DNA of 64,000 bases from a virus. Lineage: Duplodnaviria; Heunggongvirae; Uroviricota; Caudoviricetes; Demerecviridae. The notes beneath the pieces were generated by a model. The model saw only the letters and a list, made by a program, of their open reading frames with translations. It searched no databases and had not been told where the DNA came from. Numbering within the stretch: position 1 is the first letter of the stretch; each line of letters begins with the position of its first letter. The position numbers and the translations under genes were made by a program. Location of the stretch: IMG/VR virus record IMGVR_UViG_2974606035_000001, positions 3,086-67,085 of that record; one strand, written 5' to 3'. Below are positions 1-64,000 of this stretch, piece by piece.

Positions 1-1143
1 TCCATTGACTCCAGCACGCGCCCCGTGTCGATAAGATCATCCAGAACTTTATCACGTCCGGCTGCATACTGTTTCGCTAGAAATACACCAGAAGCGCGGT
101 TGTGATGGTTGCGCGATGTAAAATCATGCACGTCATGCACAAACTGATATTTTGGTTTAAGAATATCAAGCAAGCTATTTTCTCCGGCCCATGACGCAAC
201 GGCACAATCATCATCTAATTTTTCAGCGTGCACGTCGCCATACTGCAAGCCTAAAACGTGCCCCGATGTTTCATAACATCCTGCGGGGGTCGCGCAAATA
301 TTCAAATCATAAAACATTCCGCTTTCGTCCATCGTTTCAAGCTGGCGAACAAAAAATTCACCGTCTTCGTCGAACTCAACAATCAGCGCGCCGTAATTAT
401 GCAGCGCCTCAGCTTTTTGCCCTGCTTTCTGCTGAATGTAGTTTTTGAGCGTTGCCGTTCCGGTTGAATACATGCGGCGTACTACTTCACCTTTGAGAGC
501 TGGGACGCTTTCGGCGGTGATTTTAGCGTGACCAATTGCCAGACCTTCAATATTTAAAGCCGTTGCGGTTTCTGCGAATCCAGAAAGCGGATAATCTGCC
601 GTTGGTAGCACGTTAATCTCTGCCATGAAAGCGAAACGGCGGTTATTTAAAAACACGTTTTTGCCGCAGATATATTTGTCAAATGCGGAATCATATTTTA
701 CACCGTCTGCGCCTTCCCCATTCTGGAAGCCGTTTTTATTATAAATATACTTAGAAACGAGCAAATCAGCGCCACAATATTTAGCATATTGTTCAAGTGA
801 GGCCAAAAAGTTTTTATGCGGGAAAGTATTATTCTGAATCGATGTAATAATAAAGCGTTTGCCTTGTTTTACTTCCCACTGTTCCACAGTGCTAGAAACA
901 ACCCCAGCCGCTTCCGGGCGCTCGTCGTTTTTAATGGCTTTTGCTACTTTTGCCGCTTTCGGCTTAGCTGGTTTGTTTGCTTCTAACCAATCGCAGATAG
1001 CGGTGGAGTGTTTTGTAGTATCGTATACCGCTTTCGAAATATCGTCACAAACTTCCAGTTTAGTGGCGCGCAGACGTTTACCATAGAAATTAAAGTCAGC
1101 GGCCATTTTCAGGATAACGGTTTGTTTTTCTGCGGAAATAATC
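1..1143 (-). CDS. A1: Pre-early protein, C-terminal part of product has calcineurin-like metallophosphoesterase motifs (GDVH, DDD, NHH); 5' part of gene (start 1143), extends past window start; T5 A1-like
   Basis: Manual translation of minus strand from ATG at 1141-1143 (RBS GGAG upstream) stays open to position 1; no minus-strand stop-bounded ORFs in track; metallophosphatase motifs seen. Confidence 0.5.
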
Positions 1144-1235
1144 ATAGTAATAAAACTCCATTAAAGGGATAAGGTTAATAACGGCAATATTGCCAAATAT
1201 AACGCCTTGAACAATAGGCGTTATAATTTGCAACA

Positions 1236-1481
1236 TTAATTTAAGGGCATCAGGCTAGAACTAACACCACAAGCAACGGCGGCAATAAAACAAATCAGAC
1301 CTAACCGCTTTGCTAACTTAGATTTGCGCTTAAAATAATATGAATCTAAATCATTTTGAAAATAAGCGAACAATAATGAGGCCGCCATAATAAATAAGCC
1401 TAGAATTAAGGATTCAGTAGGGTAAAAGATCATTTTAATAACTCCAGTTAAAGGGCAATTATAGTGGGGAATAATCCCCAC
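1236..1481 (-). CDS. small membrane protein (81 aa)
   Basis: ORF track; hydrophobic segments; RBS-like GGGGA upstream. Confidence 0.4.
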   Translation of the reverse strand: MGIIPHYNCPLTGVIKMIFYPTESLILGLFIMAASLLFAYFQNDLDSYYFKRKSKLAKRLGLICFIAAVACGVSSSLMPLN

Positions 1482-1490
1482 TATTTAAAT

Positions 1491-1898
1491 TTATTCACCT
1501 GCGGCCTGTTTTACCTCATCGGCAACGCCTAACAATTGCGCCACGGCGTCCAGCGTTTCCAATTTTGCGCTTTCAAGGCTTGCCAGATCATCGGCGTCTT
1601 TAATAATGCCGGAATCGATGGCATGTTTTGCAATTACTCGCACGTAATGAGCTTTGCGGATTGAGCTGCCGCCGCCAACCTTGCGAGGCTTATCGCTTTT
1701 TTGATATGCTTTCGCGCTGGTCAATTTTGAGCGAACTGACACGGGAGAAGCCGCGCCCACTGCCTTTGCGATCTCTTTCAGGCCGTCGCTATTTGCGAAA
1801 TCTAAACCGTTTTCATTGATTAGTTGCTGATACATGGTAACAGCCTTCTGGGTGTTTTCTTCGTTCCAAGAAAATTTTGCGGTTTTTGCGTTAGTCAT
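1491..1898 (-). CDS. 135-aa pre-early protein, size and position consistent with T5 A2-like DNA-binding protein
   Basis: ORF track; immediately upstream of A1-like gene on same strand; 14.8 kDa. Confidence 0.4.
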   Translation of the reverse strand: MTNAKTAKFSWNEENTQKAVTMYQQLINENGLDFANSDGLKEIAKAVGAASPVSVRSKLTSAKAYQKSDKPRKVGGGSSIRKAHYVRVIAKHAIDSGIIKDADDLASLESAKLETLDAVAQLLGVADEVKQAAGE

Positions 1899-1999
1899 GG
1901 TAAAAACTCCTATTAGTTTAATTTAAGGGATTTAATGATTAACTTAATGTTAATCGTTATATGCCCCGAACTACTAGGGCATATAAAGTTAACACTAAA

Positions 2000-2251
2000 T
2001 TACATTACAGCTTCCCATTTTTCGTTGCGTTGAACAACCTTTACAACATCGCCTGATTTAACGCGAACGCTATAAATAGTTTTTCCGTTGTTACTGCGTT
2101 CTGTTTCAGCGTATACCGCGTCGATTGTATCGAACGGCATGAGCGCCGCGCCTTTAATACGTTCGGCTTTTCCGGTTAATTCATCCGTTTTAGTAACGAA
2201 AGGAATAAAAACGGATTGACCAACTTTCGGCGCAGTAATAACGTTTTTCAT
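2000..2251 (-). CDS. hypothetical protein (83 aa)
   Basis: ORF track; GGAG RBS upstream. Confidence 0.45.
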   Translation of the reverse strand: MKNVITAPKVGQSVFIPFVTKTDELTGKAERIKGAALMPFDTIDAVYAETERSNNGKTIYSVRVKSGDVVKVVQRNEKWEAVM

Positions 2252-2481
2252 AGTATAAACTCCAAGTTATTTGATGGATTGTTCCGCATTACCTGCTAGA
2301 AAATAACAGGTAATAAGAAAAAATCCGCTCGCCATTATAAAATCAATTTAAGGAACTCCACGCGGGCCGCTATATCCCAGTTAGGGGGCGGGGCACATTA
2401 TGGCAAGTACCGGCCGTCAAATTGTATCAAGTTATCGCTCTTATCGAACTGGGTACATCTTAAAGCCTATCGGCTAGGTTG

Positions 2482-2685
2482 TCAAACTATTTTTTGCAGT
2501 TTTTTATGATTTTCCTTCAGGTCAATCATAATATTTCGCCAGATCATTTCTAAACCTTGCTGGCGCCCTTTCTTGTACTGCGTGAATCTATATTTTACCG
2601 ATCTTTGCGCTACTGTCAATAAATTTTTTGTTTCGCTATCCAGTGCCTTGCTAGGTTTGCCAGTGATCAATAAAGTTTGTTTCAT
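2482..2685 (-). CDS. hypothetical basic protein (67 aa)
   Basis: ORF track; AAGGA RBS. Confidence 0.4.
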   Translation of the reverse strand: MKQTLLITGKPSKALDSETKNLLTVAQRSVKYRFTQYKKGRQQGLEMIWRNIMIDLKENHKKLQKIV

Positions 2686-3142
2686 ATCGTCGATTCCTTA
2701 TAATGAATAAGTTTACCGCCGATAGGCTTTAAGATATACCCAATTTTTAAAGAGCGCGGCGGTAAACTTTCCGCCGTGTAGTTCGTCATTGCCGCCCTAC
2801 GAGATAAATAATAACAAACAACGAAAAAGGCGCAACCTTATATTTGTAAAGAAATGTAAAGACAAACGCCACCGGACACCGTGCGGCGACCTGGGCGCAG
2901 CGCGTTAAAATTAAAAGAAACGGGCGCGCGAATACCACAAAACATAGCAGATAAGCAAGTAATTTTTTCATTTATATTTGCTTTGCCCTACTTGACAAAA
3001 TCCAAAAAGCTCGTGGCAGCGATAAACGACGTGGCCCCTTATGATTGGATGGCCAAAAACTTTATTGCGTTCTGGGGCGTTTTAGGCGCATTCTAGCCTT
3101 GTTGATAACTTATCCCCAAAAGCAAAAATGAAATTTTCCTAG

Positions 3143-3175
3143 TTATCCACTTGACTTTTATTTTCCAGTGGATAA
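3143..3175. promoter_or_regulatory. inverted pair of DnaA boxes (TTATCCAC ... GTGGATAA, 18-bp spacer)
   Basis: exact 8/9-mer match to DnaA box consensus TTATCCACA in both orientations. Confidence 0.5.
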
Positions 3176-3231
3176 CTACTTATTTTATAAAATAAATTAA
3201 TTGACTTTTATTTGTTAGTATGCATCGGAAA

Positions 3232-3312
3232 GATAGCAGACTATTAATCACTAGGATGATAATCATGCTGGTGGATTGTAACGACCTGAATTATTAGCAG
3301 ACTATTAATCAC
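3232..3312. repeat. two direct copies of AGCAGACTATTAATCAC
   Basis: seen directly at 3232-3248 and 3296-3312. Confidence 0.6.
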
Positions 3313-3387
3313 AGAAAAACTCATTAGCCAACTAACTATTTCATGATATATAATATACATATAAATTAATGAGAAATAATAATTATA

Positions 3388-3482
3388 TGAAATCATCACC
3401 AGTATAATAATAACTATAAGAAATCATCACCAGTATAATAATAACTATATGAAATCATCACCATTATAATAATAACAATAAG
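3388..3482. repeat. three tandem copies of ~32-bp unit (TAAGAAATCATCACCAGTATAATAATAACTA)
   Basis: direct reading; near-identical copies. Confidence 0.7.
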
Positions 3483-3519
3483 AAACTATCGGCATAAGTG
3501 AGAACCACTATCATTTAAG

Positions 3520-3540
3520 TTATCCACAACGTTATCCACA
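3520..3540 (+). promoter_or_regulatory. two direct DnaA boxes TTATCCACA separated by 3 bp
   Basis: exact consensus 9-mers at 3520-3528 and 3532-3540. Confidence 0.55.
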
Positions 3541-3590
3541 GCACAAAATAATTTGACACGATAGGCGGCGATATAAGGACTTTTACACAG

Positions 3591-3628
3591 GCTTATCCAC
3601 AGGTTATCCTACTGTATAAATATACAGG
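3591..3628. repeat. left arm of long inverted repeat: DnaA box + degenerate DnaA box + LexA-type box CTGTATAAATATACAG
   Basis: reverse complement recurs at 5341-5381; CTGT-N8-ACAG with AT-rich core. Confidence 0.6.
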
Positions 3629-3780
3629 GTAGAAAGGCAGTGTTAACAACTGCAATCAATTTTATGCGGCCTAAAACGCTTTCTAACGAGCTAAATGCGG
3701 TGGGGTAATATTAAAGTAAAGCCTTCACCCGTCGCCCTGGTGGCTTCGCCGTGTTTTGCTATTTTGTAAAGTTTTGTAAA

Positions 3781-3815
3781 GGCCGCCTTTTATGGTGGCC
3801 TTTTTTGTTATAATG
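3781..3815 (+). terminator. rho-independent terminator (AGGCCGCC-loop-GGTGGCCT + T6)
   Basis: 8-bp GC stem followed by TTTTTT on plus strand. Confidence 0.6.
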
Positions 3816-3870
3816 CCTTTACACCGTTTGAGGACGGTTGAAAATTTTCCCAAAAATTTGGAGGCTTAAA

Positions 3871-4101
3871 ATGGTTGCTTATTCTTCTTCTGATGCTCTT
3901 TTCACTGGTAAAGGCTGGGTATCAAATCGCTGGATTATTCAAGAAATGGTGCAAGAATACGGCATTGCTAAAACTTATAATACCATTCAGGCGCTTTATG
4001 ATAATGATCAGATTGATCAGCAAACGGCGGGCTTTTTGCTGGATACCCTGAAGGCGGAACACTGCACCAAAAAGCAAGCTGCAAAAATTATTTTAATGTA
4101 A
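3871..4101 (+). CDS. hypothetical protein (77 aa from internal ATG with GGAGG RBS)
   Basis: ORF track 3838-4101; RBS GGAGG 7 nt before ATG 3871. Confidence 0.45.
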   Translation: MVAYSSSDALFTGKGWVSNRWIIQEMVQEYGIAKTYNTIQALYDNDQIDQQTAGFLLDTLKAEHCTKKQAAKIILM

Positions 4102-4150
4102 GTAATAACGGGGGATATAATATCCCCCACTAACTAGGGGAGTATTACTA

Positions 4151-4333
4151 ATGGTTATTTTTCGAGCTATTTTGGCGGGTATCTTGGGTGCTATTTTAAC
4201 CCTTTTTGCTACCGCTTACGGTATTCAGGATTCCTATTGCGGTTTAGCAAACACAAAACCTATGGTTACTATTGGCGCGGGTATCGCTGTATTTTCTTAT
4301 CTGCTGGGCTGCATGAATAGTAAAGGAGAATAA
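4151..4333 (+). CDS. small membrane protein (60 aa)
   Basis: ORF track; hydrophobic. Confidence 0.4.
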   Translation: MVIFRAILAGILGAILTLFATAYGIQDSYCGLANTKPMVTIGAGIAVFSYLLGCMNSKGE

Positions 4334-4336
4334 AAA

Positions 4337-4549
4337 ATGATCCGCAACGTTTCGCTTGCACGTTCGAAAGGTTTTAAGCTGGTGGATGCTAACACGTTCG
4401 AGCGTCCTGATTGTAAAATCGAATATGTAGCACGTAACAAAAACGCTTTTCGTGTTACCGAGAAAAAATTTGATAAGCGCGGCAACGTGATCACTGAAAC
4501 GGTTAAATATTTTGCCACCTTTTACGCTGCATTTCGTGGGGTACTATGA
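4337..4549 (+). CDS. hypothetical protein (70 aa)
   Basis: ORF track; AAGGAG RBS. Confidence 0.45.
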   Translation: MIRNVSLARSKGFKLVDANTFERPDCKIEYVARNKNAFRVTEKKFDKRGNVITETVKYFATFYAAFRGVL

Positions 4550-4672
4550 AAAGCGTTATTGTTGTTCTCCTTGCAATGGCTGGCGGTTTTATCGCCACCT
4601 TATTTAAGAATGATCCCGTTTCGTTGGGTATCTTTATGCTTTTATCGGGCTATCTGATCGGGAGGTTGTCAA

Positions 4673-5017
4673 ATGGTTATTTATGAGGGCAATCGCTTTG
4701 TTGCTAATTGCCGCCCGGCATTGTTAGCAAACTATTTGAATCAGCTTTCACCAGCTTATAAGGGCGTTATTAATATTTACGAGGGTAAGGCACATTATAA
4801 AATTAATGCGGTCGTTGCCCGTGAACTAGCATTTCAATTTTTGACCTTTGCATCTTGTGATATTCAGGTCATGGGTGAAGCATTAATTGCAGAAAATGAA
4901 GAGGATTTTATTAATATTTTCCGCAAGGTATGCACTGAGCGCCTGATAATGAAAGGCGCGTATATTCAATCCACCGCTGATAGTATTGAAACAGCGTTTC
5001 GAAAGGTGGCGCAATGA
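4673..5017 (+). CDS. hypothetical protein (114 aa)
   Basis: ORF track; GGGAGG RBS. Confidence 0.5.
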   Translation: MVIYEGNRFVANCRPALLANYLNQLSPAYKGVINIYEGKAHYKINAVVARELAFQFLTFASCDIQVMGEALIAENEEDFINIFRKVCTERLIMKGAYIQSTADSIETAFRKVAQ

Positions 5018-5157
5018 GATTATATATTTTCGTTGGTAATGTTGAGGCAGCTAATGATTCCGCTGGTGGCGATAACGTTCGCCGCTATTGGCAGAAATAT
5101 ATTTACTAGGAGTAATAATCACGGGGCGCAACTATAGGGAAGTGCCCCCCCCCAATT

Positions 5158-5182
5158 CTCAAATGAGAATCATTCTCATTTG
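5158..5182. repeat. perfect palindrome AATGAGAATCATTCTCATT
   Basis: seen directly. Confidence 0.6.
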
Positions 5183-5340
5183 ACCGCGCCCGCGATGGTT
5201 AGCCTGCTAATGGTTAGGGTGTTACGTGTCGCCTTGTGTGATCGTTAGCTCGCTAACTAATTTTCAAGCCTCCTCCAATTTTGCCCTTGTTTTAGTCTAG
5301 GACGTTTTAACGCTATATTAGAACTATTCACTGCGTAGGA

Positions 5341-5381
5341 ATACTGTATAAATATACAGTAGGATAAGCTGTGGATAAGTC
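5341..5381. repeat. right arm of long inverted repeat: LexA-type box TACTGTATAAATATACAGTA + DnaA boxes (GGATAAG, TGTGGATAAG)
   Basis: reverse complement of 3591-3628. Confidence 0.6.
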
Positions 5382-5442
5382 TGTTAATAACGCCTCAAAA
5401 TGGCTAGGATTCTGTCAAGTCAAATCGTGCTGTTAATAAGTC

Positions 5443-5452
5443 TGTGGATAAC
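5443..5452 (-). promoter_or_regulatory. DnaA box (TGTGGATAAC)
   Basis: consensus match. Confidence 0.45.
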
Positions 5453-5479
5453 TTAAATAACAGTGTTTCTCACTTCCGT

Positions 5480-5690
5480 TCTTAAATGCGAATTATTATC
5501 ATTTGTATTCCCCTATCTAACTAATAATCATTTCACTTCCTGAATAATTTTCATTCCACTTTTTAAATAAGAATCATTCCACTTTTTAAATGATAATGAT
5601 TCTCATTTCACTTTCTAAATGCGAATCATTATCATTCTCATTCCGCTTTTTAAATGAGAATGATTCTTATTATCATTCGTATTTAGCGCA
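5480..5690. repeat. about 5 direct copies of ~20-bp unit TTTAAATG(N)GAATCATT..TCAT
   Basis: read directly: cttaaatgcgaattattatcat / tttaaataagaatcattcc / tttaaatgataatgattctcat / tctaaatgcgaatcattatcat / tttaaatgagaatgattcttat. Confidence 0.6.
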
Positions 5691-5718
5691 GGGCAATTGC
5701 CCTGCGCTTTTGTGCAAA
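5690..5718 (+). terminator. 22-bp perfect palindrome GCGCAGGGCAATTGCCCTGCGC followed by TTTTGTG
   Basis: hairpin + T-run on plus strand. Confidence 0.5.
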
Positions 5719-6447
5719 TCCGACATTGCTCCACGGGTGTTACGCGTGGGCGTGTATGTGCAAATCCGACAATTTTTGGTAGTGTGCAAATCCGACCCGA
5801 AAAATTTTTATAGTGTGCAAATCCGACAATGAATTTTCCCAAAAACTCCAGCAATCCGATGCTGCGCATCAATCCTGTGGAATTAGCTAGAATATGTGCA
5901 GATCCGACATGGGTTTATTTGTGCGAATCCTACAAGATTTTTGTGACTTCGATTGGAGGGTGTGTGATTGTGTGAGTTTGGGGAGAAGTTGAGAGATCGA
6001 GAGAAATTTGAGGGAACTGCGAGAGGGCCGCATGTTTGGTGCGGAGCACCTGATTTGCGGGGATTTTGGGGAAGAGTTGAGAAGATTTGGGTTAATTTGA
6101 GATAAGTGCAGATAAAGTAAAATTTTATTAGCTAAATAGGGCAAAATAGCTTGACAAGCGAAAATTCTTGTGGCTCTAAAAACTCAGGCAATCATGGGCC
6201 TTCGGCCCGAAATAATGCTGCCATTTTCAGGAGATTATATGCCCATGAAAACTTAGGCAATTGTGCAAATCCGACCAGTTTTTAAATTTATGTCAGTGTG
6301 CAAATCCGACAGTAATTTCTGGAAATGTGTTTTGGAAAAATGTCTCCTAGAAATAACCGCCCTCCCCATAACCGCCCTGTATAGGAAAACCGGCCTAGGA
6401 TATTTATAGCAGGAGAGAAACTGCCCTAGAACATGTGCAAATCCGAT
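5711..6447. repeat. array of ~9 dispersed direct copies of TGTGCAAATCCGAC(A/C) motif (5711, 5756, 5783, 5813, 5895, 5920 degenerate, 6262, 6297, 6434)
   Basis: seen directly; irregular spacing 25-340 bp; an extra copy lies inside CDS at 9046-9060. Confidence 0.7.
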
Positions 6448-6857
6448 TTAAAGTTTAGTGTAAACTCTAGAGTTAGTGTTCAACTATTCCTAGAAACTTA
6501 GGAGTCTAGAAGAAAGTGTTGTGCCATCCTAGCAGAAGAGCGGCAACCGGTGTATCATCTTGAACACAGATATTGCCTTTAAATATTTTTTAGTTATTTA
6601 AAAGTAAATATACCCCCCATTTCATGAGAGTTAGCCCCTCTAGGCGCGTGCGATTTGATACATCCTCCTAAGTCTCGGTGTGGAAGAACAATTGACGAGA
6701 ACCTGCGAACAGAACCGTCATCAAGTGTTTTCCTACGAGGAATGATGTAAATCTACGGCCTAGAGGTAAAAACAAGTTGATGTTTTTAATCTATGAGATT
6801 ATTATAACACATTATTCTCACGAATGTCAAGCAGATTTCGTTATTTTTAAATTTTCG

Positions 6858-7586
6858 TCATGAGTTTGGAGTTGGGTAAATTTTTATGCAACCTTGACTT
6901 AATAGATATTCTTCTGCCTCTATAGCTTTAATGTTGAATATCTCTTTTGCTCCATCGAATTTATAATGATTAGCAAATTTATTTTCAAAAAATTTATGTG
7001 CTTGGTGTTCTATTTTGTAGGCAAGTTCTTTCGATCCTTTCTTATATTGGTAGATACCAAATACCTCCATATCTTCGAAACCCGGCACACGCAGTTTATC
7101 ATACTCTAGATTCTTAAACCTTTGATGTGGCTCTCTAGAGACCCCAATCTTTGTCTTTAATTTTTTCCTAGACTGATCTTTATTAGAGAAGATATAGAGA
7201 TATGTGGGAAATTGAACATCTTCTTCTGCTTCCGGTTTCTCGATAGGTGTATTGAGATTGCTTTCTCTAGCACATTGTAAACAACCGTGCCCATCTAGGT
7301 GAGATCTAGCAGTTTGCATAAAGTATCCTTTATGCTTATAGCACCATATCTCTACTAACTGATTGGCTGTCTTATAATTAACTTTTTCATATCCATACTC
7401 TTCTTTCTGGACTTTTAAAGCTTTCCTAATAAAGATAAGGTTTAAGGCCTCTTGTTGGAAGTCGGGGTGAAGTTGCCTAATCTTCGTTATATTAGTAGAG
7501 CCATTTGACTTCAAAAAGTTTTTAAGAGGAAACCTCCGGGCTTCCTCGCGTAGCTTTTTATTAATTTCAGCACGTAAATCATCCAT
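6858..7586 (-). CDS. T5orf172/GIY-YIG-like domain protein (242 aa); C-terminal FDGAKEIFNI matches the T5orf172 protein at 47367-48230
   Basis: ORF track; YLYIF..KIGVS..R..E..FDGA.E.FNI motif; CxxC pair. Confidence 0.5.
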   Translation of the reverse strand: MDDLRAEINKKLREEARRFPLKNFLKSNGSTNITKIRQLHPDFQQEALNLIFIRKALKVQKEEYGYEKVNYKTANQLVEIWCYKHKGYFMQTARSHLDGHGCLQCARESNLNTPIEKPEAEEDVQFPTYLYIFSNKDQSRKKLKTKIGVSREPHQRFKNLEYDKLRVPGFEDMEVFGIYQYKKGSKELAYKIEHQAHKFFENKFANHYKFDGAKEIFNIKAIEAEEYLLSQGCIKIYPTPNS

Positions 7587-8304
7587 CTTTATTAACCTTT
7601 AGAATAACCCCTTTTGATGCCATGAAAAGGAATGTTGCTAAATAAGATGACTCGGAATTTAGAGCAGAATAATCCACACTTCCTCTAGGTCTGATGTCTT
7701 GTTTAGTATCAAGAATTGTTGATATATCAAATTTAACAGACTTTGCAACTTTTCTAGCTTGTTCAGGATCACGTAAAATTTCAAAGTGTGCAGCATCTAG
7801 AATAGGATTAGATGTTGTTGAGTCATCAACTATACTTAGATGAACCTGCGCAAGCGTAGATACGATTCCTAGCTTTAACTCAGATAGAGAAGAATAAGGT
7901 GGTTCTACTTTCTTTGTAAGTCTAGGAAGATGATCGTATTTACATTGCTTTTGAGGAATCATCAGAATATTTGGATAACATTCTAAACATGACTTTGCAT
8001 TTCCTTCTTTAAAATACGGGAGTTCTTTATCTGCAAATACATGGAATGAATCCGCTGAGAATCCTTTAATAGTAGGATCAACAGTTTGGATTAGACGACG
8101 TAAACTAATATAAGAAGGTGCTAGAGTAACTTCTTCTGCATCTTTATTATATTTAGGTTGCCCACTAGCATTAATGTACGCAGGATAGAACTCGGCACAA
8201 AATGCCACTGCATGTGCCTCTAGTTCATTAAGCTGAGAAACACATTTTCCATTACAAGCTCTAGCTAACTTAATAATCTCTGCTAAATTCTTTTTAATAC
8301 TCAT
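7579..8304 (-). CDS. hypothetical protein (241 aa)
   Basis: ORF track; 8-nt overlap with downstream gene. Confidence 0.5.
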   Translation of the reverse strand: MSIKKNLAEIIKLARACNGKCVSQLNELEAHAVAFCAEFYPAYINASGQPKYNKDAEEVTLAPSYISLRRLIQTVDPTIKGFSADSFHVFADKELPYFKEGNAKSCLECYPNILMIPQKQCKYDHLPRLTKKVEPPYSSLSELKLGIVSTLAQVHLSIVDDSTTSNPILDAAHFEILRDPEQARKVAKSVKFDISTILDTKQDIRPRGSVDYSALNSESSYLATFLFMASKGVILKVNKDG

Positions 8305-8789
8305 ATATCATCCGCCTGTCCACTAGCTGTTGCTGCTAATCTTCTTTCACGTTTCAAGATACCATTAATAATATCTTTTGCATCAGATTTATTTTTGGCT
8401 GTTTTCTTTATTAGATCAAATAAGACTCTCGGATTAGGAACCTCAAACTCTTCCTCTCCCAGACATATAGTATATTCTTTCAAATGTAATTGAGTATATT
8501 TAGTAAGTGGGAAAGACTCTAGTATTCCCGTACTATCAACAGGAATATGTTCTTTCATAGGAACCACTGCACATTTCTGTTCTTTTAAGAAATTTAGGAA
8601 TCCAATAGTTTGGACATCTTCTGAATCATAAGAAACTTTTCTGATAGCTTCAATAAGAGTAATAGCTTCAGAAGTTAGTACAGTTAGATAACGCCGTACA
8701 TTAGAACCATCAGTTATTTGTAGAAAGTAAACCGACGAGTCCTCCGTCGGTTCAAACAGTATATTAGCGAATTTAAATGCTTCTCTCAT
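8301..8789 (-). CDS. hypothetical protein (162 aa)
   Basis: ORF track; ATGA overlap. Confidence 0.5.
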   Translation of the reverse strand: MREAFKFANILFEPTEDSSVYFLQITDGSNVRRYLTVLTSEAITLIEAIRKVSYDSEDVQTIGFLNFLKEQKCAVVPMKEHIPVDSTGILESFPLTKYTQLHLKEYTICLGEEEFEVPNPRVLFDLIKKTAKNKSDAKDIINGILKRERRLAATASGQADDI

Positions 8790-9394
8790 TAATTACCTCT
8801 CTTATCTTCATTAATGACAGCTCCTAACGCCTCCATAATAGCATCCTCTAAACTTCCATGTTTACTAGGATTATTAAAATGAGTAGTACAAACAGAACTC
8901 CTAGAAACTCCAGCATCCGCAGGTGCTACGCTTCGCATATCAGACTCAAAAGCTTCTTGAGTATGTTTCAACTGTACAGAAGGGCCATAATCTTCCACAA
9001 ACTTATATGACTGCGTACTACTTACTACACCACCACAAGGAACATTGTGCAAATCCGATGATTTATTTAGCATTGCGATTGGTCCGGACGGCCATGAATC
9101 TCGAATAGTTACTGGAGCACTAGGACGATTTACCTCAGTCTTCACGAGTTTGTAACCAGCGTCGATTAATGCGTTAATTAGATTATCAGCTGGGATGCGA
9201 GCCTTACCAAAAATCTCACGAGCGTTGTTGAGCCTACCTTCAAAACCTTTACATGCTCTAATATTAGTGTGTGCAAAGGTTAGCTTCATAGATTTGAACT
9301 GTACAGTGGCAGTTAAATCTTTAAAGCTATAATCCCACGTATTCAGTTCATGGTCTGGTACTACTTGAATAGATTGTTGTGTATTAAAAGTCAT
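8789..9394 (-). CDS. hypothetical protein (201 aa); contains a TGTGCAAATCCGATG repeat copy
   Basis: ORF track. Confidence 0.5.
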   Translation of the reverse strand: MTFNTQQSIQVVPDHELNTWDYSFKDLTATVQFKSMKLTFAHTNIRACKGFEGRLNNAREIFGKARIPADNLINALIDAGYKLVKTEVNRPSAPVTIRDSWPSGPIAMLNKSSDLHNVPCGGVVSSTQSYKFVEDYGPSVQLKHTQEAFESDMRSVAPADAGVSRSSVCTTHFNNPSKHGSLEDAIMEALGAVINEDKRGN

Positions 9395-9579
9395 TATTTA
9401 TTCTCCAGTTTGTCTAACAGTTTATGGGCTGCGATGTTATATTGTTTAAGTTCACGATTAAGGATTTGGTTCTTACACTTTAGCTCTAGATTCTTATTAT
9501 TAAGAATGTTGCAGATTAGTAGAAGTGCTAGTATTAATAATAAAGAACCTACGAGCATTAAAAGAAAAAGAGTTTCCAT
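9394..9579 (-). CDS. small membrane protein (61 aa)
   Basis: ORF track; N-terminal TM. Confidence 0.4.
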   Translation of the reverse strand: METLFLLMLVGSLLLILALLLICNILNNKNLELKCKNQILNRELKQYNIAAHKLLDKLENK

Positions 9580-9812
9580 TATTTAATTCCCATGTAACGT
9601 TTGAGATATACGATGAAGTCTTCCGCTGTATGCTCTACGCTACCTTGAGCTACGAATAGCTTGAGAGCTTCACGTTGTAGGTTAAGCCTAGCCTTTTCAC
9701 CACGTAGTTTTCTGTTATCATCTATAATCCTATTAAGATCACGGGTCTTTTTAACAGATATGCTGATTGCAAATAATAGTGCTATTGCAAGAATAATTAA
9801 TACAATTTCCAC
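9579..9812 (-). CDS. small membrane protein (77 aa)
   Basis: ORF track; TM + basic. Confidence 0.45.
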   Translation of the reverse strand: MEIVLIILAIALLFAISISVKKTRDLNRIIDDNRKLRGEKARLNLQREALKLFVAQGSVEHTAEDFIVYLKRYMGIK

Positions 9813-9837
9813 TATAGTCTCTTTTTATATGTACTCA

Positions 9838-9880
9838 AAAGGCCAGAACAATTAAGTCCTGGCCTCTAGAATTAATGAAG
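9838..9880 (-). terminator. rho-independent terminator (AGGCCAG stem + TTTT on minus)
   Basis: GGCCAGAACAATTAAGTCCTGGCC hairpin. Confidence 0.5.
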
Positions 9881-10309
9881 TTGTTTACCACTTCTTAAAA
9901 TAGTGGCCGTTTCCATAAGATTTAACGTTGTATCACGCTTTTTGATTTGTTTGTCCAGTTCATCGGTACGTTTGCCAATGTAAGCGTTAATAGCCATATT
10001 CATAGCTGAGGCGAGATCTTCTTTGGTTATCTCTTCATCATCTAAAGCTAATTTAGCTAAAGAATCGAAAGTACTAGAAAGTCCTATAAGATCAGAAGCT
10101 TCCCCAGCCAAAATAGGGTTAACATTATCTATTGTTACTTCCAACATAGAGTTAACAATATCTTCTCCGTCTACTAAACCAGATTCAATATTACTCTCCC
10201 ATTCCTTCATCTGCTCCAGCAATGGATTTTTCTTTTCTGTCATGGTAAAGGTTTCCTGTGTCTGTTGGTAAGAAGGACGATTGAGCTTTAGGTGGATGTT
10301 GTTTAGCAA
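9872..10309 (-). CDS. acidic hypothetical protein (145 aa; true start maybe 10243)
   Basis: ORF track. Confidence 0.45.
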   Translation of the reverse strand: MLNNIHLKLNRPSYQQTQETFTMTEKKNPLLEQMKEWESNIESGLVDGEDIVNSMLEVTIDNVNPILAGEASDLIGLSSTFDSLAKLALDDEEITKEDLASAMNMAINAYIGKRTDELDKQIKKRDTTLNLMETATILRSGKQLH

Positions 10310-10652
10310 TCCAGTTAAGAATCAGCACACGACTAGGAACAATATCGGTATTATACCAGAAATCATAAACCCACTGACGAGCATCCTCAAACTTACCAAA
10401 TTTATACGCTTTCTTAAATAATTCAAACCCAAAACAATCCGGTGTAAAGTCTACTTCACGATATTGAACTACTTTAGAACCAGTTAGGTCTTGGATCGCT
10501 GCATTAATTTCTGTATGCGAGAATTTTGTTTCATGAAACTTATTAAAGAATCGGTAGTTGAAGCGTCCGTTCGTTTCGACAAATAACTGGATAAAGAGAT
10601 CGTTAAATTGGTTATCAAACCAGTAATTCTGTAGTTGTTGTAGTGCTGTCAT
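10191..10652 (-). CDS. hypothetical protein (153 aa), aromatic-rich
   Basis: ORF track. Confidence 0.5.
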   Translation of the reverse strand: MTALQQLQNYWFDNQFNDLFIQLFVETNGRFNYRFFNKFHETKFSHTEINAAIQDLTGSKVVQYREVDFTPDCFGFELFKKAYKFGKFEDARQWVYDFWYNTDIVPSRVLILNWIAKQHPPKAQSSFLPTDTGNLYHDRKEKSIAGADEGMGE

Positions 10653-10849
10653 TTACGAACTCCGTTAATTGCCACGAGGATGCCTTCGTACATAAAAGGA
10701 AGTAGTTCAGAAGTGTAGAAGATATTTTCCGTTATTCCTAGATGTCGAAAAAGTATATTAAATAATGCTGTTAGAAATACAATCTGAGGCAGTAATACAA
10801 AATACTCAGTTACAATCTTTGGTGCCTGATAAACAAGACGTTTTATCAT
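10649..10849 (-). CDS. small membrane protein (66 aa)
   Basis: ORF track. Confidence 0.4.
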   Translation of the reverse strand: MIKRLVYQAPKIVTEYFVLLPQIVFLTALFNILFRHLGITENIFYTSELLPFMYEGILVAINGVRK

Positions 10850-10948
10850 TGTTTTTAAGTCTCCTTATTACTTTGGCCTGCTCCACGATAATAAAAACTG
10901 CAAGCACTAATAGTGCTATTAGCCCCGCAGTAATTGGTACTAAATCAA

Positions 10949-11275
10949 TCATGGGAGACGCCATACGTAATTAGCTGTCTGTAGAGTCTTAGCGGTATCA
11001 TCATGGTACATTACTACAGACTTTGGTGAATAGCTATCAGCTAGTTCTTTACGAATCATTTCACACTCTTCACCAGTATCAATATTTTTAACTATCACTT
11101 TCATATTAAGTGGTGTTAATACAGAAAGTGGTTTCCAAGAGTCCTCAATCTCAATTCCTACCTTTTTCTCGATTAACGTGAGAACTTCTAATGTATCATC
11201 TGGAATACTAATATTATTATTCACAAACTGTAGTATCTCATGTAAGGTATTTAATTCATTAAAATTAAGCTTCAT
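10949..11275 (-). CDS. hypothetical protein (108 aa)
   Basis: ORF track. Confidence 0.5.
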   Translation of the reverse strand: MKLNFNELNTLHEILQFVNNNISIPDDTLEVLTLIEKKVGIEIEDSWKPLSVLTPLNMKVIVKNIDTGEECEMIRKELADSYSPKSVVMYHDDTAKTLQTANYVWRLP

Positions 11276-11510
11276 CTTTAAGAATATCCTCTACCATATC
11301 ACAAGACTGTTGCAATTCATCAGCAATACGTTTAATATCGGTTTTTGTTACTTTACCAACTAACATCACCAGTAACATAGAAAAGATAATAAGTGGAACT
11401 GGAATAACAAATAAACCTACCTTAACAACATTCTTTGGCGTCCATGTGTGGTATTTAGTAATCAGTACACCAACCACAATTAGATAAAACGCTAGAATAA
11501 ACATCATCAT
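11265..11510 (-). CDS. membrane protein (81 aa)
   Basis: ORF track; two TM. Confidence 0.45.
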   Translation of the reverse strand: MMMFILAFYLIVVGVLITKYHTWTPKNVVKVGLFVIPVPLIIFSMLLVMLVGKVTKTDIKRIADELQQSCDMVEDILKDEA

Positions 11511-11788
11511 TTTTTAATCTCCGTAATTATCTGTGCACGCATTACTTTATTAGGTAATTTTGTATTCCCAGCTATTGCTTCAATATTGTTTAACTTTTCT
11601 TTAAGAATATCTGAGCGTCTTTGGGCTAGTTCAATATCTTGTTCTTGTTCTATTAAGCGACAGTGGAGTCCACTATTAGTAATAAGCATACTCTCCATAT
11701 TTTTTCGCATGCTTACAATACCAATAACCCCACCAATTGCTGCTAGTGTCATAAGCACTAGCAATCCAATGAGAATTTCAGTTAACAT
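11507..11788 (-). CDS. membrane/coiled-coil protein (93 aa)
   Basis: ORF track. Confidence 0.45.
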   Translation of the reverse strand: MLTEILIGLLVLMTLAAIGGVIGIVSMRKNMESMLITNSGLHCRLIEQEQDIELAQRRSDILKEKLNNIEAIAGNTKLPNKVMRAQIITEIKK

Positions 11789-11949
11789 TAAATACCTCTA
11801 CATTTTTCGTTATCCGGGACTAATTTACACATTTCTACTTTCAGTTCTTTTGCTGAGTTTTCTAGTTTAGAAACTTTATTGTGAATAAGTCCCAAAAATA
11901 TCACCTGGAAAACTAGCATTATTGCTACTAATGCTAGTTTATTCTCCAT
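11788..11949 (-). CDS. small membrane protein (~54 aa, below ORF-track cutoff)
   Basis: manual translation MENKLALVAIMLVFQVIFLGLIHNK...; stop overlaps next start. Confidence 0.35.
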   Translation of the reverse strand: MENKLALVAIMLVFQVIFLGLIHNKVSKLENSAKELKVEMCKLVPDNEKCRGI

Positions 11950-12245
11950 TATTTCTTACCTTTCAGTTGCTTAACTTCACGCTCAAAGCTAGCTGCTCGA
12001 CGTTCTGCCACTGCTTGATGCTCCTTAGCAAAGCGTGCCTCTTGTTTTGCTAAGTTAAAGGCCATAGCGTTCTTGTTAAGAGAATCATACATCTTCTTCA
12101 ACGCCGGAATAGACATTTTCATCAGTTGCCCCTCAAATCCTTGCATGTCGAGGAGAATTGCTAATACATTGGCCATTTCAGTCTTAGTAAGGTTAGAGGC
12201 GTCGAAGTCTTTAGTCATGTTTTCCATTAGAATTTCCTCTCTCAT
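11949..12245 (-). CDS. hypothetical protein (98 aa), coiled-coil
   Basis: ORF track; promoter+leader consensus upstream. Confidence 0.5.
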   Translation of the reverse strand: MREEILMENMTKDFDASNLTKTEMANVLAILLDMQGFEGQLMKMSIPALKKMYDSLNKNAMAFNLAKQEARFAKEHQAVAERRAASFEREVKQLKGKK

Positions 12246-12292
12246 TAATTTATGAACTTATTATACAGAATTTTAAGGCTTAAAGCAACTGA
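12246..12292 (-). promoter_or_regulatory. early promoter (TTGCTT-17-TATAAT) with conserved AT-rich leader
   Basis: rc reads TTGCTTTAAGCCTTAAAATTCTGTATAATAAGTTCATAAATTAATGAGAG ATG. Confidence 0.6.
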
Positions 12293-12305
12293 ATTTTTTA
12301 ATTAC

Positions 12306-12734
12306 TTACCAATCGTTAACAACGCCGGAGAACTCAGAAGCAAAAACTTTTTCAAATTTCTCTGCAATTTCAGGATGATCTTTGCAGATCAGCTCAATAC
12401 AGGCTTCTGGAGTCATTCCTTCATCTTCAGGATCACCATAGTATTTGTCCCAAAGATCATCAGGAATGATGCGTTCAGCTAGATCCTGGAAATAAACTGC
12501 CTGGTAACGTGGTGCTTCTTCAGCAAAGAGTTCTTCAATCTCTTCGTCTGCCTCACCTCTGTAATCTGCCATTAATAGGGCATCAGTTGCGTAACATTCC
12601 CAGACCATCAAACGTTCAGAGATAGGGTTAGACTTATCCTGAACGTAAGACTGGAACAAGGTTTGGAAAGTTGCCTTAACTTGTTCAAACTTATCTGCTG
12701 CTGCGAAAACTAGAGCTTTATCAACTTTGTTCAT
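12306..12734 (-). CDS. acidic hypothetical protein (142 aa)
   Basis: ORF track; promoter consensus at 12755-12796. Confidence 0.55.
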   Translation of the reverse strand: MNKVDKALVFAAADKFEQVKATFQTLFQSYVQDKSNPISERLMVWECYATDALLMADYRGEADEEIEELFAEEAPRYQAVYFQDLAERIIPDDLWDKYYGDPEDEGMTPEACIELICKDHPEIAEKFEKVFASEFSGVVNDW

Positions 12735-12901
12735 TTTGATTCCTTCTCATCAATTTATAAAATAATTATACAGAAACTTAAGCATTTTAGCAAATAAAAC
12801 TTTTAATTAAAATGCCTAATCCTGTACCAATAGCAATACAAATGATTATAAGTATTGCTATCGCTTGTATGATTCGTTTAATAATAGCCTCAGCTATATA
12901 C

Positions 12902-13423
12902 TTAGACATTTAACATCCAGCTAGTTTTATCGTGCGAAGTGTACTTACCGCTCATGATGTCTTCCAGGCGTACTGGAGATTTTGCATACTCGACACAAAC
13001 GTTAATATAACGAGGGTCTCCCATTAACTCAAAGTGAGTATGCCCATGTAAGTTCTTTTTACCTCTCAGCTCCCCGGGGTGTATTGGGGCATGGGAAAGC
13101 CAGAAGTTTTTATACTTAACTAGGGATTGTACGTTATCTACAATCCCTATTAAGTCTTTGAAAGATAATCCTTCTCGTTCTAAGTCGTGGTTTCCCAAAA
13201 CTAATGTAGTTCTAACATTGCTGAAGAGTTTTTCAAACTTCTCTAAACCATTTCTAGATACAAATGCGTCTCCTAAAATATAGAATACTGTACGCTTATC
13301 TTTCATGGATGTAATAGTATCCATAATAAATTCGTCATGCTCTTCCATAGTAGAAAAGATTGGTCTGAATTTAGTAATATTTGCATGTCCTAAGTGGAGA
13401 TCACTCCAAAAGAAAACTTTCAT
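12902..13423 (-). CDS. calcineurin-like metallophosphoesterase (173 aa)
   Basis: DLHLGH, GD..., GNHD motifs. Confidence 0.7.
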   Translation of the reverse strand: MKVFFWSDLHLGHANITKFRPIFSTMEEHDEFIMDTITSMKDKRTVFYILGDAFVSRNGLEKFEKLFSNVRTTLVLGNHDLEREGLSFKDLIGIVDNVQSLVKYKNFWLSHAPIHPGELRGKKNLHGHTHFELMGDPRYINVCVEYAKSPVRLEDIMSGKYTSHDKTSWMLNV

Positions 13424-14298
13424 TAAAGAATCCTCTGTACACCGCAGCTATTATTTTTGTCTGTAGTAAATGTGGTGATTTTGCCCGTTTCATCATTAAC
13501 CTGCGCAACCGTCAACTGCCCATTGAAAACACCGCCAGTATCAAGATAAACACGATTTTTATGGAGTATTGGGTAAGGAACCCCAGTGTGTCCGTGGAAC
13601 ACAAAATCTACCCCCTTAACTTCTGGCACTTCTACCATGTATTTTTCTTTAAATCCTGCGTAACGCTGGAAATATGGGTGTTCCTCGCCATTTTTGGACA
13701 AGTAGAAGCCTATTTCTTGGATTACATCTCGATCCCATAAATATGGTTCAACATGGTATTCCGGATGGTCATGTGGGTCTTCCTTAGCTGCTTCTACTTG
13801 CGCAATAAGACTATCCCATACTGGGGTTTCTACTTCATTACCGCATTCTTTGTACGTAAAAAGTACACCACCGTGAACAACACCAAATTTCTTACCACGA
13901 TGTCTAACAGTTAGGAATACTGGCATTTTTTCAGCCATATCTTCGGCAATACTTTTAATGGTGTCTGCATCTAGTTCATTCATAGCCCACATACCACCAT
14001 TATACATCCAATTAGCCCAATCTCCTGCAATCATAAATTGATCATGATTACCACGGACACTGATAAAACGTGGATTATACAGGAATTTGGCTAAAACTTG
14101 TAGGTTTTGTGTGCCTCGGTCAATTAAGTCGCCAACACATACTACGCAATCTTTTTTGCTATTATACCCAGCTAATTTTAACGCATCTTCTAGCAAATCA
14201 TTGCATCCATGAATATCACCAACGAAAAACAAGTTGGCATCATCCGGCACTACTAGAGTTTTATGTACATTAAATTCTTTTTTCATAATTATTCCCAA
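13423..14298 (-). CDS. Ser/Thr protein phosphatase (PPP family, 291 aa)
   Basis: GDIHG, GDLIDRG, GNHD motifs. Confidence 0.75.
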   Translation of the reverse strand: MGIIMKKEFNVHKTLVVPDDANLFFVGDIHGCNDLLEDALKLAGYNSKKDCVVCVGDLIDRGTQNLQVLAKFLYNPRFISVRGNHDQFMIAGDWANWMYNGGMWAMNELDADTIKSIAEDMAEKMPVFLTVRHRGKKFGVVHGGVLFTYKECGNEVETPVWDSLIAQVEAAKEDPHDHPEYHVEPYLWDRDVIQEIGFYLSKNGEEHPYFQRYAGFKEKYMVEVPEVKGVDFVFHGHTGVPYPILHKNRVYLDTGGVFNGQLTVAQVNDETGKITTFTTDKNNSCGVQRIL

Positions 14299-14534
14299 AT
14301 AACAGTTAAAATAGTTGTGCCATAATCATTAGATAGTTGGAGAGTATAACCCTCTTTATATAGGGCTTTTATAGCTTCATAACTAATTTCATCACGATTA
14401 AACTGTACAAAAGAACCCCCAATCCCCACAGAAGAAACTATTCTCTTTTTAACATACTTATATGGTTTCTTTCTGCTATTAAGGAGTGCAGCTCTATTTA
14501 TTCTGGCTAAACGTTTTGCTTGTTCCGCTAACAT
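14289..14534 (-). CDS. hypothetical protein (81 aa)
   Basis: ORF track; promoter consensus at 14555-14592. Confidence 0.45.
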   Translation of the reverse strand: MLAEQAKRLARINRAALLNSRKKPYKYVKKRIVSSVGIGGSFVQFNRDEISYEAIKALYKEGYTLQLSNDYGTTILTVIWE

Positions 14535-14596
14535 TTAATCCTCCGGTCAATTTATATAAATATTATACCAAAATTTTTAGCAAAAAGCAAGTAAAA

Positions 14597-14635
14597 TAAA
14601 AGCCTGATCAGCTAAGATCAGGCTTTGTTTATTAG
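14597..14635. terminator. bidirectional hairpin terminator AGCCTGATC..GATCAGGCT flanked by T-runs
   Basis: seen directly. Confidence 0.55.
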
Positions 14636-14922
14636 TCCTCTGGGTTATCATCCAGGAAATTTTTAATAGCTTCGTGCATAGTTTCTTTACGAAGCTGACG
14701 TCCAATCAGAATATGATTAGCTTCTACTCTACCATTAGGTAAGCGATCTGCCAGAACTACTACAGGAACTTGGCGCACACCGAATTTCTGCATTAATTCT
14801 GTATTATCAGTCTCTTTATGGATTTCCAAATTATAGTCATTGACTACTTTATCAAATACTGGCTCGAAAAGAGCACAAGGACGACACGTGGAACCTTTTA
14901 ATAGATATACTAATTTACTCAT
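14632..14922 (-). CDS. thioredoxin/glutaredoxin-like protein (CRPC active site)
   Basis: CxxC near N-terminus after beta strand, 96 aa. Confidence 0.55.
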   Translation of the reverse strand: MSKLVYLLKGSTCRPCALFEPVFDKVVNDYNLEIHKETDNTELMQKFGVRQVPVVVLADRLPNGRVEANHILIGRQLRKETMHEAIKNFLDDNPED

Positions 14923-15346
14923 AGTTATTAATGGCCTCTAAGAAGTTTTTCATAGTTTTTACTGTTGCGGTGCTCAGATCAAGATTTACACCCAAACACT
15001 CGGTTAATGCTTCCTGATAAGGAGCCTTTAATCTGCCTTCCGGGACTTCTACCTTCTTATATTCTTTATTTTTGACCTTTTTAATCATAGTCTCTAGTAC
15101 AAGAAGTGGTAATTTAGCACCCTCAATATCAGTACCCAAAAGTTCAGTTAAAATTTTATTAAGATCAAGACGAGTTAACTTTTTGCCCTTAGACATAGAT
15201 GCACCTACCTTTGTATCAATAGATTTTTCCGCTTTCTTTTCGAGCTTTTTGTACTCAGGAGAGTCATGATCACGGAGTGCAATGTTTAGCTCGTAATGTG
15301 GTATACGAAAATGTTCCGCCATTTGAGTATAGAAACGATCAGACAT
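14915..15346 (-). CDS. hypothetical protein (143 aa)
   Basis: ORF track. Confidence 0.5.
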   Translation of the reverse strand: MSDRFYTQMAEHFRIPHYELNIALRDHDSPEYKKLEKKAEKSIDTKVGASMSKGKKLTRLDLNKILTELLGTDIEGAKLPLLVLETMIKKVKNKEYKKVEVPEGRLKAPYQEALTECLGVNLDLSTATVKTMKNFLEAINNYE

Positions 15347-15421
15347 AATATATACCTCTCTTAACTAATTTATGTATATATTATATAATAACTAGGGCTA
15401 AAAGTCAACTACTTTTTTATC

Positions 15422-15838
15422 TTAATCTACTGCATGTATAAATCTTTTCCTAACTAGATACATAGTTATTGGGTAAATTGAGTACATAAGTATCGGGGAG
15501 AAAAGGGTGAAATACGCTGTAACTCCCCCAGCTAACATCAAAGGTATTAATGCTAGAATAAGGGCCATAAGTATCATGCCGAATGAAACAGCCAAAGCTA
15601 TGGATATAGGATTCTCTAGTTCCATCCATAACCAACAATATTTCGTATCTCTATGGCAATTGCATTTACAAACGCCGAATGAACCCATAATTATATACTC
15701 TAGTCCGTGAATAACCTTTATTAATAAGCTATTTCGGGTAGTTAATGCAAGGATAGTAAAAACTATCATTAAAACGAATACTACTAGACTTATTTTCCAG
15801 ATACCTAGCAGCATCATAGTGAATAGTTCTGCAAACAT
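15422..15838 (-). CDS. polytopic membrane protein (138 aa)
   Basis: ORF track; 4 hydrophobic segments. Confidence 0.5.
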   Translation of the reverse strand: MFAELFTMMLLGIWKISLVVFVLMIVFTILALTTRNSLLIKVIHGLEYIIMGSFGVCKCNCHRDTKYCWLWMELENPISIALAVSFGMILMALILALIPLMLAGGVTAYFTLFSPILMYSIYPITMYLVRKRFIHAVD

Positions 15839-15915
15839 GGCTTTCTCCTATCTTTAAAAATTATTAAAGCCCCCTTTGCCTAAAAAGGCGGGAGTATTCC
15901 CGCCTAAGTTATTAA

Positions 15916-16329
15916 TTAAACTAGTTCGACATGACCGCCATCATAGGTACCACGTTTTATTTCATCGTGATAATCTCCCGAAGCATTCCAATCAGCACCA
16001 AAACGAAGTTTAATGCCTAGTTCTTTACCTGCTTGTTCAAAAGCCTTTTTAACTGCCCAAAATGCTTCTAAGTCATTCCAATCAATCTTGCCATTAATGT
16101 ATGGAGCAAAATCAAGAGCATCCCCAGTAATATGCTTACTTTTACTAGGATCTTTTAAAAATGAAGTACCATTAGCAATATTCTGGGCACTTTGTGCTAC
16201 TGTACGAATACCCTGTACGATCGTGAAATCATATGGAGATAATTCTAAAGCTCTACGAGCTACTTTTTGTAACTCTGGCTTAACGGTAGCTAATTGTTTT
16301 TCGCTATTTTTACCAAATTTAAAACTCAT
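15916..16329 (-). CDS. lys: endolysin, L-alanyl-D-glutamate peptidase (M15 family, 137 aa) as in T5 Lys
   Basis: recognisable T5-type endolysin sequence; H..D..H zinc-ligand arrangement; adjacent to holin. Confidence 0.75.
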   Translation of the reverse strand: MSFKFGKNSEKQLATVKPELQKVARRALELSPYDFTIVQGIRTVAQSAQNIANGTSFLKDPSKSKHITGDALDFAPYINGKIDWNDLEAFWAVKKAFEQAGKELGIKLRFGADWNASGDYHDEIKRGTYDGGHVELV

Positions 16330-16982
16330 ATTGATCTACCTAAATATCTCTGTTGTGGTGAACAGAGCTTTGTTAAATACTCGTTAAATTTCTCAGAATC
16401 GGCTGCATCTACAGGATTATCTTTCCAAGCAATACCAATATACCCAGCATAGATATTGTTTAGATTGAAATATGGACAAGTGTATATGTAATTAAAAGTA
16501 ACGTTCTTAAACGCAGGTATATTTAACCCCATGTATTTATTTACTTTTACACTTAAATCCGATGCGTAGTTAAAGCCTTCTAAGTGACGTCTATATAGCT
16601 CAGACGTCTTATTTACCGCTTTATCAGCCAAGTCAGCCCTATCTAATTGCGCATTGCTTTCCCATGCAATAATGTTAGAATAATCATTAACGGCATCGGG
16701 TTTATACTTGACGACAAAAACAGCGTCCGCACCCGTTTGAGAAAAAAGTACCATGCTCTTTTCTCTAGCTACGTTAGGAAAATTACTTATCCTTTGATTT
16801 TGAACATCCTGTAGAACCGCAGACGTGGAGAAAGTCTTTAAGAATGACATCACCTCACTAGTATTACTAACAAATAAGAAAATAATGACAGCAACTAAGA
16901 TAGTTAGCAGACGTTTAAGAAGCGATGCTGGATCTTTCGCTTCTTGGAGCAGTACCGTTAATAATTGTAAGAACTTTTCCAA
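16326..16982 (-). CDS. hol: holin (218 aa, N-terminal TM, T5 holin-like)
   Basis: TM segment + position upstream overlapping endolysin. Confidence 0.55.
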   Translation of the reverse strand: MEKFLQLLTVLLQEAKDPASLLKRLLTILVAVIIFLFVSNTSEVMSFLKTFSTSAVLQDVQNQRISNFPNVAREKSMVLFSQTGADAVFVVKYKPDAVNDYSNIIAWESNAQLDRADLADKAVNKTSELYRRHLEGFNYASDLSVKVNKYMGLNIPAFKNVTFNYIYTCPYFNLNNIYAGYIGIAWKDNPVDAADSEKFNEYLTKLCSPQQRYLGRSI

Positions 16983-17097
16983 TTGTAACCTCCTCTAACC
17001 AGTACCATTATACTAATTTTGGAGGAAAATTACAATGTGTTTTTAAAGATCACTTCTGGAGCATAAAATTTTGTCGTTGTCAAGAAGAATTTTAGAT

Positions 17098-17140
17098 AAA
17101 AGAAAAGCCAGGGTCGTTAAACCCTGGCTTAAAACTACTT
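17098..17140 (-). terminator. rho-independent terminator (AGCCAGGG stem + TTTTCTTTT on minus)
   Basis: seen directly. Confidence 0.55.
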
Positions 17141-17738
17141 ACTCTTCGTTATACTCCTCGGATTGAGGTAACTGGGCTTTATTATATTGCTCAGATCGAT
17201 ATTTCGCCAAGATTTCAATACGCTTATGGATTTCTTTGCTATCTAGATAGATATTTTTGTTGTCTTTTACCATCTCGTCGATTTCGTCTATTGAGAAGAA
17301 CGGATAGTAGACATCTAGCATCATATCTTCTACGAACTTGTTGTAAGATTCATAGGCTTTCTTGATTTCTTGACCCTTCTCACAGAATCCGCCAGAGAAC
17401 GTGTGTCCCATTAGCGTAGCATGTGGATGTACTACCCACCCATGACAGGATAGGAAAATCGTACAGTAAGCAGAAGCACTAGGACCAACCAGATGCCCTA
17501 TAACTGTTCCACGGCAGTTAGCAATTAAGTTAGATAACTGTGCAGCAGTATCAACATAACCACCTGGGCCATTAATCATCAGATTAATTTCGTCGTCCTC
17601 ATTTGCTTGCATAAGTACCATTGATAAATCACGGTATTCACCCGGCGGGCCTAATTCTTCATCAAAGAAAAAGGTATACTCATTAGATTGGCGAATGGAG
17701 TGAAACAGGTTAGTCTTTGCTTCTTTTTTATTAGTCAT
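17139..17738 (-). CDS. ClpP-like serine protease family protein (199 aa)
   Basis: INGPGG..D, GPSASA..., H..H pattern reminiscent of ClpP/SppA fold. Confidence 0.5.
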   Translation of the reverse strand: MTNKKEAKTNLFHSIRQSNEYTFFFDEELGPPGEYRDLSMVLMQANEDDEINLMINGPGGYVDTAAQLSNLIANCRGTVIGHLVGPSASAYCTIFLSCHGWVVHPHATLMGHTFSGGFCEKGQEIKKAYESYNKFVEDMMLDVYYPFFSIDEIDEMVKDNKNIYLDSKEIHKRIEILAKYRSEQYNKAQLPQSEEYNEE

Positions 17739-17750
17739 AGCGATCCTTGA

Positions 17751-18503
17751 TTATCCAACTAGTGGTTCTAGCTCTAAGTCACAGAAGTTATACACTTCTA
17801 GTTTAAGGTTAGTGATACCATCGAATTTATTAACTAATTCGTGAGTAATATATTTTGCAGGAATACCACTTTCAGATGGATGATCTGATTTAATAGTGAA
17901 CTTCTGCTCAGCGGGTACTACATTTACTATCAAAGAATCCATATCTAAATGGTTTGTTTCTCTGAGTAGCTCTCCTTCATTGGGGAATCTAACATCTGTT
18001 ATTACGGCGACGTCTGGGTCGTCTTTAGCGATGGATTGCTCCAGAATTATGAGCCAAATGCGTTCATGCACCAGCTGCCTTCCTAGCTCTGTTCCTACGA
18101 GCTGTAACATTTTTCTCGGAGAAATAAATAAGCTATAAAGACCGTCTTCTTTATTCTCTGAGATAAGTTGTTGAGGATTAAGATACTTTTCCTCAAAAAT
18201 AGGCCAAACGTACGAGAAGTCTTCAAACTTATCGATACCGTACTTAAACCACACATCTCTGGCTCGCTCCAATTGAGATTGTGTTACTGTAAACCATTGG
18301 TCAACCTCTTTTCCCCTGCGCCCTCCTAGAAACTCTGGAGTTACACCGAGGATTACGGATGCAAGTTCATAAACGGGCTTAGCAAAACTGTACCGACGGG
18401 TTAAACACGTTGGATACGTGTCATTACACCAATCGATAATTAATTTTGCAACGGTATCTTTTCCTGCACCTGCTTCGCCATGTAAACCAACTAATACTGA
18501 CAT
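17751..18503 (-). CDS. dnk: deoxynucleoside monophosphate kinase (250 aa)
   Basis: P-loop GEAGAGKDT at N-terminus; size equals T5 dNMP kinase. Confidence 0.6.
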   Translation of the reverse strand: MSVLVGLHGEAGAGKDTVAKLIIDWCNDTYPTCLTRRYSFAKPVYELASVILGVTPEFLGGRRGKEVDQWFTVTQSQLERARDVWFKYGIDKFEDFSYVWPIFEEKYLNPQQLISENKEDGLYSLFISPRKMLQLVGTELGRQLVHERIWLIILEQSIAKDDPDVAVITDVRFPNEGELLRETNHLDMDSLIVNVVPAEQKFTIKSDHPSESGIPAKYITHELVNKFDGITNLKLEVYNFCDLELEPLVG

Positions 18504-18856
18504 TAATCTTTCCTATTGTTAATTGGTGGATAGTAAACTAAGCAACGTTTTTCTTGTAAATCTTGGCGATAGAAGCAAACCATACCAGTCAGTCGTGAAA
18601 TATATGAATATTCTGCCTCACGGCATTTTGCCAACATATTCCAATCTTTATATGGTACAACAACTACTACGCCATCTTCCCCATTTGTAGCTAATTTCTT
18701 TTCAAACTTAAAGTCAAAGCTACAAGGTTGAAGTCCTTTAGGCCAGTCTACATGAGCTTGTTTTAACTCATGAGATGGCTCTGGTTTTATCTCTTCTGCA
18801 CAGCCTGTGATTGTGATTGCGGCTGCGAGCAGTATTCCACACTTCCAGAAAGACAT
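18503..18856 (-). CDS. lipoprotein (lipobox ITGC), candidate o-spanin
   Basis: signal peptide + Cys; overlaps upstream TM/coiled-coil gene by 70 nt. Confidence 0.45.
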   Translation of the reverse strand: MSFWKCGILLAAAITITGCAEEIKPEPSHELKQAHVDWPKGLQPCSFDFKFEKKLATNGEDGVVVVVPYKDWNMLAKCREAEYSYISRLTGMVCFYRQDLQEKRCLVYYPPINNRKD

Positions 18857-19230
18857 GCTAATCTCTCCTCAAATTCTTTACTCTGCTTTTTAGCAATTAA
18901 TGTTACCAATCCAGGCTTTGCAGCTATAATATCTTGGCGACTAAGTGCTTTATCAAGCTGCTTAATCTTTTTGTCTAGATCTGCTTGCGAAATATTATTC
19001 ATTGTGAAATACTGATTCATTCGAGTCTCCCGAAGTTCGCTTTCAGCTTTCACCTTATTAAGGGAAGTCTCTAGAGAAGAGATCTTTTTAGTCGCTACTG
19101 CAAGATCTCCCGCTAAAGTCTCCACTTTATCTACTAAGTGATAAGCACCGAACCCGATGCCTATCGCTAGACCTGCTCCCAGGATATACCACTTACCTTG
19201 CCACAAGGAACTAATAAAGTTTTTTATCAT
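18787..19230 (-). CDS. N-terminal TM + coiled-coil protein, candidate i-spanin (Rz-like)
   Basis: architecture; overlapping lipoprotein gene. Confidence 0.45.
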   Translation of the reverse strand: MIKNFISSLWQGKWYILGAGLAIGIGFGAYHLVDKVETLAGDLAVATKKISSLETSLNKVKAESELRETRMNQYFTMNNISQADLDKKIKQLDKALSRQDIIAAKPGLVTLIAKKQSKEFEERLACLSGSVEYCSQPQSQSQAVQKR

Positions 19231-19907
19231 CTTTTCATATTCCTAAAAGAAGTAACAGTATCAAATCCATGTGCAGCTAAGCGATCCTTATCTGAAATCG
19301 TAATAGTATTTGGTTCTCCAGTTCCAAGCACCCCCCAGATATATTGCTCAACCCTCTGGTGTAATCGGTATAAGTTGCTTTCAACTTCCTGCCACGGAAT
19401 ACCTGATAGATGTAGGCGTGGGTTAGTTATAGCCTTGAAATACTTATTACTATCTTTATCATTTGGAACTACTGAGTCTAGAACTGCTAAGGGTACTCTT
19501 AACTCAGCTAAGGCTTCTTCGGCTTTAGAGGTAACTTCCTCTTGCCAGGATAGGATAGATTCTTTTGGCTTCCCCCTATTTATATCTAGCAGAGAAAACC
19601 CCGTTGACCATCCATTCTCTTTCAGAACTTCTAATGCTTTGTCTAGGTTGAAAGTTTTTACTTGAGTATCCAATACATCAATATGGTACATCCAGTAAAT
19701 CTCTCCTGCTAGGAAAAACGGTAGAATTTTAAAGTAGCCGTTCTTTTCACCAACACGAGCAATTATACGTTCTTGCATAATCATGTAGTTGCCATCATCG
19801 GGAGCCTTTATTGTTAACTCTTCAGTTTTACGTTCCCACACACGATCAGGGTCGAACAAACTGTTCTGCAAATCATACACATCGGCGAACTTAGAAATAA
19901 TCCTCAT
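19227..19907 (-). CDS. hypothetical protein (226 aa)
   Basis: ORF track; promoter consensus 19938-19967. Confidence 0.55.
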   Translation of the reverse strand: MRIISKFADVYDLQNSLFDPDRVWERKTEELTIKAPDDGNYMIMQERIIARVGEKNGYFKILPFFLAGEIYWMYHIDVLDTQVKTFNLDKALEVLKENGWSTGFSLLDINRGKPKESILSWQEEVTSKAEEALAELRVPLAVLDSVVPNDKDSNKYFKAITNPRLHLSGIPWQEVESNLYRLHQRVEQYIWGVLGTGEPNTITISDKDRLAAHGFDTVTSFRNMKR

Positions 19908-19984
19908 ATTTAATCCTCTTGCCTCAATCTATAAACATATTATACAAAAGTTTGGGCATCTAAGCAACTAAAATTTTATTATAA

Positions 19985-20020
19985 AAATAGCCCAGTCGCA
20001 AAAGTGCAGGCTGGGCTTTG
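19985..20020 (-). terminator. hairpin AGCCCAG..CTGGGCT + T-run
   Basis: seen directly. Confidence 0.45.
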
Positions 20021-20061
20021 TCATTATTTGCTTTTGCTAGTAAGTTGATTTAGTATCAATC

Positions 20062-20442
20062 TTATGTAATATTAGTTTCTCTAGCTTTGCGTAGTACCCC
20101 TGCATTTCTCCACAATTTGATATCGGCAACTGTTTCTTTATATGGAGCAATGGTAGAACCAATTGGGCCAGCAACTAATAGTCCAAAGAACCCTACAATA
20201 CGCATGTAGAACAAACATTCTTTGGCTGTCATTTTCTCTACTGCCTTTTTCTGCTTTTCATCCTTAAATTCATGTTCCTGATCATCAATACGTAGATATT
20301 TAACAAACCATTCAGCAGAGTATTCGTCCAAATGTCTAATAATAGCTATTGCGTACCCAGCACCTATTAAAAACCAAGTTGTAACAAGGATTAGTAATGT
20401 AGTCATATCATCTCCAGTTATGGCTAGCAGCCACCTCACCAC
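20062..20442 (-). CDS. membrane protein (126 aa)
   Basis: ORF track. Confidence 0.5.
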   Translation of the reverse strand: MVRWLLAITGDDMTTLLILVTTWFLIGAGYAIAIIRHLDEYSAEWFVKYLRIDDQEHEFKDEKQKKAVEKMTAKECLFYMRIVGFFGLLVAGPIGSTIAPYKETVADIKLWRNAGVLRKARETNIT

Positions 20443-20516
20443 TTACCGCACTAAGGGGCACGACTCCCTTATCCGTAACAGTTGCAGGTGACGCAACTCG
20501 GTCCTACGCGAGTTCT

Positions 20517-20801
20517 TTACTCCCCAAAGTATTTAGCTTTGAGTTGTTTCATCTTGCGGGTTTTACGATAGAATCCGTAGAGAGCTACTGGCCCTAATAA
20601 TGTGTCAATTATAATAAACATCACTAGGGCGATCTTGTATCCCTTTTCCGCACCAAAGAAGATTAAGGTATCTGGAGAAGTTCGCCACAGATGCTCTAAT
20701 AATACAGCCTTGTTTTTCGAGAAGAACACATCGTCAACACAGCTGTAAATCGCAACCACAGATCCAATGACGAACCAAAGAGCAAATGGAGAGATAATCA
20801 T
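20517..20801 (-). CDS. membrane protein (94 aa)
   Basis: ORF track. Confidence 0.5.
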   Translation of the reverse strand: MIISPFALWFVIGSVVAIYSCVDDVFFSKNKAVLLEHLWRTSPDTLIFFGAEKGYKIALVMFIIIDTLLGPVALYGFYRKTRKMKQLKAKYFGE

Positions 20802-21136
20802 TTCAGATCCTTTTCATTAATTAGAATATTAGTAAACAGTGGAGTAAATCCTAGACTCATAGTGGGTCCAAAGGTTTTCATAGCTACCCATAACTGCATG
20901 GTAATCATCCCATCTTTAATCTCTGGATCTTTATACTCCTCGATACGTTTTTTGGCAAAGGCAACTACATCTGGAATACTACCGTTCTTTACAACATGAT
21001 CATGCCAAAACTGAGCGTTTTCACTTCGTAGGAATGTTAAAACATCCTTAGTTGCTGGAATCTGCACTGTGCTATTGATGTTTAGTCTTTTCATGTTCTT
21101 TTCCATGTTACTCTTCTCCTTCAAAGTCGCAATCAT
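20798..21136 (-). CDS. hypothetical protein (112 aa)
   Basis: ORF track. Confidence 0.5.
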   Translation of the reverse strand: MIATLKEKSNMEKNMKRLNINSTVQIPATKDVLTFLRSENAQFWHDHVVKNGSIPDVVAFAKKRIEEYKDPEIKDGMITMQLWVAMKTFGPTMSLGFTPLFTNILINEKDLK

Positions 21137-21470
21137 AACGACAAGTAAAAGAACTGGAGCTATTAGTACGTTGAGTAGTTATTTCACCATGTTTACTAAT
21201 AGTAACGGCTGGAGTAGAGAAGTTTTTATTAGTATATATTTCTACTTTACCATTACGTTCCTTAACATCACGAACTTTACCATACTCGGTAATAATGCCA
21301 TTCTGTTGAACTTTAACATTACCATTTTTCATAGAAACTTTGGTAGATGCCAGAGAACCGAAACTAACTGTGGAGATCATCAGTGCAATAATAAACTTAT
21401 TCATCTTCATCCTCCCCACTACAATCACGACATACATCATAATCGTTGAAAGAACGTTCGTGAGCTTCAC
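21108..21470 (-). CDS. secreted protein with signal peptide (120 aa)
   Basis: MKMNKFIIALMISTVSFGSLAS. Confidence 0.5.
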   Translation of the reverse strand: MKLTNVLSTIMMYVVIVVGRMKMNKFIIALMISTVSFGSLASTKVSMKNGNVKVQQNGIITEYGKVRDVKERNGKVEIYTNKNFSTPAVTISKHGEITTQRTNSSSSFTCRYDCDFEGEE

Positions 21471-21678
21471 ACCACCAAGAACAAGAATCGCAGAGGAACA
21501 TTTCGGTTTTCTCCAGTGCTTGACCTAAAAGATCATCAGCTTCCTCAGCAGTAATCTTCAATCCGCACACATCTGCCACACGTTCTTTAATTAAACGACC
21601 TGCTTCGTGGTAAGACATACAGGTTCCAGCAACATCATGCTCAAGAACATGAACAGCACAGTCTAGACGAGTTTTCAT
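21397..21678 (-). CDS. Cys-rich acidic protein (93 aa)
   Basis: ORF track; promoter consensus 21700-21738. Confidence 0.5.
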   Translation of the reverse strand: MKTRLDCAVHVLEHDVAGTCMSYHEAGRLIKERVADVCGLKITAEEADDLLGQALEKTEMFLCDSCSWWCEAHERSFNDYDVCRDCSGEDEDE

Positions 21679-21754
21679 TTCAAACCTCTCTCATCAATTT
21701 ATAAACATATTATAGCAAGAAAAGAGAGGTTTAGCAAATGAATTATTTCAGAAT

Positions 21755-22102
21755 TTAGTCATAGCACCACCATAACCCACGCTTACGCATGTCATGATCG
21801 CGATTATAATCATAATTTTCTGGATCTTTCATCACGCGGTGGAGTTCTTGGCGATTCCCTTGACGAACCATTTTATTAGAGTGCCACTTAACATTCTTAC
21901 TAATAGAATTCCAGTTATAACCATCCTTTTTCTCATTACGAATGGTTGCTTCCTTCATTTCTTTTTTGATGTCATCCCAGGATTTGGCATAAATAACACG
22001 AATCCAGTAGCCATTTTCTTTGAGGAAAGAATATTCTTGGGAGAATTGTTCTTTAGACTTCCACCACTGATCACCAGATTGTCTACGATAAGTACGGCTC
22101 AT
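21755..22102 (-). CDS. hypothetical Trp/Lys-rich protein (115 aa)
   Basis: ORF track. Confidence 0.5.
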   Translation of the reverse strand: MSRTYRRQSGDQWWKSKEQFSQEYSFLKENGYWIRVIYAKSWDDIKKEMKEATIRNEKKDGYNWNSISKNVKWHSNKMVRQGNRQELHRVMKDPENYDYNRDHDMRKRGLWWCYD

Positions 22103-22181
22103 ATTACCTCCATTAAGTCTTTTAAATTAACCTAATGTGGATGAATTTTATTATACATATATTATGTACCTCTATACAGAA

Positions 22182-22218
22182 AAACCCCAGACTACTTATT
22201 CAATAGCTGGGGTTTGTT
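22182..22218. terminator. bidirectional terminator CCCCAG..CTGGGG
   Basis: seen directly. Confidence 0.55.
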
Positions 22219-22223
22219 ATTAA

Positions 22224-22538
22224 TTACAGATCGGGGCGTTCATCTTCGGAATAGCCTGAGCTGATTCCTTCTCCGAATCCTACAAAGCCATCAAATTCAT
22301 CATTTGAGATGCCCATAATCATTGCTTCCATTTTTCTAATCTCCGAAATTTTCATGCCTGCTTTACTATTCTTATAGTATTTGCGAGGGTTCCCACACAT
22401 CCAACAAGAACAGATGCAAGGGGTAGTAGTGATAATACCTAACCGCTTAGGGCTTTCTTCATGTGGGAAGACTGTCCAATACTTCCTGCGGTTGTTCTTC
22501 ACACGTTGCCGGTGATGGCGTCTTAATGCTCGATCCAC
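22224..22538 (-). CDS. Zn-ribbon-like protein (CICSCWMC, 104 aa)
   Basis: ORF track. Confidence 0.5.
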   Translation of the reverse strand: MDRALRRHHRQRVKNNRRKYWTVFPHEESPKRLGIITTTPCICSCWMCGNPRKYYKNSKAGMKISEIRKMEAMIMGISNDEFDGFVGFGEGISSGYSEDERPDL

Positions 22539-22619
22539 ACATTTCTCCTAAAACTTGGGAGATAAATGGAGTTTGCTCGACTACCTCACGTAGTTCGGAG
22601 AAATCGTACCCAAACCCCA

Positions 22620-22988
22620 TTACATCGCCTGAGTAAATGTACGACTAATAACGTCGTTCTGTTGTTCACGCGTCAGTGCATTAAAACGTACAGCGTATCC
22701 TGAAACACGGATAGTTAATTGAGGGTATTTTTCAGGATGTTTCTGTGCATCCAAAAGCTGATCACGACTTAACACATTGACATTTAGGTGTTGACCACCT
22801 TCAATTTGAGGGGCGACTTCCACTTTGACTTCACGGAAGGCTTCGGGATCGAATTGTGGTGTGATACCTTCTAGATCTTCAACTAGAACTTTCTGTTTAA
22901 GTTCACCGTTGTCGGAGTATAGCTGAATAATCTGATTTTCATGAACAAGGTTAATTACGCCAGATTTAATATTTTGATACGCTTTCAT
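22620..22988 (-). CDS. autonomous glycyl-radical cofactor protein (GrcA/YfiD-like), RVSGYAV motif
   Basis: C-terminal glycyl radical signature RVSGY; 122 aa. Confidence 0.65.
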
Positions 22989-23010
22989 TAGATCTCCCCG
23001 ATGTTAGAAT

Positions 23011-23084
23011 TTGGTAGTTAGTAGCGGATTTGAACCACTGTAGTCGCTCCGTATGAAGGAGGTGCATTCAACCATTCTGCCAAC
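23011..23084 (-). tRNA. tRNA, anticodon CAU (Met or Ile2), tentative fold
   Basis: encoded CCA, T-arm GTGG/TTCAAAT/CCGC, loop TTCATAC. Confidence 0.35.
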
Positions 23085-23097
23085 CCAGCAGAACCCG

Positions 23098-23307
23098 TTA
23101 TTTCAACGGGATTTCTTTTTCAATAACAGGGGACTTGTCAGTCATAACTGTCATTGCCATTTGTTGTAGAAATTCAAAGGTGAAGGCTACACGTTCTTCA
23201 CCAATCTCTATTTCTACGCGTTTCTTTTGTTTGTCGATCTTAACTTTTAGGTTATCAGCCATTAGAGAGTACAGTACTGGTAGTTGGAAATACTGCAGAT
23301 GAAGCAA
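23098..23307 (-). CDS. hypothetical protein (69 aa)
   Basis: ORF track. Confidence 0.4.
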   Translation of the reverse strand: MLHLQYFQLPVLYSLMADNLKVKIDKQKKRVEIEIGEERVAFTFEFLQQMAMTVMTDKSPVIEKEIPLK

Positions 23308-23506
23308 CAGTGTTTAAATGCTTTCTCCAGTCTAGGTTAAATTGTTTTCGAAACTCTTCATAAGGTTCTTCTGGATAAAAGCTAAAACCTCCTTTCTCAT
23401 CGTTCAGGATAACAGAGCCGTCAGTTTGTTCGTATGCTCGGTATGTTTCTCCAATAACAATAACTCGTTTATCGGTACTTTTATTACGAAACTCAAAAAC
23501 GTGCAT
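23255..23506 (-). CDS. hypothetical protein (83 aa)
   Basis: ORF track. Confidence 0.45.
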   Translation of the reverse strand: MHVFEFRNKSTDKRVIVIGETYRAYEQTDGSVILNDEKGGFSFYPEEPYEEFRKQFNLDWRKHLNTVASSAVFPTTSTVLSNG

Positions 23507-23522
23507 AATGTTTCCTTAAAGT

Positions 23523-23598
23523 TGGAGCGGCTAGAGGGAATCGAACCCTACTCAGCGAGGCTTGGAAGGCCTGCGACACAACCCGTGTGCTTAACCGC
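23523..23598 (-). tRNA. tRNA-Gly (UCC), 76 nt incl. CCA
   Basis: hand-folded: acceptor with one GU, T-loop TTCGATT, anticodon loop CTTCCAA. Confidence 0.5.
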
Positions 23599-23606
23599 TT
23601 ATTGTT

Positions 23607-23684
23607 TGGCAGGGGATATTGGATTTGAACCAATGATCTCGACTTCAAAGGCCGAAGCTTTAGGCCAGGCTAAGCTAATCCCCA
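23607..23684 (-). tRNA. tRNA-Gln (UUG)
   Basis: hand-folded; U1-U72 mismatch; loop CTTTGAA. Confidence 0.5.
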
Positions 23685-23690
23685 ACTATT

Positions 23691-23766
23691 TGGCAGAAGG
23701 TAGTGGGTTCGAACCACTGATCAGGGTTTCAGAGACCCCAGCCTTAACCGACTTGGCTAACCTTCT
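23691..23766 (-). tRNA. tRNA-Gln (CUG)
   Basis: perfect 7-bp acceptor AGAAGGT/ACCTTCT; loop CTCTGAA. Confidence 0.5.
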
Positions 23767-24325
23767 TCTTAATACTTTTTGGATCTTTACCTGTTAAGGA
23801 TTTATAACGTTTACGTAGTCCATTATCAGACAGTCCCAGCTCTTTTGATGCTTTAACCCACGAATAATTTATTACCCAATATTCTATTTGCTCTGCTGTA
23901 ATAGCAGGGTTATTTTTAGGTTTACAATCAAAACAAGTTTTAGCTGAAGAACTTATTTGTTTACTACAATAAGGGCACTTGTTGCCCCCTACTATATGTC
24001 CTCTTTCAAGTGTAGTTTTTACTCTGTGATCTTCCTTGGTCATGACAACTAGGTTATCCAGGGCAAAGTTCAATTTATTCCTATCTTTGTGATCCACCTC
24101 CAGTTCAGATTCTAGCGAAGGTAAATCTTTAAATACTCTAGCCAATAATCTATGCAGTACAACAGAAACATTCTTACCCCGTTCATAGAACGTTACAAAC
24201 GGGTATCCTGCACTGCCTAAATGATGTGTAAGTAATTTATTACTCTTGGTAGAGTAAACCTCTCCATATGGAGAGATTAAGTATTTGGGATACTCCGGAA
24301 TTACTCTGAAATTCTCTAATTTCAT
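23744..24325 (-). CDS. HNH homing endonuclease (193 aa)
   Basis: EVDHKDRNKLNFALDNL..H motif; Zn ribbon CPYC..CFDC. Confidence 0.65.
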   Translation of the reverse strand: MKLENFRVIPEYPKYLISPYGEVYSTKSNKLLTHHLGSAGYPFVTFYERGKNVSVVLHRLLARVFKDLPSLESELEVDHKDRNKLNFALDNLVVMTKEDHRVKTTLERGHIVGGNKCPYCSKQISSSAKTCFDCKPKNNPAITAEQIEYWVINYSWVKASKELGLSDNGLRKRYKSLTGKDPKSIKKKVSQVG

Positions 24326-24326
24326 C

Positions 24327-24527
24327 TTACTCTACAGGAACCGTGGCGATTGGCTCAGATTCTTCCAAACGTTTGCCTTCATGATCTACTCGAATAACTC
24401 CGCATCCCTCGCAAATCACAACAGCACCGTAGCCTTCTTTAACTTCAGCTTCTGTAATCAAACCAGAAAGATCACCAGTATCTCTGCCCCACATATCAAT
24501 GGAGCATTGTTTGCAGAAATCAGCCAT
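24327..24527 (-). CDS. small Zn-ribbon protein (66 aa)
   Basis: CKQC...CEGC. Confidence 0.4.
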   Translation of the reverse strand: MADFCKQCSIDMWGRDTGDLSGLITEAEVKEGYGAVVICEGCGVIRVDHEGKRLEESEPIATVPVE

Positions 24528-24552
24528 ATTTTATTTCCTATTTAAGTTAATT

Positions 24553-24629
24553 TGGGGTGGCTAGTGGAATTCGAATCCACATAGGCCTGATTCACAATCA
24601 GGATCATTAACCAATTATGATATAGCCAC
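24553..24629 (-). tRNA. tRNA-His (GUG), 77 nt with extra 5' G
   Basis: perfect acceptor GTGGCTA/TAGCCAC; anticodon loop TTGTGAA. Confidence 0.6.
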
Positions 24630-25193
24630 AATTGAAAACTCGCAGGGTTAGCGAAACCATCCTCAATTAGCATGTTCTAGAATACTAATCAAGTTATCTC
24701 CTATTGCACGCAGCTCAAGACGAGTACGAATTTTCAATTGTGGCGGCTCTCAGAAACTCTTCTCCTCTAGCCTTAGCAGCTTACTCCCGAACGCATGTCG
24801 GGTAAGTCTTACTAAGAGCATCAAGTAGCACCGTTACACTTTGAGCCATAGATGTATCAAGAAGCAGAAGGACTTGAACCTTCACGAGATAGACCATTTA
24901 TCTCAGCCGCTTTATGAGGTATGTTGTAGGGAGTGGATGTTCCCTATAAACCTTTTAGGCAGCCCCGTCTACCGATTCCGGCATACTTCAAGAATTTTTA
25001 TAACCCAGCAGAAGCCTCATTCAAAGCATCAACGATAGCCTGCTGTTGAGTCCATCCTCTACCAGTAGAATTAACATGTGGAAGATATACTTCCCAATAA
25101 CCGTCTTCTAGTAGGGTTATTTGAGCACTAAACTCTGTGCCATCAGTTAGTGTAACCTTCACAGTTTTCGTTAAAGACATATATTACCTTATA

Positions 25194-25283
25194 AGTTGGC
25201 AGAAGATAATGGAGTCGAACCATCACCGTATCGCTACAGCGGGCTGGTTTTCAAGACCAGTTACGTACCACTACGTCCTATCT
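25194..25283 (-). tRNA. tRNA-Ser (UGA), class II long variable arm
   Basis: acceptor AGAAGAT/ATCTTCT; loop CTTGAAA. Confidence 0.55.
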
Positions 25284-25299
25284 TCTAGTATTTATTATA

Positions 25300-25647
25300 C
25301 TAATAGTCGCTCGTACTAGTGAAGTTTTCTACTTTTCCACAAATTTTACAAGTCCTACGATGGTAGTAGGTAATTTTTACTTTAGACCAACCATCGTGAT
25401 CATTACCTAGGTTTTCTGTTACTCCCCAAGTATGAGAACACTCATTTTCAATTTGCTTAGTAAGAGCGTTATAGCGAGTATAAAACTCCTCCTGAGCAAT
25501 AGCAAACTCTTTCTGTAGTTTATCACGAGCAATAATAGCACGTTCCAGATATGTTAAATCTGGCATTCCAGCTTTTTCAGCAGCATCTATAATCTTATCT
25601 TCATCTAAAGATGCTAAAAACTCTAGAGCTTTATCTTTTGCTAACAT
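25300..25647 (-). CDS. Zn-finger protein (115 aa)
   Basis: CSHTW..CKICG. Confidence 0.5.
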   Translation of the reverse strand: MLAKDKALEFLASLDEDKIIDAAEKAGMPDLTYLERAIIARDKLQKEFAIAQEEFYTRYNALTKQIENECSHTWGVTENLGNDHDGWSKVKITYYHRRTCKICGKVENFTSTSDY

Positions 25648-25663
25648 TATTACCTCAAGTGTT

Positions 25664-25754
25664 TGGCAGAAGAGGAGAGATTTGAACTCTCAAGCCGTTT
25701 TACCAGTCAACCACTTTCCAAGCGGTTTTCGTCGCCAATTCGATTTGCTCTTCC
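25664..25754 (-). tRNA. tRNA-Ser (GGA), class II
   Basis: T-arm GAGAG/TTCAAAT/CTCTC; loop TTGGAAA. Confidence 0.5.
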
Positions 25755-25760
25755 GTTGTT

Positions 25761-25845
25761 TGGTGGGTTAGGAGAGACTCGAACTCTCACGCACTTAAGC
25801 AAGGGCTTCTAAGACCCTCGTGGCTACCAATTACACCACTAACCC
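25761..25845 (-). tRNA. tRNA-Leu (UAG), class II
   Basis: perfect acceptor GGGTTAG/CTAACCC; loop CTTAGAA. Confidence 0.55.
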
Positions 25846-26060
25846 CAAATTCTTTAGTTTACTAAGGCTATTAGCTCGGCGTAACTACAGCACCTTCGCT
25901 TCGAGCGGAAGGAACCGCGTCATCTCGCAAACCCGATACACTATTCAGTTGCCGCTGAATCTAGTGGACTAATCTAGAACTTCTCCCGAATCGTAGGGAT
26001 CGTGCTTTTTGGCAGCCAGTCCTAGGTCGAGCTAATACCTTAGTGAACTATGATGAGGAT

Positions 26061-26113
26061 TTCTCCTCATCAATTTATATAAATATTATAACAAGAAATT
26101 AAGCATCAAGCAA
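26061..26113 (-). promoter_or_regulatory. early promoter (TTGCTT-17-TATAAT + leader) with no ORF downstream; likely drives tRNA operon 25194-25845
   Basis: consensus copy located inside 3' end of 122-aa ORF, pointing into tRNA genes. Confidence 0.5.
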
Positions 26114-26474
26114 GTACATTTTTAGCGATTTCTTGCAGTTCCTTTACATCACGAACGTAAAGGTAATCAGAGCTTCCAGAGTGCATACTTTGCATAACTA
26201 CACCTTCATCTGGTGCATTATCCTTCAGAGTAATTCCTAACCAGAACTCGGCAAAACTAGGTGTTATCTCACCTTGACTTGCCTTGAATACATCATATTC
26301 TGTAAGTTCTTGACCAGTAGATAATCCCAAATAGACAGAACTAAGATCTATCTCTTTATGAGACTCATAAAACTCCGTTAGATCTTTCTCCATATCCCAA
26401 CCATGCTGTAACGCGAACTCCATTGCCACATGACTGAAATAACCTTGAATCTTGCTTGATAATTGCATTTGCAA
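26106..26474 (-). CDS. hypothetical acidic protein (122 aa)
   Basis: ORF track. Confidence 0.5.
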   Translation of the reverse strand: MQMQLSSKIQGYFSHVAMEFALQHGWDMEKDLTEFYESHKEIDLSSVYLGLSTGQELTEYDVFKASQGEITPSFAEFWLGITLKDNAPDEGVVMQSMHSGSSDYLYVRDVKELQEIAKNVLA

Positions 26475-26493
26475 TTCCTTATTTTGAGTTAAT

Positions 26494-26567
26494 TGGTACT
26501 CGGTGATAGAATCGAACTATCGCAACCGCCGTGTAAAGACGGGGTTCTCCCATTAAACTAACCGAGC
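26494..26567 (-). tRNA. tRNA-Val (UAC)
   Basis: loop TTTACAC; T-arm GATAG/TTCGATT/CTATC. Confidence 0.5.
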
Positions 26568-26571
26568 AATT

Positions 26572-26650
26572 TGGTAGATCGCCTGGGACTCGAACCCAGA
26601 ACCTTCCGATTAAAAGTCGGATGCTACTAAACCTATTGAGCTAGCGATCT
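26572..26650 (-). tRNA. tRNA-Lys (UUU)
   Basis: perfect acceptor AGATCGC/GCGATCT; loop CTTTTAA. Confidence 0.55.
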
Positions 26651-26839
26651 ATTAGTAACCATTATACACTTCTTTAATAGAGTGGACTTTTAAGTAAGGG
26701 TGATTAGTACTAAACTCTACCATTACTTCATCCCAATTTTTACCATAATGAGCGAGTAAGGATTTTGGTGTATTCTTACCTAAACGTTTGTCACTTACTA
26801 CTAATCGAAATACTTTCATTTCGAAATCCTCTATTAAAA

Positions 26840-26915
26840 TGGTAGCGGGTTCCAGTACTGCCCTGGACTTACTTAGCTTATGAGACTAAGAAGAACTCTA
26901 TGCCTCCCACCCGCA
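26840..26915 (-). tRNA. tRNA anticodon CAU (Met/Ile2) with atypical T-loop
   Basis: loop CTCATAA; T-loop GGCAGTA unusual. Confidence 0.35.
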
Positions 26916-26921
26916 ATTGTT

Positions 26922-26997
26922 TGGTCAGTGCGGCAGGACTCGAACCTGCGACCCGAAGCATCCAAGGCTCCCACGCTACCAACTGCGCTACGCACTG
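26922..26997 (-). tRNA. tRNA-Pro (UGG)
   Basis: perfect acceptor CAGTGCG/CGCACTG; loop CTTGGAT. Confidence 0.55.
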
Positions 26998-27457
26998 TTA
27001 ATTTTGTTAATTTTGTTAACTCACTTTATAAAATATATTATACAGAGAATTAAACATAATAGCAAATAAATTTTTAATAAATTTACTTATTGTGTAGGCC
27101 ACCTGGAGGCTACCAACCACACGGCTGACAAAGAAGTTTGCGAGACTTCTCTTAACTGCCAGAATAGACCCGCCGATCTATCGGAACCTACATAATAAGT
27201 AAACTTTATAGTGTCATTCTAGACAGGACTCGAACCTGTTATCACTTGTGCGGACTTACGAGAACCATTCTTTCACTCGAATCGAACGAGCTTCTGCCCT
27301 CGCCAAGCTGGTTTCCCCATCAACCACGCTAGAATGTTTGATTGTTTTCAGTGCAAGAGTCCGAGTCTTGGACACGACCGCTTCGCAAGTACATAGGCAG
27401 CTTATCATGAGTCGGCACTTCCGAATTGCTAGCTCCGTGTTCTGCACTGAGATTTTG

Positions 27458-27805
27458 TTAATTTAATAGTAAAGTACGATCTACTTCACCATTAATTGTT
27501 CGGCATTCTTCTGGAATTGCTGGTGTAGTCTTATATTCCCACCATTCAGAACCATCATATTCACCACGTTCTAACCAAGTTCCATCGGCAAACCATACAT
27601 TACCATAAAGTAGTTGTCCACCATAACCAGAATCATACTCAAAGTCTAGGTTATTAAGAAAATCCACAATATCTTCTTCTGTATACCCCAGAGGTAATAC
27701 CCAAACTTTTTTGTCCCCATAATACCCGAATTCTATTTTAATACACTTAACTTCAGAATTAGTATTTTTTAAGGCAAGTAACAACTCTTCTTTAGCATTA
27801 CGCAT
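27458..27805 (-). CDS. hypothetical protein (115 aa), Trp/Tyr-rich
   Basis: ORF track. Confidence 0.5.
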   Translation of the reverse strand: MRNAKEELLLALKNTNSEVKCIKIEFGYYGDKKVWVLPLGYTEEDIVDFLNNLDFEYDSGYGGQLLYGNVWFADGTWLERGEYDGSEWWEYKTTPAIPEECRTINGEVDRTLLLN

Positions 27806-27831
27806 AGTATATTTCTCGTGCTAGTTTAATT

Positions 27832-27908
27832 TGGCGCGACCGATGGGATTTGAACCCACATTCCCTCCCGTGACAGGGGAGTACCATTACCAAGCCAGCC
27901 CCGGTCGC
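27832..27908 (-). tRNA. tRNA-Asp (GUC)
   Basis: perfect acceptor GCGACCG/CGGTCGC; loop CTGTCAC. Confidence 0.6.
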
Positions 27909-27917
27909 ATAATTCAT

Positions 27918-28103
27918 TTACTCAGCTTTGAGTTTTTCAATAGCTGCATTAAGTTCCTTAAGAAACTCTTTTCGTACATTAAGACGGTTGAGACTTACTA
28001 GTATATCATGTTTAAGTTCTTCGATGTATTTCTTCTCAACTTCAATATTGTTGATAGTGCTATCACGATGAACTTCTAGCTGCGCAATTACATTCTTGGA
28101 CAT
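27918..28103 (-). CDS. small coiled-coil protein (61 aa)
   Basis: ORF track. Confidence 0.4.
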   Translation of the reverse strand: MSKNVIAQLEVHRDSTINNIEVEKKYIEELKHDILVSLNRLNVRKEFLKELNAAIEKLKAE

Positions 28104-28120
28104 GCTTGTTTCCTCAGTTA

Positions 28121-28318
28121 TTAATGAAAACGGTATCTGTGGCTGAATTCGATATCAGCTTTTGCATCTGGAGCCATGCCAGCTTCAACACATTTAGCTT
28201 TAACTTCCGGCAGAAGTTCTACATCGTAGAAATAAAGCCATTCAATCTCACCTTCCCAGCCTTCCCAGGATTTACAGATCGCACTTTCAATACCAGTTGC
28301 TATAACACGATTTTGCAT
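28121..28318 (-). CDS. small acidic protein (65 aa)
   Basis: ORF track; promoter consensus 28349-28378. Confidence 0.4.
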   Translation of the reverse strand: MQNRVIATGIESAICKSWEGWEGEIEWLYFYDVELLPEVKAKCVEAGMAPDAKADIEFSHRYRFH

Positions 28319-28408
28319 TCGTTAACTCCTTCATCAATTTATATAACTATTATATCAGAAATTTAAAGCAAAAGGCAAGTACATTTTTAAAAATTCTGTT
28401 TGGAGGAG

Positions 28409-28615
28409 CTAAACTCCAGATTCTTCAGCCAAGTCTAGACTAATAAGAGATATAGCCATAATTGCTGCTCCATGTTCTTTTTCTCCAGTCTCTTTAGCTA
28501 GAGTTATAATATCAAGAAATTGCTTATGAAAATCCGCAACCTCTTGAGTTATACCTGCCTCAGCAATCATGCCTTTAAGCATGAAACGTTGTGCAGTGAT
28601 TTCAGGATTAGCCAT
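28409..28615 (-). CDS. small protein (68 aa)
   Basis: ORF track. Confidence 0.4.
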   Translation of the reverse strand: MANPEITAQRFMLKGMIAEAGITQEVADFHKQFLDIITLAKETGEKEHGAAIMAISLISLDLAEESGV

Positions 28616-28790
28616 CTTGTTTCTCCAGTTTCATCTTTAATAGTCTACAAATAAAATCAATGTCTTCATCCGTGCCTAGATCTCTATCTTCAAGAGTTGC
28701 CTTGAAGTTTTTAGTTAATTCCATGAGGATAACTTCTCTAGAACGACGTGTTGGCGGAGGTGGATGTCTATACATCTTATTTCCTTAATT

Positions 28791-28865
28791 TGGTGGGTCG
28801 GAGGAGAATCTAACTCCTACTCATTAGCTTATGAGGCCACCGCTTTAACTTTAAGCTACCGACCC
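28791..28865 (-). tRNA. tRNA anticodon CAU (Met/fMet-like loop CUCAUAA)
   Basis: perfect acceptor GGGTCGG/CCGACCC. Confidence 0.5.
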
Positions 28866-28871
28866 TATGTT

Positions 28872-28965
28872 TGGAGGAAGATGCCAGACTCGAACTGGCA
28901 CACCGTGTTTCCACAGTTACTGGCTGTTTAGCAAACAGCTCCCTTACCTTTAGGGTTAATCTTCC
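28872..28965 (-). tRNA. tRNA-Ser (GCU), class II, 94 nt
   Basis: perfect acceptor GGAAGAT/ATCTTCC; loop TTGCTAA. Confidence 0.5.
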
Positions 28966-28980
28966 GAATTTATAAAATAT

Positions 28981-29009
28981 ATTATATTAGAAATTTAGCT
29001 TCATAGCAA
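28981..29009 (-). promoter_or_regulatory. early promoter copy directed into tRNA genes 28791-28965
   Basis: TAGCAA(rc TTGCTA)-17-ATTATA(rc TATAAT). Confidence 0.5.
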
Positions 29010-29505
29010 GAAAATTTTTCAAGTTTTCGGTAGACATCTCATCTACATCTACAGGGGAAACAAAGCCGTTTAATTTTCTAGCAAATTTTTCACCCGCAGG
29101 ATCGTTGTCTCCGACAGCTACCAATTTAAAAGGTAATAATTTCAGTTGCTTTAATAACGCTTTTCCTGGAGAAGAACCTAACATTGCCAGGGCTGGATAA
29201 CCAGCGTTATGTAACGCAACTGCCTTAAATACAGATTCAGCGATCAATACTACTTTTTCAGCTCCATTGAGAGTTTCTAGTCCCCATACACACTGTGTAT
29301 TAGAATAGGTAAAATATTTAGCCTCAGAGGGGCACTTACCATGACCTTTTGGAGCAGAAGGATTATACGTCTGATAGCCTCTCAACATCCCAGAGAAGTC
29401 ATACAACGGGACTGTTAGCCACCCTTCTGGACTTAACCAGCAATGATATTTATCTATATCAAATCCCCTAGATAAGAGGTGCTGTGTTAGCTCATCAACA
29501 TTCAT
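28987..29505 (-). CDS. Toprim-domain protein (DnaG-like catalytic core, ~173 aa from ATG 29505)
   Basis: VVLIAESVFKA...VAVGDNDPAGEKFARK; promoter+leader consensus 29512-29565 fixes start. Confidence 0.5.
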   Translation of the reverse strand: MNVDELTQHLLSRGFDIDKYHCWLSPEGWLTVPLYDFSGMLRGYQTYNPSAPKGHGKCPSEAKYFTYSNTQCVWGLETLNGAEKVVLIAESVFKAVALHNAGYPALAMLGSSPGKALLKQLKLLPFKLVAVGDNDPAGEKFARKLNGFVSPVDVDEMSTENLKNFLAMKLNF

Positions 29506-29682
29506 ATTTGGTTCCTCTCTCAAATTTATAGATATATTATACAGAGAATTTATCATTCGAGCAATCAAATTTTTTAACTTTTTAGAGGAAAATCGTAGGG
29601 CACTTAAGGGTAGCAGATAAGTGGTGAGGACCAAAATTTGTGACCCCACTAAAAATCCGGGGGCAATTTTTAAAGACCCCTT

Positions 29683-29715
29683 GACATTTTCGCTGGGGTA
29701 GTGTAAAGTATATGT
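29683..29715 (+). promoter_or_regulatory. sigma70-like promoter TTGACA-17-TAAAGT for plus-strand island
   Basis: ttgacattttcgctggggtagtgtaaagt. Confidence 0.4.
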
Positions 29716-29772
29716 TATGGATGAGTGATCAAAGAGACACACATTTTCTATATACTAGGAGGTGTCAAAAAA

Positions 29773-30759
29773 ATGACAGAAGAAGTAGCTAAGAGTCCTG
29801 AGACCGTCGCTAGCGTTGCAGCAGAACTGCACCGTCACGAGGAATCAGATAAGAAAAAGTGGGAGAAGGTCAGAGCCTACGAAGAAAAACATCGTGAACA
29901 TGATGATGAAGAAGATGACGATGATGAACATTGTCATAAATATGGAAAACATAAAATGCAAGAACCAGTAAACGTATTCACTAGTGGCTTCCCTGGCCTA
30001 CTGGGTGGTTACCCAGCAAACGCAGGTGCTTTCGGTGGTGAAGGTATGGGACTATTCGGAGCTATCCTAATCGGTGCTCTATTAACAGGCGGATTCGGTG
30101 GTTTCGGTGGATTCGGTGGACGTGGTGTAGTTGGTGATGGTACCGCAGTTGATGCAGTACTTCAGAACCAAGATACCGCTAGTATTCTAGCAGCTATTAA
30201 CACTACTCGTACAGAAGCTAATCAGGGTACTGGAGCTGTTTTAAGCGCAGTTAACAATGGTTTTAGCCAGACATCCCAAAACCAGAGCCGTGATACTCAG
30301 TCTGTACTAACTACGATCTATGGTACGGGTGCTAATCTGTCTAATCAAATCTGCCAGGAAACTCGCAACGTTATTCAGGGTCAGTTCGATCTTTCTCGCC
30401 AGATTGATCAATCTTTCGCAGCTAATCAGATAGCTCGTGCACAGGATAAGTTTGATTCTGCACAGATCGCTTTCCAGCAGACTTTACAAACTAATAACCA
30501 GTTTACCGCTGTTCAGGCTCAGATGTGTGCTAACCAGAACTCTCTGGAACGCCAGATCGCTGAATGTTGCTGTGAACTTCAGACTGCGATCGCTGGTGTA
30601 ACTACTGCGCGTATCCAGGATGAGTTAGATGCATGTCGCCTACGTGAAGCAATCGCTGCGGGTAATGGTGCTAACGGTCAGGTAATTAATCAAATCGCTG
30701 TAAGTCTTGGTGCTATCACTCAGACTCTGGCTGGTCTGCAGGCTAAACTGCCGGCTTAA
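29773..30759 (+). CDS. low-complexity protein: acidic/His-rich N-term, GGFGGFGGFGG Gly-Phe repeats, long Q/N/S/T-rich predicted helical tail (329 aa)
   Basis: ORF track 29725-30759; RBS TAGGAGGTG before ATG 29773; GC-rich codon usage unlike neighbours. Confidence 0.55.
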   Translation: MTEEVAKSPETVASVAAELHRHEESDKKKWEKVRAYEEKHREHDDEEDDDDEHCHKYGKHKMQEPVNVFTSGFPGLLGGYPANAGAFGGEGMGLFGAILIGALLTGGFGGFGGFGGRGVVGDGTAVDAVLQNQDTASILAAINTTRTEANQGTGAVLSAVNNGFSQTSQNQSRDTQSVLTTIYGTGANLSNQICQETRNVIQGQFDLSRQIDQSFAANQIARAQDKFDSAQIAFQQTLQTNNQFTAVQAQMCANQNSLERQIAECCCELQTAIAGVTTARIQDELDACRLREAIAAGNGANGQVINQIAVSLGAITQTLAGLQAKLPA

Positions 30760-30780
30760 TATTAAGGGGAGGAGCCCATT

Positions 30781-31197
30781 ATGAGTAAATATGGTTTTGT
30801 AAATAACGGACTTAATCAAAGTATGGGCTCCCAGCAGCCCATTCCGGGTCTGGATAACCCCTACTTACAACAGTTGCAACAGCGTTTAGCAGAAGCGCAA
30901 CAGATGCAGCAACAACTCCAGCAAAATCCTGGAAGTGTGAGTCCTATGCAAATGATGCAGCAAATGAGCGGGCAGTCGCAAATGCCTCAACAAATGCAGC
31001 AACAGGTGCCTCAGCAGCAAGTTCAGCAACAAACCCAACAACCGCAGGTTTCTGCGGAAGGACAGGCAGTACTAGCCCTTTTCGAAGACTTCGCAAAGAC
31101 AGAGGATGGGAAACAGCTTGTATCACTTATGGGTAAGTTTAATAGCTTCTGCCAAAGCCAAATTGCAAAAGCTCAAAATAGCGGTAATAACTCCTAA
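30781..31197 (+). CDS. Gln-rich (prion-like) protein, 138 aa
   Basis: ORF track; GGAGG RBS; >30% Q in central region. Confidence 0.5.
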   Translation: MSKYGFVNNGLNQSMGSQQPIPGLDNPYLQQLQQRLAEAQQMQQQLQQNPGSVSPMQMMQQMSGQSQMPQQMQQQVPQQQVQQQTQQPQVSAEGQAVLALFEDFAKTEDGKQLVSLMGKFNSFCQSQIAKAQNSGNNS

Positions 31198-31206
31198 GGA
31201 GGAATT

Positions 31207-31401
31207 ATGTGTTGCAGAAAATCTGTTTCGTGCTGCCCAATGCCTGTAGCACGTTGTTGCTCTCCAGCAATGTTTACGCAAATACCGGCGTTCAATCCGT
31301 TTGCCTTTAAGCCTACTCTTATCCTGCCCCCTAGAGTAGATTTTCAGTCAAGATTGGCCTCCCGTATGGGTGGTTGCTGTACACCGAGAGTATGGTTCTA
31401 A
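31207..31401 (+). CDS. Cys-rich small protein (64 aa; CC, CC, CC, CC pairs)
   Basis: ORF track; AAGGAGG RBS; followed by terminator. Confidence 0.45.
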   Translation: MCCRKSVSCCPMPVARCCSPAMFTQIPAFNPFAFKPTLILPPRVDFQSRLASRMGGCCTPRVWF

Positions 31402-31410
31402 ACCAAAAAC

Positions 31411-31447
31411 AAAAGCCCCTGCCGAAAGGTAAGGGGCTTTTTCTTTT
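31411..31447 (+). terminator. rho-independent terminator AAGCCCCT..AGGGGCTT + TTTCTTTT
   Basis: seen directly. Confidence 0.65.
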
Positions 31448-31461
31448 GCCTTAAATACAGA

Positions 31462-31497
31462 AAAGCCCGCGCTCTCGGAGGAAACGCGGGCTTGGTT
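31462..31497 (-). terminator. rho-independent terminator AGCCCGCG..CGCGGGCT + TTTTCTG (minus)
   Basis: seen directly. Confidence 0.6.
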
Positions 31498-31516
31498 CAA
31501 AGATTACGTGTAACTA

Positions 31517-32464
31517 TTACTTATTACGCATATCCATAATCATTTGGCCATCATAGCCAGTGCCAACTACAGTCTGAGGTACACCACCTTGATACTTCTG
31601 AGCACGAATCATTTCAACTTCCAGTTGCTTCCAGCGAATCATCTCAGGAGTAATGGTACGTTGTAATGCGGCGTTAGCTTCAGCTTCTTTCTTAGCTGCG
31701 TACAGTTTAGCATCTGCGTCACGTTCATTAGCAATAGCTTGGTTGTTGCGAGCTTCACGGTCTGCTTCTGCTTGTTTAACCTTCTGCTGTGCTTCTTGCT
31801 CAACGCGGGCCAGTTCAGCTTTAGCAGCATTAACTTGCTCTTCACGAACTTTGGTATTCTGTACCTGTTCCATGATTACTGGCGGCAAGGTAATATCCTG
31901 AAGGAATACCTGCTTAACTGTGTAACCATATGGGCGCGCATATTCTTCAACTTCCTGTTGAATTGCAGTTTGCAATTGAGCCTGAATTTTAGCATCAAAC
32001 AAATCTTGTGCTTTAGGTACAGACTTACCAAACTCACGAATAGTAGACAGTAATTTTTCAGTTACATACTTGTCTAGTGCCTGATCCTGAGTACCTGCGT
32101 TAATACGGTTAATCGGTGCCTTAGAACCATCAAATTGCAACATAACAGTCAGGTCAACAGTGGATTTAAACTTATCCTGACTAGGAACCTGAAGTTTATC
32201 TAATTTTACAGCAATATCTTTTGTACTAAAAGTATCGAAAGATGCAAACGGGTTTACAAGATGGAAACCCGGCAATACTGGATTAGGATCTACTTTACCC
32301 AGGAATGTTTGAGTTTTAACCGTACCATCAGAAACAATAGTATATGAATTAAAGGCTAGAATCAAGCCTGCTAAACCAACTACAGCACCAATACCCCAAC
32401 GTTTAATAGTACGAATTACTTTCTGCTCAGAAGTCAGTTCTTTCATATTTTTAGTATTAAACAT
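31517..32464 (-). CDS. SPFH/band-7 (prohibitin/HflKC-like) membrane protein, 315 aa
   Basis: N-terminal TM, SPFH-like core, long Ala/Glu/Gln coiled-coil tail. Confidence 0.55.
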   Translation of the reverse strand: MFNTKNMKELTSEQKVIRTIKRWGIGAVVGLAGLILAFNSYTIVSDGTVKTQTFLGKVDPNPVLPGFHLVNPFASFDTFSTKDIAVKLDKLQVPSQDKFKSTVDLTVMLQFDGSKAPINRINAGTQDQALDKYVTEKLLSTIREFGKSVPKAQDLFDAKIQAQLQTAIQQEVEEYARPYGYTVKQVFLQDITLPPVIMEQVQNTKVREEQVNAAKAELARVEQEAQQKVKQAEADREARNNQAIANERDADAKLYAAKKEAEANAALQRTITPEMIRWKQLEVEMIRAQKYQGGVPQTVVGTGYDGQMIMDMRNK

Positions 32465-32498
32465 ATATTTCCTTTGTTTTAGTTACAGTTAATAAAAT

Positions 32499-32573
32499 TG
32501 GCCGAGGTGACAGGATTCGAACCTGCATAAAGGAATTTAGAAGACTCCTGCCTCTCCCTTAGACTACACCCCG
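32499..32573 (-). tRNA. tRNA-Arg (UCU)
   Basis: T-arm CAGG/TTCGAAT/CCTG; loop CTTCTAA. Confidence 0.5.
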
Positions 32574-33223
32574 TTTAAGTATTTTTAAGAACTCTCGTAA
32601 AAACTCTTAAAAATACAGACGATACCGGGAGAGTCATAAGTCTCACTCATTAAGTATTTCAAGACAAAATACAGTAACGTCTATTATTTTCCAGTTTAAG
32701 TCAGGGTGACTTAGTGGTTATGTCCTGCGGTATATTGAGGACTCGGTTAGGCTTGGGGTCATGACTTCCCACCTTTTGCTGCTACTCAACAGGAGTTATC
32801 GCGAATTACCTGTGCTATTGTGCACCATTAGTGACATCTCTCATGTCAGCATTTCCCACTTTGTGGATAGCTTGAAAAACTACTCCGATATGGAGAAAGA
32901 ACTTCACTATCCTAGAATACCTTCTAAAGTTCTTCTTTAGCCTGGACATAGTTAAATCGTAATAAAACTATTCAGCAGACTGGTTGGTTAGTCTGGAACC
33001 AACTACCGCGTGGTTTAGGCAGTGCGCAACTAACCTCGGAAGCTTTTACGTTAAAAGCACCAGTTATCCAGTTCTTACCGACCGTAGGATTCGAACCTAC
33101 ATCTTCCACCAGTTACGGCTTGATAATACCAATTATACTAGGACGGCAGTGTTACTACATAAGTGATTTCCACACCCCACTATTTATAAATTAGATAGAA
33201 ATTACTCTCTAATTTATAAATAT

Positions 33224-33252
33224 ATTATACAGAATTTAAAGGCATTTAGCAA
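33224..33252 (-). promoter_or_regulatory. early promoter copy with no ORF downstream (points into 32.6-33.2 kb tRNA-like region)
   Basis: TAGCAA-17-ATTATA on plus = TTGCTA-17-TATAAT on minus. Confidence 0.5.
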
Positions 33253-33260
33253 ATAAATTT

Positions 33261-33704
33261 TTAATTAAATTCGCCAGCAATCTGAGCAGCAGTACCGCCA
33301 TCATAACGCCCAGGAAATTCTTCCTTAATCGCTTTCATCAGCATACCTTTTGTAATTCCAGGGTTTAGCTTAACTAATTCTGCAAAGTATTTACGAATCT
33401 CAGTATCAGATAACTGAGGGGGCAGATACTCCTGCAACCACTTATTTAGAATGTACTCATACTGAGCAGACTGCAAGCTATAACTATCAAGATTTTGACC
33501 ATGAAGTTTAGCTTTCATCTGGTTAATGCTTTTTAGCTGAGCTTTGAGATAAGACACAAATTGTTCAGAAGTGATGAAATCTTTATCAATACGCTGAAGA
33601 TCCCCGATTATGGTCTGATAGCTTTTAGCGACTTCTTTATCAGAACCATTAAACTTAGAATCCTGCAAAGCTCTACGCAAAACATCTAAAATATTCTCTT
33701 CCAT
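33261..33704 (-). CDS. hypothetical protein (147 aa)
   Basis: ORF track; start overlaps stop of upstream small ORF (TAATG). Confidence 0.5.
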   Translation of the reverse strand: MEENILDVLRRALQDSKFNGSDKEVAKSYQTIIGDLQRIDKDFITSEQFVSYLKAQLKSINQMKAKLHGQNLDSYSLQSAQYEYILNKWLQEYLPPQLSDTEIRKYFAELVKLNPGITKGMLMKAIKEEFPGRYDGGTAAQIAGEFN

Positions 33705-33874
33705 TATTTCATTCCTAACGCCTGGTTAAAAGATTGTTCTGTCATAACTGCTGAGACTTTGGCGAAATCAAACTTTTTAGGGTTCGTAGTGATTTCAGCA
33801 ATGTTAGAAGTTTTAACAGTTTTCGTAGTACGAATACCGCGAGTGTTAACACCAATAACAATCAAGTTCTTCAT
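33704..33874 (-). CDS. small protein (56 aa, below track cutoff)
   Basis: manual translation MKNLIVIGVNTRGIRTTKTVK...; RBS GAGAGGA and promoter consensus 33906-33934. Confidence 0.45.
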   Translation of the reverse strand: MKNLIVIGVNTRGIRTTKTVKTSNIAEITTNPKKFDFAKVSAVMTEQSFNQALGMK

Positions 33875-33942
33875 ATTTCGCTTCCTCTCATTAATTTATG
33901 AAAGTATTATACAGAAATTTAAGTATTTAAGCAAATAAATTT

Positions 33943-34410
33943 TTAAGTTTTAGTGACAACAGGTTTATAAAATGTATGTCCCTTAATCTTAGTTGTTTTC
34001 TTAAATTTCTTTGTCCAGTAAGGTTTATCTTTACCACTATGGAAGTATAGCGCTCCATGTGTAGGATCTTGTGGTAAATCAACGTAGTATATCACTCTAG
34101 CTAAATTCTTAGCGGTTTGCCAAGCCTCATCAGTTTTATCAACTTTTGGTCTCTTAGATACCCAAGAGAACTGGTTAGACTGATATACTACTTTACAGTA
34201 GGAATCTGGGAATTTACCGGAGTTTACACGGTTTTTAGTAACATGTGCAATCGCCGTCATTCCCTTTATGCCCTCACCACGACTTTCGAAATAGATATTT
34301 TTAGCAATGCAATCTATTTCTTTTGCATCGTGCGATGCCTGACTACTAAAGCTGAAGGTAAGGGCAGCTACTAAAAGCAAAGCTGCCTTCATTCTTTTTA
34401 CTCCTGCCAA
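33943..34410 (-). CDS. secreted cell-wall hydrolase, SleB/CwlJ-like (Hydrolase_2) with signal peptide
   Basis: NIYFESRGE..GM.AIAHV..NR..FP.S.C.VV.Q..QFS motif. Confidence 0.55.
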   Translation of the reverse strand: MAGVKRMKAALLLVAALTFSFSSQASHDAKEIDCIAKNIYFESRGEGIKGMTAIAHVTKNRVNSGKFPDSYCKVVYQSNQFSWVSKRPKVDKTDEAWQTAKNLARVIYYVDLPQDPTHGALYFHSGKDKPYWTKKFKKTTKIKGHTFYKPVVTKT

Positions 34411-34715
34411 TCATATTCAATGCGATTGGGGTTTTCTTTGTACCCTAAGTCAAGCAAATCATTACGCATATGTTGCTTAGCTACGGGATTCGAGGTTACT
34501 AGTACCACTTTCTTTGGTCTCTGCCCAAATTCTAAGAGTAAACGAAGAATTTGATAACCTTCCATACCATCTACAGCCAGATCGTTATCACAATAAACAA
34601 AGTGCCCAGTAGTATCAGTTCCCTTCAGAAACTCAATAGCGGCTTCTGGGGTTCGAATGATAATGTCCATTCCGTGAAGATTACGCACATCATCAATCAA
34701 AATATGAAAAGTCAT
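34398..34715 (-). CDS. stand-alone CheY-like receiver (REC) domain-like protein (105 aa)
   Basis: ILIDD (acidic pair), CDNDLAVDGMEGY (phospho-Asp position), VVLVTSNP (Thr), AK (Lys) in canonical order. Confidence 0.45.
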   Translation of the reverse strand: MTFHILIDDVRNLHGMDIIIRTPEAAIEFLKGTDTTGHFVYCDNDLAVDGMEGYQILRLLLEFGQRPKKVVLVTSNPVAKQHMRNDLLDLGYKENPNRIEYDWQE

Positions 34716-34745
34716 AATAGCCTCGTTTCATCAATTTAAAAATAT

Positions 34746-34774
34746 ATTATACATATAATTTAGTAGATTAGCAA
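34746..34774 (-). promoter_or_regulatory. early promoter copy (TTGCTA-17-TATAAT)
   Basis: consensus. Confidence 0.55.
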
Positions 34775-35157
34775 ATACGTTTTTAAATTGTGAAACTAGT
34801 AAACCGATAAACAGCCTAGAGGCGCCACTGGCCATATCTTATGAGCCATGTACCTTTGATCTAGGGTTTGAATCATCAACGAATACTTTGCATCTTTTAG
34901 CTTTAGAAGTTTAGAAGTTTGAGTTCTTTAAACTTTTCAGCTTTCATACTTAAATGTTGATCTTTGAAGTTGTGTCGGTAATATCAACGACGCTTTGTTC
35001 TTACGTGTCAGCTTAAAAGGCTGGTGTAATAAACATAATCTCCAATAGATTATACTTTATAGTATGGTCAGCGGTCTTATTTAACCTCGTATTTCAACCG
35101 CTGCTGCGAGGTAAGATGCTTGGGCTTTCGTCTACCGATTTACTAGCTTTTAAATTA

Positions 35158-35796
35158 TTACTCTACTTCAATGAAGGTAGAGGCGTTAGACTCGGACAGA
35201 ACAAAGTCAACGTTTGTTGCAAAGTCCTGGTATTCCTCGTCATGCTGCTTAATCAGCTTTTCCAGTTCCAGCGGATCGATCAAGAATGGAGTATTCTTGA
35301 GTTCCAGCAGATTGAGCTGCATTTTAACTTCATCTTCGGAAGTTTTCTTATCACGGGTAGCCATGCTATCCTGCAAACGCTCATATTTAGCATCAAACTG
35401 TGCTTTCTGCGTATTAAACTTAACCGTGGCGGCATGGAACTGCTTACGCATGTTAGCCAGCAGTTGGGCTTTAAGTTCCATAGAACGCTTAGCTTCAATT
35501 GCTTCCGCAACAGTCATTTTACGAGAACCAATCTCAACGATTGTTTCCGCATTGCTTTTAATCAGAGCAGCTTTGATACGATCACGCTGGGACATCATAT
35601 CCAGCAGAGACTGGAAATCAGTCTTAATACGAGTAGACAGATCAGCTACTTCGATTGCAGCGCCAACTACAACCTGGTTTTTATCCTTACCTTCACCAAC
35701 AGCGATCAGAAGCTGCTGTTCAGTAGCTTTACGGATTTTAGCTTCCAGAGATTTGATAGTTGCCAGAGCGCGAGTTTTAGAAATACGAGTAGTCAT
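35158..35796 (-). CDS. coiled-coil protein (212 aa), host-like high-GC codon usage
   Basis: ORF track; overlapping plus-strand ORFs judged spurious. Confidence 0.55.
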   Translation of the reverse strand: MTTRISKTRALATIKSLEAKIRKATEQQLLIAVGEGKDKNQVVVGAAIEVADLSTRIKTDFQSLLDMMSQRDRIKAALIKSNAETIVEIGSRKMTVAEAIEAKRSMELKAQLLANMRKQFHAATVKFNTQKAQFDAKYERLQDSMATRDKKTSEDEVKMQLNLLELKNTPFLIDPLELEKLIKQHDEEYQDFATNVDFVLSESNASTFIEVE

Positions 35797-35849
35797 TATT
35801 TGCTTCCTTATATGAAGTTTGAGATTTGAATTTGTTTAAAGTTGGTCTA

Positions 35850-36032
35850 TTACAGACCAATTGCCAGCAGAGTGCGTAGAACAGTATCGTTACTGTTATC
35901 AATTTTAGGATTAGCACGATTTAGCAGGTCAAAGATTTTCTGGATACCTGATTGACGTTCAGCCATACGACGGATACCCAGATTACGAGTAGCTTTCTTA
36001 CCATTTTTACGAACATTTTTAGATACTGGCAT
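35850..36032 (-). CDS. small basic protein (60 aa)
   Basis: ORF track; promoter consensus 36073-36101. Confidence 0.45.
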   Translation of the reverse strand: MPVSKNVRKNGKKATRNLGIRRMAERQSGIQKIFDLLNRANPKIDNSNDTVLRTLLAIGL

Positions 36033-36102
36033 ATTTGTTTTCCTTTTATTGTTTTCTCAAATTTATGAATATATTATACAGAATTTTGGAGCCGGAAGCA
36101 AA

Positions 36103-36804
36103 TCAAATTTTCATTTTTTCGATCATAGCTGCAACACAATAGCTCTCAACTAAGGCATCGAATGCTGGGTCGTGCTTAACCGGATAGATCCCATAACGAA
36201 TAGTGTCCATCTTCTCCATTTTAGCTATTGCCCAGCTAATACCTTCGGTCTCTAGAGCTTTATAACTATAACCAGCTTGCATCCAGAGATTACGAAGAGA
36301 TCGAACATTACCCAAGTTCCAGAATTTCCACGGAACTACCTCTTCATTGGTTCCAGCATGGAACGTGTTTGCAGAGTAGATAGTCATATCAAACTCTGGG
36401 CCATTGCCATAGTACAAAGCATTTTCGCCTAGAGCCAACTCCATAATATTTTGAGCCATAGAGTAGGCAGCATAGTTAGAGCCGAGTTTATTAGTGCAAT
36501 GATGTTTACCATTTTGGAAGGCAATCAGTTTTGGATTACGTTCCTTCATAGCTTCCATAATGTGGATAGCAGACGGGCTATTTTTAGCTTGATCCATCCA
36601 GAATGCTAGAGTAGATGCTGTAACTTTGGCACCAGAATTAAGTTGATCTTGTACATCTAAAGTAACAAATACTAGATCAGGGTCTTTGTCAATTCCGTGC
36701 ATAGCCACAAAAGCGAAAGAAGGCATTGCGATATGAGTAGTACCACAATCTCCTGGAGTTCCTAGAGATTCAATATCTAGCATACCAAATGGTTTTACTT
36801 TCAT
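36103..36804 (-). CDS. DEDDh 3'-5' exonuclease (DnaQ/RNase T-like), 233 aa
   Basis: MLDIESLG (DxE), ...H(5)D near C-terminus. Confidence 0.55.
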   Translation of the reverse strand: MKVKPFGMLDIESLGTPGDCGTTHIAMPSFAFVAMHGIDKDPDLVFVTLDVQDQLNSGAKVTASTLAFWMDQAKNSPSAIHIMEAMKERNPKLIAFQNGKHHCTNKLGSNYAAYSMAQNIMELALGENALYYGNGPEFDMTIYSANTFHAGTNEEVVPWKFWNLGNVRSLRNLWMQAGYSYKALETEGISWAIAKMEKMDTIRYGIYPVKHDPAFDALVESYCVAAMIEKMKI

Positions 36805-36832
36805 AAGTTATCCTTTATTGTGTAGAAAACTA

Positions 36833-37054
36833 TTAAAGAGCTGTCTCTTTAATAGACTCCCACTTCTTGGGGTCTTTAAAACCAGGGAGCATATCCTCAC
36901 TGACATCCCAGTTCTCTTCCATATAGAGGTCATCTAAGTCTAACTCATCCACTGCTAAATCCATTATCTCATGACTAGAAAGTCGTGTATAATCCCTAGC
37001 TGACTTATGGGTGCTAGCACGGTTAAAATCATTCTTTGCTACAAAATTACGCAT
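36833..37054 (-). CDS. small acidic protein (73 aa)
   Basis: ORF track. Confidence 0.4.
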   Translation of the reverse strand: MRNFVAKNDFNRASTHKSARDYTRLSSHEIMDLAVDELDLDDLYMEENWDVSEDMLPGFKDPKKWESIKETAL

Positions 37055-37095
37055 AGTTTCTCCAAATAAGAGGGGCTTTCGCCCCTATTTATCTA

Positions 37096-37611
37096 TTACT
37101 TCGCTTTACGCTTGCGCGCTGGTTTAGCAGATTTACGAGCAGAATCACCCGTGAACTTAATGCCTACACCGTAGCACAGAGCACGAACATTATCTTTACT
37201 ATACTCTACGCCAAAGATATTTGGCTTAACAGAACCAAACTGTCCACGAGTATCACGCAATACATCTGCTGTTGGTTTACGCTTCTGGTTAACTGCCTTC
37301 TCATAGTCTTTCATAGACATACCATTACGAGAGAACAATTCAGCCCCAGCGTTGAAGCTCAGGGAAACTGGGACAGATTTGTGGCCGTAATTTTCTACAT
37401 ACATAACCATTTTGTAGGATTTACGGGTAGCATTTTTAGCTTTAGGCTTCTGACGAATCGGAGCCGGATTATTCAGTGCTTGCGCAGCCTGAGCATCGGT
37501 GGGATGCTTACGCAGGTGGCGTTCTAGACGAGCTTTGCGATTAGCCTCGGTCTTCGGGAAAGTTTTAACTGCCGGAGCTGCTTGAGTTTTTGCGTTTTTC
37601 TGCTTAGCCAT
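37096..37611 (-). CDS. basic protein with Lys/Ala-rich termini (171 aa), possible DNA-binding
   Basis: ORF track; promoter consensus 37650-37678. Confidence 0.5.
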   Translation of the reverse strand: MAKQKNAKTQAAPAVKTFPKTEANRKARLERHLRKHPTDAQAAQALNNPAPIRQKPKAKNATRKSYKMVMYVENYGHKSVPVSLSFNAGAELFSRNGMSMKDYEKAVNQKRKPTADVLRDTRGQFGSVKPNIFGVEYSKDNVRALCYGVGIKFTGDSARKSAKPARKRKAK

Positions 37612-37695
37612 TATTTGTTTTCCTTTTTGTTTATCAATTTATGAAGTATATTATACGAGAATTTGAAGAGTTTAGCAAATGAATTTTTTTAAAAA

Positions 37696-37974
37696 TTATC
37701 TACCAACCATCTTAGCTTGTTCGGCATCTGAGACATATTGATACGCTCCTTTATTATACGCTGGAGCAGTACACATTTTCTTACGCTCAATCTCTTCTTG
37801 AGCTTTTCTTTCGCGTTCAGCTAATTCTTCATCCAGATAAACTAAACGTTGTTCTGGAGGTGGTGGAAGACGTGTTTCTGGCTCACCAATATTAGCCTTT
37901 CTTATTTGACGAGGTGATTGTGCACGTTTTCTCAATGGTTTAAATCCTAGTGAATTTGAGTTATAAATACGCAT
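37696..37974 (-). CDS. hypothetical protein (92 aa)
   Basis: ORF track; promoter 38002-38030. Confidence 0.45.
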   Translation of the reverse strand: MRIYNSNSLGFKPLRKRAQSPRQIRKANIGEPETRLPPPPEQRLVYLDEELAERERKAQEEIERKKMCTAPAYNKGAYQYVSDAEQAKMVGR

Positions 37975-38050
37975 AAAGCCCTCCTCACTTTCAATACGAA
38001 TATTATACTAAATTAGGGGGCTTTAAGCAAGAAAATTTTTAATTTATTTA

Positions 38051-38539
38051 TTACATCTCGGCAAGTTCTTGCTCGGTAATAACTGTGTTACACAATGCAT
38101 CTACAGCTTCATTACCGCTAATACCAGAATGTCCTTTAACCTTAATAAAGGTAGGGTTAGTATTATGAAAGTTGATATACTGCTGCGTTAATTTAAATGC
38201 TTCCTGCCAAAGTTCTAGATTAAGAGGAACTTCACCATCTGCTTTCTTCCAGCCTTTCCTTTGCCAAGAAAACATCCAACTTTCCATGCCATTTTTGCAA
38301 TAAGCAGAGTCAGTATAGATAGCAATTGGTCTATTATCTTTTTTAACAGACCAACGTAGGGCTTCTACGATAGCTGTGAGTTCCATCTCATTATTTGTAG
38401 TTTTAGGATTATAACCAGATTTAGAACCTAAACGATCGTCGTTATCATCATAGACAATAAAACCCCAAGCACCTGGACCTGGGTTAGACTTACAAGCACC
38501 ATCTGTGTAAATGTGGAAAACCGACATTATACCTCCCAA
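38051..38539 (-). CDS. rnh: ribonuclease H (RnhA-like)
   Basis: YTDGAC..NPG...E..A..L...IYTDS...H motif order. Confidence 0.75.
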   Translation of the reverse strand: MGGIMSVFHIYTDGACKSNPGPGAWGFIVYDDNDDRLGSKSGYNPKTTNNEMELTAIVEALRWSVKKDNRPIAIYTDSAYCKNGMESWMFSWQRKGWKKADGEVPLNLELWQEAFKLTQQYINFHNTNPTFIKVKGHSGISGNEAVDALCNTVITEQELAEM

Positions 38540-38808
38540 TTAATTTTAAGACCCATGTCTACAAAGGCGGATTCTCGGTAGTATTGAGAGATATGATACC
38601 CCTTATCCGATAAGGTTTTTAGTACTGATTTAGCTGCTCCTGGCAGTTCTCTAGGATTATATAGCCACCTAGCGTAAGGATTATCTCGAATAATTACTTC
38701 TGTATTTCCAGACTTAGCAGCTTCCACAATCTTTTCTTCTATAAACTTTAGAAATGCAGGTACTTCTGTTAATCCTGCAAGTTCTTGAGCTTCTTTGGCT
38801 GAAATCAT
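38527..38808 (-). CDS. hypothetical protein (93 aa)
   Basis: ORF track; promoter 38834-38862. Confidence 0.45.
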   Translation of the reverse strand: MISAKEAQELAGLTEVPAFLKFIEEKIVEAAKSGNTEVIIRDNPYARWLYNPRELPGAAKSVLKTLSDKGYHISQYYRESAFVDMGLKINWEV

Positions 38809-39065
38809 TATATACCTCCAATTTATAAAATATATTATAATTAAATTTCACTAAATAAGCAAATGAAATTTAAATATAATAGCCCCCGAAGGGCTATTTA
38901 AATTATACAAACTCATACGTCGGGAACTTAGGTGAACGAACTCTATTACCTATAGTCGCTGTGGAACACCCCAATGCTCTAGCTGCTGCACTCATACTAA
39001 CGTATTCCACGCCATCCACACGTACTGCCTTCCCGTAGATAGCTGAGTTATACTATAGATGTAAA

Positions 39066-39899
39066 TCATGCTGCCATTTTACCAGTTAATTTAGGGTGAT
39101 GTTTATATTCTTCCAGGATAAAGTCTTTGGGTGTTAGGGCCAGAAGATCTTCTAAGGAAGAGAAGTTTGGTAGTACTAGTCTAGGTAGCTCCAGGGGTTC
39201 TCTAGTTACTTGCTCCTTTACTTGGTCTAGGTGATTTAAGTAAATATGAGTGTCCACAAGATGTCCTGTTACTGACCCAGGTTTCTTTCCTGTGAGTGCA
39301 GCTAAAATATGACAGAGTAAGGCATAGCTAGCTATATTAAATGGTAAGCCTAGAAATACATCACAACTAACCTGGTACCATGTTAAGTGTAGGTGTCCAT
39401 CTCTTTGGTTTACGGAGAACATTACGTGGCAGGGAGAAAGCACAACGTCGTCAAGTTTTGCAGGATTCCATGCTGAGACTACCATTTTTCTATTATGAAA
39501 AGTATCGGATTTGATATCCTCGATTAGTTTCATAATCTGGTCTGTACCGAAGAAGTCTCTCCAGTTTTTCCCATAAATATATCCCAGATAACCTTCAGTG
39601 TATCCTTTTTCGACTCCTTGTTTTTCATAATTAGGATGCCAGATAGTACGCTTCTCCCCTCTAGTCCCATGAGTATACTCTTCTAGATCATACAAGTTAG
39701 TAGATCCTGAGAGGAACCACAACAACTCCCCTACCACGGATTTCCACGCTAGTGCTTTTGTTGTTACTGCTGGAAACCCTTTAGTAAGGTCAAAAGAGAC
39801 AATATTATTTAGGGAAGAGATAGTACCTACACCTGTCCGGTCAGACACGTGAGTTCCCTCAGATAAAACTTTATTAATTAAATCAATATACTGTTTCAT
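39066..39899 (-). CDS. thyA: thymidylate synthase
   Basis: classic ThyA N-terminus and core. Confidence 0.8.
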   Translation of the reverse strand: MKQYIDLINKVLSEGTHVSDRTGVGTISSLNNIVSFDLTKGFPAVTTKALAWKSVVGELLWFLSGSTNLYDLEEYTHGTRGEKRTIWHPNYEKQGVEKGYTEGYLGYIYGKNWRDFFGTDQIMKLIEDIKSDTFHNRKMVVSAWNPAKLDDVVLSPCHVMFSVNQRDGHLHLTWYQVSCDVFLGLPFNIASYALLCHILAALTGKKPGSVTGHLVDTHIYLNHLDQVKEQVTREPLELPRLVLPNFSSLEDLLALTPKDFILEEYKHHPKLTGKMAA

Positions 39900-40432
39900 T
39901 AATAAGTAACCAATTCCTGTACAAATCGCAGGCTGTTATCACTGTTTGCGCCAGTTGCGTAAACTAAACGAGTAGATTCATAGTTGTAATCTAGAATCGT
40001 ATTATCCAGATGTACATCTGCCTCTAGTTTTTGATCACTAAAGATTGTGGATACGAAAGCACTTTCAATATGACCATGAATATACATTTCGTACAGTAAT
40101 GTTGCGCCCCCTAAAACCACTGTCTGTTGATCTTTTAAGAATGTAGGTAATGTATCCCCAATCTTTGAAATTGGGGTATAGATACCCTGTTTAATATCAT
40201 CAGGCAGAGGACGATCCGCACGAATAAAGAGGTCGGATTCTCCAATCATACGTTGCCGAACAACTTCTGGAAGAGCTAAATAAGTACCAGCACCAATGAT
40301 GATGTTATCTGGATTCAACACGTCCAGTTGAGAATAGAAAGCATCTAGTTCTTCTTTGAAGGAACCCCATGGAAGTTTACCGCGGAGGCCGAACTCCCCA
40401 TTCGGCCCAACTGCATACATTGCTGTAATCAT
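39899..40432 (-). CDS. frd: dihydrofolate reductase
   Basis: N-terminal DHFR-like sequence; placed between thyA and nrdB. Confidence 0.7.
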   Translation of the reverse strand: MITAMYAVGPNGEFGLRGKLPWGSFKEELDAFYSQLDVLNPDNIIIGAGTYLALPEVVRQRMIGESDLFIRADRPLPDDIKQGIYTPISKIGDTLPTFLKDQQTVVLGGATLLYEMYIHGHIESAFVSTIFSDQKLEADVHLDNTILDYNYESTRLVYATGANSDNSLRFVQELVTY

Positions 40433-41574
40433 AAGAAATCTCCAAATTCATTACCCAGATCTTTCAGAGTATCAGTAGAAGTCTCAGTTACCTGACCTAC
40501 ACGATATGCTGCACCAATCTGGATTTCTTGTGGAGCAGGCTGTAAAGAAGTGGTATCCAACCAGTTCATGATCCACGGAATAGGGTTTTTGGTGATTACT
40601 GGTAAATGACTAGGCCATTCTACACCGATGTGTATAAATGCATTACGCCCCACAAAGTACAGATATTCTTCTAGAAGTTCTGCATTCAAGCCAATCAGAC
40701 TACGACCTTTGAAGATGAAATGACCCCATTCAATTTCAGTTTTCAGAGTTTTCAGGAGCTGTGCTGGTGCTTTAGCTACTGCTTCATCTACCAGATCTTT
40801 GTCAAACTGCTGGAACATAATCTGGATGATTGCTTTAGACATCTGGGTGTGTAGAGCTTCATCTTTAGCGATTAATTGCAGATTTTTAGCAATACCTTGC
40901 AGAATATCGTTCTCTGCTAACGCAAAGGTACAAGCAAAGGATGCGTAAAACTGCATTGCTTCCAGACCGTAGATCGCAAAGTAAGCGTCTAATAGCTTAG
41001 CCTGAGTTTCACGTTTAACTTCAGGGAACTCAGTTTCTGGGTATGTATTGTCGCCACGATGATCGCGTACTGCGATGAAATACTGACCTAACTGGTACAG
41101 TTCATCGAATAGTTCAACAGAATCAGCGATACGTGCAAATGCTTCTTGGTTTTTGGTTACAGAATCAATAAATTCTGCTGGATCAGTCAGCACATTACGA
41201 ATAATATTGCTATAAGCACGACTATGCAGATCTTCGAAGTAGCTCCACTGTTTGAGCATACCTTCCAGTTCTGGACGACTTACAAGCGGCATAATAGCTG
41301 CTTCAGGGGCACGACTGATAAAGGAATCAGTTTGAGTTTGCCATGCTAAGTTCAGGAGTGTAATTTCCTGAATTTCTCGTGGGAGATTAGCCCATTGTTT
41401 CTTATCTGCTTCCAGACTGATTTCAGTTTCAGTCCAAAATTGAGAGCGTTGCAGAAGTGCCAGACGTTCTAGTTCTGGATGTGCTACACGTACATAATCT
41501 GCGATACCGAGAGAATCTCCCAGGAAAAGGTCAGCGTTAGTATGATCCCAATTCAGGTTTAGTAAAGTAGTCAT
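40429..41574 (-). CDS. nrdB: ribonucleotide reductase class Ia beta subunit
   Basis: ferritin-like iron-ligand E/H pattern; 381 aa. Confidence 0.8.
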   Translation of the reverse strand: MTTLLNLNWDHTNADLFLGDSLGIADYVRVAHPELERLALLQRSQFWTETEISLEADKKQWANLPREIQEITLLNLAWQTQTDSFISRAPEAAIMPLVSRPELEGMLKQWSYFEDLHSRAYSNIIRNVLTDPAEFIDSVTKNQEAFARIADSVELFDELYQLGQYFIAVRDHRGDNTYPETEFPEVKRETQAKLLDAYFAIYGLEAMQFYASFACTFALAENDILQGIAKNLQLIAKDEALHTQMSKAIIQIMFQQFDKDLVDEAVAKAPAQLLKTLKTEIEWGHFIFKGRSLIGLNAELLEEYLYFVGRNAFIHIGVEWPSHLPVITKNPIPWIMNWLDTTSLQPAPQEIQIGAAYRVGQVTETSTDTLKDLGNEFGDFL

Positions 41575-41680
41575 TGATTTTCCTCTTTCTCACTATTTCA
41601 GGAATATTATAGCAAATCTGGTAGCGATTAGCAAGTAAAATTTCAAAGAAAAAGGAGACCCGAAGATCTCCTTGTTTTTA

Positions 41681-44600
41681 TTAAATAGTACAACCACCGG
41701 ATGCACACCCAGCAGCAGCAGCTTCTTCACCTGCACCTCCACCATTTGCGGTATTGAAGTTAGCATAATACCAAGTTTTCCACCCATACTTAACAGCAGT
41801 CATGAAATCACGAACTACTACTGGGCCAGGAATGATTTCATTCTCAAACTTGGTGTAGTCATAGTACATATTCGTACTGATAGACTGACTGAAGAATTTC
41901 TGCATAGTTGCTACCCATTTGATCCACTCGATACGATCTACATCATAAGCCAGTTTATAGCTCATTAACGTTTCCCAATCGGTTGCACCTGGAGCAATTG
42001 CAATTACTTTATTTACTGCACTACCCTTGATAGATACAATCTTACGAGGCGGTTCAATAGAGTTAGTAACACCTAACAGAACAGAAGAACTTTCCCCTGG
42101 CATCTGAGCAGTCAGAACAGAGTTACGCATACCGTATTTCATAATATCTGCACGCAGAGATTCCCAATCCATTTCTAGACCTACGGATACCAACTCATCA
42201 ACAGTTTTCTTGTACGTGTCGATTACCAGAATTCCTTTAGATGGTTTAGTACGATCAAACCACTCACATGCACCCTGTTCCTTAGCCAGGCGTACAGAGG
42301 CTTTATGCAGGAAGTAAGACAGTTTTTCAGCCTCACGGTGGATCCAGTTACGAGCTTCAATACCTTCGTAAGCCAGACCTTCTGCTGCCATTGCACCTGC
42401 TGCGTTCATTAGGCCAATACCAACATTACGACGTTTCTTAGCCGTATATTCCATAGTTGGGAACGGATAATCCTGAATTTCAATAATTGTATCAACGAAT
42501 TTCAGAAGGATGTAGCAAGTTTTTTCCCACTCAGCCAGAGATTCCATACGCCCAAGTACAACACCACCTAAGTTACACAGAGATACTTCACCAATATCCT
42601 CCGGCTTCATTTGATCAAGCTGCTCTTTTGTCTTATACAGCTCTGTAATATGATGGAACGGGCGTGTAGGCTGAGTAATTTCTACACAGTTACCCGCTAA
42701 AATGCCATTAAATACCCCCAAGTTTAATTTAGGTTCTGTAAAGCAATAGGTATCACTAATACGACCAGTAAACTCAACGTTAGTTACAGTTACAAAACGG
42801 GTTGCATCTCTATTGGGGCGTGTTAGGTTTAAGAGTTTCTCTTTATCCAAAGATAGTCCTAAATCTTTAAGTTTCCAGAAGCCACTACTCCCCACAATAA
42901 GCCTACTAGTCTCCTTGCAGTGGTATAGTTTACTACTACCAGTACCATCTGGTAACTCGTAGTCACCTTCTTGGCGTCCTAAAATAATCTTGCTAGTAAT
43001 CCCCAATTCTAGTAACAAATCCTTCACTTTACTTAGAAAATCAGGCTCTGCCGAAGCAACCACAATACTGGGGGTTGTGCCATTTTTCTGTATGCAGCCA
43101 TCTGCATCTAAATATCCCTCTAACCATTTGATACGGCTATCAATAGTGTATTCTGGGCCAGGTACAAAATACTTCGGCATTAAATCAGACTTAACAATAT
43201 AGCTCAGTCTACCTGTGCTGTCCAGTAATCCACTTCCCTGAATCTCTGCATCAATTTTATCTACTAATGGTAGTTTGCCACCTTTTTCATAGAAGTACAG
43301 CTTAGGTTCTCCATGTCTTCCATAAGTTCCATCTCCAGTGAAGAAACCGTTAGTATAAGGAGATTTTAGTACCATATTTCCATGATCTACAATAGGATTA
43401 CTAAATTTAGGCATTTTCATACCTACTTGCAAGTCTACTGCTCGTACCTCTTCTAGCCCCTGTTTGAGGGAGGTACGACGATCCTCTCTGACATATTTGG
43501 GCTGGTGGTAGAACTTATGATAAAGAGTAGATTCAATAGTAGATCCATCAGAGAATGTGATTTTCATCAACTCCTGAGCTTCCCCAGTTTTAGCAGGGAT
43601 AACTGTTGACCATTCTTGCCCGTTCCAAATCTCTACTTCTTTACCAACTAAATCAATAATCTCTATGTTACCATTTTTGGTTAAAATTTTTGTTTCTGGA
43701 GCTACACAAAGGTTAGTCATACGGATCGGATCAAGGAAGTTACCGTGACGATTAGATTCCCCGATGTGATGAGCATACATACGTCCTGTTTCCATTCGGA
43801 TACGTAGCCAAGTATCTAGGATTTCTTTTGCAGAAACTTTAGGAGCTGCAGGAACTGTTTTTCCTTCGTGGTCGATCTTTGTAAGAGATGCCACACGTTT
43901 CTCCGCTGCCACGTAGATTTCTTCAAATTTAGCCTCGTCATCACTATAAAACGCTTCATGAACTTCTGGAGCATAGAAGTATGACATTAGCGTAATATCT
44001 TCGTTTTTAAGATAACGTTTTAACAAAAGATTGTTAAAGCTCAGAGAATAATCCATCTTATCGATTTTATTCTCATCTGTAGCACGTTGTTGCTTAACCT
44101 GCATCAGTTGAATGATTTCAGGGTCGAAGTATGGATAAGACACTGTAGCAGAACCACCACGACTATTACCACACACAGTAGTGTGACCATTACGACGTAC
44201 TACTAGTTTATTAGTCGGTACTTCTACGCAGTAGACTTTACCACTATACTCAATTTCAGTTTCTTTAATGCCTTCCGCAGTCATATCTACTTGGTCAAAA
44301 TAGACATAACAACGATTTTCAGTACTAGTATTTGAACGCACTCCTGCAATTGCTGCTAGAGCCTGCACCACATGTTGTTGCCCTGCGTGACTTGAGTATT
44401 CTCCAACATTTTCGGATTTCCAGTACCCATCCCACTCCATGATTTCTTTCAATGCTTCTTTCGCAGCATTAGATGTTAAATCCTTCTCTAGCAGGAAAGA
44501 TAAGTCTTTCGAGTAGTATAGCTGCTCATGCCCAATATGAATGGTAGTTACACCTTGTTCATTTAGTTTCTTAGAATATTTAAGACCTAAGTCATCTAAG

Positions 44601-45949
44601 ATACATACTAAACGATCTACCTTGCGTTGCTTTTTAAATCCGAAACGATACGCTCTACCTGTATTTGTTTCTACGATTGAACCATCAGCCTGCAATGCAA
44701 TACGGAAGCGGTCTAGCATGGTGATAGTATCAGTACCATTTGTTTTCTGCGCTGAACCAAAATCAAGTACATGGGTTCTTTTTGGTTGCCAATCTTCTGC
44801 TAATACTTTCTGATACCCAGGTTTACGTTGGATATGTTTATTGTCATAGGATACTTTACGATATACCATAGTATGGTTAGGGGTTACTAGAAGATCAATC
44901 CCTCTTTTCTCAAAACGTAACATTGTGCCCTTATAATCATACTCAAATACGTTAAGAGGTAGTACCCATTCTAGTCCTCTAGTATCCGTAATCTGGGCTA
45001 TTAGCTCGTCACCCTTAAGTTCTGAGAATAGCTTCCAACCTTTCTTAGTTAGGACTTCTGTATCCGCAGAGTAACACTGTTGAGTGTTTGCCTTTACTGA
45101 GCGGTCAATGTGTCGATAATATGGCAGTTTTCCGGAATGCGGGAATGCCCCATTTCGCACCGGATCAGCAATTGATCGGCTTTCAAGATGATACCCGATT
45201 CCCGCTCTGGCTGCGACCATTTTGAAGACGATGTGCTCGGCGGTGTCGATTGAATCCAACGTGTCAGTGGAATCCACGAGGCAGCAACTAGCAAATCCAC
45301 GGTCACTAGAGCGCAGACCAACCAGTGGCGGCGTAGGAACGTTGATTTTGTGGAGTGACATTGCGTTGTAGAGGTCGATTGCATCTAGAATTGTCCAGTT
45401 AGGTTGAGATAGCATCGCCATTGCCATACCCATGTAGGCAAACTGCGGAGTTTCATAAATTTCACCAGTGGCTATGTTACGACGGGAATACTTATCAAAG
45501 AACTGCTTCAGTCCACCACTAGTGAAAAGACGATCACGATCGTGATCGATAACCTGATTCAGAGCTTCAAATTGCTCATCGGTAATCCATGCACTCATGT
45601 CTTCCCAGGCACCTACGCTAACCATGTGGTCATGGAAGAAGCGCAGAGAAGGTGGTTCGAAAGAATCATAAAGGCGTTTACGCATTTGCGCAAGACGTAA
45701 TTCCTTTGCTGGCACGTCGTATGCTGGATTATCTTTGATAAGACTTTCAGCAGCTTTAATTAATGCATCCATCAGAGTGTCGGAATCTACAACCCCTTTA
45801 GGTAGAGTTTTTTGAGCAGCCATAGTAATGGCTGACCAACTTACATCAACTGTTTTGCAACCATACTCTGCCCAACCATTGAGTTTTTCAGGAGCAAAGT
45901 CTTCTACAGTACCGTCACGTTTAATTACTTTTTCAATGCGATTGCTCAT
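41681..45949 (-). CDS. nrdA: ribonucleotide reductase class Ia alpha subunit interrupted by two inteins (start chosen at MSNRIEK, AAGGAAA RBS)
   Basis: ATP-cone N-terminus, NLC..E active-site motif split by Cys..Asn/Cys insertion; ~1420 aa vs ~760 expected. Confidence 0.75.
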   Translation of the reverse strand: MSNRIEKVIKRDGTVEDFAPEKLNGWAEYGCKTVDVSWSAITMAAQKTLPKGVVDSDTLMDALIKAAESLIKDNPAYDVPAKELRLAQMRKRLYDSFEPPSLRFFHDHMVSVGAWEDMSAWITDEQFEALNQVIDHDRDRLFTSGGLKQFFDKYSRRNIATGEIYETPQFAYMGMAMAMLSQPNWTILDAIDLYNAMSLHKINVPTPPLVGLRSSDRGFASCCLVDSTDTLDSIDTAEHIVFKMVAARAGIGYHLESRSIADPVRNGAFPHSGKLPYYRHIDRSVKANTQQCYSADTEVLTKKGWKLFSELKGDELIAQITDTRGLEWVLPLNVFEYDYKGTMLRFEKRGIDLLVTPNHTMVYRKVSYDNKHIQRKPGYQKVLAEDWQPKRTHVLDFGSAQKTNGTDTITMLDRFRIALQADGSIVETNTGRAYRFGFKKQRKVDRLVCILDDLGLKYSKKLNEQGVTTIHIGHEQLYYSKDLSFLLEKDLTSNAAKEALKEIMEWDGYWKSENVGEYSSHAGQQHVVQALAAIAGVRSNTSTENRCYVYFDQVDMTAEGIKETEIEYSGKVYCVEVPTNKLVVRRNGHTTVCGNSRGGSATVSYPYFDPEIIQLMQVKQQRATDENKIDKMDYSLSFNNLLLKRYLKNEDITLMSYFYAPEVHEAFYSDDEAKFEEIYVAAEKRVASLTKIDHEGKTVPAAPKVSAKEILDTWLRIRMETGRMYAHHIGESNRHGNFLDPIRMTNLCVAPETKILTKNGNIEIIDLVGKEVEIWNGQEWSTVIPAKTGEAQELMKITFSDGSTIESTLYHKFYHQPKYVREDRRTSLKQGLEEVRAVDLQVGMKMPKFSNPIVDHGNMVLKSPYTNGFFTGDGTYGRHGEPKLYFYEKGGKLPLVDKIDAEIQGSGLLDSTGRLSYIVKSDLMPKYFVPGPEYTIDSRIKWLEGYLDADGCIQKNGTTPSIVVASAEPDFLSKVKDLLLELGITSKIILGRQEGDYELPDGTGSSKLYHCKETSRLIVGSSGFWKLKDLGLSLDKEKLLNLTRPNRDATRFVTVTNVEFTGRISDTYCFTEPKLNLGVFNGILAGNCVEITQPTRPFHHITELYKTKEQLDQMKPEDIGEVSLCNLGGVVLGRMESLAEWEKTCYILLKFVDTIIEIQDYPFPTMEYTAKKRRNVGIGLMNAAGAMAAEGLAYEGIEARNWIHREAEKLSYFLHKASVRLAKEQGACEWFDRTKPSKGILVIDTYKKTVDELVSVGLEMDWESLRADIMKYGMRNSVLTAQMPGESSSVLLGVTNSIEPPRKIVSIKGSAVNKVIAIAPGATDWETLMSYKLAYDVDRIEWIKWVATMQKFFSQSISTNMYYDYTKFENEIIPGPVVVRDFMTAVKYGWKTWYYANFNTANGGGAGEEAAAAGCASGGCTI

Positions 45950-46091
45950 TTGGCTTTCCTTTTTATAGTTATCAGGATTTAAGGAATATTCTACATTATT
46001 ATTGGTCATTAGGCAAATAAAATTTTCTGATAGAAAAGGCCCGAGTATTTTCATACCCAGGCCCTGTATATTACCAGTCTAGCTTTTTAGC

Positions 46092-46313
46092 TTATTCAAT
46101 TACTTTAGCTCTAGCTACTTCTTTTAATAGAATATCTATGGAGGTGCTCAGCTCGTTATAATTGAATGGTTTATTTGGATTTGAGGTTACAATTTTCCAC
46201 GCTAGGGTTGTCTTAGGGCTTTCTTCCCCTTCCTTACGTGTAATTATATTAGCAGCACTCAGTGAGGTACGATGTACTTTAGTTTTACGGCTCAGATGAA
46301 CAACGTTTCCCAT
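46092..46313 (-). CDS. hypothetical protein (~73 aa from MGNVVHL)
   Basis: ORF track 46092-46382 trimmed to avoid PhoH overlap. Confidence 0.35.
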   Translation of the reverse strand: MGNVVHLSRKTKVHRTSLSAANIITRKEGEESPKTTLAWKIVTSNPNKPFNYNELSTSIDILLKEVARAKVIE

Positions 46314-46314
46314 A

Positions 46315-47076
46315 TTACACCTTCCCCATGTCTTTAAAAATGTCATAAAATGCTTTAGACTCAACAGAACGAACGTTATCAATCAATTCGATCATTGAGA
46401 ATGGGGCATTTTCGTATTTCTCATAGACTTCCATAAGGAGTGCTAGACCTGAGTCACCTTTAATGTCTTTCTGAGCTATATCTCCGCAGATAATTAAACG
46501 GCAGTCTTGCCCTACACGAGTTAGGAGACAAATCATTGCCTCAACGGAAATATTCTGAGCTTCATCGACAATTACATAGGAGTTGTTGAAAGTTCTGCCA
46601 CGAGCATGTTCTACTGCCAAAAATTTAATTTTCTGACGTTCGACATATCCCTTATAGGCATGATCGCCGATGGCCCATTTCATACCATCAGCTATTGGCT
46701 CTAACCAAGGCTCTAGCTTTTCCGCTAGATCACCAGGAAGCATACCAAGAGACTTACCTAGAGGTTCATTAGGACGTACGAGGATCACTTGCTCAATATC
46801 TGAGTGAATGTCTACGAGTTCCTGAGCTGCAAGAACAGACGGAATAAAGGTTTTACCTGTACCTGGCTCACCAATACCCACAGTCACTGTGTTGTTCTTG
46901 ATCATATTGATATATGATTTTTGCTCGCGGTTTTTACCTACTAGGGATTTAGCAACTGGGTTAGCGTAATCATTAGAAAAATCAGCCTGAATTACGTTAT
47001 TCTCATACTTGTTGCCACGCTTTCTTGAACCATTGCGGTTCTCTCTTTTTTGACGTGCTTTTCCCATAAATAACAC
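46315..47076 (-). CDS. phoH: PhoH-like ATPase
   Basis: Walker A GEPGTGKT, PhoH-like core. Confidence 0.75.
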   Translation of the reverse strand: MLFMGKARQKRENRNGSRKRGNKYENNVIQADFSNDYANPVAKSLVGKNREQKSYINMIKNNTVTVGIGEPGTGKTFIPSVLAAQELVDIHSDIEQVILVRPNEPLGKSLGMLPGDLAEKLEPWLEPIADGMKWAIGDHAYKGYVERQKIKFLAVEHARGRTFNNSYVIVDEAQNISVEAMICLLTRVGQDCRLIICGDIAQKDIKGDSGLALLMEVYEKYENAPFSMIELIDNVRSVESKAFYDIFKDMGKV

Positions 47077-47143
47077 TCCTATAGTGTACTTCGCTTCTAA
47101 CAGAGGATCAACAAAAAGATCTTGTTTATCAACTTACAAATAT

Positions 47144-47172
47144 ATTATACCAGTATATACAGTAAAAAGCAA
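47144..47172 (-). promoter_or_regulatory. early promoter copy for phoH
   Basis: AAGCAA-17-ATTATA on plus. Confidence 0.5.
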
Positions 47173-47309
47173 CTACAATTTTAAATAAGCCTATGATATT
47201 GCATTTAAATAAAAAATTTGCTTGCTTATAAAGGTAGAAGTATGATACTAGATAATCATTTATTTATATGTGAAATATTACAGTATTAGATGGCTAAAGA
47301 AAATTTTAA

Positions 47310-47338
47310 TTGACATAGTGGATAATGTTTAGTATAAT
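47310..47338 (+). promoter_or_regulatory. consensus sigma70 promoter TTGACA-17-TATAAT
   Basis: ttgacatagtggataatgtttagtataat. Confidence 0.6.
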
Positions 47339-47366
47339 AGGTGTAAAAATTCTGTGGAGAAGAGGA

Positions 47367-48230
47367 ATGCCGAAAAAATTAACTCAAGAAGAAGTAGATA
47401 AATGCCTAGCCGAACGTGGTTTTACTATGGTGGATAAGCCATATCAAAATTCTAGGTATAAGCATACGTATCAGTGTGAATATGGTCATCAATGGACAGC
47501 TAAATTTGACGCTATTAGGAATGGAAAGACCAATTGTCCTACTTGCTCTATTAATAGCCGTAAACTAGATATTGATAAAATTAATACTGTATTACAGGAC
47601 AGGGGTATTACATTGTTGGATGGCTATAAAAATAGTGCCGATATAAATACTAGATTTAGGTGTGTTTGTGGTCATGAGTGGACTACTACACTTAATAGTA
47701 TAATTAATAGAGGTAGCGGCTGCCCATCTTGTGCTATTAATAAGCAGAAACTTAGTGTTAATATTATAAATGATCGTCTTACCGCCAGAAATATCAGAAT
47801 AGTGGGAGAATATAGTAATGCGAATACTAAGACAGCCTTTCTATGTGGTGCAGGGCATAGGTGGGAAGCTACTCCAGGATCTGTATTAAGAGGGAACGGT
47901 TGTCCTTACTGTAATTATAGGGATTTAGAAAGTACTAAGATATATGTTATGCATAGCCCCTCACACGGAGTTAAAATAGGTAGATCTAATAATCCAGATC
48001 GTAGACTTTTACACATTAGATCTAGTAGCCACCTTATTGATTTGGAAATAATTAAAGTATTTGAAATTGGAGAATATAGTAGTGCAGTTAGAATCGAAAA
48101 ATTAGCCCATAACTACTTTAAAGAACAGAATTGCCAGTACAAAGATTTTGATGGCGCTACGGAATTCTTCAATATTGAACCAAAAGTAGCTATAAAGTTT
48201 ATCGAGGAAATAATCAATGACAGAGAATGA
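47367..48230 (+). CDS. T5orf172 (GIY-YIG-like) domain protein with three CxxC repeat modules (288 aa)
   Basis: three GH.W...CP.C repeats; KIGRS...R...E...FDGATEFFNI C-terminal domain; GGAGAAGAGG RBS. Confidence 0.55.
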   Translation: MPKKLTQEEVDKCLAERGFTMVDKPYQNSRYKHTYQCEYGHQWTAKFDAIRNGKTNCPTCSINSRKLDIDKINTVLQDRGITLLDGYKNSADINTRFRCVCGHEWTTTLNSIINRGSGCPSCAINKQKLSVNIINDRLTARNIRIVGEYSNANTKTAFLCGAGHRWEATPGSVLRGNGCPYCNYRDLESTKIYVMHSPSHGVKIGRSNNPDRRLLHIRSSSHLIDLEIIKVFEIGEYSSAVRIEKLAHNYFKEQNCQYKDFDGATEFFNIEPKVAIKFIEEIINDRE

Positions 48231-50043
48231 ATTAATTGAGAATTGCAAAGGCCTGCTCACTCTGACTGCTGATAAGGACTTACAGCATAATAATGCTAAT
48301 AAGCCTAGTGAGATGTTCCATACTCAAAGAGACTTATTAGCAGGAGAAATCAACAAGTATTTAGTAGCACAAGAATTACCTAAGCATCTATTAGACGCCC
48401 ATAATCTAGGTAAAATACACATCCATGATATGGATTACAGAGCGCAGGGGTACACTAACTGTTGCTTAGTAGACCTAGGTGGTATGTTGAAAAATGGTAC
48501 TAAAATTGGTAATGCGAATATTGAAACCCCTAAATCCATAACTACTGCATGTGCGATTACTGCTCAGATTATTGCTCAAGTATCTGGCGCTCAGTATGGA
48601 GGTACTTCCATTGATCGTATTGATGAAGTTCTAGCTCCGTATGTTAGGAAGTCCTACAATAAACACCTGGGGCGTGGTCTACGTTGGCTCAAGGATGAAA
48701 GAAAAGCTGCTGTATATGCTACTGAACTTACTGAAAAAGAATGTTATGATGCATTCCAGGCTTTAGAGTATGAGACTAATTCGTTATTTAACTCTAACGG
48801 ACAGACTCCTTTTGTTACTCTGGGCTTTGGGTTGGGGCAAGAGTGGGAGGAACGGATGATTCAAAAGGCCATTCTTCAAAATCGTATTAAAGGTTTGGGG
48901 GCTGCTGAATCAACCCCTATCTTCCCCAAATTAGTATTCTCAATTAAAGAAGGATTAAACAAAAATCCAGGGGACCCTAACTATGATATAAAACAGCTAG
49001 CACTTGAATGTTCCGCTACACGTATGTATCCAGATTATTTAAGCTATGAGAAGGTTGTGGCTGTTACTGGAGATTTTAAAGCCCCTATGGGTTGTCGTAG
49101 TTTTTTATCCGCTATCCCTTCTGGAGAAATTGCAGGGCGTAATAACCTGGGTGTGGTTTCTATTAATTTACCTATGGTTGCTGCTGAGGCAGACGGAGTT
49201 TTTGAAGATTTCTGGGATATTCTGGATAAGTATGTAGATGAGGCTTTTGAAGCACATGATTTTTTCCTGGATAGGTTGAAGAAAGTAAAAGCTAAACAAG
49301 CCCCCATTCTATACATGCACGGCGGTTTTGGTGTACGTTTGGATGCAGAGGAATACGTCTGGCCTATTTTTGAGGGTAGATCTTCTGTATCTCTCGGATA
49401 TATTGGGGTATATGAGATGTGCCAAATAATGTTTGGATTACCACAAACTCATAGGGATTGTATTGAATTTACGGAGGAAGTTCTCACTCACTTAAAAAAT
49501 CGTTGTGAAATTAAGGCTAGTGAGACTAATCTTGGGTTTAGTTTGTATGCTACTCCTAGTGAGTCTCTATGTAATCGCTTTAATAAGTTACTAGAGCATA
49601 GATTCCCAGAATACTCCTGGCTAACTGATAAAGGGTATCTTACTAATAGCCATCATTTAGACGTAAGGGAAAAAGTAGCCCCAGATATTAAATTTGAGTA
49701 TGAGGCTCATTTTACTAAAATAGCTAATGGTGGTAATATCTCTTTTGTAGAGTTGCCACAGATGAAAAAATTCCCTAAAGCTCTTGAATATGTAGTAGAT
49801 AAAGGATTGGAATGCAGCCACTATATTGGTGTTAACATACCTATTGATGAGTGCTTTAACTGTGGATATATGGGTGAGTCTATTGCCTCTGAACGTGGTT
49901 TTGTATGCCCTAGTTGTGGATCTGAAGATATAGAAGTTACACGTAGGGTTTGTGGGTATCTTGGGTCTCCCGGCAGTAGACCCTTCAATTCTGGGAAACA
50001 AAAAGAAGTACTTGGTAGAGTAAAGCACTTAAATCTTAAATAA
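48217..50043 (+). CDS. nrdD: anaerobic ribonucleoside-triphosphate reductase
   Basis: C-terminal Zn ribbon CFNC..CPSC and glycyl radical RVCGYLG. Confidence 0.8.
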   Translation: MTENELIENCKGLLTLTADKDLQHNNANKPSEMFHTQRDLLAGEINKYLVAQELPKHLLDAHNLGKIHIHDMDYRAQGYTNCCLVDLGGMLKNGTKIGNANIETPKSITTACAITAQIIAQVSGAQYGGTSIDRIDEVLAPYVRKSYNKHLGRGLRWLKDERKAAVYATELTEKECYDAFQALEYETNSLFNSNGQTPFVTLGFGLGQEWEERMIQKAILQNRIKGLGAAESTPIFPKLVFSIKEGLNKNPGDPNYDIKQLALECSATRMYPDYLSYEKVVAVTGDFKAPMGCRSFLSAIPSGEIAGRNNLGVVSINLPMVAAEADGVFEDFWDILDKYVDEAFEAHDFFLDRLKKVKAKQAPILYMHGGFGVRLDAEEYVWPIFEGRSSVSLGYIGVYEMCQIMFGLPQTHRDCIEFTEEVLTHLKNRCEIKASETNLGFSLYATPSESLCNRFNKLLEHRFPEYSWLTDKGYLTNSHHLDVREKVAPDIKFEYEAHFTKIANGGNISFVELPQMKKFPKALEYVVDKGLECSHYIGVNIPIDECFNCGYMGESIASERGFVCPSCGSEDIEVTRRVCGYLGSPGSRPFNSGKQKEVLGRVKHLNLK

Positions 50044-50047
50044 GCTA

Positions 50048-50092
50048 ATCAGCCGGGTTGCTAGTCGACCTGGCTTTTATTTTATTTGCTTT
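50048..50092 (+). terminator. rho-independent terminator after nrdD
   Basis: AGCCGGGT..ACCTGGCT + TTTATTTT. Confidence 0.55.
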
Positions 50093-50142
50093 CAGCCAAA
50101 AATTTATATATAATAGATTTATAAATTTGAGAGGAGAAAGCT
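50086..50142 (+). promoter_or_regulatory. early promoter TTGCTT-17-TATAAT + leader AAATTTGAGAGGAG
   Basis: exact consensus. Confidence 0.65.
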
Positions 50143-50424
50143 ATGAGCGAGTTGCTTCCTAAAGTAGATGTCTCCCATCTTGGAGAGCCTAGTGAAGAAC
50201 GTAAGGCTCTAGATTGGTTGGGTGGATTTGATTATCGTCGTGTTGTTGCAACATGGAATGATAAGAAGGTTAAGAAGTTTCGGGTACACTATGTAGGTAA
50301 AGACAAGTGGCTCTGGATCGACTATGAAGAATCGAAGGGGTCTACTAAGGCTGTGAAAATTTATCGTATGTACGGGTATTATTATGCTCACTGTGATAAG
50401 AATGAATTTACAGTACAGAACTAA
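50143..50424 (+). CDS. hypothetical protein (93 aa)
   Basis: ORF track. Confidence 0.5.
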   Translation: MSELLPKVDVSHLGEPSEERKALDWLGGFDYRRVVATWNDKKVKKFRVHYVGKDKWLWIDYEESKGSTKAVKIYRMYGYYYAHCDKNEFTVQN

Positions 50425-50433
50425 GGAACAAGA

Positions 50434-50637
50434 ATGAAAAACGTAAAACATCTTAAATATCGCTTAATTTACAACGGACGTATGGAAACGGAAGACCTGG
50501 CCAAATTAGCTATTAACTCTAATGAGGTTACAGTGCGTGCGCTGGCAATTGAAAAGTTGCGTGCCTCTTATGAAAATCGTGTTATGGAACTAGAGGAGAA
50601 ACTTTATGGCATTCTCGAAGCCGATGCTACCAGATAA
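50434..50637 (+). CDS. hypothetical protein (67 aa)
   Basis: ORF track. Confidence 0.45.
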   Translation: MKNVKHLKYRLIYNGRMETEDLAKLAINSNEVTVRALAIEKLRASYENRVMELEEKLYGILEADATR

Positions 50638-50827
50638 GGGTTTAAACGCCGCTTTGGAAAACGCATTAATGCAGCACTGGGAAACTGGCTATAAGGATGG
50701 TGTTGAATCCTGCGCTACTATGCTAGAAGTTATTGCTAATACCTTAATGGAGAAAGGCAATAAAGAATTAGCTGAGCTATTAGACAGTATTGGGCAAAAC
50801 TTCAGAGAACAGGTGAAAAATGCGTAG
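50606..50827 (+). CDS. hypothetical protein (73 aa)
   Basis: ORF track. Confidence 0.45.
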   Translation: MAFSKPMLPDKGLNAALENALMQHWETGYKDGVESCATMLEVIANTLMEKGNKELAELLDSIGQNFREQVKNA

Positions 50828-51638
50828 ATTAATTATTATTAGCGGTGCAGGTTTGAGTGTTGAAAGTGGTGTACGAGCTTTTCGTACTGATACTGCTAGT
50901 GGTAAAGCATTGTGGGATGATTATGATCTAGAAGAAGTATGTAATATTCATGCCTTTCGTGGTAATTTTTATCATAAAACCCATATGTTTTACAACAAGC
51001 GTCGTGAAGAGCTAAAAACTGTTGAACCCAATCTTGCTCATTTGCGTATTGGTGAATGGTATAAACAATACCCTGGTCAAGTAGTAAACTTGACCACTAA
51101 CGTTGATGACCTTATTGAGCGTGCTGGCGTTCCACATAGTGACATTCTACACATTCACGGATATTTAAAAGAGGTTGTTGTAGCTGATAGCTACAATAGT
51201 AGCAACAAACGGATTATTGATGTAGGATACAATTCTATTGATCCAGATGATTATAAATGGGTTAAACCTAATGTAATCTTCTTTGGAGAGCATGCTTCTG
51301 CGTACGCAGAAATGTATAATGTTTTTGATGGTATTACCAGTCAAGATATGATTGTTGTGGTTGGTTGCTCTAATCAAGTAATTAACTTCTACTGGGAATT
51401 ATTTCCTGTTCTTAATAGGACTGCTGCGAAATTTATGGTTGTTAACTACTATGATAGTGCCCTGGCAGCAGAGCCGGGCTATCAAGGTATGACTCGTAGT
51501 GAGATGTACCAACTGGAGGAACGCGGTGTCCCTTACTGGAGTAAAGGTGCGGTAGATGCTTTCAGTGACCCTGATTTTATTGCTCGTGTAAAAGCTCATT
51601 TAGAGGGTAGACCTTATGTGTCGAGAAGCAAGAAATAA
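50820..51638 (+). CDS. Sir2-family (sirtuin-like) NAD-dependent deacylase/ADP-ribosyltransferase
   Basis: GAGLSVESGVRAFR, NVDDLIERAG, HIHG motifs. Confidence 0.6.
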   Translation: MRRLIIISGAGLSVESGVRAFRTDTASGKALWDDYDLEEVCNIHAFRGNFYHKTHMFYNKRREELKTVEPNLAHLRIGEWYKQYPGQVVNLTTNVDDLIERAGVPHSDILHIHGYLKEVVVADSYNSSNKRIIDVGYNSIDPDDYKWVKPNVIFFGEHASAYAEMYNVFDGITSQDMIVVVGCSNQVINFYWELFPVLNRTAAKFMVVNYYDSALAAEPGYQGMTRSEMYQLEERGVPYWSKGAVDAFSDPDFIARVKAHLEGRPYVSRSKK

Positions 51639-51801
51639 TGAATGGGATATTTTTATAACTGAGTCTGGCACTTGGTGTTATAGGTTTGCCTATAGATTTC
51701 CTAATGTAAAAGAAAGATTAGGCAACACATATAAAATTATCTATACTACGGATAATACATGGTTATCATCTGGAGAAGAGGAGAAACAGGTATGTCCATA
51801 G
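51616..51801 (+). CDS. small protein (61 aa)
   Basis: ORF track. Confidence 0.35.
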   Translation: MCREARNNEWDIFITESGTWCYRFAYRFPNVKERLGNTYKIIYTTDNTWLSSGEEEKQVCP

Positions 51802-51974
51802 TTAAATCTGTATATACACATCCCGATGATATATTTGTATGGGCAGATGGTAGTTGGTGCTATCGATGTGAGTTATGGGAAATGGACTATAAATCCGATG
51901 ACTATGGTGTTATATACGTCGATACGGTTGAGTATGATACGTTCTTAGAAAGGAACAAAAATGGAAATAAGTAA
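51759..51974 (+). CDS. small acidic protein (71 aa)
   Basis: ORF track. Confidence 0.4.
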   Translation: MVIIWRRGETGMSIVKSVYTHPDDIFVWADGSWCYRCELWEMDYKSDDYGVIYVDTVEYDTFLERNKNGNK

Positions 51975-52467
51975 TACTCCAGTTATTTTTCTAGACATTG
52001 ATGGGGTGCTCAATTCGAGCATCTCCCACCATCATGCGCCTGATGATGAAAAGATTTTCTTTGGAAGTGACTGGGTTTTCAAACCACTTCTCAAGGCTTT
52101 TCAGGACTTTATTCGTCCTTCCCCAATAATGATTGTTGGGGTATCATCTTGGTTCTCTGTTAGAAATGAGATGGAGAACGTTCAGATTATGACCGGATTA
52201 GGTCTTATCGATCGTTTTCTTGGTACAACGGATTTTACGGGGGGTGGGTTATCTAGGGGTAATTCTGTTCTTCGCTTCGTTGAAAAGCATAAACTCAAAC
52301 ATTGGTGTGTTCTGGATGACGCTGGTGCTATGATGTACCAGTATCCAACGGTTATAGTCAATGGTAGAACTGGAATAAATCTTCAAGATTTAATGGCTGT
52401 TAGCTATATGCTAGAATTTAGTCCAGATCTTGAAATGTGTAAAGCCCTACAACAATTTAAGGTGTAA
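51961..52467 (+). CDS. HAD-superfamily phosphatase-like protein
   Basis: FLDIDGVL motif I; VLDDAG late motif. Confidence 0.5.
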   Translation: MEISNTPVIFLDIDGVLNSSISHHHAPDDEKIFFGSDWVFKPLLKAFQDFIRPSPIMIVGVSSWFSVRNEMENVQIMTGLGLIDRFLGTTDFTGGGLSRGNSVLRFVEKHKLKHWCVLDDAGAMMYQYPTVIVNGRTGINLQDLMAVSYMLEFSPDLEMCKALQQFKV

Positions 52468-52469
52468 AT

Positions 52470-52898
52470 ATGTTCAATAATGTATTCTCTAAAGAAGCTA
52501 ACCCAATTTTGGTTAACTTTTGGCGTACTCTACCGGCTAGCCTGTATAATGAGGCTATTAACTCCTTGAAAATATGGTGTGAGAATAACGAAATCTCCTT
52601 TGCTTTTAAAGATGATATTGATGAGGCCCCCTGTATTGGTTTAATTGTGCAGGTAGAGGATGGTCTTGAAGAGATTGTTGGCTGGAAAGAGTTAGACGAA
52701 ATGGGCTTAGTTTTTGCGTTAAATTATAAGCTGTTTATGCCTGCTAAGCATCGCCTTGTTGTTAACTATAAAACTAGTGAATCTCCTGGTTTTCAGGTTA
52801 ATGAACGTTACGGTTGGTCTTACTCACCGGAAGAAGTAAATGATGGGATTCAGAAACTTCGACGTTTCGGGTATATGATCCCGGGTTTAACTGCTTAA
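52470..52898 (+). CDS. hypothetical protein, paralog A (142 aa)
   Basis: shares D.PC(I/V)G...W.EL.(E/A)MGL(V/I).ALN...P.....GY(M/V)(I/V)PGL with next ORF. Confidence 0.55.
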   Translation: MFNNVFSKEANPILVNFWRTLPASLYNEAINSLKIWCENNEISFAFKDDIDEAPCIGLIVQVEDGLEEIVGWKELDEMGLVFALNYKLFMPAKHRLVVNYKTSESPGFQVNERYGWSYSPEEVNDGIQKLRRFGYMIPGLTA

Positions 52899-52907
52899 GG
52901 GGTCATA

Positions 52908-53303
52908 ATGGAACAAGTATATTGGCGTCAGATTGACCCTAGTTTGGTGAGACGTGCGGAGAAGCTGCTACAACGTTGGTTGGGGGTAAGACAAGCCTCC
53001 TTCACTTTTCCGGAGCAGCAAATAGATGATCCCTGTGTTGGTGTTTTCCTATCTGGCTACGCTGGGGAATGGGAATGGGAATTGGATTGGAATGAGTTGT
53101 CTGCTATGGGTTTAATTGTTGCCCTAAACTTCTCTATATTCCATCCACGTGGTTTGGCCATATGTCGTGTGTCTGATGACGGTTGTTCGCCCCATCTTTT
53201 ACAGGTGGAAGATGATACTTGGGAGTACACTCCGGATATTCTTAAAGAAGCTAAAAAACAATTAAACCGTGTTGGGATCTATGTTCCGGGATTAAATGAC
53301 TAA
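52908..53303 (+). CDS. hypothetical protein, paralog B (131 aa)
   Basis: tandem duplicate of previous. Confidence 0.55.
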   Translation: MEQVYWRQIDPSLVRRAEKLLQRWLGVRQASFTFPEQQIDDPCVGVFLSGYAGEWEWELDWNELSAMGLIVALNFSIFHPRGLAICRVSDDGCSPHLLQVEDDTWEYTPDILKEAKKQLNRVGIYVPGLND

Positions 53304-53396
53304 TGATTTTTATTAGCTGAACTCTGATTACCGAGTCATTTTGGCTCGGTTTTCACTGTGTTCAAAGACACTGATAGCATTCTCTTTAAAAATCTA

Positions 53397-53430
53397 CTTG
53401 CATGATGCTCAAAATCTTGCTATAATATTT
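53397..53430 (+). promoter_or_regulatory. early-type promoter (TTGCAT-18-TATAAT) heading ~0.6-kb ORF-free region
   Basis: cttgcatgatgctcaaaatcttgctataat. Confidence 0.5.
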
Positions 53431-54022
53431 ATATTGAATTGAGAGACATTAGTAAAAATTGATTTTGCTAATTTTTCTTAGTGAAGCTGACAAGGGATTT
53501 ACGGCGAGAGGAATCGATGACCTGTAAATAGCTGCATAAGGTACGTTGCTAGAGCTTTACGAAAAAGTTTTTTCTTGTTTACAATCCGCGATACGGAACA
53601 GTTAGGCTGCCCCATTAAGGGTTGTTTTAACTGTTACGTGTTAGTTTTTAAACAAATAATTAATAGAATACTTAGCGATCTACATCCCGTAGGAACCCTG
53701 GTAAGGCCTCGAAGCAACCTAGTGTGAGGTGGTTGTGAAGTGAGACGGGAAGAGTGAAAAACTCTGAGAAGTGATGACGTAAGGTATACTACATCTAGTA
53801 TGAGCTAGTACATGAAGCATTAGGTGAGCAAATCTGGCTTAGCGGCCATCCTCAAGGATTTGTGCGGTATAGTGAAGCGGCAGTGTAGCGTGAAAGGGGA
53901 AGTTGCCACCCCCCTTCAGTATTTGCGATTAATTTGTTGAGAAATTGACAGTAACAGTTGTTCTATTCTTTCTGAATAGTCCTAAAGAAAACTTATTTCA
54001 TTTCCAACACAGGAGTATTGTT

Positions 54023-56809
54023 GTGTTCTCAATCCTACAAGGTCATGCAGGATTTCATCGCGATTTAGCCACAGGCATTTGGCGAGAAGTTAAAGCAGAA
54101 GACTATCTTTTTGCTAAAAGATTTTCCTCAAAGCATCCTGAAGGTAAACCAGCTTCAATGCCCTTCAAGTTTGATGTAATTGATGAAGTTGATCCTCAAA
54201 CCCTAGTAGAAATGCTCCCTCTTATGAGACGTTTAACGTCTGACCCTCATATCGTTGCGGTACGAGGTCGATGTCTTGCACCTAAAAATAATGTGCGGCG
54301 TAAGAAGGGCAACTTTAATGTATCTAATCCAAGTCATATAATTGCAATGGATGTGGATGGTATTGTAGATACAGGTGGTTGTAACAAGTTTGATCTTGTT
54401 GGCATGGCTCGACATATTATTAGAATGTTAAATAGTATTAGTGAGGATATGTTTCCTCTTGATGCAGGGTTTATTGCTCATGCATCGTCTTCGGCTGGGC
54501 TAAAACCAGGTATCCGAATGCACTTAATACTAGAATCTAATGTTAAAGTAACTCAGGGTCAAATCAAATTCTTATTTACATCTATCAATGAAAGTAGTAG
54601 ACAAAAGTATGGCTTTGATATTGCCGACTTAGCTTATTACTCTTCCGTACAGCTCCATTATTTTGCAGATCCGTTATTTACCGATGGTATAGTAGATCCG
54701 TTTAAGGCGGAGGGTGCTTCACGTCTGGTATTTGTTAAGGGTTCTAAAGTAAATTTACCTAATAATCTGGTTGACTATGAAACAACTAGAGGTGAGTTTA
54801 AGGAGGAGTTCTACTCTTTACTCGATCAAATTAAAGGTAAAAAAGCTGCCTCCGATAAAGTAGAGGAAACTATCAGCGAACTAGAAGAAGCTGAGGATGG
54901 AGTGTATCTACGTATCATACCTAAACTCTATCACAGAGCGTTAGAGGATGGTGTTGATTTTGCATGGCTTGAAAAAGAAATCCGTCCAGCCTTATCAGAA
55001 TATATTGCAACTAAAGATAATAGTCGTAATATTCAAGATTACTTTAATAACGGTCGTAAACAGGCTCTGAAAGCGTTTGTTAATAATTCTAAACGCGATA
55101 TACCTGATGTTTTAAAAGGTATTCCACTTAAAAAGCTAGAAACTAATTCTCTAGAAACTGATAATTTCTTGAAATTAAATACTGTGCCACCAGAAGGTTA
55201 TATGACTTTTGTAAAAGCAAGTCTAGGTACAGGTAAAACTACGGCGGTTGTGCGTTGGTTAGATTCAGGAGTTATTAAAGGTAATTTCTTAGCAATTACC
55301 AATACTCGAGCACTGGTATCTTCAAATGCTAAGAAATTTAGTGCAGGACAATATGATAAGTCTGTAGATATGCTTAATTTTAAGCGTGGTGCTATTGACC
55401 GTATGTCCACAACTATCCACTCTTTGCATAAGTTCAAGAGTTTTATTGGTCAAATCGATGCAATCTTTATCGATGAATGTGATGCTGTAATGAATGACCT
55501 ATTATTCGCCCCGGTTGTTAAACAACGTCGTGAATGTATTCAGGTTCTTCGGGATATTCTTGCAACTGCAAAAATCATTATATTATCTGATGGGGATATT
55601 AGTGCAGAAACAATTGAAGCATATGGTTCCTTGATTGAGTTCGATAAACCGGTTGCATTTTATAATCATCACCGTAAAATGCTATCAAAAGCTCATGCTT
55701 ATGAGTTCCCTGATGAATCCAGTATTTGGGTTGCACTTCAGACTTCTCTAGAGATGGGGGAGAAATCTATCCTAGTATCTGACTGTGGACCGGATGAGCT
55801 GAATGAGAAGGGTATGGCATTACGTCGTAATACGGGTGCGTTAGTTAAGGAAATCCACTCAAACTCTACATCTGATGTGGATATTAGACGTATTCTGGAT
55901 TACACAACTAATGAGCTAATTGATCAACAAATTGATTGCTTATTATGTAGTCCATCCGTAACGAGTGGTGTTGACTTCAACTATTTTGATAACGTATTCG
56001 TTATCACTAGAACTAGTAACCAAGCGCCAAACATGCGTTTCCAAGCAATCAGGCGCGACCGTGGTGCTCAGAACATTTATTATTTTATTGATAAATCTAC
56101 GAGTGGGTTCTCCGCAGGTTCTGAACAATATAACATTGATGAAGGTTGGCTGGAGTTAGCACAGCAATTATACGCACGTCGTAGGGAGCTGGAGTCTAGG
56201 AACTATACTAGTACTTTACGTTATTACTTGCTTGATCAGGGTGCAACTATTGATATTTTCAGTGAAAGCTGGGGAACTATCGAAGGTGCAGGTAAAGAGT
56301 ATACAGAAGAGCGAATCAAAGCCATTTTGTACTCAACTCCTGATTATTGTGCCCCCCGCCATGCAGATGCGTATGAAGCTAAACTACTTCTTGTTCGCTA
56401 CTACCATCTTGAGTCTATTAAAGATGTAACAGTTGAGCATGTTGAACAATATATCAAGGATAAACCGAATGATCGAGCGGCATTCTTCCATAAGATGCAC
56501 GAGATGTTCTGGGAGGATATTAAGAAGTGTTCAAATGTTACTATCAAACCGTTCATAGAAGCTCTGAAAGGTAAGAAGAAAGATTTCTTCCTTAAAACAG
56601 GTCAGAGTGCTAACCCAAAATATGCAAGAATGTATCTTGGTATGATGGGTATTGGTAAAGATATGAACACGGAGAATATTGTAGACTGGTACAGAACCTA
56701 TTGTAAAATCGAGTGTATGCCAATTCCATATAAGTTTATGACTGATGAGGAGAAACATATGCATGATGAAGCAATGGCAGAGCTAGGTGCTAGAAATGAC
56801 AGTGAATAA
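54023..56809 (+). CDS. P-loop/SF2-type helicase-like protein, T5 replication-origin-binding-protein-like (start GTG 54023 after AGGAG)
   Basis: Walker A SLGTGKTT, Walker B IFIDECD; ~929 aa; ORF track 53945 start uses TTG. Confidence 0.55.
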   Translation: MFSILQGHAGFHRDLATGIWREVKAEDYLFAKRFSSKHPEGKPASMPFKFDVIDEVDPQTLVEMLPLMRRLTSDPHIVAVRGRCLAPKNNVRRKKGNFNVSNPSHIIAMDVDGIVDTGGCNKFDLVGMARHIIRMLNSISEDMFPLDAGFIAHASSSAGLKPGIRMHLILESNVKVTQGQIKFLFTSINESSRQKYGFDIADLAYYSSVQLHYFADPLFTDGIVDPFKAEGASRLVFVKGSKVNLPNNLVDYETTRGEFKEEFYSLLDQIKGKKAASDKVEETISELEEAEDGVYLRIIPKLYHRALEDGVDFAWLEKEIRPALSEYIATKDNSRNIQDYFNNGRKQALKAFVNNSKRDIPDVLKGIPLKKLETNSLETDNFLKLNTVPPEGYMTFVKASLGTGKTTAVVRWLDSGVIKGNFLAITNTRALVSSNAKKFSAGQYDKSVDMLNFKRGAIDRMSTTIHSLHKFKSFIGQIDAIFIDECDAVMNDLLFAPVVKQRRECIQVLRDILATAKIIILSDGDISAETIEAYGSLIEFDKPVAFYNHHRKMLSKAHAYEFPDESSIWVALQTSLEMGEKSILVSDCGPDELNEKGMALRRNTGALVKEIHSNSTSDVDIRRILDYTTNELIDQQIDCLLCSPSVTSGVDFNYFDNVFVITRTSNQAPNMRFQAIRRDRGAQNIYYFIDKSTSGFSAGSEQYNIDEGWLELAQQLYARRRELESRNYTSTLRYYLLDQGATIDIFSESWGTIEGAGKEYTEERIKAILYSTPDYCAPRHADAYEAKLLLVRYYHLESIKDVTVEHVEQYIKDKPNDRAAFFHKMHEMFWEDIKKCSNVTIKPFIEALKGKKKDFFLKTGQSANPKYARMYLGMMGIGKDMNTENIVDWYRTYCKIECMPIPYKFMTDEEKHMHDEAMAELGARNDSE

Positions 56810-57047
56810 TAAAAAATGGAAAACAAGGAAGTTCCCAGTAAAAGAACGTAAAGTTCCTGTTTATGACACTTCGGAAAAGCTATGTAGGGTGGTTCCTGCT
56901 AGACTAGCATCCATAAATGGCATAGGAGCATGGTTGCTAAAGCAGAGAAAGCAAAGTGTATCATTACGTATATCTTTTGAGTTAGATCAAATTTATAGAG
57001 AATTGGGAGAATTGATTAAAGAAAATGATAACACAGGAAGAGGTTAG
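56787..57047 (+). CDS. hypothetical protein (86 aa)
   Basis: ORF track. Confidence 0.4.
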   Translation: MLEMTVNNKKWKTRKFPVKERKVPVYDTSEKLCRVVPARLASINGIGAWLLKQRKQSVSLRISFELDQIYRELGELIKENDNTGRG

Positions 57048-57483
57048 AGAGGCTTTTGAGTACGATCCTGAAACAGGACATCTTAAATGGAAGAAAACAA
57101 GGCAGAAGAGTCTAGTAGGTAAGTTTGCTGGTGGTAAGCATAAGGGATATATAAGAATAGGGTTTAAGCGTAGGCACTGGGGAGAGCACCAGCTGGTATT
57201 CTTATATCACAAGGGATACATACCAGAAGAGATAGACCACAAAAACAGGATTAAAGATTGCAACTTTATAGAGAATCTAGAAGACTCCAATAGATCTAAA
57301 CAAATGCACAATATTAATGTACGTAAAGACAATAAGTTGGGCGAGCCTAATATCTACATGAGGGGAGATAAATATTGTGTGCTAATGCAGAAAGGATCTA
57401 TTCGTAAGTACCAGCAGTGCAATACTCTAGAAGAGGCTAAAAAAGTTAGGGCTAATTTTAAGTCCGAACTCTACCCAAATTAA
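57025..57483 (+). CDS. HNH homing endonuclease (HNH_3-like)
   Basis: IDHKNRIKDCNFIENLE...N motif. Confidence 0.6.
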   Translation: MITQEEVREAFEYDPETGHLKWKKTRQKSLVGKFAGGKHKGYIRIGFKRRHWGEHQLVFLYHKGYIPEEIDHKNRIKDCNFIENLEDSNRSKQMHNINVRKDNKLGEPNIYMRGDKYCVLMQKGSIRKYQQCNTLEEAKKVRANFKSELYPN

Positions 57484-57491
57484 AAATTTAT

Positions 57492-57551
57492 TTGCTTTCA
57501 GGAAAATTTTTCTGTATAATAGATTCATAAATTTGAGAGAGGAGTTTAAAT
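57492..57551 (+). promoter_or_regulatory. early promoter TTGCTT-17-TATAAT + leader
   Basis: exact consensus. Confidence 0.65.
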
Positions 57552-58256
57552 ATGGCTGGTTCTCGCAGAAAGAAACATATCCATGAAATCCCGGATGAAG
57601 TCTTTAAAAAGGTTATAGAGCATCTGGAGAACGGTGGTACTAAGAAAGCAGCATGTGAAATGCTCGGCGTATCATCCAATCCAACTATGGAAAGGATGAT
57701 TGAAGAATGGCAAGACCGCCAGATTCAAGTTGCCGAAATGAAGAAAAAGAAACGTGGCACACTTATTGAAGGCATTGAGTTAGCTAACGTTATTGAGCAG
57801 TATTTATCTGGTGATTCTTTTGAAGAAATTGCCGATCGTAATTACCGCTCTGTAGCAATGGTTAAATCTGTTCTGGAACGATATGGTGCTCTGCTTCGTT
57901 TGAATGATATTGTAGATCCATTGAATCCTCCAATTATTCCTGATGATGCTGTAGCAGAAGAATTTGCAGTTGGTGAGCTTGTTTGGGTTCCTGGATACCA
58001 GTGTATCGGTGAAATCAAAAAAGCAATGGATAATCCTGTTGGTTGCTACCGTGTATGGCTTCTATCAGAAGGCAAACAACAGAACGTTCATTATATGAAT
58101 TACGAGCTGGCTTCTGTTAAACATCTGGAAAAGTTAGGGGTAGACGTAAAATCTCTAGGATATAAGTGGACTCGTGAAGAAGTAATTTCGTTGATTAACG
58201 AAGCTGTTAAGGCTGCCCTGAAACTTGATAAAGAAAAAGGAAAACGCCGTGAGTAA
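57552..58256 (+). CDS. HTH DNA-binding protein (234 aa), possibly D5-like
   Basis: N-terminal HTH-like segment; size near T5 D5. Confidence 0.4.
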   Translation: MAGSRRKKHIHEIPDEVFKKVIEHLENGGTKKAACEMLGVSSNPTMERMIEEWQDRQIQVAEMKKKKRGTLIEGIELANVIEQYLSGDSFEEIADRNYRSVAMVKSVLERYGALLRLNDIVDPLNPPIIPDDAVAEEFAVGELVWVPGYQCIGEIKKAMDNPVGCYRVWLLSEGKQQNVHYMNYELASVKHLEKLGVDVKSLGYKWTREEVISLINEAVKAALKLDKEKGKRRE

Positions 58257-58497
58257 ACTAACAGATTTACTAAAAGACGGTGAAACAAAAACCGTGTATC
58301 GTAGAAGCTGGGATAATGACAATAATGGCTTAGTGTTACTAACTTTAGACGCTGACTCAGATGTAGCTACCCAACATACCTGGGTAGCTGGTAATTATCC
58401 CTATAGTGAGGTTGTTACGTTAACAGTATGCGAAGCTATTGCCGACGATTGGGAGATTGCCAGCATTGATGATATGCTCGCTGTTGGCCTGGTGTAG
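58225..58497 (+). CDS. hypothetical protein (90 aa)
   Basis: ORF track. Confidence 0.45.
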   Translation: MIKKKENAVSKLTDLLKDGETKTVYRRSWDNDNNGLVLLTLDADSDVATQHTWVAGNYPYSEVVTLTVCEAIADDWEIASIDDMLAVGLV

Positions 58498-58517
58498 CAA
58501 TTACTGAAAAATTTCAG

Positions 58518-58546
58518 TTGCTTAATCCTATTATTCTTGATATAAT
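58518..58546 (+). promoter_or_regulatory. early promoter TTGCTT-17-TATAAT
   Basis: consensus. Confidence 0.6.
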
Positions 58547-58603
58547 ATTCTCATAGTTTGAAAGAACTATTCTGTTTAATTCTTAATTAAGGAAATATAA
58601 AAT

Positions 58604-59014
58604 ATGACTACTCCAACTCAGTGGACTGATGAACTGTTCGAAAAAATGTCTTCCGAATACGTTGCTCGTATGGAGCAATTCCCAGAGGATGAACGTCCGG
58701 GTGTTAGCATGGAAATTGTTAGCGAAATTGCCCAGGAAAATGGTGTAACTCCGAACGGTTTTCGTATGAAGCTAACTAAAGCAGGTGTATATATCAAGAA
58801 AGCTGCTGGCTCTGCTTCTAAATCTAGCGCATCTACTGGAGAAAAGGCTTCTGGTGGTTCTCGTACTTCCAAAGCCCAAGCTCATGCCGATCTTCGCTCA
58901 GCATTCTCTGATGCTGGCCTAGCACCAGATTTTCTGGATGATGCAATTATCGACAAATTGACCGGTAAAGCGGCTGCTCATCTGGCAGAAGCAATCCGAG
59001 CTATCACTAAGTAA
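58604..59014 (+). CDS. hypothetical protein (136 aa), Ala/Ser-rich C-terminal half
   Basis: ORF track. Confidence 0.5.
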   Translation: MTTPTQWTDELFEKMSSEYVARMEQFPEDERPGVSMEIVSEIAQENGVTPNGFRMKLTKAGVYIKKAAGSASKSSASTGEKASGGSRTSKAQAHADLRSAFSDAGLAPDFLDDAIIDKLTGKAAAHLAEAIRAITK

Positions 59015-59050
59015 TTTTTAGATAAATCCACCAACAAAAGGAACACAGTT

Positions 59051-59347
59051 ATGACCAAAGCTGAAATTATCGCACAATGTGAAAAATTCGGTGAGTTTTA
59101 TCTTCATTACGAGAAACTTCGTCAGAAAGGAACCACGTACCTTCAGGGTACGATGGAATTTGATCCAGCCCAAGATAAATATCTAGCTGAGCGTATTAAA
59201 CGTGAACGTATTCGTAAAGCGAAAGATGATGAGATCCTTGTCTTCTCTCGTACTAATGATAGCTTCCGTTTTATTCCTGTCGAGAAAGTCCGTCGTGTGA
59301 CTAGCCTCCAATCAGAGTTAGATCGTGCTTCTCCAGTAGGCCGATAA
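59051..59347 (+). CDS. hypothetical protein (98 aa)
   Basis: ORF track. Confidence 0.5.
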   Translation: MTKAEIIAQCEKFGEFYLHYEKLRQKGTTYLQGTMEFDPAQDKYLAERIKRERIRKAKDDEILVFSRTNDSFRFIPVEKVRRVTSLQSELDRASPVGR

Positions 59348-59348
59348 G

Positions 59349-59385
59349 AAACCAATTAGCCCCTATATGGGGCTTTTTGTGTATT
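59349..59385 (+). terminator. rho-independent terminator AGCCCC..GGGGCT + TTTTGTG
   Basis: seen directly. Confidence 0.6.
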
Positions 59386-59397
59386 TGGGATATGTAA

Positions 59398-59706
59398 ATG
59401 AGCGAGCAGGTAAATCAAAACTATGAAGGACACGTTGATGACCAGTCCATCATACTTTGGGAGAAGGAGGGAGAACAAGTAAGATTAACAGTATCTGAAT
59501 TTCGTGGGAATCTATACATGGGTATTCGTTACTGGCTTCTTGATATTAATGATGAATGGTTTCCAACGAAATCTGGCTTCTCTTTTCCTTACACCCTAGA
59601 AACAACATCACAGCTTTTCTATGCGTTTACACAGATTCTTAGCGAATCTGAGGTTTTACATGAAGTACAGAAACGAGCTGAAGAACTCAAAGCCAAGAAT
59701 GCCTAG
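59398..59706 (+). CDS. hypothetical protein (102 aa)
   Basis: ORF track. Confidence 0.5.
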   Translation: MSEQVNQNYEGHVDDQSIILWEKEGEQVRLTVSEFRGNLYMGIRYWLLDINDEWFPTKSGFSFPYTLETTSQLFYAFTQILSESEVLHEVQKRAEELKAKNA

Positions 59707-59733
59707 TTCTTGGCTTTTTCTTTATAAATGTAT

Positions 59734-59773
59734 TTGCTTTCAACTCAGTTTTGTTATATAATATTTATATAAA
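59734..59773 (+). promoter_or_regulatory. early promoter TTGCTT-17-TATAAT + leader
   Basis: consensus. Confidence 0.6.
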
Positions 59774-59980
59774 TTGATAAGAGGATCAATTATGAAAGTA
59801 ACACTTCCAAAAATTCAAGCAAAGTTAAACCTGGTATCGAATGCTAGAAATAACTATCTAGATAACTTTGGTGGAATCAACGATAAAGCGTACAAAGATG
59901 CGTGGTTGAAAGAAGCGCAAGAGTTAGCCGATCTCGTTGCTCAGTATAATAAAGAACTACAGGTAGAAATGAATGACTAA
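59774..59980 (+). CDS. hypothetical protein (68 aa)
   Basis: ORF track. Confidence 0.45.
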   Translation: MIRGSIMKVTLPKIQAKLNLVSNARNNYLDNFGGINDKAYKDAWLKEAQELADLVAQYNKELQVEMND

Positions 59981-60944
59981 TGTAAAAGACTTTATTAAAC
60001 GTTGTCAAGAGGCATATTACCAGGGAATGTCTTTAATCTCTGACGAAGAATATGATCGTCTGATTAAAAGATTTCCATTAGAAGAAGAGATCGGGCCTAA
60101 GGGTGATATTCCACATCTGTATCGTATGTATTCTTTACAGAAAGTTTATTATAATCGTGGAGATAAACCTCCATTTAACCCATTAGGTCAGGTAGAAACT
60201 GATAAGTTAGATGGTTGTGCAATCTCTCTGTTATATATTAATGGCGAATTTGTTCAAGCACTAACTCGTGGTAATGGTATTCTAGGGAATGATGTCACAA
60301 GCAACGTAAGATTGCTGAACATCCCTAAAAAGATTTCCCAAAAAGTACCCACTCAAATCACTGGTGAAGTTCTAATTACAAAAGAAGTAGAAAATAAACG
60401 TAACTTTGCCTCTGGTGCTATTAACCTCAAAGATAGTGATGATTTTGTACAACGTATCGGAGAAGGTGGTTTAATCTTCGTTGCATATGGTATCCAGTGT
60501 TCTGCTGAATCTGTAGGTATTACAGAAGCATATTTAAGAGATATGCTTTGGCTAGAGAATGAGAACTTCTTAACAGTTGTTAATGTGCGTTCCTTCTTTA
60601 AATGGATTCCAACTGATGGTAAAGTTGTTCGTATTAATGACAACAACAAATTCTTCCGAGAAGGCTGGACTAATAAATTCCCTCGTGGAGCATTCGCTAT
60701 TAAAGAGGATGAAGAAGGCGAAATTACAACTCTTACTAAAGTTGAATGGGCAACAGGAGCATCCGGTAAAGTAACTCCAGTGGGATATTTTACACCTGTT
60801 ACTATTGAGGATGCAGTTATTACAAAGGCTACTCTTAATAATGTAGACTATATTACATCATTAGATTTAGAGATCGGATGTCAGATTAGGGTAGTACGTG
60901 CAGGGGGTGTGATACCAAAGATTGTGGAAAGAATTTATGAATAG
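59973..60944 (+). CDS. ligA: NAD-dependent DNA ligase, N-terminal fragment (adenylation + OB domains)
   Basis: KLDG adenylation motif (TDKLDGCAIS); truncated before Zn finger. Confidence 0.7.
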   Translation: MTNVKDFIKRCQEAYYQGMSLISDEEYDRLIKRFPLEEEIGPKGDIPHLYRMYSLQKVYYNRGDKPPFNPLGQVETDKLDGCAISLLYINGEFVQALTRGNGILGNDVTSNVRLLNIPKKISQKVPTQITGEVLITKEVENKRNFASGAINLKDSDDFVQRIGEGGLIFVAYGIQCSAESVGITEAYLRDMLWLENENFLTVVNVRSFFKWIPTDGKVVRINDNNKFFREGWTNKFPRGAFAIKEDEEGEITTLTKVEWATGASGKVTPVGYFTPVTIEDAVITKATLNNVDYITSLDLEIGCQIRVVRAGGVIPKIVERIYE

Positions 60945-61578
60945 TGGAATTTACTTACTGAAAGTAAAAGAGTATAAATACGTTGGCTATTCTAGAAATA
61001 TTGATAGAAGGTTTAAGGAGCATACGTATACTTATGTTACTAACTTAGACCATATAGACTCCCATATTCCAAGAAACTTACTAGGTGGGCAGGTTCAGAA
61101 GTCAGATATAAGCATAGAGATTCTGGAGTATATTTCTCCAGAAGAGAATACTGATGTATTTTTACGGGCAGAAGATTTGTGGATACAGAAGATTTGTCCG
61201 GAGCTAAATACAAACTCTCCTTTATCTAACTTAGCCGAAGCAGTAGAGTACTGTATTTTAAATCCATTTGAAACGTATAAATCAGTGGCCTCAAAGTTCA
61301 ATATTACATCTAAAATGCTAGAGCATGTTGCCACCGGAGGGTATAACACCTTGGAGTGTATTTTATTAAAAAGTACTTTAGAACTATTTCGTAGCAAGAA
61401 ATATAAAGAATTAGTATTAGTACATGAAAACGGGGCTAGATTTGTAGCCACGTCTTACTCTGAACTACACAGATTATCTGGGCTAGATAGACACAGAATA
61501 TCTGACCTGCATAAGGGTAAATACCCCTCCTTTAAAGGGTGGGCCCTTTTAACCCCCTCCACCATATCGGAATTATAA
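60922..61578 (+). CDS. GIY-YIG homing endonuclease inserted in ligase gene
   Basis: GIYLLKV...YVGYSRNIDRRFKEH. Confidence 0.65.
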   Translation: MWKEFMNSGIYLLKVKEYKYVGYSRNIDRRFKEHTYTYVTNLDHIDSHIPRNLLGGQVQKSDISIEILEYISPEENTDVFLRAEDLWIQKICPELNTNSPLSNLAEAVEYCILNPFETYKSVASKFNITSKMLEHVATGGYNTLECILLKSTLELFRSKKYKELVLVHENGARFVATSYSELHRLSGLDRHRISDLHKGKYPSFKGWALLTPSTISEL

Positions 61579-61678
61579 AGTGGTTATTGACATTTTCGCC
61601 GCTTAGGTATATACTATTATCATTCAGTTGAGGGATAGAAAGTTATGGCGAGGGTAGGCAAAGTTAGTTAAAATTGTA

Positions 61679-61735
61679 GTTGCTAAATGCTTAAATACTT
61701 GCTATAATATTTATATAAATTGATAAGGAAGAAAT
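61679..61735 (+). promoter_or_regulatory. early promoter + leader upstream of ligase C-fragment
   Basis: TTGCTA-18-TATAAT ATTTATATAAATTGATAAGGAAG. Confidence 0.55.
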
Positions 61736-62518
61736 TTGATGAAAATCGAAATTCCAACACAATGTCCCTCTTGTGGTTCTAAGCTAGATCTTGTCAACGG
61801 ACAATTATTCTGTCGGAATAAGTCCAACTGTCCAGCGCAATCAAGTAAGTTAATTGAGAACTTCTGTACAAAAATGAAGTTAAAGGGCTTTGGTCCAAAA
61901 ACTATTGAGAAGCTGGAACTGACGAAGATTTCAGAACTATTTTACCTAACCGAAGAAGATTTGGTTAGAGCCGTGGGTAGCAAGGTTGCCGCTAAGTTAA
62001 TTAGCGAATTAAATACTAAAGTTCACGGAGACATTGACTTTGGTTCAGTTCTCGGTTCTTTAGGAATCCCTCTAATTGGAGAGGTTGCAGCAAAGAAATT
62101 ATCCCAAAATTGCACTAGCTTCCACGATGTGAAGGCTGACGGCAAGGCTGGAGAAAACTACAAAGCCTGGCTAAATTCCCCACAAGGCAAGGATGTTATC
62201 GAACTACCGTGGAAATTCTCAACTGGTATTAAGGGTGCGAAAGCTAATATTATCATTACGGATGAATTAGTTGCCCAGCCAAATGGAATCGCGGTATGTA
62301 TTACCGGATCTTTGCAAGACTTTGCAAATAGAACGGATGCAACAAACTATTTAGAAGGTCTAGGATATACGGTTAAGAAATCCGTTACCAAAGACGTCAA
62401 ATACCTGATCTGTGAGGATGAATCAAAACGTTCTTCCTCATCTTATAAGAAAGCCGAAACGAATGGGATAGAAATCCTGTCGATTAAAGAACTATTGGAG
62501 AAAAATAATAATGTCTAA
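61736..62518 (+). CDS. ligB: NAD-dependent DNA ligase, C-terminal fragment (Zn finger, HhH, BRCT)
   Basis: CPSCGS..C..C Zn ribbon, HhH-like GIPLIGEVAAKKL, BRCT-like tail. Confidence 0.65.
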   Translation: MMKIEIPTQCPSCGSKLDLVNGQLFCRNKSNCPAQSSKLIENFCTKMKLKGFGPKTIEKLELTKISELFYLTEEDLVRAVGSKVAAKLISELNTKVHGDIDFGSVLGSLGIPLIGEVAAKKLSQNCTSFHDVKADGKAGENYKAWLNSPQGKDVIELPWKFSTGIKGAKANIIITDELVAQPNGIAVCITGSLQDFANRTDATNYLEGLGYTVKKSVTKDVKYLICEDESKRSSSSYKKAETNGIEILSIKELLEKNNNV

Positions 62519-63278
62519 ACTGAACTGGAACGTAGAAGGTGTAACCGAGTCTCTGAAAGCAAAAGCCACTGCTCTGGGTGTTGCTGTAATCTCTCAAGAA
62601 CAAGTAGCTGCTATCGCTGCTGAACTGGCTGCTGAAACTGGCAAAGATGTTACTGCTCGCTCTGTTGGCTCTAAACTGCGTAAAGAAGGTTTTGAAGTAC
62701 AGAAAGCTAACGAAGTGCAGAAATCTCCGTGGACTCCTGAGCAGGAAGCTGAACTGGTTGATTTCCTGAACGCTCATGCTGGTCAGTATACCTATGCTGA
62801 AATCGCTGCTGCTGTAGCTGGTGGTCAGTTCGGTGCTAAGCAGGTACAGGGTAAGATCCTGAGTCTGGAAATGACCGCTTCTGTTAAACCAACTGAAAAA
62901 GCTGCCGCTGTTCGTTCCTTCACTCCGGATGAAGAAACTGATTTTGTTAATCAGGTTGTTGCTGGTGCTACTATTGAAGCTATCGCTGCTCACTTCGGCC
63001 GCAATATTAAGCAGATCCGTGGTAAAGCTCTGAGTCTGCTTCGTGAAGGTCGTATCGCTGCTATGCCGGTACAGGAAACCTCAAGTGCTAAAACTCGTGA
63101 AGATCTGTTAGAAGGTCTGGATCTGGTTAACATGACTGTTGCTGAGATCGCTGAGAAAACTGGTAAGTCTGAGCGCGGTGTTAAATCTATGCTGTCTCGT
63201 CGTGGTCTGGTTGCTAAGGACTATGATGGTGCCGCTAAGCGTGCTAAACTGGATGCAAAAGCTGCGGCTGCTGAATAA
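62511..63278 (+). CDS. Ala-rich protein with three HTH-like repeats, host-optimal codons (255 aa); candidate abundant DNA-binding protein
   Basis: repeat modules ..EIAAAV.., ..IEAIAAHFGRNIKQIRGKALSL.., ..VAEIAEKTGKSERGVKSMLSRRG.. Confidence 0.5.
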   Translation: MSKLNWNVEGVTESLKAKATALGVAVISQEQVAAIAAELAAETGKDVTARSVGSKLRKEGFEVQKANEVQKSPWTPEQEAELVDFLNAHAGQYTYAEIAAAVAGGQFGAKQVQGKILSLEMTASVKPTEKAAAVRSFTPDEETDFVNQVVAGATIEAIAAHFGRNIKQIRGKALSLLREGRIAAMPVQETSSAKTREDLLEGLDLVNMTVAEIAEKTGKSERGVKSMLSRRGLVAKDYDGAAKRAKLDAKAAAAE

Positions 63279-63292
63279 TCTGGTAAATTAAA

Positions 63293-63330
63293 CCTAAGGG
63301 GAGGGGGCTATGCTCCTTCCCCTTTTTGCA
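63293..63330 (+). terminator. rho-independent terminator GGGGAGGGGG..CCTTCCCC + TTTTT
   Basis: seen directly. Confidence 0.6.
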
Positions 63331-63360
63331 TTTAGAAGGCACGAAAGCGTGCAAAGGAGA

Positions 63361-64000
63361 ATGACCTTGTTTAACGTGCAAGCTGTAGTGTTGAAGATGC
63401 TTCTAGCTTCCGAACAGAAGCAAATAGCATTGGAAACATTCTCAAAACTGCATAAAGATCATTTTAATGACGCTTTCTCCTCAATTTACCAAGCCGTCCA
63501 GAATTATTATAAAAAATATAACACAATGCCATCCATTGACGCACTGATGCTTGAGTCTAATAGGAACGCCCGCCTTTCTCAAGCTCTAGTCGTCTTAGCT
63601 AACACTCAAATTCCAGAAGTGAGCATGGAACAGGCACTTGAAGTCCTAGAGGCTGAATATACACAGGATTTATTCCTGAAGCTTCTAGAAACAGACGTGC
63701 TTCAAGATTTAACAATGCTGGATCAGGGAGAAATTCTCAACCGAGTTGCCTCCCTTCACTTAAAATTAGAAGAGAAAGTAACGAATACTGGAAAAGTATT
63801 CAACGCAGATAACATGCGTATTTTCCAGAGAGAAGAAGATACCAAACTGAACCTAATCGCTCTTGGTATTTGTAATGAGTTCGACGCTCAAATTGGTTTA
63901 GCTCGCACAGAAACGTTACTGCTTGGTGGTTGGCGTGGTACTGGTAAATCCATTATCTGTTCAAACATACAGGTTCAGCAATATTTGAATGGGGATATTG
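63361..64000 (+). CDS. DnaB-like replicative helicase, 5' part (runs off window)
   Basis: N-terminal DnaB-like domain then Walker A GGWRGTGKS. Confidence 0.6.
   Translation, partial: MTLFNVQAVVLKMLLASEQKQIALETFSKLHKDHFNDAFSSIYQAVQNYYKKYNTMPSIDALMLESNRNARLSQALVVLANTQIPEVSMEQALEVLEAEYTQDLFLKLLETDVLQDLTMLDQGEILNRVASLHLKLEEKVTNTGKVFNADNMRIFQREEDTKLNLIALGICNEFDAQIGLARTETLLLGGWRGTGKSIICSNIQVQQYLNGDI

What the first reader, a model, noticed from the sequence alone, without database searches (positions are those of the whole stretch)
3100..6860. 3.7-kb ORF-poor, repeat-dense locus between pre-early genes and early genes (injection-stop-signal-like)
The stretch lies between the A1/A2-like genes and the first early gene. 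It contains nested repeat systems of at least five kinds (features 3143 to 6447 give the individual coordinates). Only a few tiny plus-strand ORFs, all between the two long inverted repeats, interrupt it. This matches what is known of the T5 left-terminal-repeat end and injection stop signal region, which was reported to hold DnaA boxes and large inverted repeats. The LexA-type boxes and the TGTGCAAATCCGAC array are not, to my recollection, described features of that region.
Basis: partly seen in the sequence, partly recalled or inferred. Interest (0 to 1): 0.7.

Follow-up and report, generated by a model that had tools for sequence, protein, structure and literature searches.

The report
T5-type injection-stop repeat region
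This is the already described, repeat-packed DNA at the inner end of the terminal repeat of T5-like phages, where genome injection pauses. It is ordinary for this phage family, except that two of its conserved palindromes look like binding sites for the host proteins LexA and Fur, which I could not find stated in the literature available to me.

Summary
The window is Salmonella phage SP3 (Tequintavirus; 100% match). Region 3100-6860 is syntenic with the T5 left-terminal-repeat "repeat regions". Every repeat maps one-to-one onto features already annotated in T5 AY587007. These are IRC/IRD, IRD'/IRC', palindromes D-J, DRC, the 7.9% nick motif, DRD1-9 and the terminal-repeat end.

The T5 injection-stop (iss) interpretation is supported.

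The "LexA-type box" is T5 "palindrome D". Its LexA-operator character (19/20 to consensus) is not mentioned in Davison's 2020 analysis or any other paper I could search.

I find it conserved as CTGTAT-N4-ATACAG beside DnaA boxes in eight of nine Demerecviridae lineages, including Vibrio, Proteus, Klebsiella and Pectobacterium phages. A second conserved palindrome, AAATGAGAATnATTCTCATTT, is Fur-box-like. No strict IHF site is present.

The DRD copies flank the conserved terminal-repeat end (predicted at 6176|6177).

Verdict: a known locus in a new genome, with low to moderate interest. The host-factor reading (DnaA plus LexA plus Fur) gives cheap tests of the unsolved two-step injection mechanism.

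The parts
3100..3178 (.). Tail of T5 repeat region 1. It holds near-consensus DnaA boxes: TTATCAACA at 3100 (-), TTATCCCCA at 3110 (+), and a 15-nt-arm hairpin at 3140-3178 carrying TTATCCACT on each arm.
   Evidence: (I16); syntenic with T5 up to 5418
3234..3312 (+). Two exact copies of TAGCAGACTATTAATCAC, 61 bp apart. This segment is poorly retained among relatives.
   Evidence: (D16)
3375..3485 (+). 31-bp tandem repeat, 3.6 copies (AATAATAACTATATGAAATCATCACCAGTAT). It is a lineage-variable segment with no aligned counterpart in T5.
3497..3627 (+). Left 131-bp module, IRC (3497-3535) / 51-bp spacer / IRD (3587-3627). It has two pairs of consensus DnaA boxes 3 bp apart (3520, 3532; 3581, 3593) and an invariant TTGACA in the spacer.
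3610..3629 (.). LexA-operator-like palindrome TACTGTATAAATATACAGGG (copy in IRD).
   Evidence: (D17)
3659..3684 (.). Inverted repeat B' (partner IRB at 3072-3097).
3778..3891 (+). Intrinsic-terminator-like hairpin (3778-3803), followed by the homologue of the putative T5 pre-early promoter T5P5 (3802-3891).
3871..5109 (+). Six small pre-early genes at 3871-4101, 4151-4333, 4337-4549, 4546-4686, 4673-5017 and 5014-5109. They are homologues of T5 ORF013-017. The third matches the PHROG family named for the Ung-dependent abasic-site nicking endonuclease.
5161..5228 (.). Near-invariant block. It holds the perfect palindrome AAATGAGAATCATTCTCATTT (Fur-box-like), GACCGCGCC, and GTGTTACGTG about 25 bp further on. 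The same elements occur in the same order in Vibrio phages.
5342..5361 (.). T5 'palindrome D', TACTGTATAAATATACAGTA. It matches the LexA consensus TACTG(TA)5CAGTA at 19 of 20 positions.
5344..5474 (-). Right 131-bp module, IRD' (5344-5384) / spacer / IRC' (5436-5474). DnaA boxes lie at 5370 and 5443, with variant boxes TTATTAACA at 5382 and 5431. It is the best-retained segment of the whole locus and the core iss candidate.
5480..5680 (.). T5 DRC1-4 and palindromes E-I: AT-rich 23-35-bp repeats made of overlapping Fur-box-like units. The T5 blender shear point (T5 9618) maps to about 5659.
5686..5711 (+). GC-rich hairpin GCGCAGGGCAATTGCCCTGCGC plus TTTT (T5 palindrome J; terminator-like on the + strand). 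It contains the motif CCCTGCGC (5700-5707), annotated in T5 as the major 7.9% single-strand nick.
5711..5934 (+). DRD copies 1-6 (TGTGCAAATCCGAC), at -464 to -255 from the predicted terminal-repeat end.
6063..6101 (+). T5 direct repeat A, copies 2 and 3.
6150..6189 (.). Conserved terminus sequence TTGACAAGCGAAAATTCTTGTGGCTC|TAAAAACTCAGGC. The right end of the direct terminal repeat is predicted between 6176 and 6177, by identity with the annotated ends of T5 (10139) and Spc35 (9573).
6262..6447 (+). DRD copies 7-9, at +87, +122 and +259 beyond the predicted repeat end. A tenth copy lies inside a gene at 9046-9059.
6450..6857 (.). Poorly conserved tail, not part of the repeat system. It lies next to a homing-endonuclease gene (6858-7586, - strand) that most relatives lack.

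Best explanation
**Identity (shown).** The locus is the SP3 orthologue of the inner half of the T5 terminal repeat. It comprises:
- the divergent pre-early control region (T5 repeat regions 1 and 2);
- a block of six small pre-early genes;
- repeat region 3, the boundary between first-step and second-step DNA transfer. This region carries the injection stop signal, the 7.9% nick motif, the end of the terminal repeat and the DRD array.

**Mechanism (inferred).** The locus acts in cis as protein-binding DNA, not as a coding or RNA element. Two inverted copies of a 131-bp module each carry two pairs of DnaA boxes plus a near-perfect LexA operator. The right-hand copy is preceded and followed by Fur-box-like palindromes.

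I propose that abundant host DNA-binding proteins load onto these sites as they enter the cell. DnaA was already proposed by Davison; LexA and probably Fur are added here on the basis of sequence. The result would be a compact or looped nucleoprotein complex that helps arrest transfer near window position ~5660, until the pre-early proteins A1 and A2 relieve it.

The DRD copies sit 6 to the left and 3 to the right of the conserved repeat end, with none at the left end. I read them as the recognition array for the phage machinery that cuts or handles that end: terminase, or the DNA-binding protein A2.

**My probabilities.**
- Orthology with the T5 iss region: 0.97.
- The conserved boxes are protein-binding sites rather than DNA-structure elements: 0.75.
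- LexA binds palindrome D in vitro: 0.85. That binding matters for the phage: 0.45.
- Fur binds the AT-rich palindromes: 0.4.
- DRD is a terminus or packaging array: 0.35.
For: **Identity.**
- 100% match to SP3; 86-91% collinear alignment with T5; one-to-one mapping of about 40 annotated T5 features.
- Same gene order (A1, A2, gap, small + ORFs, gap, leftward early genes) in Vibrio, Proteus, Klebsiella and Pectobacterium relatives.

**Constraint.**
- The two modules are the most widely retained 150-bp stretches of the locus, with coverage 0.87-0.95 against 0.76-0.83 for the genes.
- Per-base conservation peaks on the DnaA boxes, on the CTGTA/ACAG half-sites, on the 5140-5240 block, on the hairpin/nick/DRD1 stretch and on the terminus sequence.

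**Protein sites rather than arm pairing.**
- The right module is 94% identical between SP3 and T5, but only 75% identical to its own partner within SP3 (spacer 55%). The arms therefore do not evolve in concert.

**LexA.**
- All 81 CTGT-N8-ACAG sites in 742 kb of relatives' flanks have AT-rich spacers (80 of 81 read CTGTAT..ATACAG). Seventy-one of them lie within 70 bp of a consensus DnaA box.
- The half-sites are fixed while the spacer varies: ATAAATAT, ATGTTTAT, ATATTTAT, TTATTTAT, AATTATAT, ATGGATAT.
- The consensus is cited from PMC2994835.

**Fur.**
- The three best matches in 64 kb to GATAATGATAATCATTATC (15-16 of 19) all lie at 5592-5674. There are 10 hits at >=13/19 in 550 bp against 0.39 expected.
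- The family motif has 47 sites against 1.75 expected across nine lineages.
- The same palindromes form an array in an unrelated E. coli myovirus.
- The closest E. coli chromosomal match lies 85 bp upstream of iroN.

**DRD.**
- The array flanks the annotated repeat end in T5, Spc35, IME260 and My1, and is absent from the left end.

**State of the field.**
- The mechanism remains experimentally unresolved as of 2023-2026.
Against: - No binding, injection or packaging experiment is available here, so every mechanistic step is inference from sequence.
- Cytoplasmic proteins that bind entering DNA would be expected to pull it in rather than stop it. A stop therefore needs an anchor (for example membrane-bound DnaA) or a topological trap.
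- The Fur-like palindrome prefers GAGAAT over the consensus GATAAT (G in 31 of 47 sites). That is a conserved position of the Fur hexamer, so another protein may be the binder. The iroN match has E = 3.
- Neither LexA-like copy overlaps a convincing, conserved promoter. The candidate -35 at 3641-3646 is poorly conserved.
- A T5-like phage carrying the same palindrome is recorded as propagated on E. coli DH5a. DH5a is recA1 (my knowledge), so release of the pause cannot depend on RecA-driven LexA cleavage.
- The DRD core GTGCRAA is also 8 of 9 to the relaxed DnaA box, so DRD could be weak DnaA sites rather than sites for a phage protein.
Confidence: 0.85

Rival explanations
1. The locus, or its right half, is a replication origin. 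DnaA boxes plus AT-rich repeats plus same-orientation iterons (DRD) resemble oriC and iteron plasmids. A phage or host initiator would open the AT-rich DRC region.
For: - Clustered paired DnaA boxes.
- An AT-rich repeat block at 5480-5680.
- Nine DRD copies in a single orientation.
- The DRD reverse complement ATTTGCACA is 8 of 9 to TTWTNCACA (read directly from the sequence).
Against: - The cumulative GC skew of the window turns at about 46-47 kb, not here.
- Davison cites mapping of T5 origins near the centre of the molecule, and notes that replication genes are not yet in the cell during first-step transfer.
- The locus is duplicated at both genome ends.
- DRD spacings of 25-343 bp are unlike the regular iteron arrays of plasmid origins.
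Confidence: 0.1
2. The pause is caused by DNA structure alone. Cruciforms or hairpins formed by the many palindromes, or pairing between the two 131-bp modules, would jam the DNA in the tail or channel without any sequence-specific protein.
For: - Single-strand folding of 5140-5720 is far more stable than shuffles, z = -9.9.
- Perfect palindromes lie at 5161-5181, 5342-5361 and 5686-5707.
Against: - The modules are only 75% complementary, and their spacers 55%. Each is conserved separately between phages, with no concerted evolution.
- In distant relatives the palindrome half-sites are fixed while the centres drift. That is the signature of a dimeric protein site, not of a stem.
- From my own knowledge, not checked here: T5 ejects its whole genome in vitro without A1 or A2.
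Confidence: 0.15
3. The boxes are transcriptional operators. The left module lies between the divergent pre-early operons. LexA, DnaA and Fur would tune pre-early transcription to host state, and the right module would be a duplicated copy.
For: - The left module lies between the leftward promoters (T5P1-3 homologues) and the rightward T5P5 homologue.
- A promoter-like site on the - strand overlaps the LexA-like box: TTAACA, 16 bp, TATATT, at 3646-3619.
- An invariant TTGACA lies in all four spacers.
Against: - The right module is the better conserved one (94% against 81%). No gene lies downstream of it before the hairpin at 5686.
- The candidate -35 is poorly conserved.
- The invariant TTGACA has no -10 at a proper distance (sequence).
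Confidence: 0.25
4. The conserved palindromes are sites for phage proteins, for example the pre-early DNA-binding protein A2 or A1. They would resemble host LexA and Fur operators only by coincidence.
For: - A2 is annotated as a DNA-binding protein and is conserved family-wide at 40% identity, with an invariant VRSKL segment.
- The Fur-like motif deviates systematically from the Fur consensus at one position.
Against: - A 19 of 20 match to the LexA consensus, kept across hosts whose LexA shares that consensus (the shared consensus is my knowledge), is hard to get by coincidence.
- The Fur-like array also occurs in an unrelated phage family; whether that phage encodes an A2 homologue was not checked.
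Confidence: 0.25

Closest known systems
Bacteriophage T5 LTR repeat regions 1-3 and injection stop signal (annotated in AY587007; analysed across 25 T5-like phages in Davison 2020, bioRxiv 10.1101/866236)
   Same: - Same position, order and sequence of IRC/IRD, IRD'/IRC', palindromes D-J, DRC, the nick motif, DRD1-9, DRA and the repeat end.
- Eight DnaA-type boxes in pairs 3 bp apart.
- Module separation is 1847 bp, close to the 1851 bp quoted for DT57C.
   Different: - SP3 lacks the T5 HNH-endonuclease insertion between regions 1 and 2, and lacks T5 ORF011/012.
- SP3 has a 31-bp tandem repeat at 3375-3485 with no T5 counterpart.
- SP3 has all four consensus boxes in the left module, where T5 has three.
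- SP3 has a homing endonuclease just beyond the locus.
E. coli SOS boxes (LexA operators, CTG-N10-CAG; PMC2994835)
   Same: - A 20-bp palindrome matching TACTG(TA)5CAGTA at 19 of 20 positions.
- Half-sites invariant and spacer AT-rich and variable across lineages.
   Different: - It does not overlap a convincing promoter.
- It occurs as an inverted pair 1.85 kb apart, welded to DnaA boxes, in a virulent phage.
- Binding is untested.
Fur boxes (GATAATGATAATCATTATC; PMC4506495), for example the iroN promoter
   Same: - Overlapping hexamer and 7-1-7 architecture.
- 15-16 of 19 and up to 13 of 14 matches, clustered in arrays.
- 27 of 31 identity to the iroN upstream region.
   Different: - GAGAAT is preferred over GATAAT.
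- No regulated gene is evident.
- Binding is untested.
oriC and iteron-type replication origins
   Same: Clustered DnaA boxes, an AT-rich block and same-orientation short repeats.
   Different: There is no skew switch here, the iteron spacing is irregular, the locus is duplicated at the genome ends, and the T5 origins are reported elsewhere.

Membership tests
T5-type terminal-repeat injection-stop region | Lies between the leftward dmp-A1-A2 pre-early operon and the leftward early genes | tested here: met
T5-type terminal-repeat injection-stop region | 131-bp IRC-spacer-IRD module and an inverted IRD'-spacer-IRC' copy with a ~51-52-bp spacer | tested here: met
   3497-3627 and 5344-5474; the spacer is 51 bp by the T5 annotation
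T5-type terminal-repeat injection-stop region | Eight DnaA or variant DnaA boxes, in pairs separated by 3 bp | tested here: met
   Boxes at 3520/3532, 3581/3593, 5370/5382 and 5431/5443
T5-type terminal-repeat injection-stop region | AT-rich DRC repeats with palindromes E-J, then nine DRD copies | tested here: met
T5-type terminal-repeat injection-stop region | Located inside a long direct terminal repeat that ends within the DRD array | tested here: inconclusive
   The SP3 record holds one collapsed copy. The end is inferred at 6176 from sequence identity with the annotated ends of T5 and Spc35. Sequencing reads would be needed to confirm it.
T5-type terminal-repeat injection-stop region | DNA transfer actually pauses here, and resumption needs A1 and A2 | not testable with these tools
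   Requires blender or shear injection assays.
T5-type terminal-repeat injection-stop region | Single-strand nick at the 7.9% site | not testable with these tools
   The motif CCCTGCGC is identical at 5700-5707. The nick itself cannot be seen in a sequence.
LexA operator (SOS box) | CTGT-N8-ACAG palindrome with AT-rich spacer | tested here: met
   Two copies, 19/20 and 17/20 to the 20-bp consensus; conserved in eight lineages
LexA operator (SOS box) | Overlaps the promoter of a repressed gene | tested here: inconclusive
   Only a weak, poorly conserved promoter-like site overlaps the left copy, and none overlaps the right copy.
LexA operator (SOS box) | Bound by LexA | not testable with these tools
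   Requires EMSA, footprinting or ChIP.
Fur box | Match to the 19-bp consensus or 7-1-7 motif, typically in overlapping arrays | tested here: inconclusive
   Best 16/19 and 13/14, and strongly clustered. There is a systematic G at a conserved T position.
Fur box | Bound by metal-loaded Fur | not testable with these tools
   Requires EMSA or a Fur titration assay.
Replication origin (DnaA/iteron type) | Coincides with a strand-composition switch or mapped initiation site | tested here: not met
   The GC-skew minimum is at ~46-47 kb. T5 origins are reported near the genome centre.
IHF binding site | WATCAANNNNTTR consensus | tested here: not met
   Seven matches in 64 kb, none inside 3100-6860

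The most novel reading that the evidence does not exclude
The injection-stop region of T5-like phages is a composite landing pad for three host global regulators (DnaA, LexA and Fur), conserved from Salmonella to Vibrio phages. Occupancy by these proteins builds the arrest complex, or couples the first-to-second-step transition and pre-early expression to the host's replication, DNA-damage and iron status. Involvement of LexA and Fur in T5 biology has, as far as I could search, not been proposed.
Probability: 0.3. Interest if true: 0.75.

Novelty: already known. Interest (0 to 1): 0.35.

Why it matters
How T5 stops after injecting 8% of its genome has been open since the 1960s. Papers from 2023-2026 still call the mechanism poorly understood and note that no functional study of these sites exists.

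The locus itself is not new. What may be useful is the recognition that its best-conserved palindromes match operators of LexA and Fur. That turns a "mass of repeats" into a short list of cheap experiments: host mutants, gel shifts, and scrambled half-sites. The observation that the DRD array brackets the conserved repeat end likewise gives a candidate cis site for terminus formation in a phage family widely used for biocontrol.

Tried and rejected
- **IHF sites.** The strict consensus is absent from the locus.
- **Known RNA families.** Only sub-threshold Rfam matches were found. The best was PrrF at 30 bits against a gathering score of 90.
- **Replication origin.** The composition switch lies elsewhere.
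- **Pairing or concerted evolution of the two modules.** Rejected, because the orthologous modules are much more alike than the paired ones.
- **LexA-regulated promoter at the left palindrome.** The candidate -35 is not conserved.
- **"LexA cleavage releases the pause".** This is disfavoured. A T5-like phage with the same palindrome is recorded on DH5a, which is recA1 by my knowledge.
- **"DRD unit is lineage-specific, so a phage protein binds it".** This held only in part. The unit is identical in Klebsiella and Pectobacterium phages. In Vibrio phages the core GTGCRAA persists and only the 3' half differs.
- **E. coli genome search for the AT-rich palindromes.** All matches have E = 3. The iroN hit is illustrative only.
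- **Literature gaps.** Davison's 2015 review could not be retrieved. It, Heusterspreute 1987 and Wang 2005 were not read, so an earlier mention of LexA or Fur there cannot be excluded.

Full report
**Source and layout.** The stretch 3100-6860 is 100% identical to Salmonella phage SP3 (MG387042, genus Tequintavirus; window position = record position minus 3085). It matches 498 phage records, 126 of them over at least 80% of its length. In SP3 and in phage Spc35 the surrounding genes are the leftward pre-early genes A1 and A2, then small rightward ORFs, then leftward early genes. In Spc35 the whole stretch up to 9573 is annotated as the left terminal repeat that "comprises first-step-transfer DNA".

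- The 14-mer TGTGCAAATCCGAC (up to 2 mismatches) occurs 11 times in 64 kb against 0.35 expected. Nine copies lie at 5711-6447, all on the + strand.
- CTGT-N8-ACAG occurs 5 times against 0.56 expected. The two copies with AT-rich centres are the identical 18-mers at 3610 and 5342.
- Six of the 13 TTWTNCACA boxes, and all five perfect TTATCCACA boxes, sit in two short modules.
- The repeat tools also find a 31-bp tandem repeat of 3.6 copies at 3375-3485, an 18-bp direct repeat, AT-rich 23-35-bp repeats at 5480-5680, and many palindromes.
- Single-strand folding of 5140-5720 is 9.9 standard deviations more stable than shuffles.

There are two qualifications. The middle 1.24 kb holds six genes that each match a conserved phage protein family with E-values of 1e-25 to 1e-64. 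The last ~400 bp is not conserved among relatives.

**What is it?** Alignment with T5 (AY587007) is collinear at 82-91% outside a few insertions and deletions. The T5 record annotates about 40 repeats, palindromes, promoters and one nick in this region. I transferred them through pairwise alignments, and each lands on a matching SP3 sequence:
- IRC at 3497-3535 and IRD at 3587-3627;
- IRB' at 3659-3684;
- palindrome D at 5342-5361;
- IRD' at 5344-5384 and IRC' at 5436-5474;
- DRC1-4 and palindromes E-I at 5480-5678;
- palindrome J with the 7.9% nick motif CCCTGCGC at 5700-5707;
- DRD1-9 at 5711-6446;
- DRA2/3 at 6063-6101.

The DRD spacings are the same in both phages. Davison's 2020 comparison of 25 T5-like phages describes exactly these three "repeat regions". 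It covers the 131-bp IRCspacerIRD and IRD'spacerIRC' modules, eight DnaA boxes in pairs 3 bp apart, and nine DRD repeats. It places the shear point of the first-step fragment at T5 9618, which maps to window ~5659.

Its belief that the TGTGCAAATCCGAC array is undescribed is wrong.

**The LexA-type boxes.** The element is annotated in T5 as "palindrome D", so the sequence is described. Davison's text contains no occurrence of LexA or SOS. No paper I could search couples T5-like phages with LexA boxes. Older papers not held in the library could not be checked.

The right-hand copy, TACTGTATAAATATACAGTA, matches the 20-bp consensus TACTG(TA)5CAGTA at 19 positions. The core CTG-N10-CAG is cited from PMC2994835.

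I fetched the equivalent regions of distant family members: Klebsiella IME260, Pectobacterium My1, Proteus Stubb, and Vibrio VCPH, VspSw_1, 70E37.6 and Achelous. In every lineage except Achelous, whose fetched stretch starts at the record start so the equivalent region may be truncated, CTGT-N8-ACAG palindromes sit next to DnaA boxes at the syntenic position.

Across 742 kb of fetched flanks, all 81 such sites have AT-rich spacers (80 of 81 read CTGTAT..ATACAG), and 71 lie within 70 bp of a consensus DnaA box. The half-sites never change while the centre drifts. That is the pattern expected for the operator of a conserved dimeric protein. These hosts share the LexA consensus (my knowledge).

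**A second host-like motif.** The AT-rich repeats at 5480-5680, and a perfect palindrome at 5161-5181 (AAATGAGAATCATTCTCATTT), resemble Fur boxes. The consensus GATAATGATAATCATTATC is cited from PMC4506495.
- The three best matches in the whole window (15-16 of 19) all lie at 5592-5674. Ten hits of at least 13/19 fall in 550 bp against 0.39 expected.
- The family-wide motif AATGA(G/T)AATnATT(C/A)TCATT occurs 47 times in nine lineages against 1.75 expected. G is preferred over the Fur-consensus T.
- The first copy, followed by GACCGCGCC and, about 25 bp further on, GTGTTACGTG, is kept in Vibrio phages.
- The same palindromes form an array in an unrelated E. coli myovirus, Schickermooser.
- The closest E. 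coli chromosomal match lies 85 bp upstream of iroN. That match has E = 3, so it is only illustrative.

Fur is a reasonable candidate binder, but not an established one. Davison's text does not mention Fur.

**Structure or protein sites?** The right module is 94% identical between SP3 and T5 (spacer 88%). The left module is 81% identical. The two modules of one genome are only 75% alike (spacer 55%). The modules therefore do not evolve in concert, and selection acts on each copy's boxes rather than on complementarity between copies. The right copy is the more constrained one, in line with Davison's view that it is the primary stop signal. Per-base conservation peaks on the boxes, the half-sites, the hairpin/nick/DRD1 stretch and the terminus sequence.

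**The repeat end and DRD.** The annotated right ends of the terminal repeat in T5 (10139) and Spc35 (9573) fall at the same conserved sequence, TTGACAAG.GAAAAT..TGTGG.TC|TAAAAACTCAGGC. SP3 carries this sequence with the junction at 6176|6177.

In all three phages, six DRD copies lie 255-466 bp to the left of the end. Three lie 87, 122 and 258-259 bp to its right. Klebsiella IME260 has about 6+6 copies, and Pectobacterium My1 has 6+4, around their annotated ends. T5 has no DRD near the left end of the repeat.

The left end is injected first, so by the usual last-in-first-out rule (general knowledge; inference) it would be packaged last. The right repeat end would then be where packaging starts. 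That makes DRD a plausible terminase, or A2, recognition array. Against a purely phage-specific reading, the DRD core GTGCRAA persists in Vibrio phages. It is also 8 of 9 to the relaxed DnaA box.

**Rivals.**
- A replication origin is unlikely. The skew minimum is at ~46-47 kb, and the reported T5 origins are central.
- A purely structural jam is disfavoured by the conservation pattern.
- A role as transcriptional operators remains possible for the left module. It does not explain the better-conserved right module.
- Strict IHF sites are absent.
- A model in which RecA-driven LexA cleavage releases the pause is disfavoured, because a T5-like phage with the same palindrome is recorded on DH5a (recA1 is my knowledge).

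**Verdict.** This is a known locus, the T5 injection-stop and terminal-repeat boundary region, in a further T5-like genome. One of its two novelty claims is wrong. The other survives only as an interpretation: a LexA-operator reading of an already annotated palindrome. I add family-wide conservation to that reading, plus a parallel Fur-like motif. The mechanism of the pause remains experimentally open.

Noticed in passing
window 6801-6830 (- strand) and 6614-6630: A perfect sigma-70 consensus promoter (TTGACA, 18 bp, TG-TATAAT; 12/12) points leftward into the non-coding tail, just downstream of the endonuclease gene. A terminator-like hairpin lies about 170 nt further on. This could be a small transcript. 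The segment is poorly conserved among relatives.
   Followed up: partly
window 6858-7586 (- strand): The first gene beyond the locus matches homing/HNH endonuclease families. It is present in only ~5-10% of the related loci compared, so it looks like a mobile insertion at the boundary of the repeat region.
   Followed up: partly
window ~46000-47500: The cumulative GC skew reaches its minimum here. A promoter-like site (TTGACA..TATAAT, about 47311-47339) and three near-consensus DnaA boxes (47317, 47353, 47429) lie at the switch, near the genome centre where T5 origins were reported.
   Followed up: no
L043 (Proteus phage Stubb, MH830339), record position 11415: The PhageTerm-predicted end of the terminal repeat falls exactly after CCCTGCGC, the motif annotated in T5 as the 7.9% nick, rather than at the conserved terminus sequence. 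A nick may have been read as a terminus.
   Followed up: no
L048 1470-1580 (Escherichia phage Schickermooser, Phapecoctavirus): An unrelated myovirus carries an intergenic array of four palindromes of the same AAATGAGAATnATTCTCATTT type as the T5 DRC region.
   Followed up: partly
L003 233-247 (T5, inside the dmp gene): A perfect 7-1-7 Fur-type palindrome, TGATAATCATTATCA, lies near the left end of the T5 terminal repeat. Pectobacterium My1 has a related palindrome at position 17 of its genome.
   Followed up: no
window 5578-5714: There is a sub-threshold Rfam match to PrrF, a Fur-regulated small RNA of Pseudomonas (30 bits against a gathering score of 90). It spans the AT-rich repeats and the terminator-like hairpin. 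It is most likely chance.
   Followed up: no
window 9046-9059: A tenth DRD copy (TGTGCAAATCCGAT) lies inside an early gene, as in T5 (copy 10 at 12073).
   Followed up: no
search results: Several records labelled Listeria or Campylobacter phages carry this Tequintavirus region at 93-95% identity. These are probably mislabelled or contaminated entries.
   Followed up: no
L005 6150-6300 (Vibrio phage VCPH): In place of the AT-rich Fur-like block, this phage has about ten tandem copies of a different 14-bp unit (GCAACTGTTGCGGT-like) between the DnaA boxes and the DRD-like repeats.
   Followed up: no

What the first reader, a model, noticed from the sequence alone, without database searches (positions are those of the whole stretch)
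3591..5381. Pair of 40-bp inverted repeats, each carrying a perfect LexA-type SOS box plus DnaA boxes, bracketing a 1.7-kb cassette of small plus-strand genes
3591-3628 (GGCTTATCCACAGGTTATCCTACTGTATAAATATACAG) recurs as its reverse complement at 5341-5381. Each arm has CTGT-N8-ACAG with an (AT)-rich core, which matches the LexA box and not merely an AT palindrome. Each is directly abutted by DnaA boxes. The arms flank the only plus-strand ORFs in this part of the genome (3871-5108, all with good RBSs) and a strong terminator (3781-3815). Co-location of LexA and DnaA sites suggests the cassette, or DNA transfer or replication from it, is wired to host SOS and replication status. Alternatively the IR is a recombination or packaging structure.
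Basis: seen in the sequence. Interest (0 to 1): 0.75.

Follow-up and report, generated by a model that had tools for sequence, protein, structure and literature searches.

The report
T5-type injection-stop repeats carrying LexA boxes
The two inverted repeats are this Salmonella T5-like phage's copy of the already described DnaA-box repeats that flank a block of first-injected genes, and the new point is that each also carries a top-grade binding site for the host SOS repressor LexA, conserved across the whole phage family and apparently never reported.

Summary
The window is Salmonella phage SP3, a T5 relative. The two arms are the inner ends (IRD, IRD') of the published 131-bp inverted repeats IRC-spacer-IRD and IRD'-spacer-IRC' in the terminal repeat. 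They bracket the rightward pre-early genes (T5.012-015 homologues), and the distal arm opens the non-coding injection-stop region. The repeats, their paired DnaA boxes and the variable distance between them are already described (Davison 2020).

LexA is mentioned nowhere in that paper, and my literature searches found no paper linking LexA to these repeats. Yet the boxes score 28.2 and 24.2 bits on a LexA matrix; the next best site in 64 kb scores 16.0. Strong boxes sit in both arms of 29 close relatives and in Proteus, Pectobacterium and Vibrio relatives. 57 of 71 lie within 30 bp of a DnaA box.

They do not overlap the block's conserved promoter, and the block never inverts.

Best reading: host LexA and DnaA dock on both borders of the first-transferred DNA. 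Their function is untested.

The parts
3517..3542 (+). IRC: outer part of the left (A2-proximal) arm, with two consensus DnaA boxes TTATCCACA at 3520-3528 and 3532-3540, 3 bp apart
   Evidence: Exact matches. Aligns with the outer part of the right arm and with T5 and 28 other relatives. Named IRC in Davison 2020.
3543..3580 (+). Spacer of the left arm. It is less conserved between the two arms, but TTGAC(A) is kept.
3581..3611 (+). IRD DnaA part: TTTTACACA (3581-3589), TTATCCACA (3593-3601) and the half-box TTATCCTA (3604-3611)
   Evidence: Columns are 94.5% identical across 58 arms.
3610..3629 (.). Left LexA-type box TACTGTATAAATATACAGGG (core CTGT-N8-ACAG at 3612-3627)
   Evidence: 24.2 bits, second best site in the window. 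Present in the homologous position in 29 of 29 distinct close relatives, scores 19.0-28.2.
3628..3764 (+). Conserved non-coding block A next to the left box. Function unknown.
   Evidence: 86-98% identity in most Tequintavirus relatives. No RNA-structure signal on either strand: z = -0.47 and +1.14.
3619..3646 (-). Promoter-like site TTAACA-16-TATATT pointing leftwards. Its -10 hexamer lies inside the left LexA box.
   Evidence: 10 of 12 consensus match. TTAACA is conserved in most left arms but not in the T5-type ones. No transcript evidence.
3778..3814 (+). Terminator hairpin (3778-3803) with T-run, running into an extended -10 promoter TGtTATAAT (3806-3814) for the cassette
   Evidence: Conserved in 26 relatives with differing loop and stem bases; TGnTATAAT is kept in 24 of 26. 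In relatives this block follows a T5.011-type gene that SP3 lacks.
3871..4101 (+). Pre-early ORF, 76 aa, phrog_5145 (T5.012 homologue)
4151..4333 (+). Pre-early ORF, 60 aa, phrog_5607 (T5.013-type small membrane protein)
4337..4549 (+). Pre-early ORF, 70 aa, annotated as an endonuclease that nicks abasic sites made by host Ung (phrog_4227; T5.014 homologue)
   Evidence: Function as cited.
4546..4686 (+). Pre-early ORF, 46 aa, phrog_19184
4673..5017 (+). Pre-early ORF, 114 aa, phrog_4379 (T5.015 homologue)
5014..5109 (+). Pre-early ORF, 31 aa, phrog_22819
5342..5361 (.). Right LexA-type box TACTGTATAAATATACAGTA (core 5344-5359). It differs at 1 of 20 positions from the textbook consensus TACTG(TA)5CAGTA.
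   Evidence: 28.2 bits, best site in the window and above all 28 E. coli training sites. At least 25.4 bits in 29 of 29 relatives.
5362..5390 (-). IRD' DnaA part: half-box TTATCC, TTATCCACA (5370-5378) and the variant TTATTAACA (5382-5390)
5391..5455 (-). Spacer plus IRC': variant box TTATTAACA (5431-5439) and consensus TTATCCACA (5443-5451)
   Evidence: Named IRD'-spacer-IRC', the favoured iss candidate, in Davison 2020.
5456..6446 (.). Rest of the non-coding injection-stop region (T5 'Repeat Region 3'). It holds AT-rich Fur-box-like repeats at 5159-5680 and eight GTGCAAATCCGACA repeats at 5704-6446.
   Evidence: T5 annotates iss at the equivalent place.

Best explanation
This is phage SP3's copy of the T5-family inverted repeats IRC-spacer-IRD and IRD'-spacer-IRC'. 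They lie in the terminal repeat, which enters the cell first. They border the rightward block of pre-early genes, and the distal arm opens the non-coding injection-stop region.

Each arm is a composite landing site for host proteins: two pairs of DnaA boxes, then one consensus-grade LexA operator at the end facing the gene block.

The working model is that DnaA and a LexA dimer occupy both arms as soon as the first-step-transfer DNA is inside an uninduced cell. This builds a host-protein/DNA complex at the two borders of the block. The module acts as an architectural or holding element of the paused first-step DNA, not as a classical operator on the block's promoter. Because LexA is destroyed when RecA is activated, occupancy of the arms would fall if infection or prior damage triggers SOS.

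Shown: identity with the published repeats, the quality of the LexA match, family-wide conservation, coupling to DnaA boxes, and enrichment in phage DNA. Inferred: that LexA actually binds, and everything about what follows from binding.
For: - Identity: the window is 100% identical to Salmonella phage SP3. Both arms align with T5 and 28 other distinct relatives. T5 annotates iss at the equivalent place. The repeats and DnaA boxes match Davison's description.
- LexA quality: 28.2 and 24.2 bits against 16.0 for the next best site in 64 kb.
- Conservation: the right box is at least 25.4 bits and the left at least 19.0 bits in 29 of 29 genomes. The 16-bp core columns are 96% identical, against 66% for the 20 columns just inside.
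- Distant relatives (A2 38-58% identical) infecting Proteus, Pectobacterium and Vibrio also carry strong boxes beside DnaA boxes on the borders of the same gene block. Their centres differ (ATATCCAT, ATATAATT, ATAAATAA) while CTGTA...ACAG is kept.
- Coupling: 57 of 71 distinct boxes of at least 20 bits in 972 kb of family loci lie within 30 bp of a consensus DnaA box. DnaA-box density is only 0.33 per kb.
- Phage specificity: the composite TTATCCACA-N0-30-CTGTAT-N4-ATACAG has 81 matches in IMG/VR but only 15 in 596 Gb of bacterial genomes. My own calculation puts chance at roughly 8 for the bacterial set.
- About 20 of the viral matches are on contigs with no A1/A2 homologue in the fetched locus. 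Two that I annotated have unrelated gene content. This points to a binder supplied by the host rather than by T5-specific proteins.
- Against an operator role: the block's own conserved promoter lies 0.19-2.2 kb from the left box. In T5 the annotated divergent promoters lie outside the arm.
Against: - No binding data exist. The LexA matrix was built from sites I recalled from memory.
- Conservation of the box is not stronger than that of the adjoining DnaA part of the arm. Conservation alone therefore cannot say which protein reads it.
- Four of 29 genomes have ACAG changed to ACAA in the left box. One Vibrio phage lineage (L055/L056) has only a 17.4-bit half-degraded box.
- Distant boxes were found with the same matrix, so the similarity of information profiles is partly circular.
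- It is not clear physically how proteins bound to DNA already inside the cell would stop further entry.
- As far as I know T5 plates on recA hosts (my recollection, not checked). LexA cleavage therefore cannot be essential for the second transfer step.
Confidence: 0.5

Rival explanations
1. Classical SOS operator. LexA bound at the boxes represses a promoter that overlaps them, so part of pre-early transcription responds to host DNA damage. The candidate is the leftward promoter-like site whose -10 lies in the left box, reading towards the leftward pre-early genes.
For: - TTAACA-16-TATATT (10 of 12) on the minus strand at 3646-3619 has its -10 inside the left box. TTAACA is conserved in most left arms.
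- The left arm sits between divergent gene blocks. In unrelated phage contigs the same composite also sits between divergent blocks.
- Established knowledge: LexA boxes in temperate phages and colicin operons work this way.
Against: - The -35 element is absent from the T5-type left arms.
- No comparable promoter overlaps the right box, which is the better conserved of the two.
- The cassette's conserved promoter is 0.19-2.2 kb away.
- T5's annotated promoters lie outside the arm.
- In pVp-1 and L124 the nearest good promoters are 150-250 bp from the box.
Confidence: 0.2
2. The palindrome is read by a phage protein, and its likeness to a LexA box is incidental or competitive. The candidate is the A1/A2 pair, needed for second-step transfer, which would bind or cut there. 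Davison proposed palindromes near iss as A1/A2 cleavage sites.
For: - A2 is a conserved DNA-binding protein of the family.
- Its model has an N-terminal three-helix domain resembling the GcrA, MogR and Myb DNA-binding domains.
- Davison lists a palindrome 'palD' next to IRD' and proposes cleavage at palindromes.
- Positions 6-9 of the phage boxes are more constrained than in E. coli LexA sites.
Against: - The match to the LexA consensus covers all informative positions, including the flanking TA.
- The box stays the same while A2 diverges to 38% identity.
- The same DnaA-LexA composite occurs in viral contigs with no A1/A2 in the fetched locus and with unrelated genes.
- A2 shows no similarity to LexA's winged-helix domain.
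Confidence: 0.12
3. Origin-like element. The DnaA-box arrays with an adjacent LexA site form a replication or DNA-unwinding start point on the first-transferred DNA, gated by SOS status.
For: - Eight DnaA or DnaA-like boxes sit in pairs 3 bp apart, reminiscent of oriC.
- AT-rich repeats lie nearby.
Against: - T5 origins were mapped near the genome centre, and replication genes are not on the first-transferred DNA (Davison's summary).
- No initiator or helicase-loader gene is in the block.
Confidence: 0.08
4. Recombination or DNA-structure element. The arms are substrates for inversion of the cassette or form cruciforms used in packaging or terminal-repeat formation.
For: - A 129-bp inverted repeat flanks a gene block of variable content.
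- The centre of the box flips between AAAT and ATTT among relatives. That would fit exchange between arms or template switching at the palindrome.
Against: - There is no inversion in 37 of 37 loci and no recombinase.
- The box palindrome has only 6-bp arms.
- The proximal arm is far from the terminal-repeat boundary.
Confidence: 0.03

Closest known systems
T5 inverted repeats IRC-spacer-IRD (Repeat Region 2) and IRD'-spacer-IRC' (Repeat Region 3, injection stop signal candidate); Heusterspreute 1987, Wang 2005, Davison 2015/2020
   Same: - Same place in the terminal repeat and same order of elements.
- Direct sequence homology with T5 (about 83% over the left arm).
- Paired DnaA boxes 3 bp apart.
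- Variable distance between the arms (1.7 kb here, up to 4.1 kb in relatives).
- Same flanking pre-early genes.
   Different: Nothing structural; SP3 is simply another member. SP3 lacks the T5.011-type gene and the hegG insertion. The published descriptions I could read do not mention LexA or SOS. The box is probably the palindrome listed there as palD. That is inferred from its position in the list and is not verified.
Gammaproteobacterial LexA operators (SOS boxes), e.g. E. coli dinD, umuDC, recN, sulA, colicin operons
   Same: Same sequence motif: CTGT-N8-ACAG with an A/T core and TA flanks. The score equals or exceeds that of the strongest chromosomal sites I used.
   Different: The boxes do not overlap a conserved promoter. 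They are paired as distant inverted copies, always next to DnaA boxes, and they sit in a strictly virulent phage. Binding is untested.
LexA-controlled switches of mobile elements (coliphage 186 tum, CTXphi PrstA, Bacillus phage GIL01 with gp7, N15 antC); from my own knowledge
   Same: A phage places a host LexA site in its own genome and so couples itself to the host SOS state.
   Different: Those are temperate or persistent elements in which the box overlaps a promoter that decides lysis versus lysogeny. Here the phage is virulent, and the box lies in non-coding border elements of the first-injected DNA.
oriC-type DnaA box arrays, and the E. coli uvrB control region where LexA and DnaA sites coexist (van den Berg 1985; from my own knowledge)
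   Same: Clustered consensus DnaA 9-mers lie close to a LexA site.
   Different: There is no evidence of replication initiation here. The composite is essentially absent from bacterial chromosomes: 15 matches in 596 Gb, near my own chance estimate.

Membership tests
T5-family iss-associated inverted repeats (IRC-spacer-IRD / IRD'-spacer-IRC') | Sequence homology with the T5 repeats | tested here: met
   The left arm aligns to T5 (L010/L013) over 122 of 131 bp at 83% and the right arm over 115 bp at 72%. Alignments to the other relatives run at 72-96%. Multiple alignment.
T5-family iss-associated inverted repeats (IRC-spacer-IRD / IRD'-spacer-IRC') | Two copies in inverted orientation in the terminal repeat. 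One lies between the divergent pre-early blocks; the other lies at the start of the long non-coding region before the early genes. | tested here: met
   Gene layout compared with T5 and SPC35 annotation. Arms at 3501-3629 and 5342-5470.
T5-family iss-associated inverted repeats (IRC-spacer-IRD / IRD'-spacer-IRC') | Eight DnaA or DnaA-like boxes in pairs separated by 3 bp, two pairs per arm | tested here: met
   Left arm: 3520/3532 and 3581/3593. Right arm: 5370/5382 and 5431/5443. Five are exact TTATCCACA.
T5-family iss-associated inverted repeats (IRC-spacer-IRD / IRD'-spacer-IRC') | Acts in cis as the injection stop signal | not testable with these tools
   This is unproven even for T5. A 2023 paper states that experimental studies of the functional role are lacking.
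LexA operator (gammaproteobacterial SOS box) | CTGT-N8-ACAG palindrome with an A/T-rich core, scoring within the range of verified sites | tested here: met
   28.2 and 24.2 bits; training sites range from 12.7 to 26.5. The matrix comes from sites recalled from memory.
LexA operator (gammaproteobacterial SOS box) | Bound by LexA in vitro or in vivo | not testable with these tools
   Needs EMSA, footprinting or ChIP.
LexA operator (gammaproteobacterial SOS box) | Overlaps or abuts a promoter whose output rises on SOS induction | tested here: inconclusive
   Only a 10-of-12 leftward promoter-like site overlaps the left box, and it is not conserved in T5-type arms. None overlaps the right box. The cassette promoter is 0.19-2.2 kb away.
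Replication origin with DnaA boxes | DnaA box cluster plus an unwinding element that supports initiation | not tested
   The boxes are present. The literature places T5 origins elsewhere.
Invertible DNA segment (Hin/Gin/Cin type) | Both orientations occur, and a site-specific recombinase is encoded in or next to the segment | tested here: not met
   Same orientation in 37 of 37 loci. No recombinase domain in any cassette ORF.
Structured small RNA next to the boxes | Folding energy beyond shuffles, or covarying pairs, or an Rfam match | tested here: not met
   z-scores are -0.47, +1.14, +0.68 and -0.65. One arm of the long predicted stem varies without compensation. No Rfam hit reaches its gathering score.

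The most novel reading that the evidence does not exclude
Host LexA, together with DnaA and perhaps Fur on the neighbouring repeats, is a working part of the T5-family injection-stop complex. Its RecA-triggered self-cleavage, set off by the A1-dependent breakdown of host DNA, helps time the release of the pause and the start of second-step transfer. The same DnaA-LexA composite in unrelated phage contigs would then mark a general, unrecognised way for virulent phages to use host repressors on their entering DNA.
Probability: 0.1. Interest if true: 0.85.

Novelty: new member of a known kind. Interest (0 to 1): 0.55.

Why it matters
How T5 pauses after injecting 8% of its genome, and how it restarts, has been open for more than 50 years. 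The only recent proposal invokes host DnaA on these very repeats, and no experiments exist. Next to the DnaA boxes sits a LexA site as good as any in E. coli. It is conserved from Salmonella to Vibrio phages and enriched in phage DNA but not in bacterial DNA. This adds a second named host protein to test, with standard tools: lexA(Def), lexA(Ind-) and recA hosts, box mutants, and ChIP on first-step DNA. It would also be an unusual case of a strictly virulent phage keeping SOS-repressor sites. If LexA does not bind, the element remains an ordinary member of a described repeat family.

Tried and rejected
1. Invertible cassette. tblastn of four cassette proteins and A2 against 41 oriented loci gave the same relative orientation in all 37 that carry cassette genes. 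Rejected.
2. The left box as operator of the cassette promoter. The conserved terminator plus TGnTATAAT block is separated from the box by a T5.011-type gene in most relatives. Rejected as a general mechanism.
3. Small RNA between box and cassette (3628-3764) or next to the right box (5200-5343). There is no folding signal, no compensatory changes and no Rfam family above threshold. Rejected.
5. The composite as a bacterial chromosomal motif. There are only 15 matches in 596 Gb, close to my rough chance estimate of about 8, and at least one (L152) looks like a T5-like fragment. Rejected.
6. Literature. Seven full-text searches and term look-ups in five papers found no link between LexA/SOS and T5-like terminal repeats. 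Davison 2015, Wang 2005 and Heusterspreute 1987 could not be read, so prior mention there cannot be excluded.
7. Information-content comparison of phage boxes with E. coli sites (Spearman 0.84 over 10 half-site positions). Kept only as weak support, because the distant boxes were found with the same matrix.
Full report
**What the window is.** Region 3300-5700 is 100% identical to Salmonella phage SP3 (MG387042 / NC_048001; window position = record position minus 3085). It is about 90% identical to many T5-like Salmonella, Escherichia and Klebsiella phages. SP3 is a Tequintavirus of the Demerecviridae. In annotated relatives (SPC35, T5) the matching stretch lies inside the left terminal repeat, the first-step-transfer DNA that enters the host first.

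**Check of the observation.**
Its partner is the reverse strand of 5344-5381. They agree at 34 of 38 positions, not exactly. A binomial estimate gives about 6e-7 such pairs by chance in 64 kb.
- The repeat is much longer than reported. 3501-3629 aligns without gaps to the reverse complement of 5342-5470 at 73% identity. It has two well-conserved ends and a looser middle.
- CTGT-N8-ACAG occurs five times in the window against 0.56 expected, and only the two arm copies have an all-A/T core.
- The 16-mer CTGTATAAATATACAG has an asymmetric centre (AAAT) and is in the same orientation in both arms. The repeat finder therefore listed it as a direct repeat.
- All five exact TTATCCACA boxes in the 64 kb fall in the two arms. 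With one-mismatch variants, each arm has two pairs of boxes 3 bp apart.
- The plus-strand ORFs at 3871-5109 are the only plus-strand genes in this neighbourhood, and all have phage protein families.
- The hairpin with T-run is at 3778-3809.

**How good the LexA match is.** I built a position matrix from 28 E. coli LexA sites recalled from memory (Lewis 1994; Fernandez de Henestrosa 2000), so it is approximate. The right box TACTGTATAAATATACAGTA scores 28.2 bits, above every training site (best 26.5). The left box TACTGTATAAATATACAGGG scores 24.2. The next best 20-mer in the window scores 16.0, and the window mean is -26.6 with sd 9.3. At the sequence level these are first-rank LexA sites.

**What is already known.** Davison's preprint 'Phage T5 two-step injection' describes three non-coding repeat regions in the T5 terminal repeat.
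- Region 2 holds the 131-bp IRC-spacer-IRD. Region 3 holds its inverted copy IRD'-spacer-IRC', the favoured candidate for the injection stop signal.
- Across 25 T5-like phages both copies carry DnaA boxes in pairs 3 bp apart, eight in all. The first were noted in 1987.
- The distance between the copies varies from 1.85 to 4.26 kb, and the genes between them are poorly conserved.
- He proposes that membrane-bound DnaA holds the DNA at these boxes and that A1/A2 cut it free.

SP3 fits this description point by point. The genes between are homologues of T5.012-T5.015, including the small nuclease that works with host Ung. A 2023 paper on BF23 states that experimental work on these sites is lacking.

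**What is not in the literature I could search.**
- 'LexA' and 'SOS' occur zero times in Davison's text.
- They are also absent from a 2026 preprint on T5 pre-early genes, a 2026 PNAS paper that discusses the stop signal, and the BF23 paper.
- Seven full-text searches combining LexA, SOS or DnaA box with T5, T5-like, Tequintavirus, Demerecviridae, terminal repeat or virulent phage found nothing relevant.
- Davison lists a palindrome 'palD' beside IRD' and treats palindromes as possible A1/A2 cutting sites. That is probably this box, but I could not verify it.
- Davison 2015, Wang 2005 and Heusterspreute 1987 are not held.

**Conservation in close relatives.** Using A2 as an anchor I fetched 39 loci from IMG/VR, T5 among them. 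Both arms were found by homology in every locus with enough flank, 1.8-4.1 kb apart. Results for 29 distinct genomes (58 arms):
- The right box scores at least 25.4 bits in all 29, and the left box at least 19.0.
- CTG at positions 3-5 never changes.
- The changes seen are T to G at position 6 (2 right arms), A to C at position 15 (1), single changes in the centre, and G to A in CAG (4 left arms).
- The centre switches between AAAT and ATTT many times in both arms.
- The 16 core columns are 96% identical and the 20 columns on the DnaA side 94.5%. The 20 columns on the cassette side are 66% identical.
- The box is thus part of a strongly constrained roughly 40-bp unit. Conservation by itself does not tell which protein reads it.

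**Conservation in distant relatives.** A2 homologues of 38-58% identity led to Proteus phage Stubb and a second Proteus phage, the Pectobacterium My1 type, Vibrio phages 70E37.6, Dax, Achelous and vspsw1, and the pVp-1 type.
- Nearly all carry boxes of 19-28 bits on one or both borders of the gene block that runs opposite to A2, each close to consensus DnaA boxes.
- The centres differ: ATATCCAT in 70E37.6, ATATAATT and ATAAATAA in others. CTGTA...ACAG is kept. In the Vibrio phages the spacing and orientation of the DnaA boxes relative to the box differ from T5.
- One Vibrio lineage (L055/L056) has only a 17.4-bit remnant.
- Over all 60 loci (972 kb, redundant) there are 71 distinct-context boxes of at least 20 bits. 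57 of them lie within 30 bp of a consensus DnaA box, whose density is 0.33 per kb.

**The composite is a phage feature.** The exact pattern TTATCCACA-N0-30-CTGTAT-N4-ATACAG has 81 matches in IMG/VR and only 15 in 596 Gb of bacterial and archaeal genomes. My rough calculation expects about 8 there by chance, and one match is clearly a T5-like fragment.
- About 50 viral matches are on 104-128-kb Demerecviridae contigs. Eight are on metagenomic contigs with A1, dmp and in most cases A2 homologues.
- About 20 are on contigs with no A1/A2 in the fetched locus. Two of these that I annotated have unrelated genes: an SU10-type portal and GP88 in one, CobT/VWA and AAA_5 in the other.
- In the clearest of these (L124, L133, L086 and others) the motif reads DnaA box, GG, DnaA box, 0-1 nt, LexA box. 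L124, L091, L133, L061 and L120, whose surroundings I read, place it inside long repeat-rich non-coding stretches; in L124 and L091 these lie between divergent gene blocks.
- SP3's TTATCCACAGGTTATCC--TACTGTAT looks like the same unit with two bases missing.
- A unit shared by phages that lack A1/A2 points to host proteins as the readers.

**Does it act as an operator?**
- The cassette has its own conserved control block: a hairpin terminator whose stem and loop differ between relatives while pairing is kept, followed at once by TGnTATAAT (3806-3814). This is intact in 24 of 26 relatives.
- In SP3 this block is about 190 bp from the left box. In most relatives a T5.011-type gene of about 1 kb lies between, and in T5 that gene has its own annotated promoter outside the arm.
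- The right box lies after the cassette.
- The one promoter-like site that overlaps a box is TTAACA-16-TATATT on the minus strand (3646-3619). Its -35 element is missing from T5-type arms, and nothing comparable exists at the right box.
- In pVp-1 and L124 the good promoters are 150-250 bp from the box.
- A classical operator role is therefore possible for one arm in some phages, but it does not explain the conserved pair.

**Other readings tested.**
- The cassette does not invert: 37 of 37 loci have the same orientation, and no recombinase is present.
- The conserved 137-bp block beside the left box (3628-3764) and the sequence beside the right box show no RNA-folding signal, no compensatory changes and no Rfam family.

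**Most likely mechanism.** I commit to the following, at about 0.5 overall.
- The arms are composite docking sites for host DnaA and LexA on the first-transferred DNA.
- They are occupied within seconds of entry in an uninduced cell.
- They act as architectural or holding elements at the two borders of the rightward pre-early block, with the distal one at the entrance of the stop region.
- I put the probability that LexA binds these sequences in vitro at about 0.8, given the score. That binding matters for the pause, for anchoring or for insulation is inference.
- Because T5's A1 triggers rapid host DNA breakdown, RecA activation and LexA loss during the pause are conceivable. This gives the more novel 'timer' reading, which I rate at about 0.1. 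My recollection that T5 grows on recA hosts argues against an essential role.

**Verdict.** The repeats, the DnaA boxes and the bracketed gene block are a known feature of T5-like phages, and SP3 is one more member. The LexA boxes are real, of the highest quality, family-wide, tied to the DnaA boxes and apparently unremarked. That part is worth an experiment. It adds a second named host protein, and standard hosts and mutants, to a long-standing question that currently has no data.

Noticed in passing
window 5159-5680: The AT-rich repeats and palindromes of the stop region (e.g. AAATGAGAATCATTCTCATTT) resemble Fur boxes. Six of the 12 sites in the whole window that match GATAATGATAATCATTATC at 14 or more of 19 positions fall in this 600 bp, whereas shuffles of the region give 0.04. 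An unrelated viral contig (L133) has GAGAATCATTCTCATTT right next to its DnaA-LexA unit. The stop region might carry sites for a third host repressor.
   Followed up: partly
L061, L086, L087, L090, L091, L104, L110, L113, L120, L124, L133, L136 (IMG/VR contigs): About 20 viral contigs have no A1/A2 homologue in the fetched locus but carry the same composite. In most it reads DnaA box, GG, DnaA box, then a LexA box 0-1 nt further on. In the five I read (L061, L091, L120, L124, L133) it sits in long repeat-rich non-coding regions; in L124 and L091 these lie between divergent gene blocks. L061 has at least five LexA-like boxes and five DnaA boxes in 600 bp.
   Followed up: partly
window 6801-6830, minus strand: A perfect sigma-70 promoter (TTGACA, 18 nt, TG-n-TATAAT; 12 of 12) points leftwards from the start of the early genes into the non-coding stop region, where no ORF follows.
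   Followed up: no
window 3612-3627 and 5344-5359; arms of L002-L040: The four central bases of the box switch between AAAT and ATTT repeatedly among close relatives, in either arm, while the palindromic arms stay fixed. This would fit template switching at the palindrome or exchange between the two inverted arms.
   Followed up: no
window 3764/3765: SP3 lacks the roughly 1-kb T5.011-type gene and its promoter, which most relatives carry between conserved block A and the terminator/promoter block. The junction is at 3764/3765. Ectopic expression of T5 gene 011 is reported to be toxic to E. coli.
   Followed up: partly
window 3778-3850: The terminator hairpin, and a second hairpin at about 3822-3842, differ between relatives in ways that keep pairing (e.g. 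GGCCGCC/GGTGGCC against GGTCGCC/GGCGACC). This suggests that both are functional RNA or DNA structures in the cassette leader.
   Followed up: no
window 5704-6446: Eight copies of GTGCAAATCCGACA lie at irregular spacing in the non-coding region. They probably correspond to the nine DRD repeats listed for T5. Their reader is unknown.
   Followed up: no
window 3094-3178 and 3375-3490: Left of the arm (T5 'Repeat Region 1') there is a 15-bp inverted pair of DnaA-like boxes (TAGTTATCCACTTGA / TCCAGTGGATAACTA) and three 31-bp tandem direct repeats.
   Followed up: no
L152 (MAG labelled Clostridia, 3,015-bp contig) and Campylobacter/Listeria-labelled phage records: A 3-kb contig binned into a Clostridia MAG carries both arms in inverted orientation, so it is evidently a T5-like phage fragment. 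Records named Campylobacter phage C13 and some 'Listeria' phages encode A2 at about 95% identity to Salmonella phages. This suggests mislabelled hosts or contamination.
   Followed up: no

What the first reader, a model, noticed from the sequence alone, without database searches (positions are those of the whole stretch)
5711..6447. Array of about 9 TGTGCAAATCCGAC(A/C) direct repeats with irregular spacing, plus one copy inside a downstream CDS (9046-9060)
A 14-15-nt motif is nearly invariant over about 750 bp. All copies are in the same orientation. Spacing is irregular (about 25, 27, 30, 80, 25, 340, 35, 137 bp), so this is not a CRISPR array. It looks like a set of binding sites for a sequence-specific protein (phage A2-like DNA-binding protein, or a host factor) in the injection-stop/early control region. 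The stray copy in the 201-aa gene at 8789-9394 suggests the motif has a function beyond this locus.
Basis: seen in the sequence. Interest (0 to 1): 0.7.

Follow-up and report, generated by a model that had tools for sequence, protein, structure and literature searches.

The report
T5 "direct repeat D" array
The repeated 14-base motif is real, but it is the already catalogued "direct repeat D" of phage T5 and its relatives, a set of probable protein-docking sites around the end of the phage's terminal repeat whose binding protein and function have never been established.

Summary
TGTGCRAATCCGAC occurs nine times on the + strand at 5711-6447 and once at 9046-9059; chance predicts 0.35 matches in the window.

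The window is Salmonella phage SP3, a T5-like phage. In the T5 GenBank record AY587007 the same ten sites, with the same spacing, are annotated "direct repeat D copy 1-10". The feature is therefore already known. No function is assigned in the papers I could read.

Comparison adds these points:
- The site is sharply bounded at 14-15 bp.
- Related arrays occur in a Klebsiella phage and two Vibrio relatives. Spacing differs, and in one Vibrio phage the 3' half of the motif differs too. A Proteus relative has no array.
- The first copy lies 2-3 nt after the conserved first major nick site in four of the five lineages, and 9 nt after a nick-like motif in the fifth.
- The array sits just inside the right end of the terminal repeat. 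In three lineages further copies follow that end.
- Clustered copies occur only in T5-like phage DNA.

My best guess is DNA docking sites for a phage protein, possibly the small terminase SciB. That is inference only. Injection-stop control (A2 or a host factor), weak DnaA boxes, iterons and an RNA role remain possible.

The parts
5711..5725 (+). DRD copy 1 (exact). It starts 3 nt after the nick-site homologue CCCTGCGC.
   Evidence: Equivalent to T5 9672-9686.
5757..5771 (+). DRD copy 2 (exact)
   Evidence: T5 9718-9732
5783..5796 (+). DRD copy 3 (exact)
   Evidence: T5 9744-9757
5814..5828 (+). DRD copy 4 (exact)
   Evidence: T5 9775-9789
5895..5909 (+). DRD copy 5 (1 mismatch, TGTGCAGATCCGAC)
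   Evidence: T5 9856-9870
5920..5933 (+). DRD copy 6 (2 mismatches, TGTGCGAATCCTAC). Last copy inside the terminal repeat.
   Evidence: T5 9881-9895
6262..6275 (+). DRD copy 7 (exact). First copy beyond the inferred terminal-repeat end; starts 86 nt after it.
   Evidence: T5 10225-10238
6297..6311 (+). DRD copy 8 (exact)
   Evidence: T5 10260-10274
6434..6447 (+). DRD copy 9 (1 mismatch, ...CCGAT)
   Evidence: T5 10397-10409
9046..9059 (+). DRD copy 10 (1 mismatch), inside the minus-strand 201-aa ORF 8789-9394 (T5 ORF019 family, PHROG 5271, function unknown). It overlaps the codons for S-D-L-H-N.
   Evidence: Those codons show no synonymous variation in 28 distinct homologues, whereas 70% of comparable columns vary. 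T5 12073-12086.
5686..5707 (.). Palindrome GCGCAGGGCAATTGCCCTGCGC (T5 palindrome J). It contains the homologue of T5 major nick site 1 (7.9%).
   Evidence: A GCGC nick-like motif lies 2-3 nt before the first repeat copy in the Klebsiella, Proteus and Vibrio Dax relatives as well, and 9 nt before it in Vibrio D30.
5858..5870 (.). Small hairpin GATGC-tgc-GCATC in the 81-bp spacer between copies 4 and 5.
   Evidence: Read from sequence. The stem differs but still pairs in T5 (GAAC-tgc-GTTC) and in the Klebsiella phage (GCTGC-agc-GCAGC).
5940..6135 (+). G-rich, C-poor tract (C 15 of 196) between the two repeat groups. It holds T5 direct repeat A copies 2 and 3.
   Evidence: G-rich tracts occupy the same position in the relatives.
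6151..6182 (+). Conserved core TTGACAAGCGAAAATTCTTGTGGCTC|TAAAAA. The inferred right end of the terminal repeat falls at 6176|6177.
   Evidence: The T5 left terminal repeat ends at the homologous base. Eight complete T5-like genomes end at ...CTGTGG(C/A)TC. The core is conserved in the Klebsiella phage and in Vibrio phage D30.
6196..6208 (.). GC-rich hairpin GGGCCTTCGGCCC, 20 nt after the inferred repeat end.
   Evidence: Relatives have a hairpin of different sequence at the same place (Klebsiella CACGGTG-aca-CACCGTG; D30 GAGAGC-ttc-GCTCTC).

Best explanation
This is the "direct repeat D" (DRD) family of T5-like phages. It is a set of 14-15-bp asymmetric sites, TGTGCRAATCCGAC(A), all in one orientation. 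The array begins 3 nt after the first major nick site. Six copies lie inside the right end of the long terminal repeat and three lie just beyond it. One further copy lies in a nearby gene.

I read them as DNA docking sites for a phage-encoded sequence-specific protein that builds a multi-site protein-DNA complex at the terminal-repeat boundary. My favoured candidate is the small terminase subunit, the T5 sciB product. In this model it would mark the concatemer for the cut that makes the right genome end. It would also place the terminase nuclease next to the adjacent GCGC nick site.

What is shown:
- identity with T5 DRD;
- non-random occurrence;
- sharp motif boundaries;
- conservation and slow change of the motif across genera;
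- position relative to the nick site and the repeat end.

What is inferred: that a protein binds, which protein it is, and what the complex does.
For: Identity with T5 DRD:
- The T5 record annotates DRD copies 1-10 with the same sequence and spacing.
- All 25 T5-like viral contigs whose fetched DNA covers the region carry the array, and all 27 carry copy 10.

A recognition site rather than drifted sequence:
- The boundary at 14-15 nt is sharp.
- The Klebsiella phage keeps the motif while spacing and copy number change: 5 clear copies plus 1 weak, then 5 more.

A phage-encoded rather than universal host partner:
- The motif shifts to AGGTGCRAATYCGAT in Vibrio phage Dax and to ATGTGCGAAAYCTA / ATGTGCGAATTCAA in Vibrio phage D30.
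- Clustered copies are found only in T5-like phage DNA. The single hit among 185,579 bacterial species genomes is T5-like phage DNA in a metagenome bin.

Link to the genome terminus:
- The T5 repeat ends between copies 6 and 7.
- Eight complete genomes end at the same base, 243-245 nt after copy 6.
- In Dax, eight copies precede the recorded repeat end and two follow it.
- The T5 left end has no copy.

Link to terminase and nicking:
- A GCGC nick-like motif precedes the first copy in all five lineages: by 2-3 nt in four and by 9 nt in D30.
- T5 copies 11-12 lie 368 bp from major nick 4.
- T5 sciB, directly upstream of the large terminase gene, matches the small-terminase family PHROG 3802 at E 6.5e-91.
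- sciA and sciB are reported as the genes responsible for nicking (PMC3517423).

From my own knowledge, not tested here: small-terminase sites in lambda (cosB R1-R3), P1 pac and SPP1 pacL/pacR are likewise several short repeats within a few hundred bp of the cut.
Against: - No binding data exist for any protein.
- Proteus phage Stubb has no array, only one degenerate copy. Yet a related Proteus phage (RP7) keeps a small terminase about as similar to T5's (51.5% over residues 4-105) as the Klebsiella one (52%). Terminase conservation therefore does not track array presence.
- Vibrio phage D30 has no detectable copies beyond the repeat end, so bracketing of the end is not universal.
- T5 major nicks 2 and 3, and other CCTGCGC sites in the window, have no DRD nearby.
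- Copies 10-12 inside genes are not explained by a terminus function.
- Annotated repeat ends differ between records. The Stubb end predicted by PhageTerm coincides with the nick site.
- My assumption that packaging starts at the right end rests on the general rule that the last DNA packaged leaves first. One paper states that the T5 left end is packed first (PMC3517423).
- A2 is conserved to the same degree across these phages and fits the comparative data equally well.
Confidence: 0.35

Rival explanations
1. Injection control. The repeats bind the pre-early protein A2 (with A1) or a host factor. They help to halt DNA entry at about 8% of the genome, or to restart it. One possible mechanism is a ratchet that captures successive sites as they emerge from the tail.
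For: - The array starts about 50 bp to the right of the estimated first-step-transfer shear point (T5 about 9618) in the region proposed to hold the injection stop signal.
- A2 is a DNA-binding dimer needed for second-step transfer.
- A2 homologues occur in the same phages as the array.
- In vitro ejection of T5 DNA pauses near the nick positions, and nick 1 abuts copy 1.
Against: - The sites lie to the right of the stop point, so they would still be outside the cytoplasm while A1 and A2 are made.
- Three copies lie beyond the terminal repeat and others lie at 12 kb and 79 kb in T5.
- Isolated asymmetric sites with irregular spacing are not typical operators for a dimer.
- Stubb has A1 and A2 but no array.
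- Davison's analysis places the stop signal in the inverted repeats and DnaA boxes to the left, not in DRD.
Confidence: 0.25
2. Weak DnaA boxes. The 5' half, TGTGCAAAT, is a near match to the reverse complement of the DnaA box (TGTGNAWAA). The array would extend DnaA binding outward from the perfect boxes 250-350 bp to the left, as in Davison's membrane-DnaA model of the injection stop.
For: - TGTGCAAAT matches the relaxed box at 8 of 9 positions. The D30 and Stubb variants (TGTGCGAAA, TGTGCGTAA) also match at 8 of 9 (my alignment by eye).
- Perfect boxes TGTGGATAA lie at 5370-5378 and 5443-5451.
- Davison describes paired DnaA boxes in this region in 25 phages.
Against: - The 3' half, TCCGAC, is as strongly conserved as the 5' half within T5-like phages and has no role in a DnaA box.
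- About a quarter of copies have G at the position of the critical box T4.
- The Dax variant GGTGCGAAT matches only 6 of 9.
- Spacings of 21-137 bp within the array do not fit the tight phasing of low-affinity DnaA arrays in oriC (my knowledge).
- Within the text held here (figures are not held), Davison's preprint places its eight DnaA boxes in the inverted repeats IRC, IRD, IRD' and IRC' and does not discuss DRD as DnaA boxes.
Confidence: 0.08
3. Iteron-like repeats of a replication element. Together with the DnaA boxes, the AT-rich repeats and the G-rich tract, the array would form an origin-like module. It could be used, for example, to duplicate the terminal repeat during concatemer processing.
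For: - The region contains, in order, DnaA boxes, AT-rich direct repeats and then same-orientation short repeats in two clusters plus outliers.
- This resembles the layout of iteron plasmid origins (my knowledge).
- Davison notes that the region is reminiscent of oriC.
Against: - Electron-microscopy mapping places T5 origins near the genome centre, as reported by Davison.
- The repeats are shorter than typical iterons (14-15 versus 17-22 bp) and are not phased.
- No initiator gene is evident next to the array.
Confidence: 0.1
4. An RNA-level motif. A conserved consensus sigma-70 promoter on the minus strand (6830 to 6801) transcribes leftward into the non-coding region. The RNA would carry GUCGGAUUUGCACA repeats that bind a protein or another RNA.
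For: - The promoter TTGACA-18-TATAAT, preceded by TG, matches 12 of 12.
- It is conserved in the Klebsiella, Proteus and D30 relatives.
- Copies 1-10 all have the same sense relative to leftward transcription, including the ORF019 mRNA.
Against: - T5 copies 11-12 lie in a plus-strand gene, so their transcript carries the opposite sense.
- The motif has no associated conserved hairpin.
- Rfam finds nothing significant in the region.
- Copies 1-6 are about 900 nt or more from the promoter.
Confidence: 0.05

Closest known systems
T5 "direct repeat D" (DRD) of Repeat Region 3. Annotated in GenBank AY587007 (Wang et al. 2005) and discussed by Davison (bioRxiv 10.1101/866236).
   Same: Same motif, same ten copies, same spacing, same position after palindrome J and nick 1 and across the end of the left terminal repeat, and the same stray copy in the ORF019 homologue.
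   Different: Only point differences in individual copies. SP3 copy 6 has two mismatches and copy 5 has one.
Small-terminase recognition arrays: lambda cosB R1-R3, P1 pac hexamers (4+3 around the cut), SPP1 pacL/pacR boxes.
   Same: Several short asymmetric repeats within a few hundred bp of the terminase cut, on one or both sides of it. They would act by assembling a multi-subunit complex that positions the nuclease. This comparison rests on my own knowledge.
   Different: - No binding has been shown.
- T5 makes long exact terminal repeats.
- Copies also occur in distant genes.
- One relative (Stubb) lacks the array.
DnaA boxes and low-affinity DnaA arrays of oriC.
   Same: The 5' half of the motif is one mismatch from the relaxed DnaA box. 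Perfect boxes are nearby, and all copies share one orientation.
   Different: - The conserved 3' half is unrelated to the box.
- Spacing is irregular.
- A critical box position varies.
- The match is weaker in Vibrio phage Dax.
Plasmid iterons (P1, RK2, pSC101 origins).
   Same: Clusters of same-orientation repeats plus outlying copies, next to DnaA boxes and AT-rich repeats.
   Different: The repeats are shorter and unphased. There is no adjacent initiator gene. T5 origins are mapped elsewhere.

Membership tests
T5 direct repeat D (DRD) | Motif TGTGCAAATCCGAC(A) on the + strand | tested here: met
   identical consensus in the window and in T5.
T5 direct repeat D (DRD) | Nine copies with spacing 46, 26, 31, 81, 25, about 343, 35, 137 | tested here: met
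   Window spacings against T5 feature coordinates. The same pattern is seen in the T5-like contigs whose fetched DNA covers the region.
T5 direct repeat D (DRD) | The array starts just after palindrome J / major nick 1 and spans the end of the left terminal repeat | tested here: met
T5 direct repeat D (DRD) | Copy 10 inside the ORF019 homologue | tested here: met
DnaA box | 9-mer matching TTWTNCACA | tested here: not met
   The best copies read ATTTGCACA (8 of 9). Copies with G at motif position 6 match 7 of 9. Dax copies match 6-7 of 9.
DnaA box | Binding by DnaA | not testable with these tools
   Needs a footprint or EMSA.
CRISPR array | Repeats of 23-47 bp with regular spacers of similar length | tested here: not met
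   The motif is 14-15 bp and spacings range from 25 to 342 bp.
Small-terminase recognition array (cosB / pac type) | Several short repeats within a few hundred bp of the terminase cut site | tested here: met
   Copies start 466 to 257 nt before and 86 to 258 nt after the inferred repeat end at 6176|6177. The same holds in Dax.
Small-terminase recognition array (cosB / pac type) | Specific binding by the phage's small terminase, and a requirement for cutting or packaging | not testable with these tools
   Only the existence of a small-terminase homologue (sciB, PHROG 3802) was shown.
Iteron-type origin | Phased 17-22-bp repeats next to an initiator gene | tested here: not met
   The repeats are 14-15 bp and unphased. 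The neighbouring genes have no initiator or DNA-binding family hits.

The most novel reading that the evidence does not exclude
The repeats are loading sites for the T5 small terminase (SciB). One protein-DNA complex would then specify three things: the right genome terminus, the adjacent major nick (7.9% and 99.7%), and possibly the pause in DNA transfer at 8%. That would tie together three long-standing T5 puzzles: the nicks, terminal-repeat formation and the injection stop.
Probability: 0.2. Interest if true: 0.6.

Novelty: already known. Interest (0 to 1): 0.3.

Why it matters
The non-coding region at the end of the T5 terminal repeat has been proposed for decades to hold the injection stop signal. 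None of its repeats has an assigned partner or role.

The array itself is not new. Three results from the comparison narrow the candidates:
- the motif changes slowly between genera;
- it always follows the nick-site motif;
- it sits next to the genome terminus.

Together these point to a conserved phage protein and give a small, testable list: small terminase SciB, A2 (with A1), or DnaA. For annotation, the array is a useful landmark for the right boundary of the terminal repeat, which public records place inconsistently.

Tried and rejected
- Conservation against spacers. In 27 T5-like genomes the whole 5340-6560 region is conserved, so the repeats do not stand out there. The more distant genera were needed.
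- Neighbouring genes. Pfam and PHROGs searches of A2, four early ORFs and three pre-early ORFs gave no informative DNA-binding family apart from the A2 label itself.
- Rfam. Only sub-threshold hits, in the AT-rich repeats to the left of the array.
- Nick sites in general. The other CCTGCGC sites in the window, and T5 nicks 2 and 3, have no DRD next to them, so DRD is not a general part of the nick signal.
- Hit at 38512. It has none of the associated features and was dropped as chance.
- Synonymous-site test on the T5 exo2/D13 pair. Uninformative, because the sequences were selected by the motif and the flanks are equally invariant.
- Resemblance of TGCAAATCCG to a tRNA-Cys anticodon arm, recalled from memory. 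Dropped, because position 6 varies (A or G) and there is no hairpin partner.
- PhageTerm-type repeat ends in other records. They are inconsistent with each other. I used the T5 end and the eight genomes that end at the same base instead.
- Older papers. Davison 2015, Rhoades 1984 and Johnston 1977 could not be retrieved.

Full report
**Observation**

The motif TGTGCAAATCCGAC, allowing up to two mismatches, occurs eleven times in the 64-kb window, all on the + strand. Nine copies lie at 5711-6447, one at 9046-9059 and one weak copy at 38512. Shuffled sequence gives 0.35 matches, and none of 100 shuffles reached eleven. Start-to-start spacings are 46, 26, 31, 81, 25, 342, 35 and 137 bp. The copy at 9046 lies inside the minus-strand 201-aa ORF at 8789-9394.

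**What the window is**

The region is 100% identical to Salmonella phage SP3 (MG387042, genus Tequintavirus). Several hundred T5-like phages match it at 80-95%. In the T5 record AY587007 the same sites are annotated as "direct repeat D copy 1" to "copy 9" at 9672-10409. Their spacing matches the window to within 2 bp. "Copy 10" lies inside ORF019 at 12073. That record also marks three neighbouring features:
- palindrome J;
- "major single-stranded nick 1, 7.9%" at 9661-9668, 3 nt before copy 1;
- the end of the left terminal repeat at 10139, between copies 6 and 7.

Davison's preprint lists "nine DRD repeats" among the elements of Repeat Region 3 but gives them no function. Papers from 2023 and 2026 still describe the region only as non-coding and rich in repeats. 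The feature is therefore known. Its function is not.

**Distribution**

- All 25 T5-like viral contigs whose fetched DNA covers the region carry the array in the same order. All 27 carry copy 10.
- In T5 as a whole, copies with at most one mismatch are the nine array copies, their six duplicates in the right terminal repeat, copy 10, and a tandem pair inside exo2/D13 at 79019 and 79034. All are on the + strand. About 0.04 would be expected by chance. GenBank lists the pair as copies 11 and 12, 368 bp from major nick 4. Twenty viral contigs keep the pair.
- Two copies within 8-38 nt of each other occur only in T5-like viral contigs.
- Among 185,579 bacterial species genomes there is one hit. 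It is a 3-kb contig that is itself T5-like phage DNA.

**Anatomy of the motif**

A profile built from 128 distinct copies shows information content falling to background outside positions 1-15. Position 6 is A or G, and position 15 prefers A.

In the close relatives the whole non-coding region is conserved, so the repeats do not stand out from their spacers. The informative comparisons are the distant ones:

| Phage (genus) | A2 identity to SP3 | Repeat motif | Arrangement |
|---|---|---|---|
| Klebsiella AmPh_EK80 (Sugarlandvirus) | 65% | Same as T5 | 5 clear + 1 weak copy, then 5; different spacing |
| Vibrio Dax (Thalassavirus) | 42% | AGGTGCRAATYCGAT | 8 before the recorded repeat end, 2 after |
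| Vibrio D30 | 42% | ATGTGCGAAAYCTA / ATGTGCGAATTCAA | 6 copies, none found beyond the core |
| Proteus Stubb (Novosibvirus) | 42% | One degenerate copy, TGTGCGTAATCGAC | No array |

A GCGC nick-like motif precedes the first copy in every lineage. It lies 2-3 nt upstream in four lineages and 9 nt upstream in D30.

The 5' half (TGTGCRAA) is the most stable part of the motif. The 3' half changes with lineage. That pattern fits a co-evolving phage protein better than a universal host factor.

**Position relative to the genome end**

Eight complete T5-like genomes in IMG/VR end at ...TTGACAAGTGAAAATTTCTGTGG(C/A)TC, 243-245 nt after copy 6. The T5 record ends at the same place. In the window this puts the repeat end at 6176|6177. 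Copies 1-6 then start 466 to 257 nt before it, and copies 7-9 start 86, 121 and 258 nt after it.

The cut lies in a conserved core, TTGACA-N-TGTGGNTC|TAAAAA, followed by a hairpin. The hairpin sequence differs between genera but still pairs. The T5 left end, and the junction before the right terminal repeat, have no copy. Other records annotate the repeat end elsewhere. The PhageTerm-predicted end in Stubb coincides with the nick site. These annotations therefore need caution.

**Candidate partners**

The T5 gene named sciB lies directly upstream of the large terminase gene. It matches the small-terminase family PHROG 3802 at E 6.5e-91. The Dax homologue is 43% identical. A 2012 paper states that sciA and sciB are responsible for T5 nicking.

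Two observations therefore lead me to favour the small terminase as the partner:
- a small-terminase gene is tied to nicking;
- a repeat copy directly abuts a major nick and the array sits at the genome terminus.

From my own knowledge, arrays of short repeats near the cut are how small terminases recognise DNA in lambda, P1 and SPP1. This remains inference.

Points against it:
- A related Proteus phage (RP7) keeps a similarly conserved small terminase, while Proteus phage Stubb has no array.
- D30 has no copies beyond the repeat end.
- Nicks 2 and 3 have no DRD.
- The same 2012 paper says the left end is packed first, which conflicts with my assumption that packaging starts at the right end.

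**Rivals**

- Injection stop or restart through A2, A1 or a host factor remains plausible. The array begins about 50 bp to the right of the estimated shear point, and in vitro ejection pauses near nicks. However, the sites lie on the side of the stop that has not yet entered the cell, and some copies lie far away in the genome.
- The DnaA reading rests on an 8 of 9 match in the 5' half. It cannot explain the equally conserved 3' half and weakens in Dax.
- An iteron or origin reading fits the layout but not the repeat length, the phasing or the mapped origins.
- An RNA reading is suggested by a conserved consensus promoter that fires leftward from 6830-6801. The opposite transcript sense of T5 copies 11-12 argues against it.

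**Copy 10**

Copy 10 overlaps the conserved peptide S-D-[L/M]-H-N-V. Its codons (TCG GAT xTG CAC AAT GTT) show no synonymous variation in 28 distinct homologues, whereas 70% of comparable columns vary. This suggests constraint on the DNA itself. Two caveats apply. The sequences are related to one another. Also, in about half of them the Leu-to-Met change alters a normally invariant motif position.

**Verdict**

It is the already annotated DRD repeat family of T5-like phages. The specific link to A2 is unsupported. The function is still open. My best guess is small-terminase docking at the terminal-repeat boundary, with about one-third confidence.

Noticed in passing
window 6801-6830 (minus strand): Perfect sigma-70 consensus promoter (TTGACA, 18 nt, TATAAT, preceded by TG) firing leftward into the non-coding region. 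It lies just downstream of the last early gene. It is conserved in the Klebsiella, Proteus and Vibrio D30 relatives. No product is known.
   Followed up: partly
window 6321-6540: CTAG-rich tract: 7 CTAG in 220 bp against 1.0 expected at the window's own rate. Two copies of ATAACCGCCCT lie at 6353-6363 and 6368-6378. CTAG-rich stretches, and in the Klebsiella and Proteus phages the AACCGCCCT element too, recur in the relatives.
   Followed up: partly
window 6500-6560: A very highly conserved non-coding stretch (GGAGTCTAGAAGAAAGTGTTGTGCCATCC...GGTGTATCATCTTGAACAC). On the minus strand it could form a hairpin (GGTTGCC...GGCACAAC). It would lie in the transcript from the leftward promoter and may be a small RNA.
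   Followed up: no
window 5940-6135: Strongly strand-asymmetric tract: G 70, T 59, A 52, C 15 of 196 on the + strand. It lies between the two repeat groups, just before the terminal-repeat end. G-rich tracts occupy the same position in all relatives examined.
   Followed up: no
window 5340-5700: Left of the array lie the T5 IRD'/IRC' elements, with perfect DnaA boxes TGTGGATAA at 5370-5378 and 5443-5451, and AT-rich direct repeats (…CACTTTTTAAATGAGAATCATT…). This is Davison's candidate for the injection stop signal.
   Followed up: partly
L033 1-10 and L034 (right end of T5 AY587007): The two physical ends of T5 DNA share a short inverted similarity: left end TGTCCACTG..., reverse complement of the right end GATCCACAG... 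(TCCAC at positions 3-7 from each end). It may be chance or part of the terminase cut signal.
   Followed up: no
L030 5221-5230 (Proteus phage Stubb, MH830339 record position 11415): The terminal-repeat end predicted by PhageTerm falls exactly at the homologue of the T5 nick site (CCCTGCGC|C). Either nick-derived read starts misled the prediction, or this lineage really ends its repeat there.
   Followed up: partly
L034 17-499 (T5 108016-108498): The gene annotated "SciB protein" (single-chain interruption B) is the small terminase subunit by family match (PHROG 3802) and by its position directly upstream of the large terminase gene. This links T5 nicking genetics to the terminase.
   Followed up: partly
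L078 18519-18548 (T5 79019-79048): A tandem pair of DRD copies lies inside the exo2/D13 (SbcC-like) gene, encoding VQILQVQIRQ. It is 368 bp from major nick 4 and is present in 20 T5-like contigs. It lies outside this window.
   Followed up: partly
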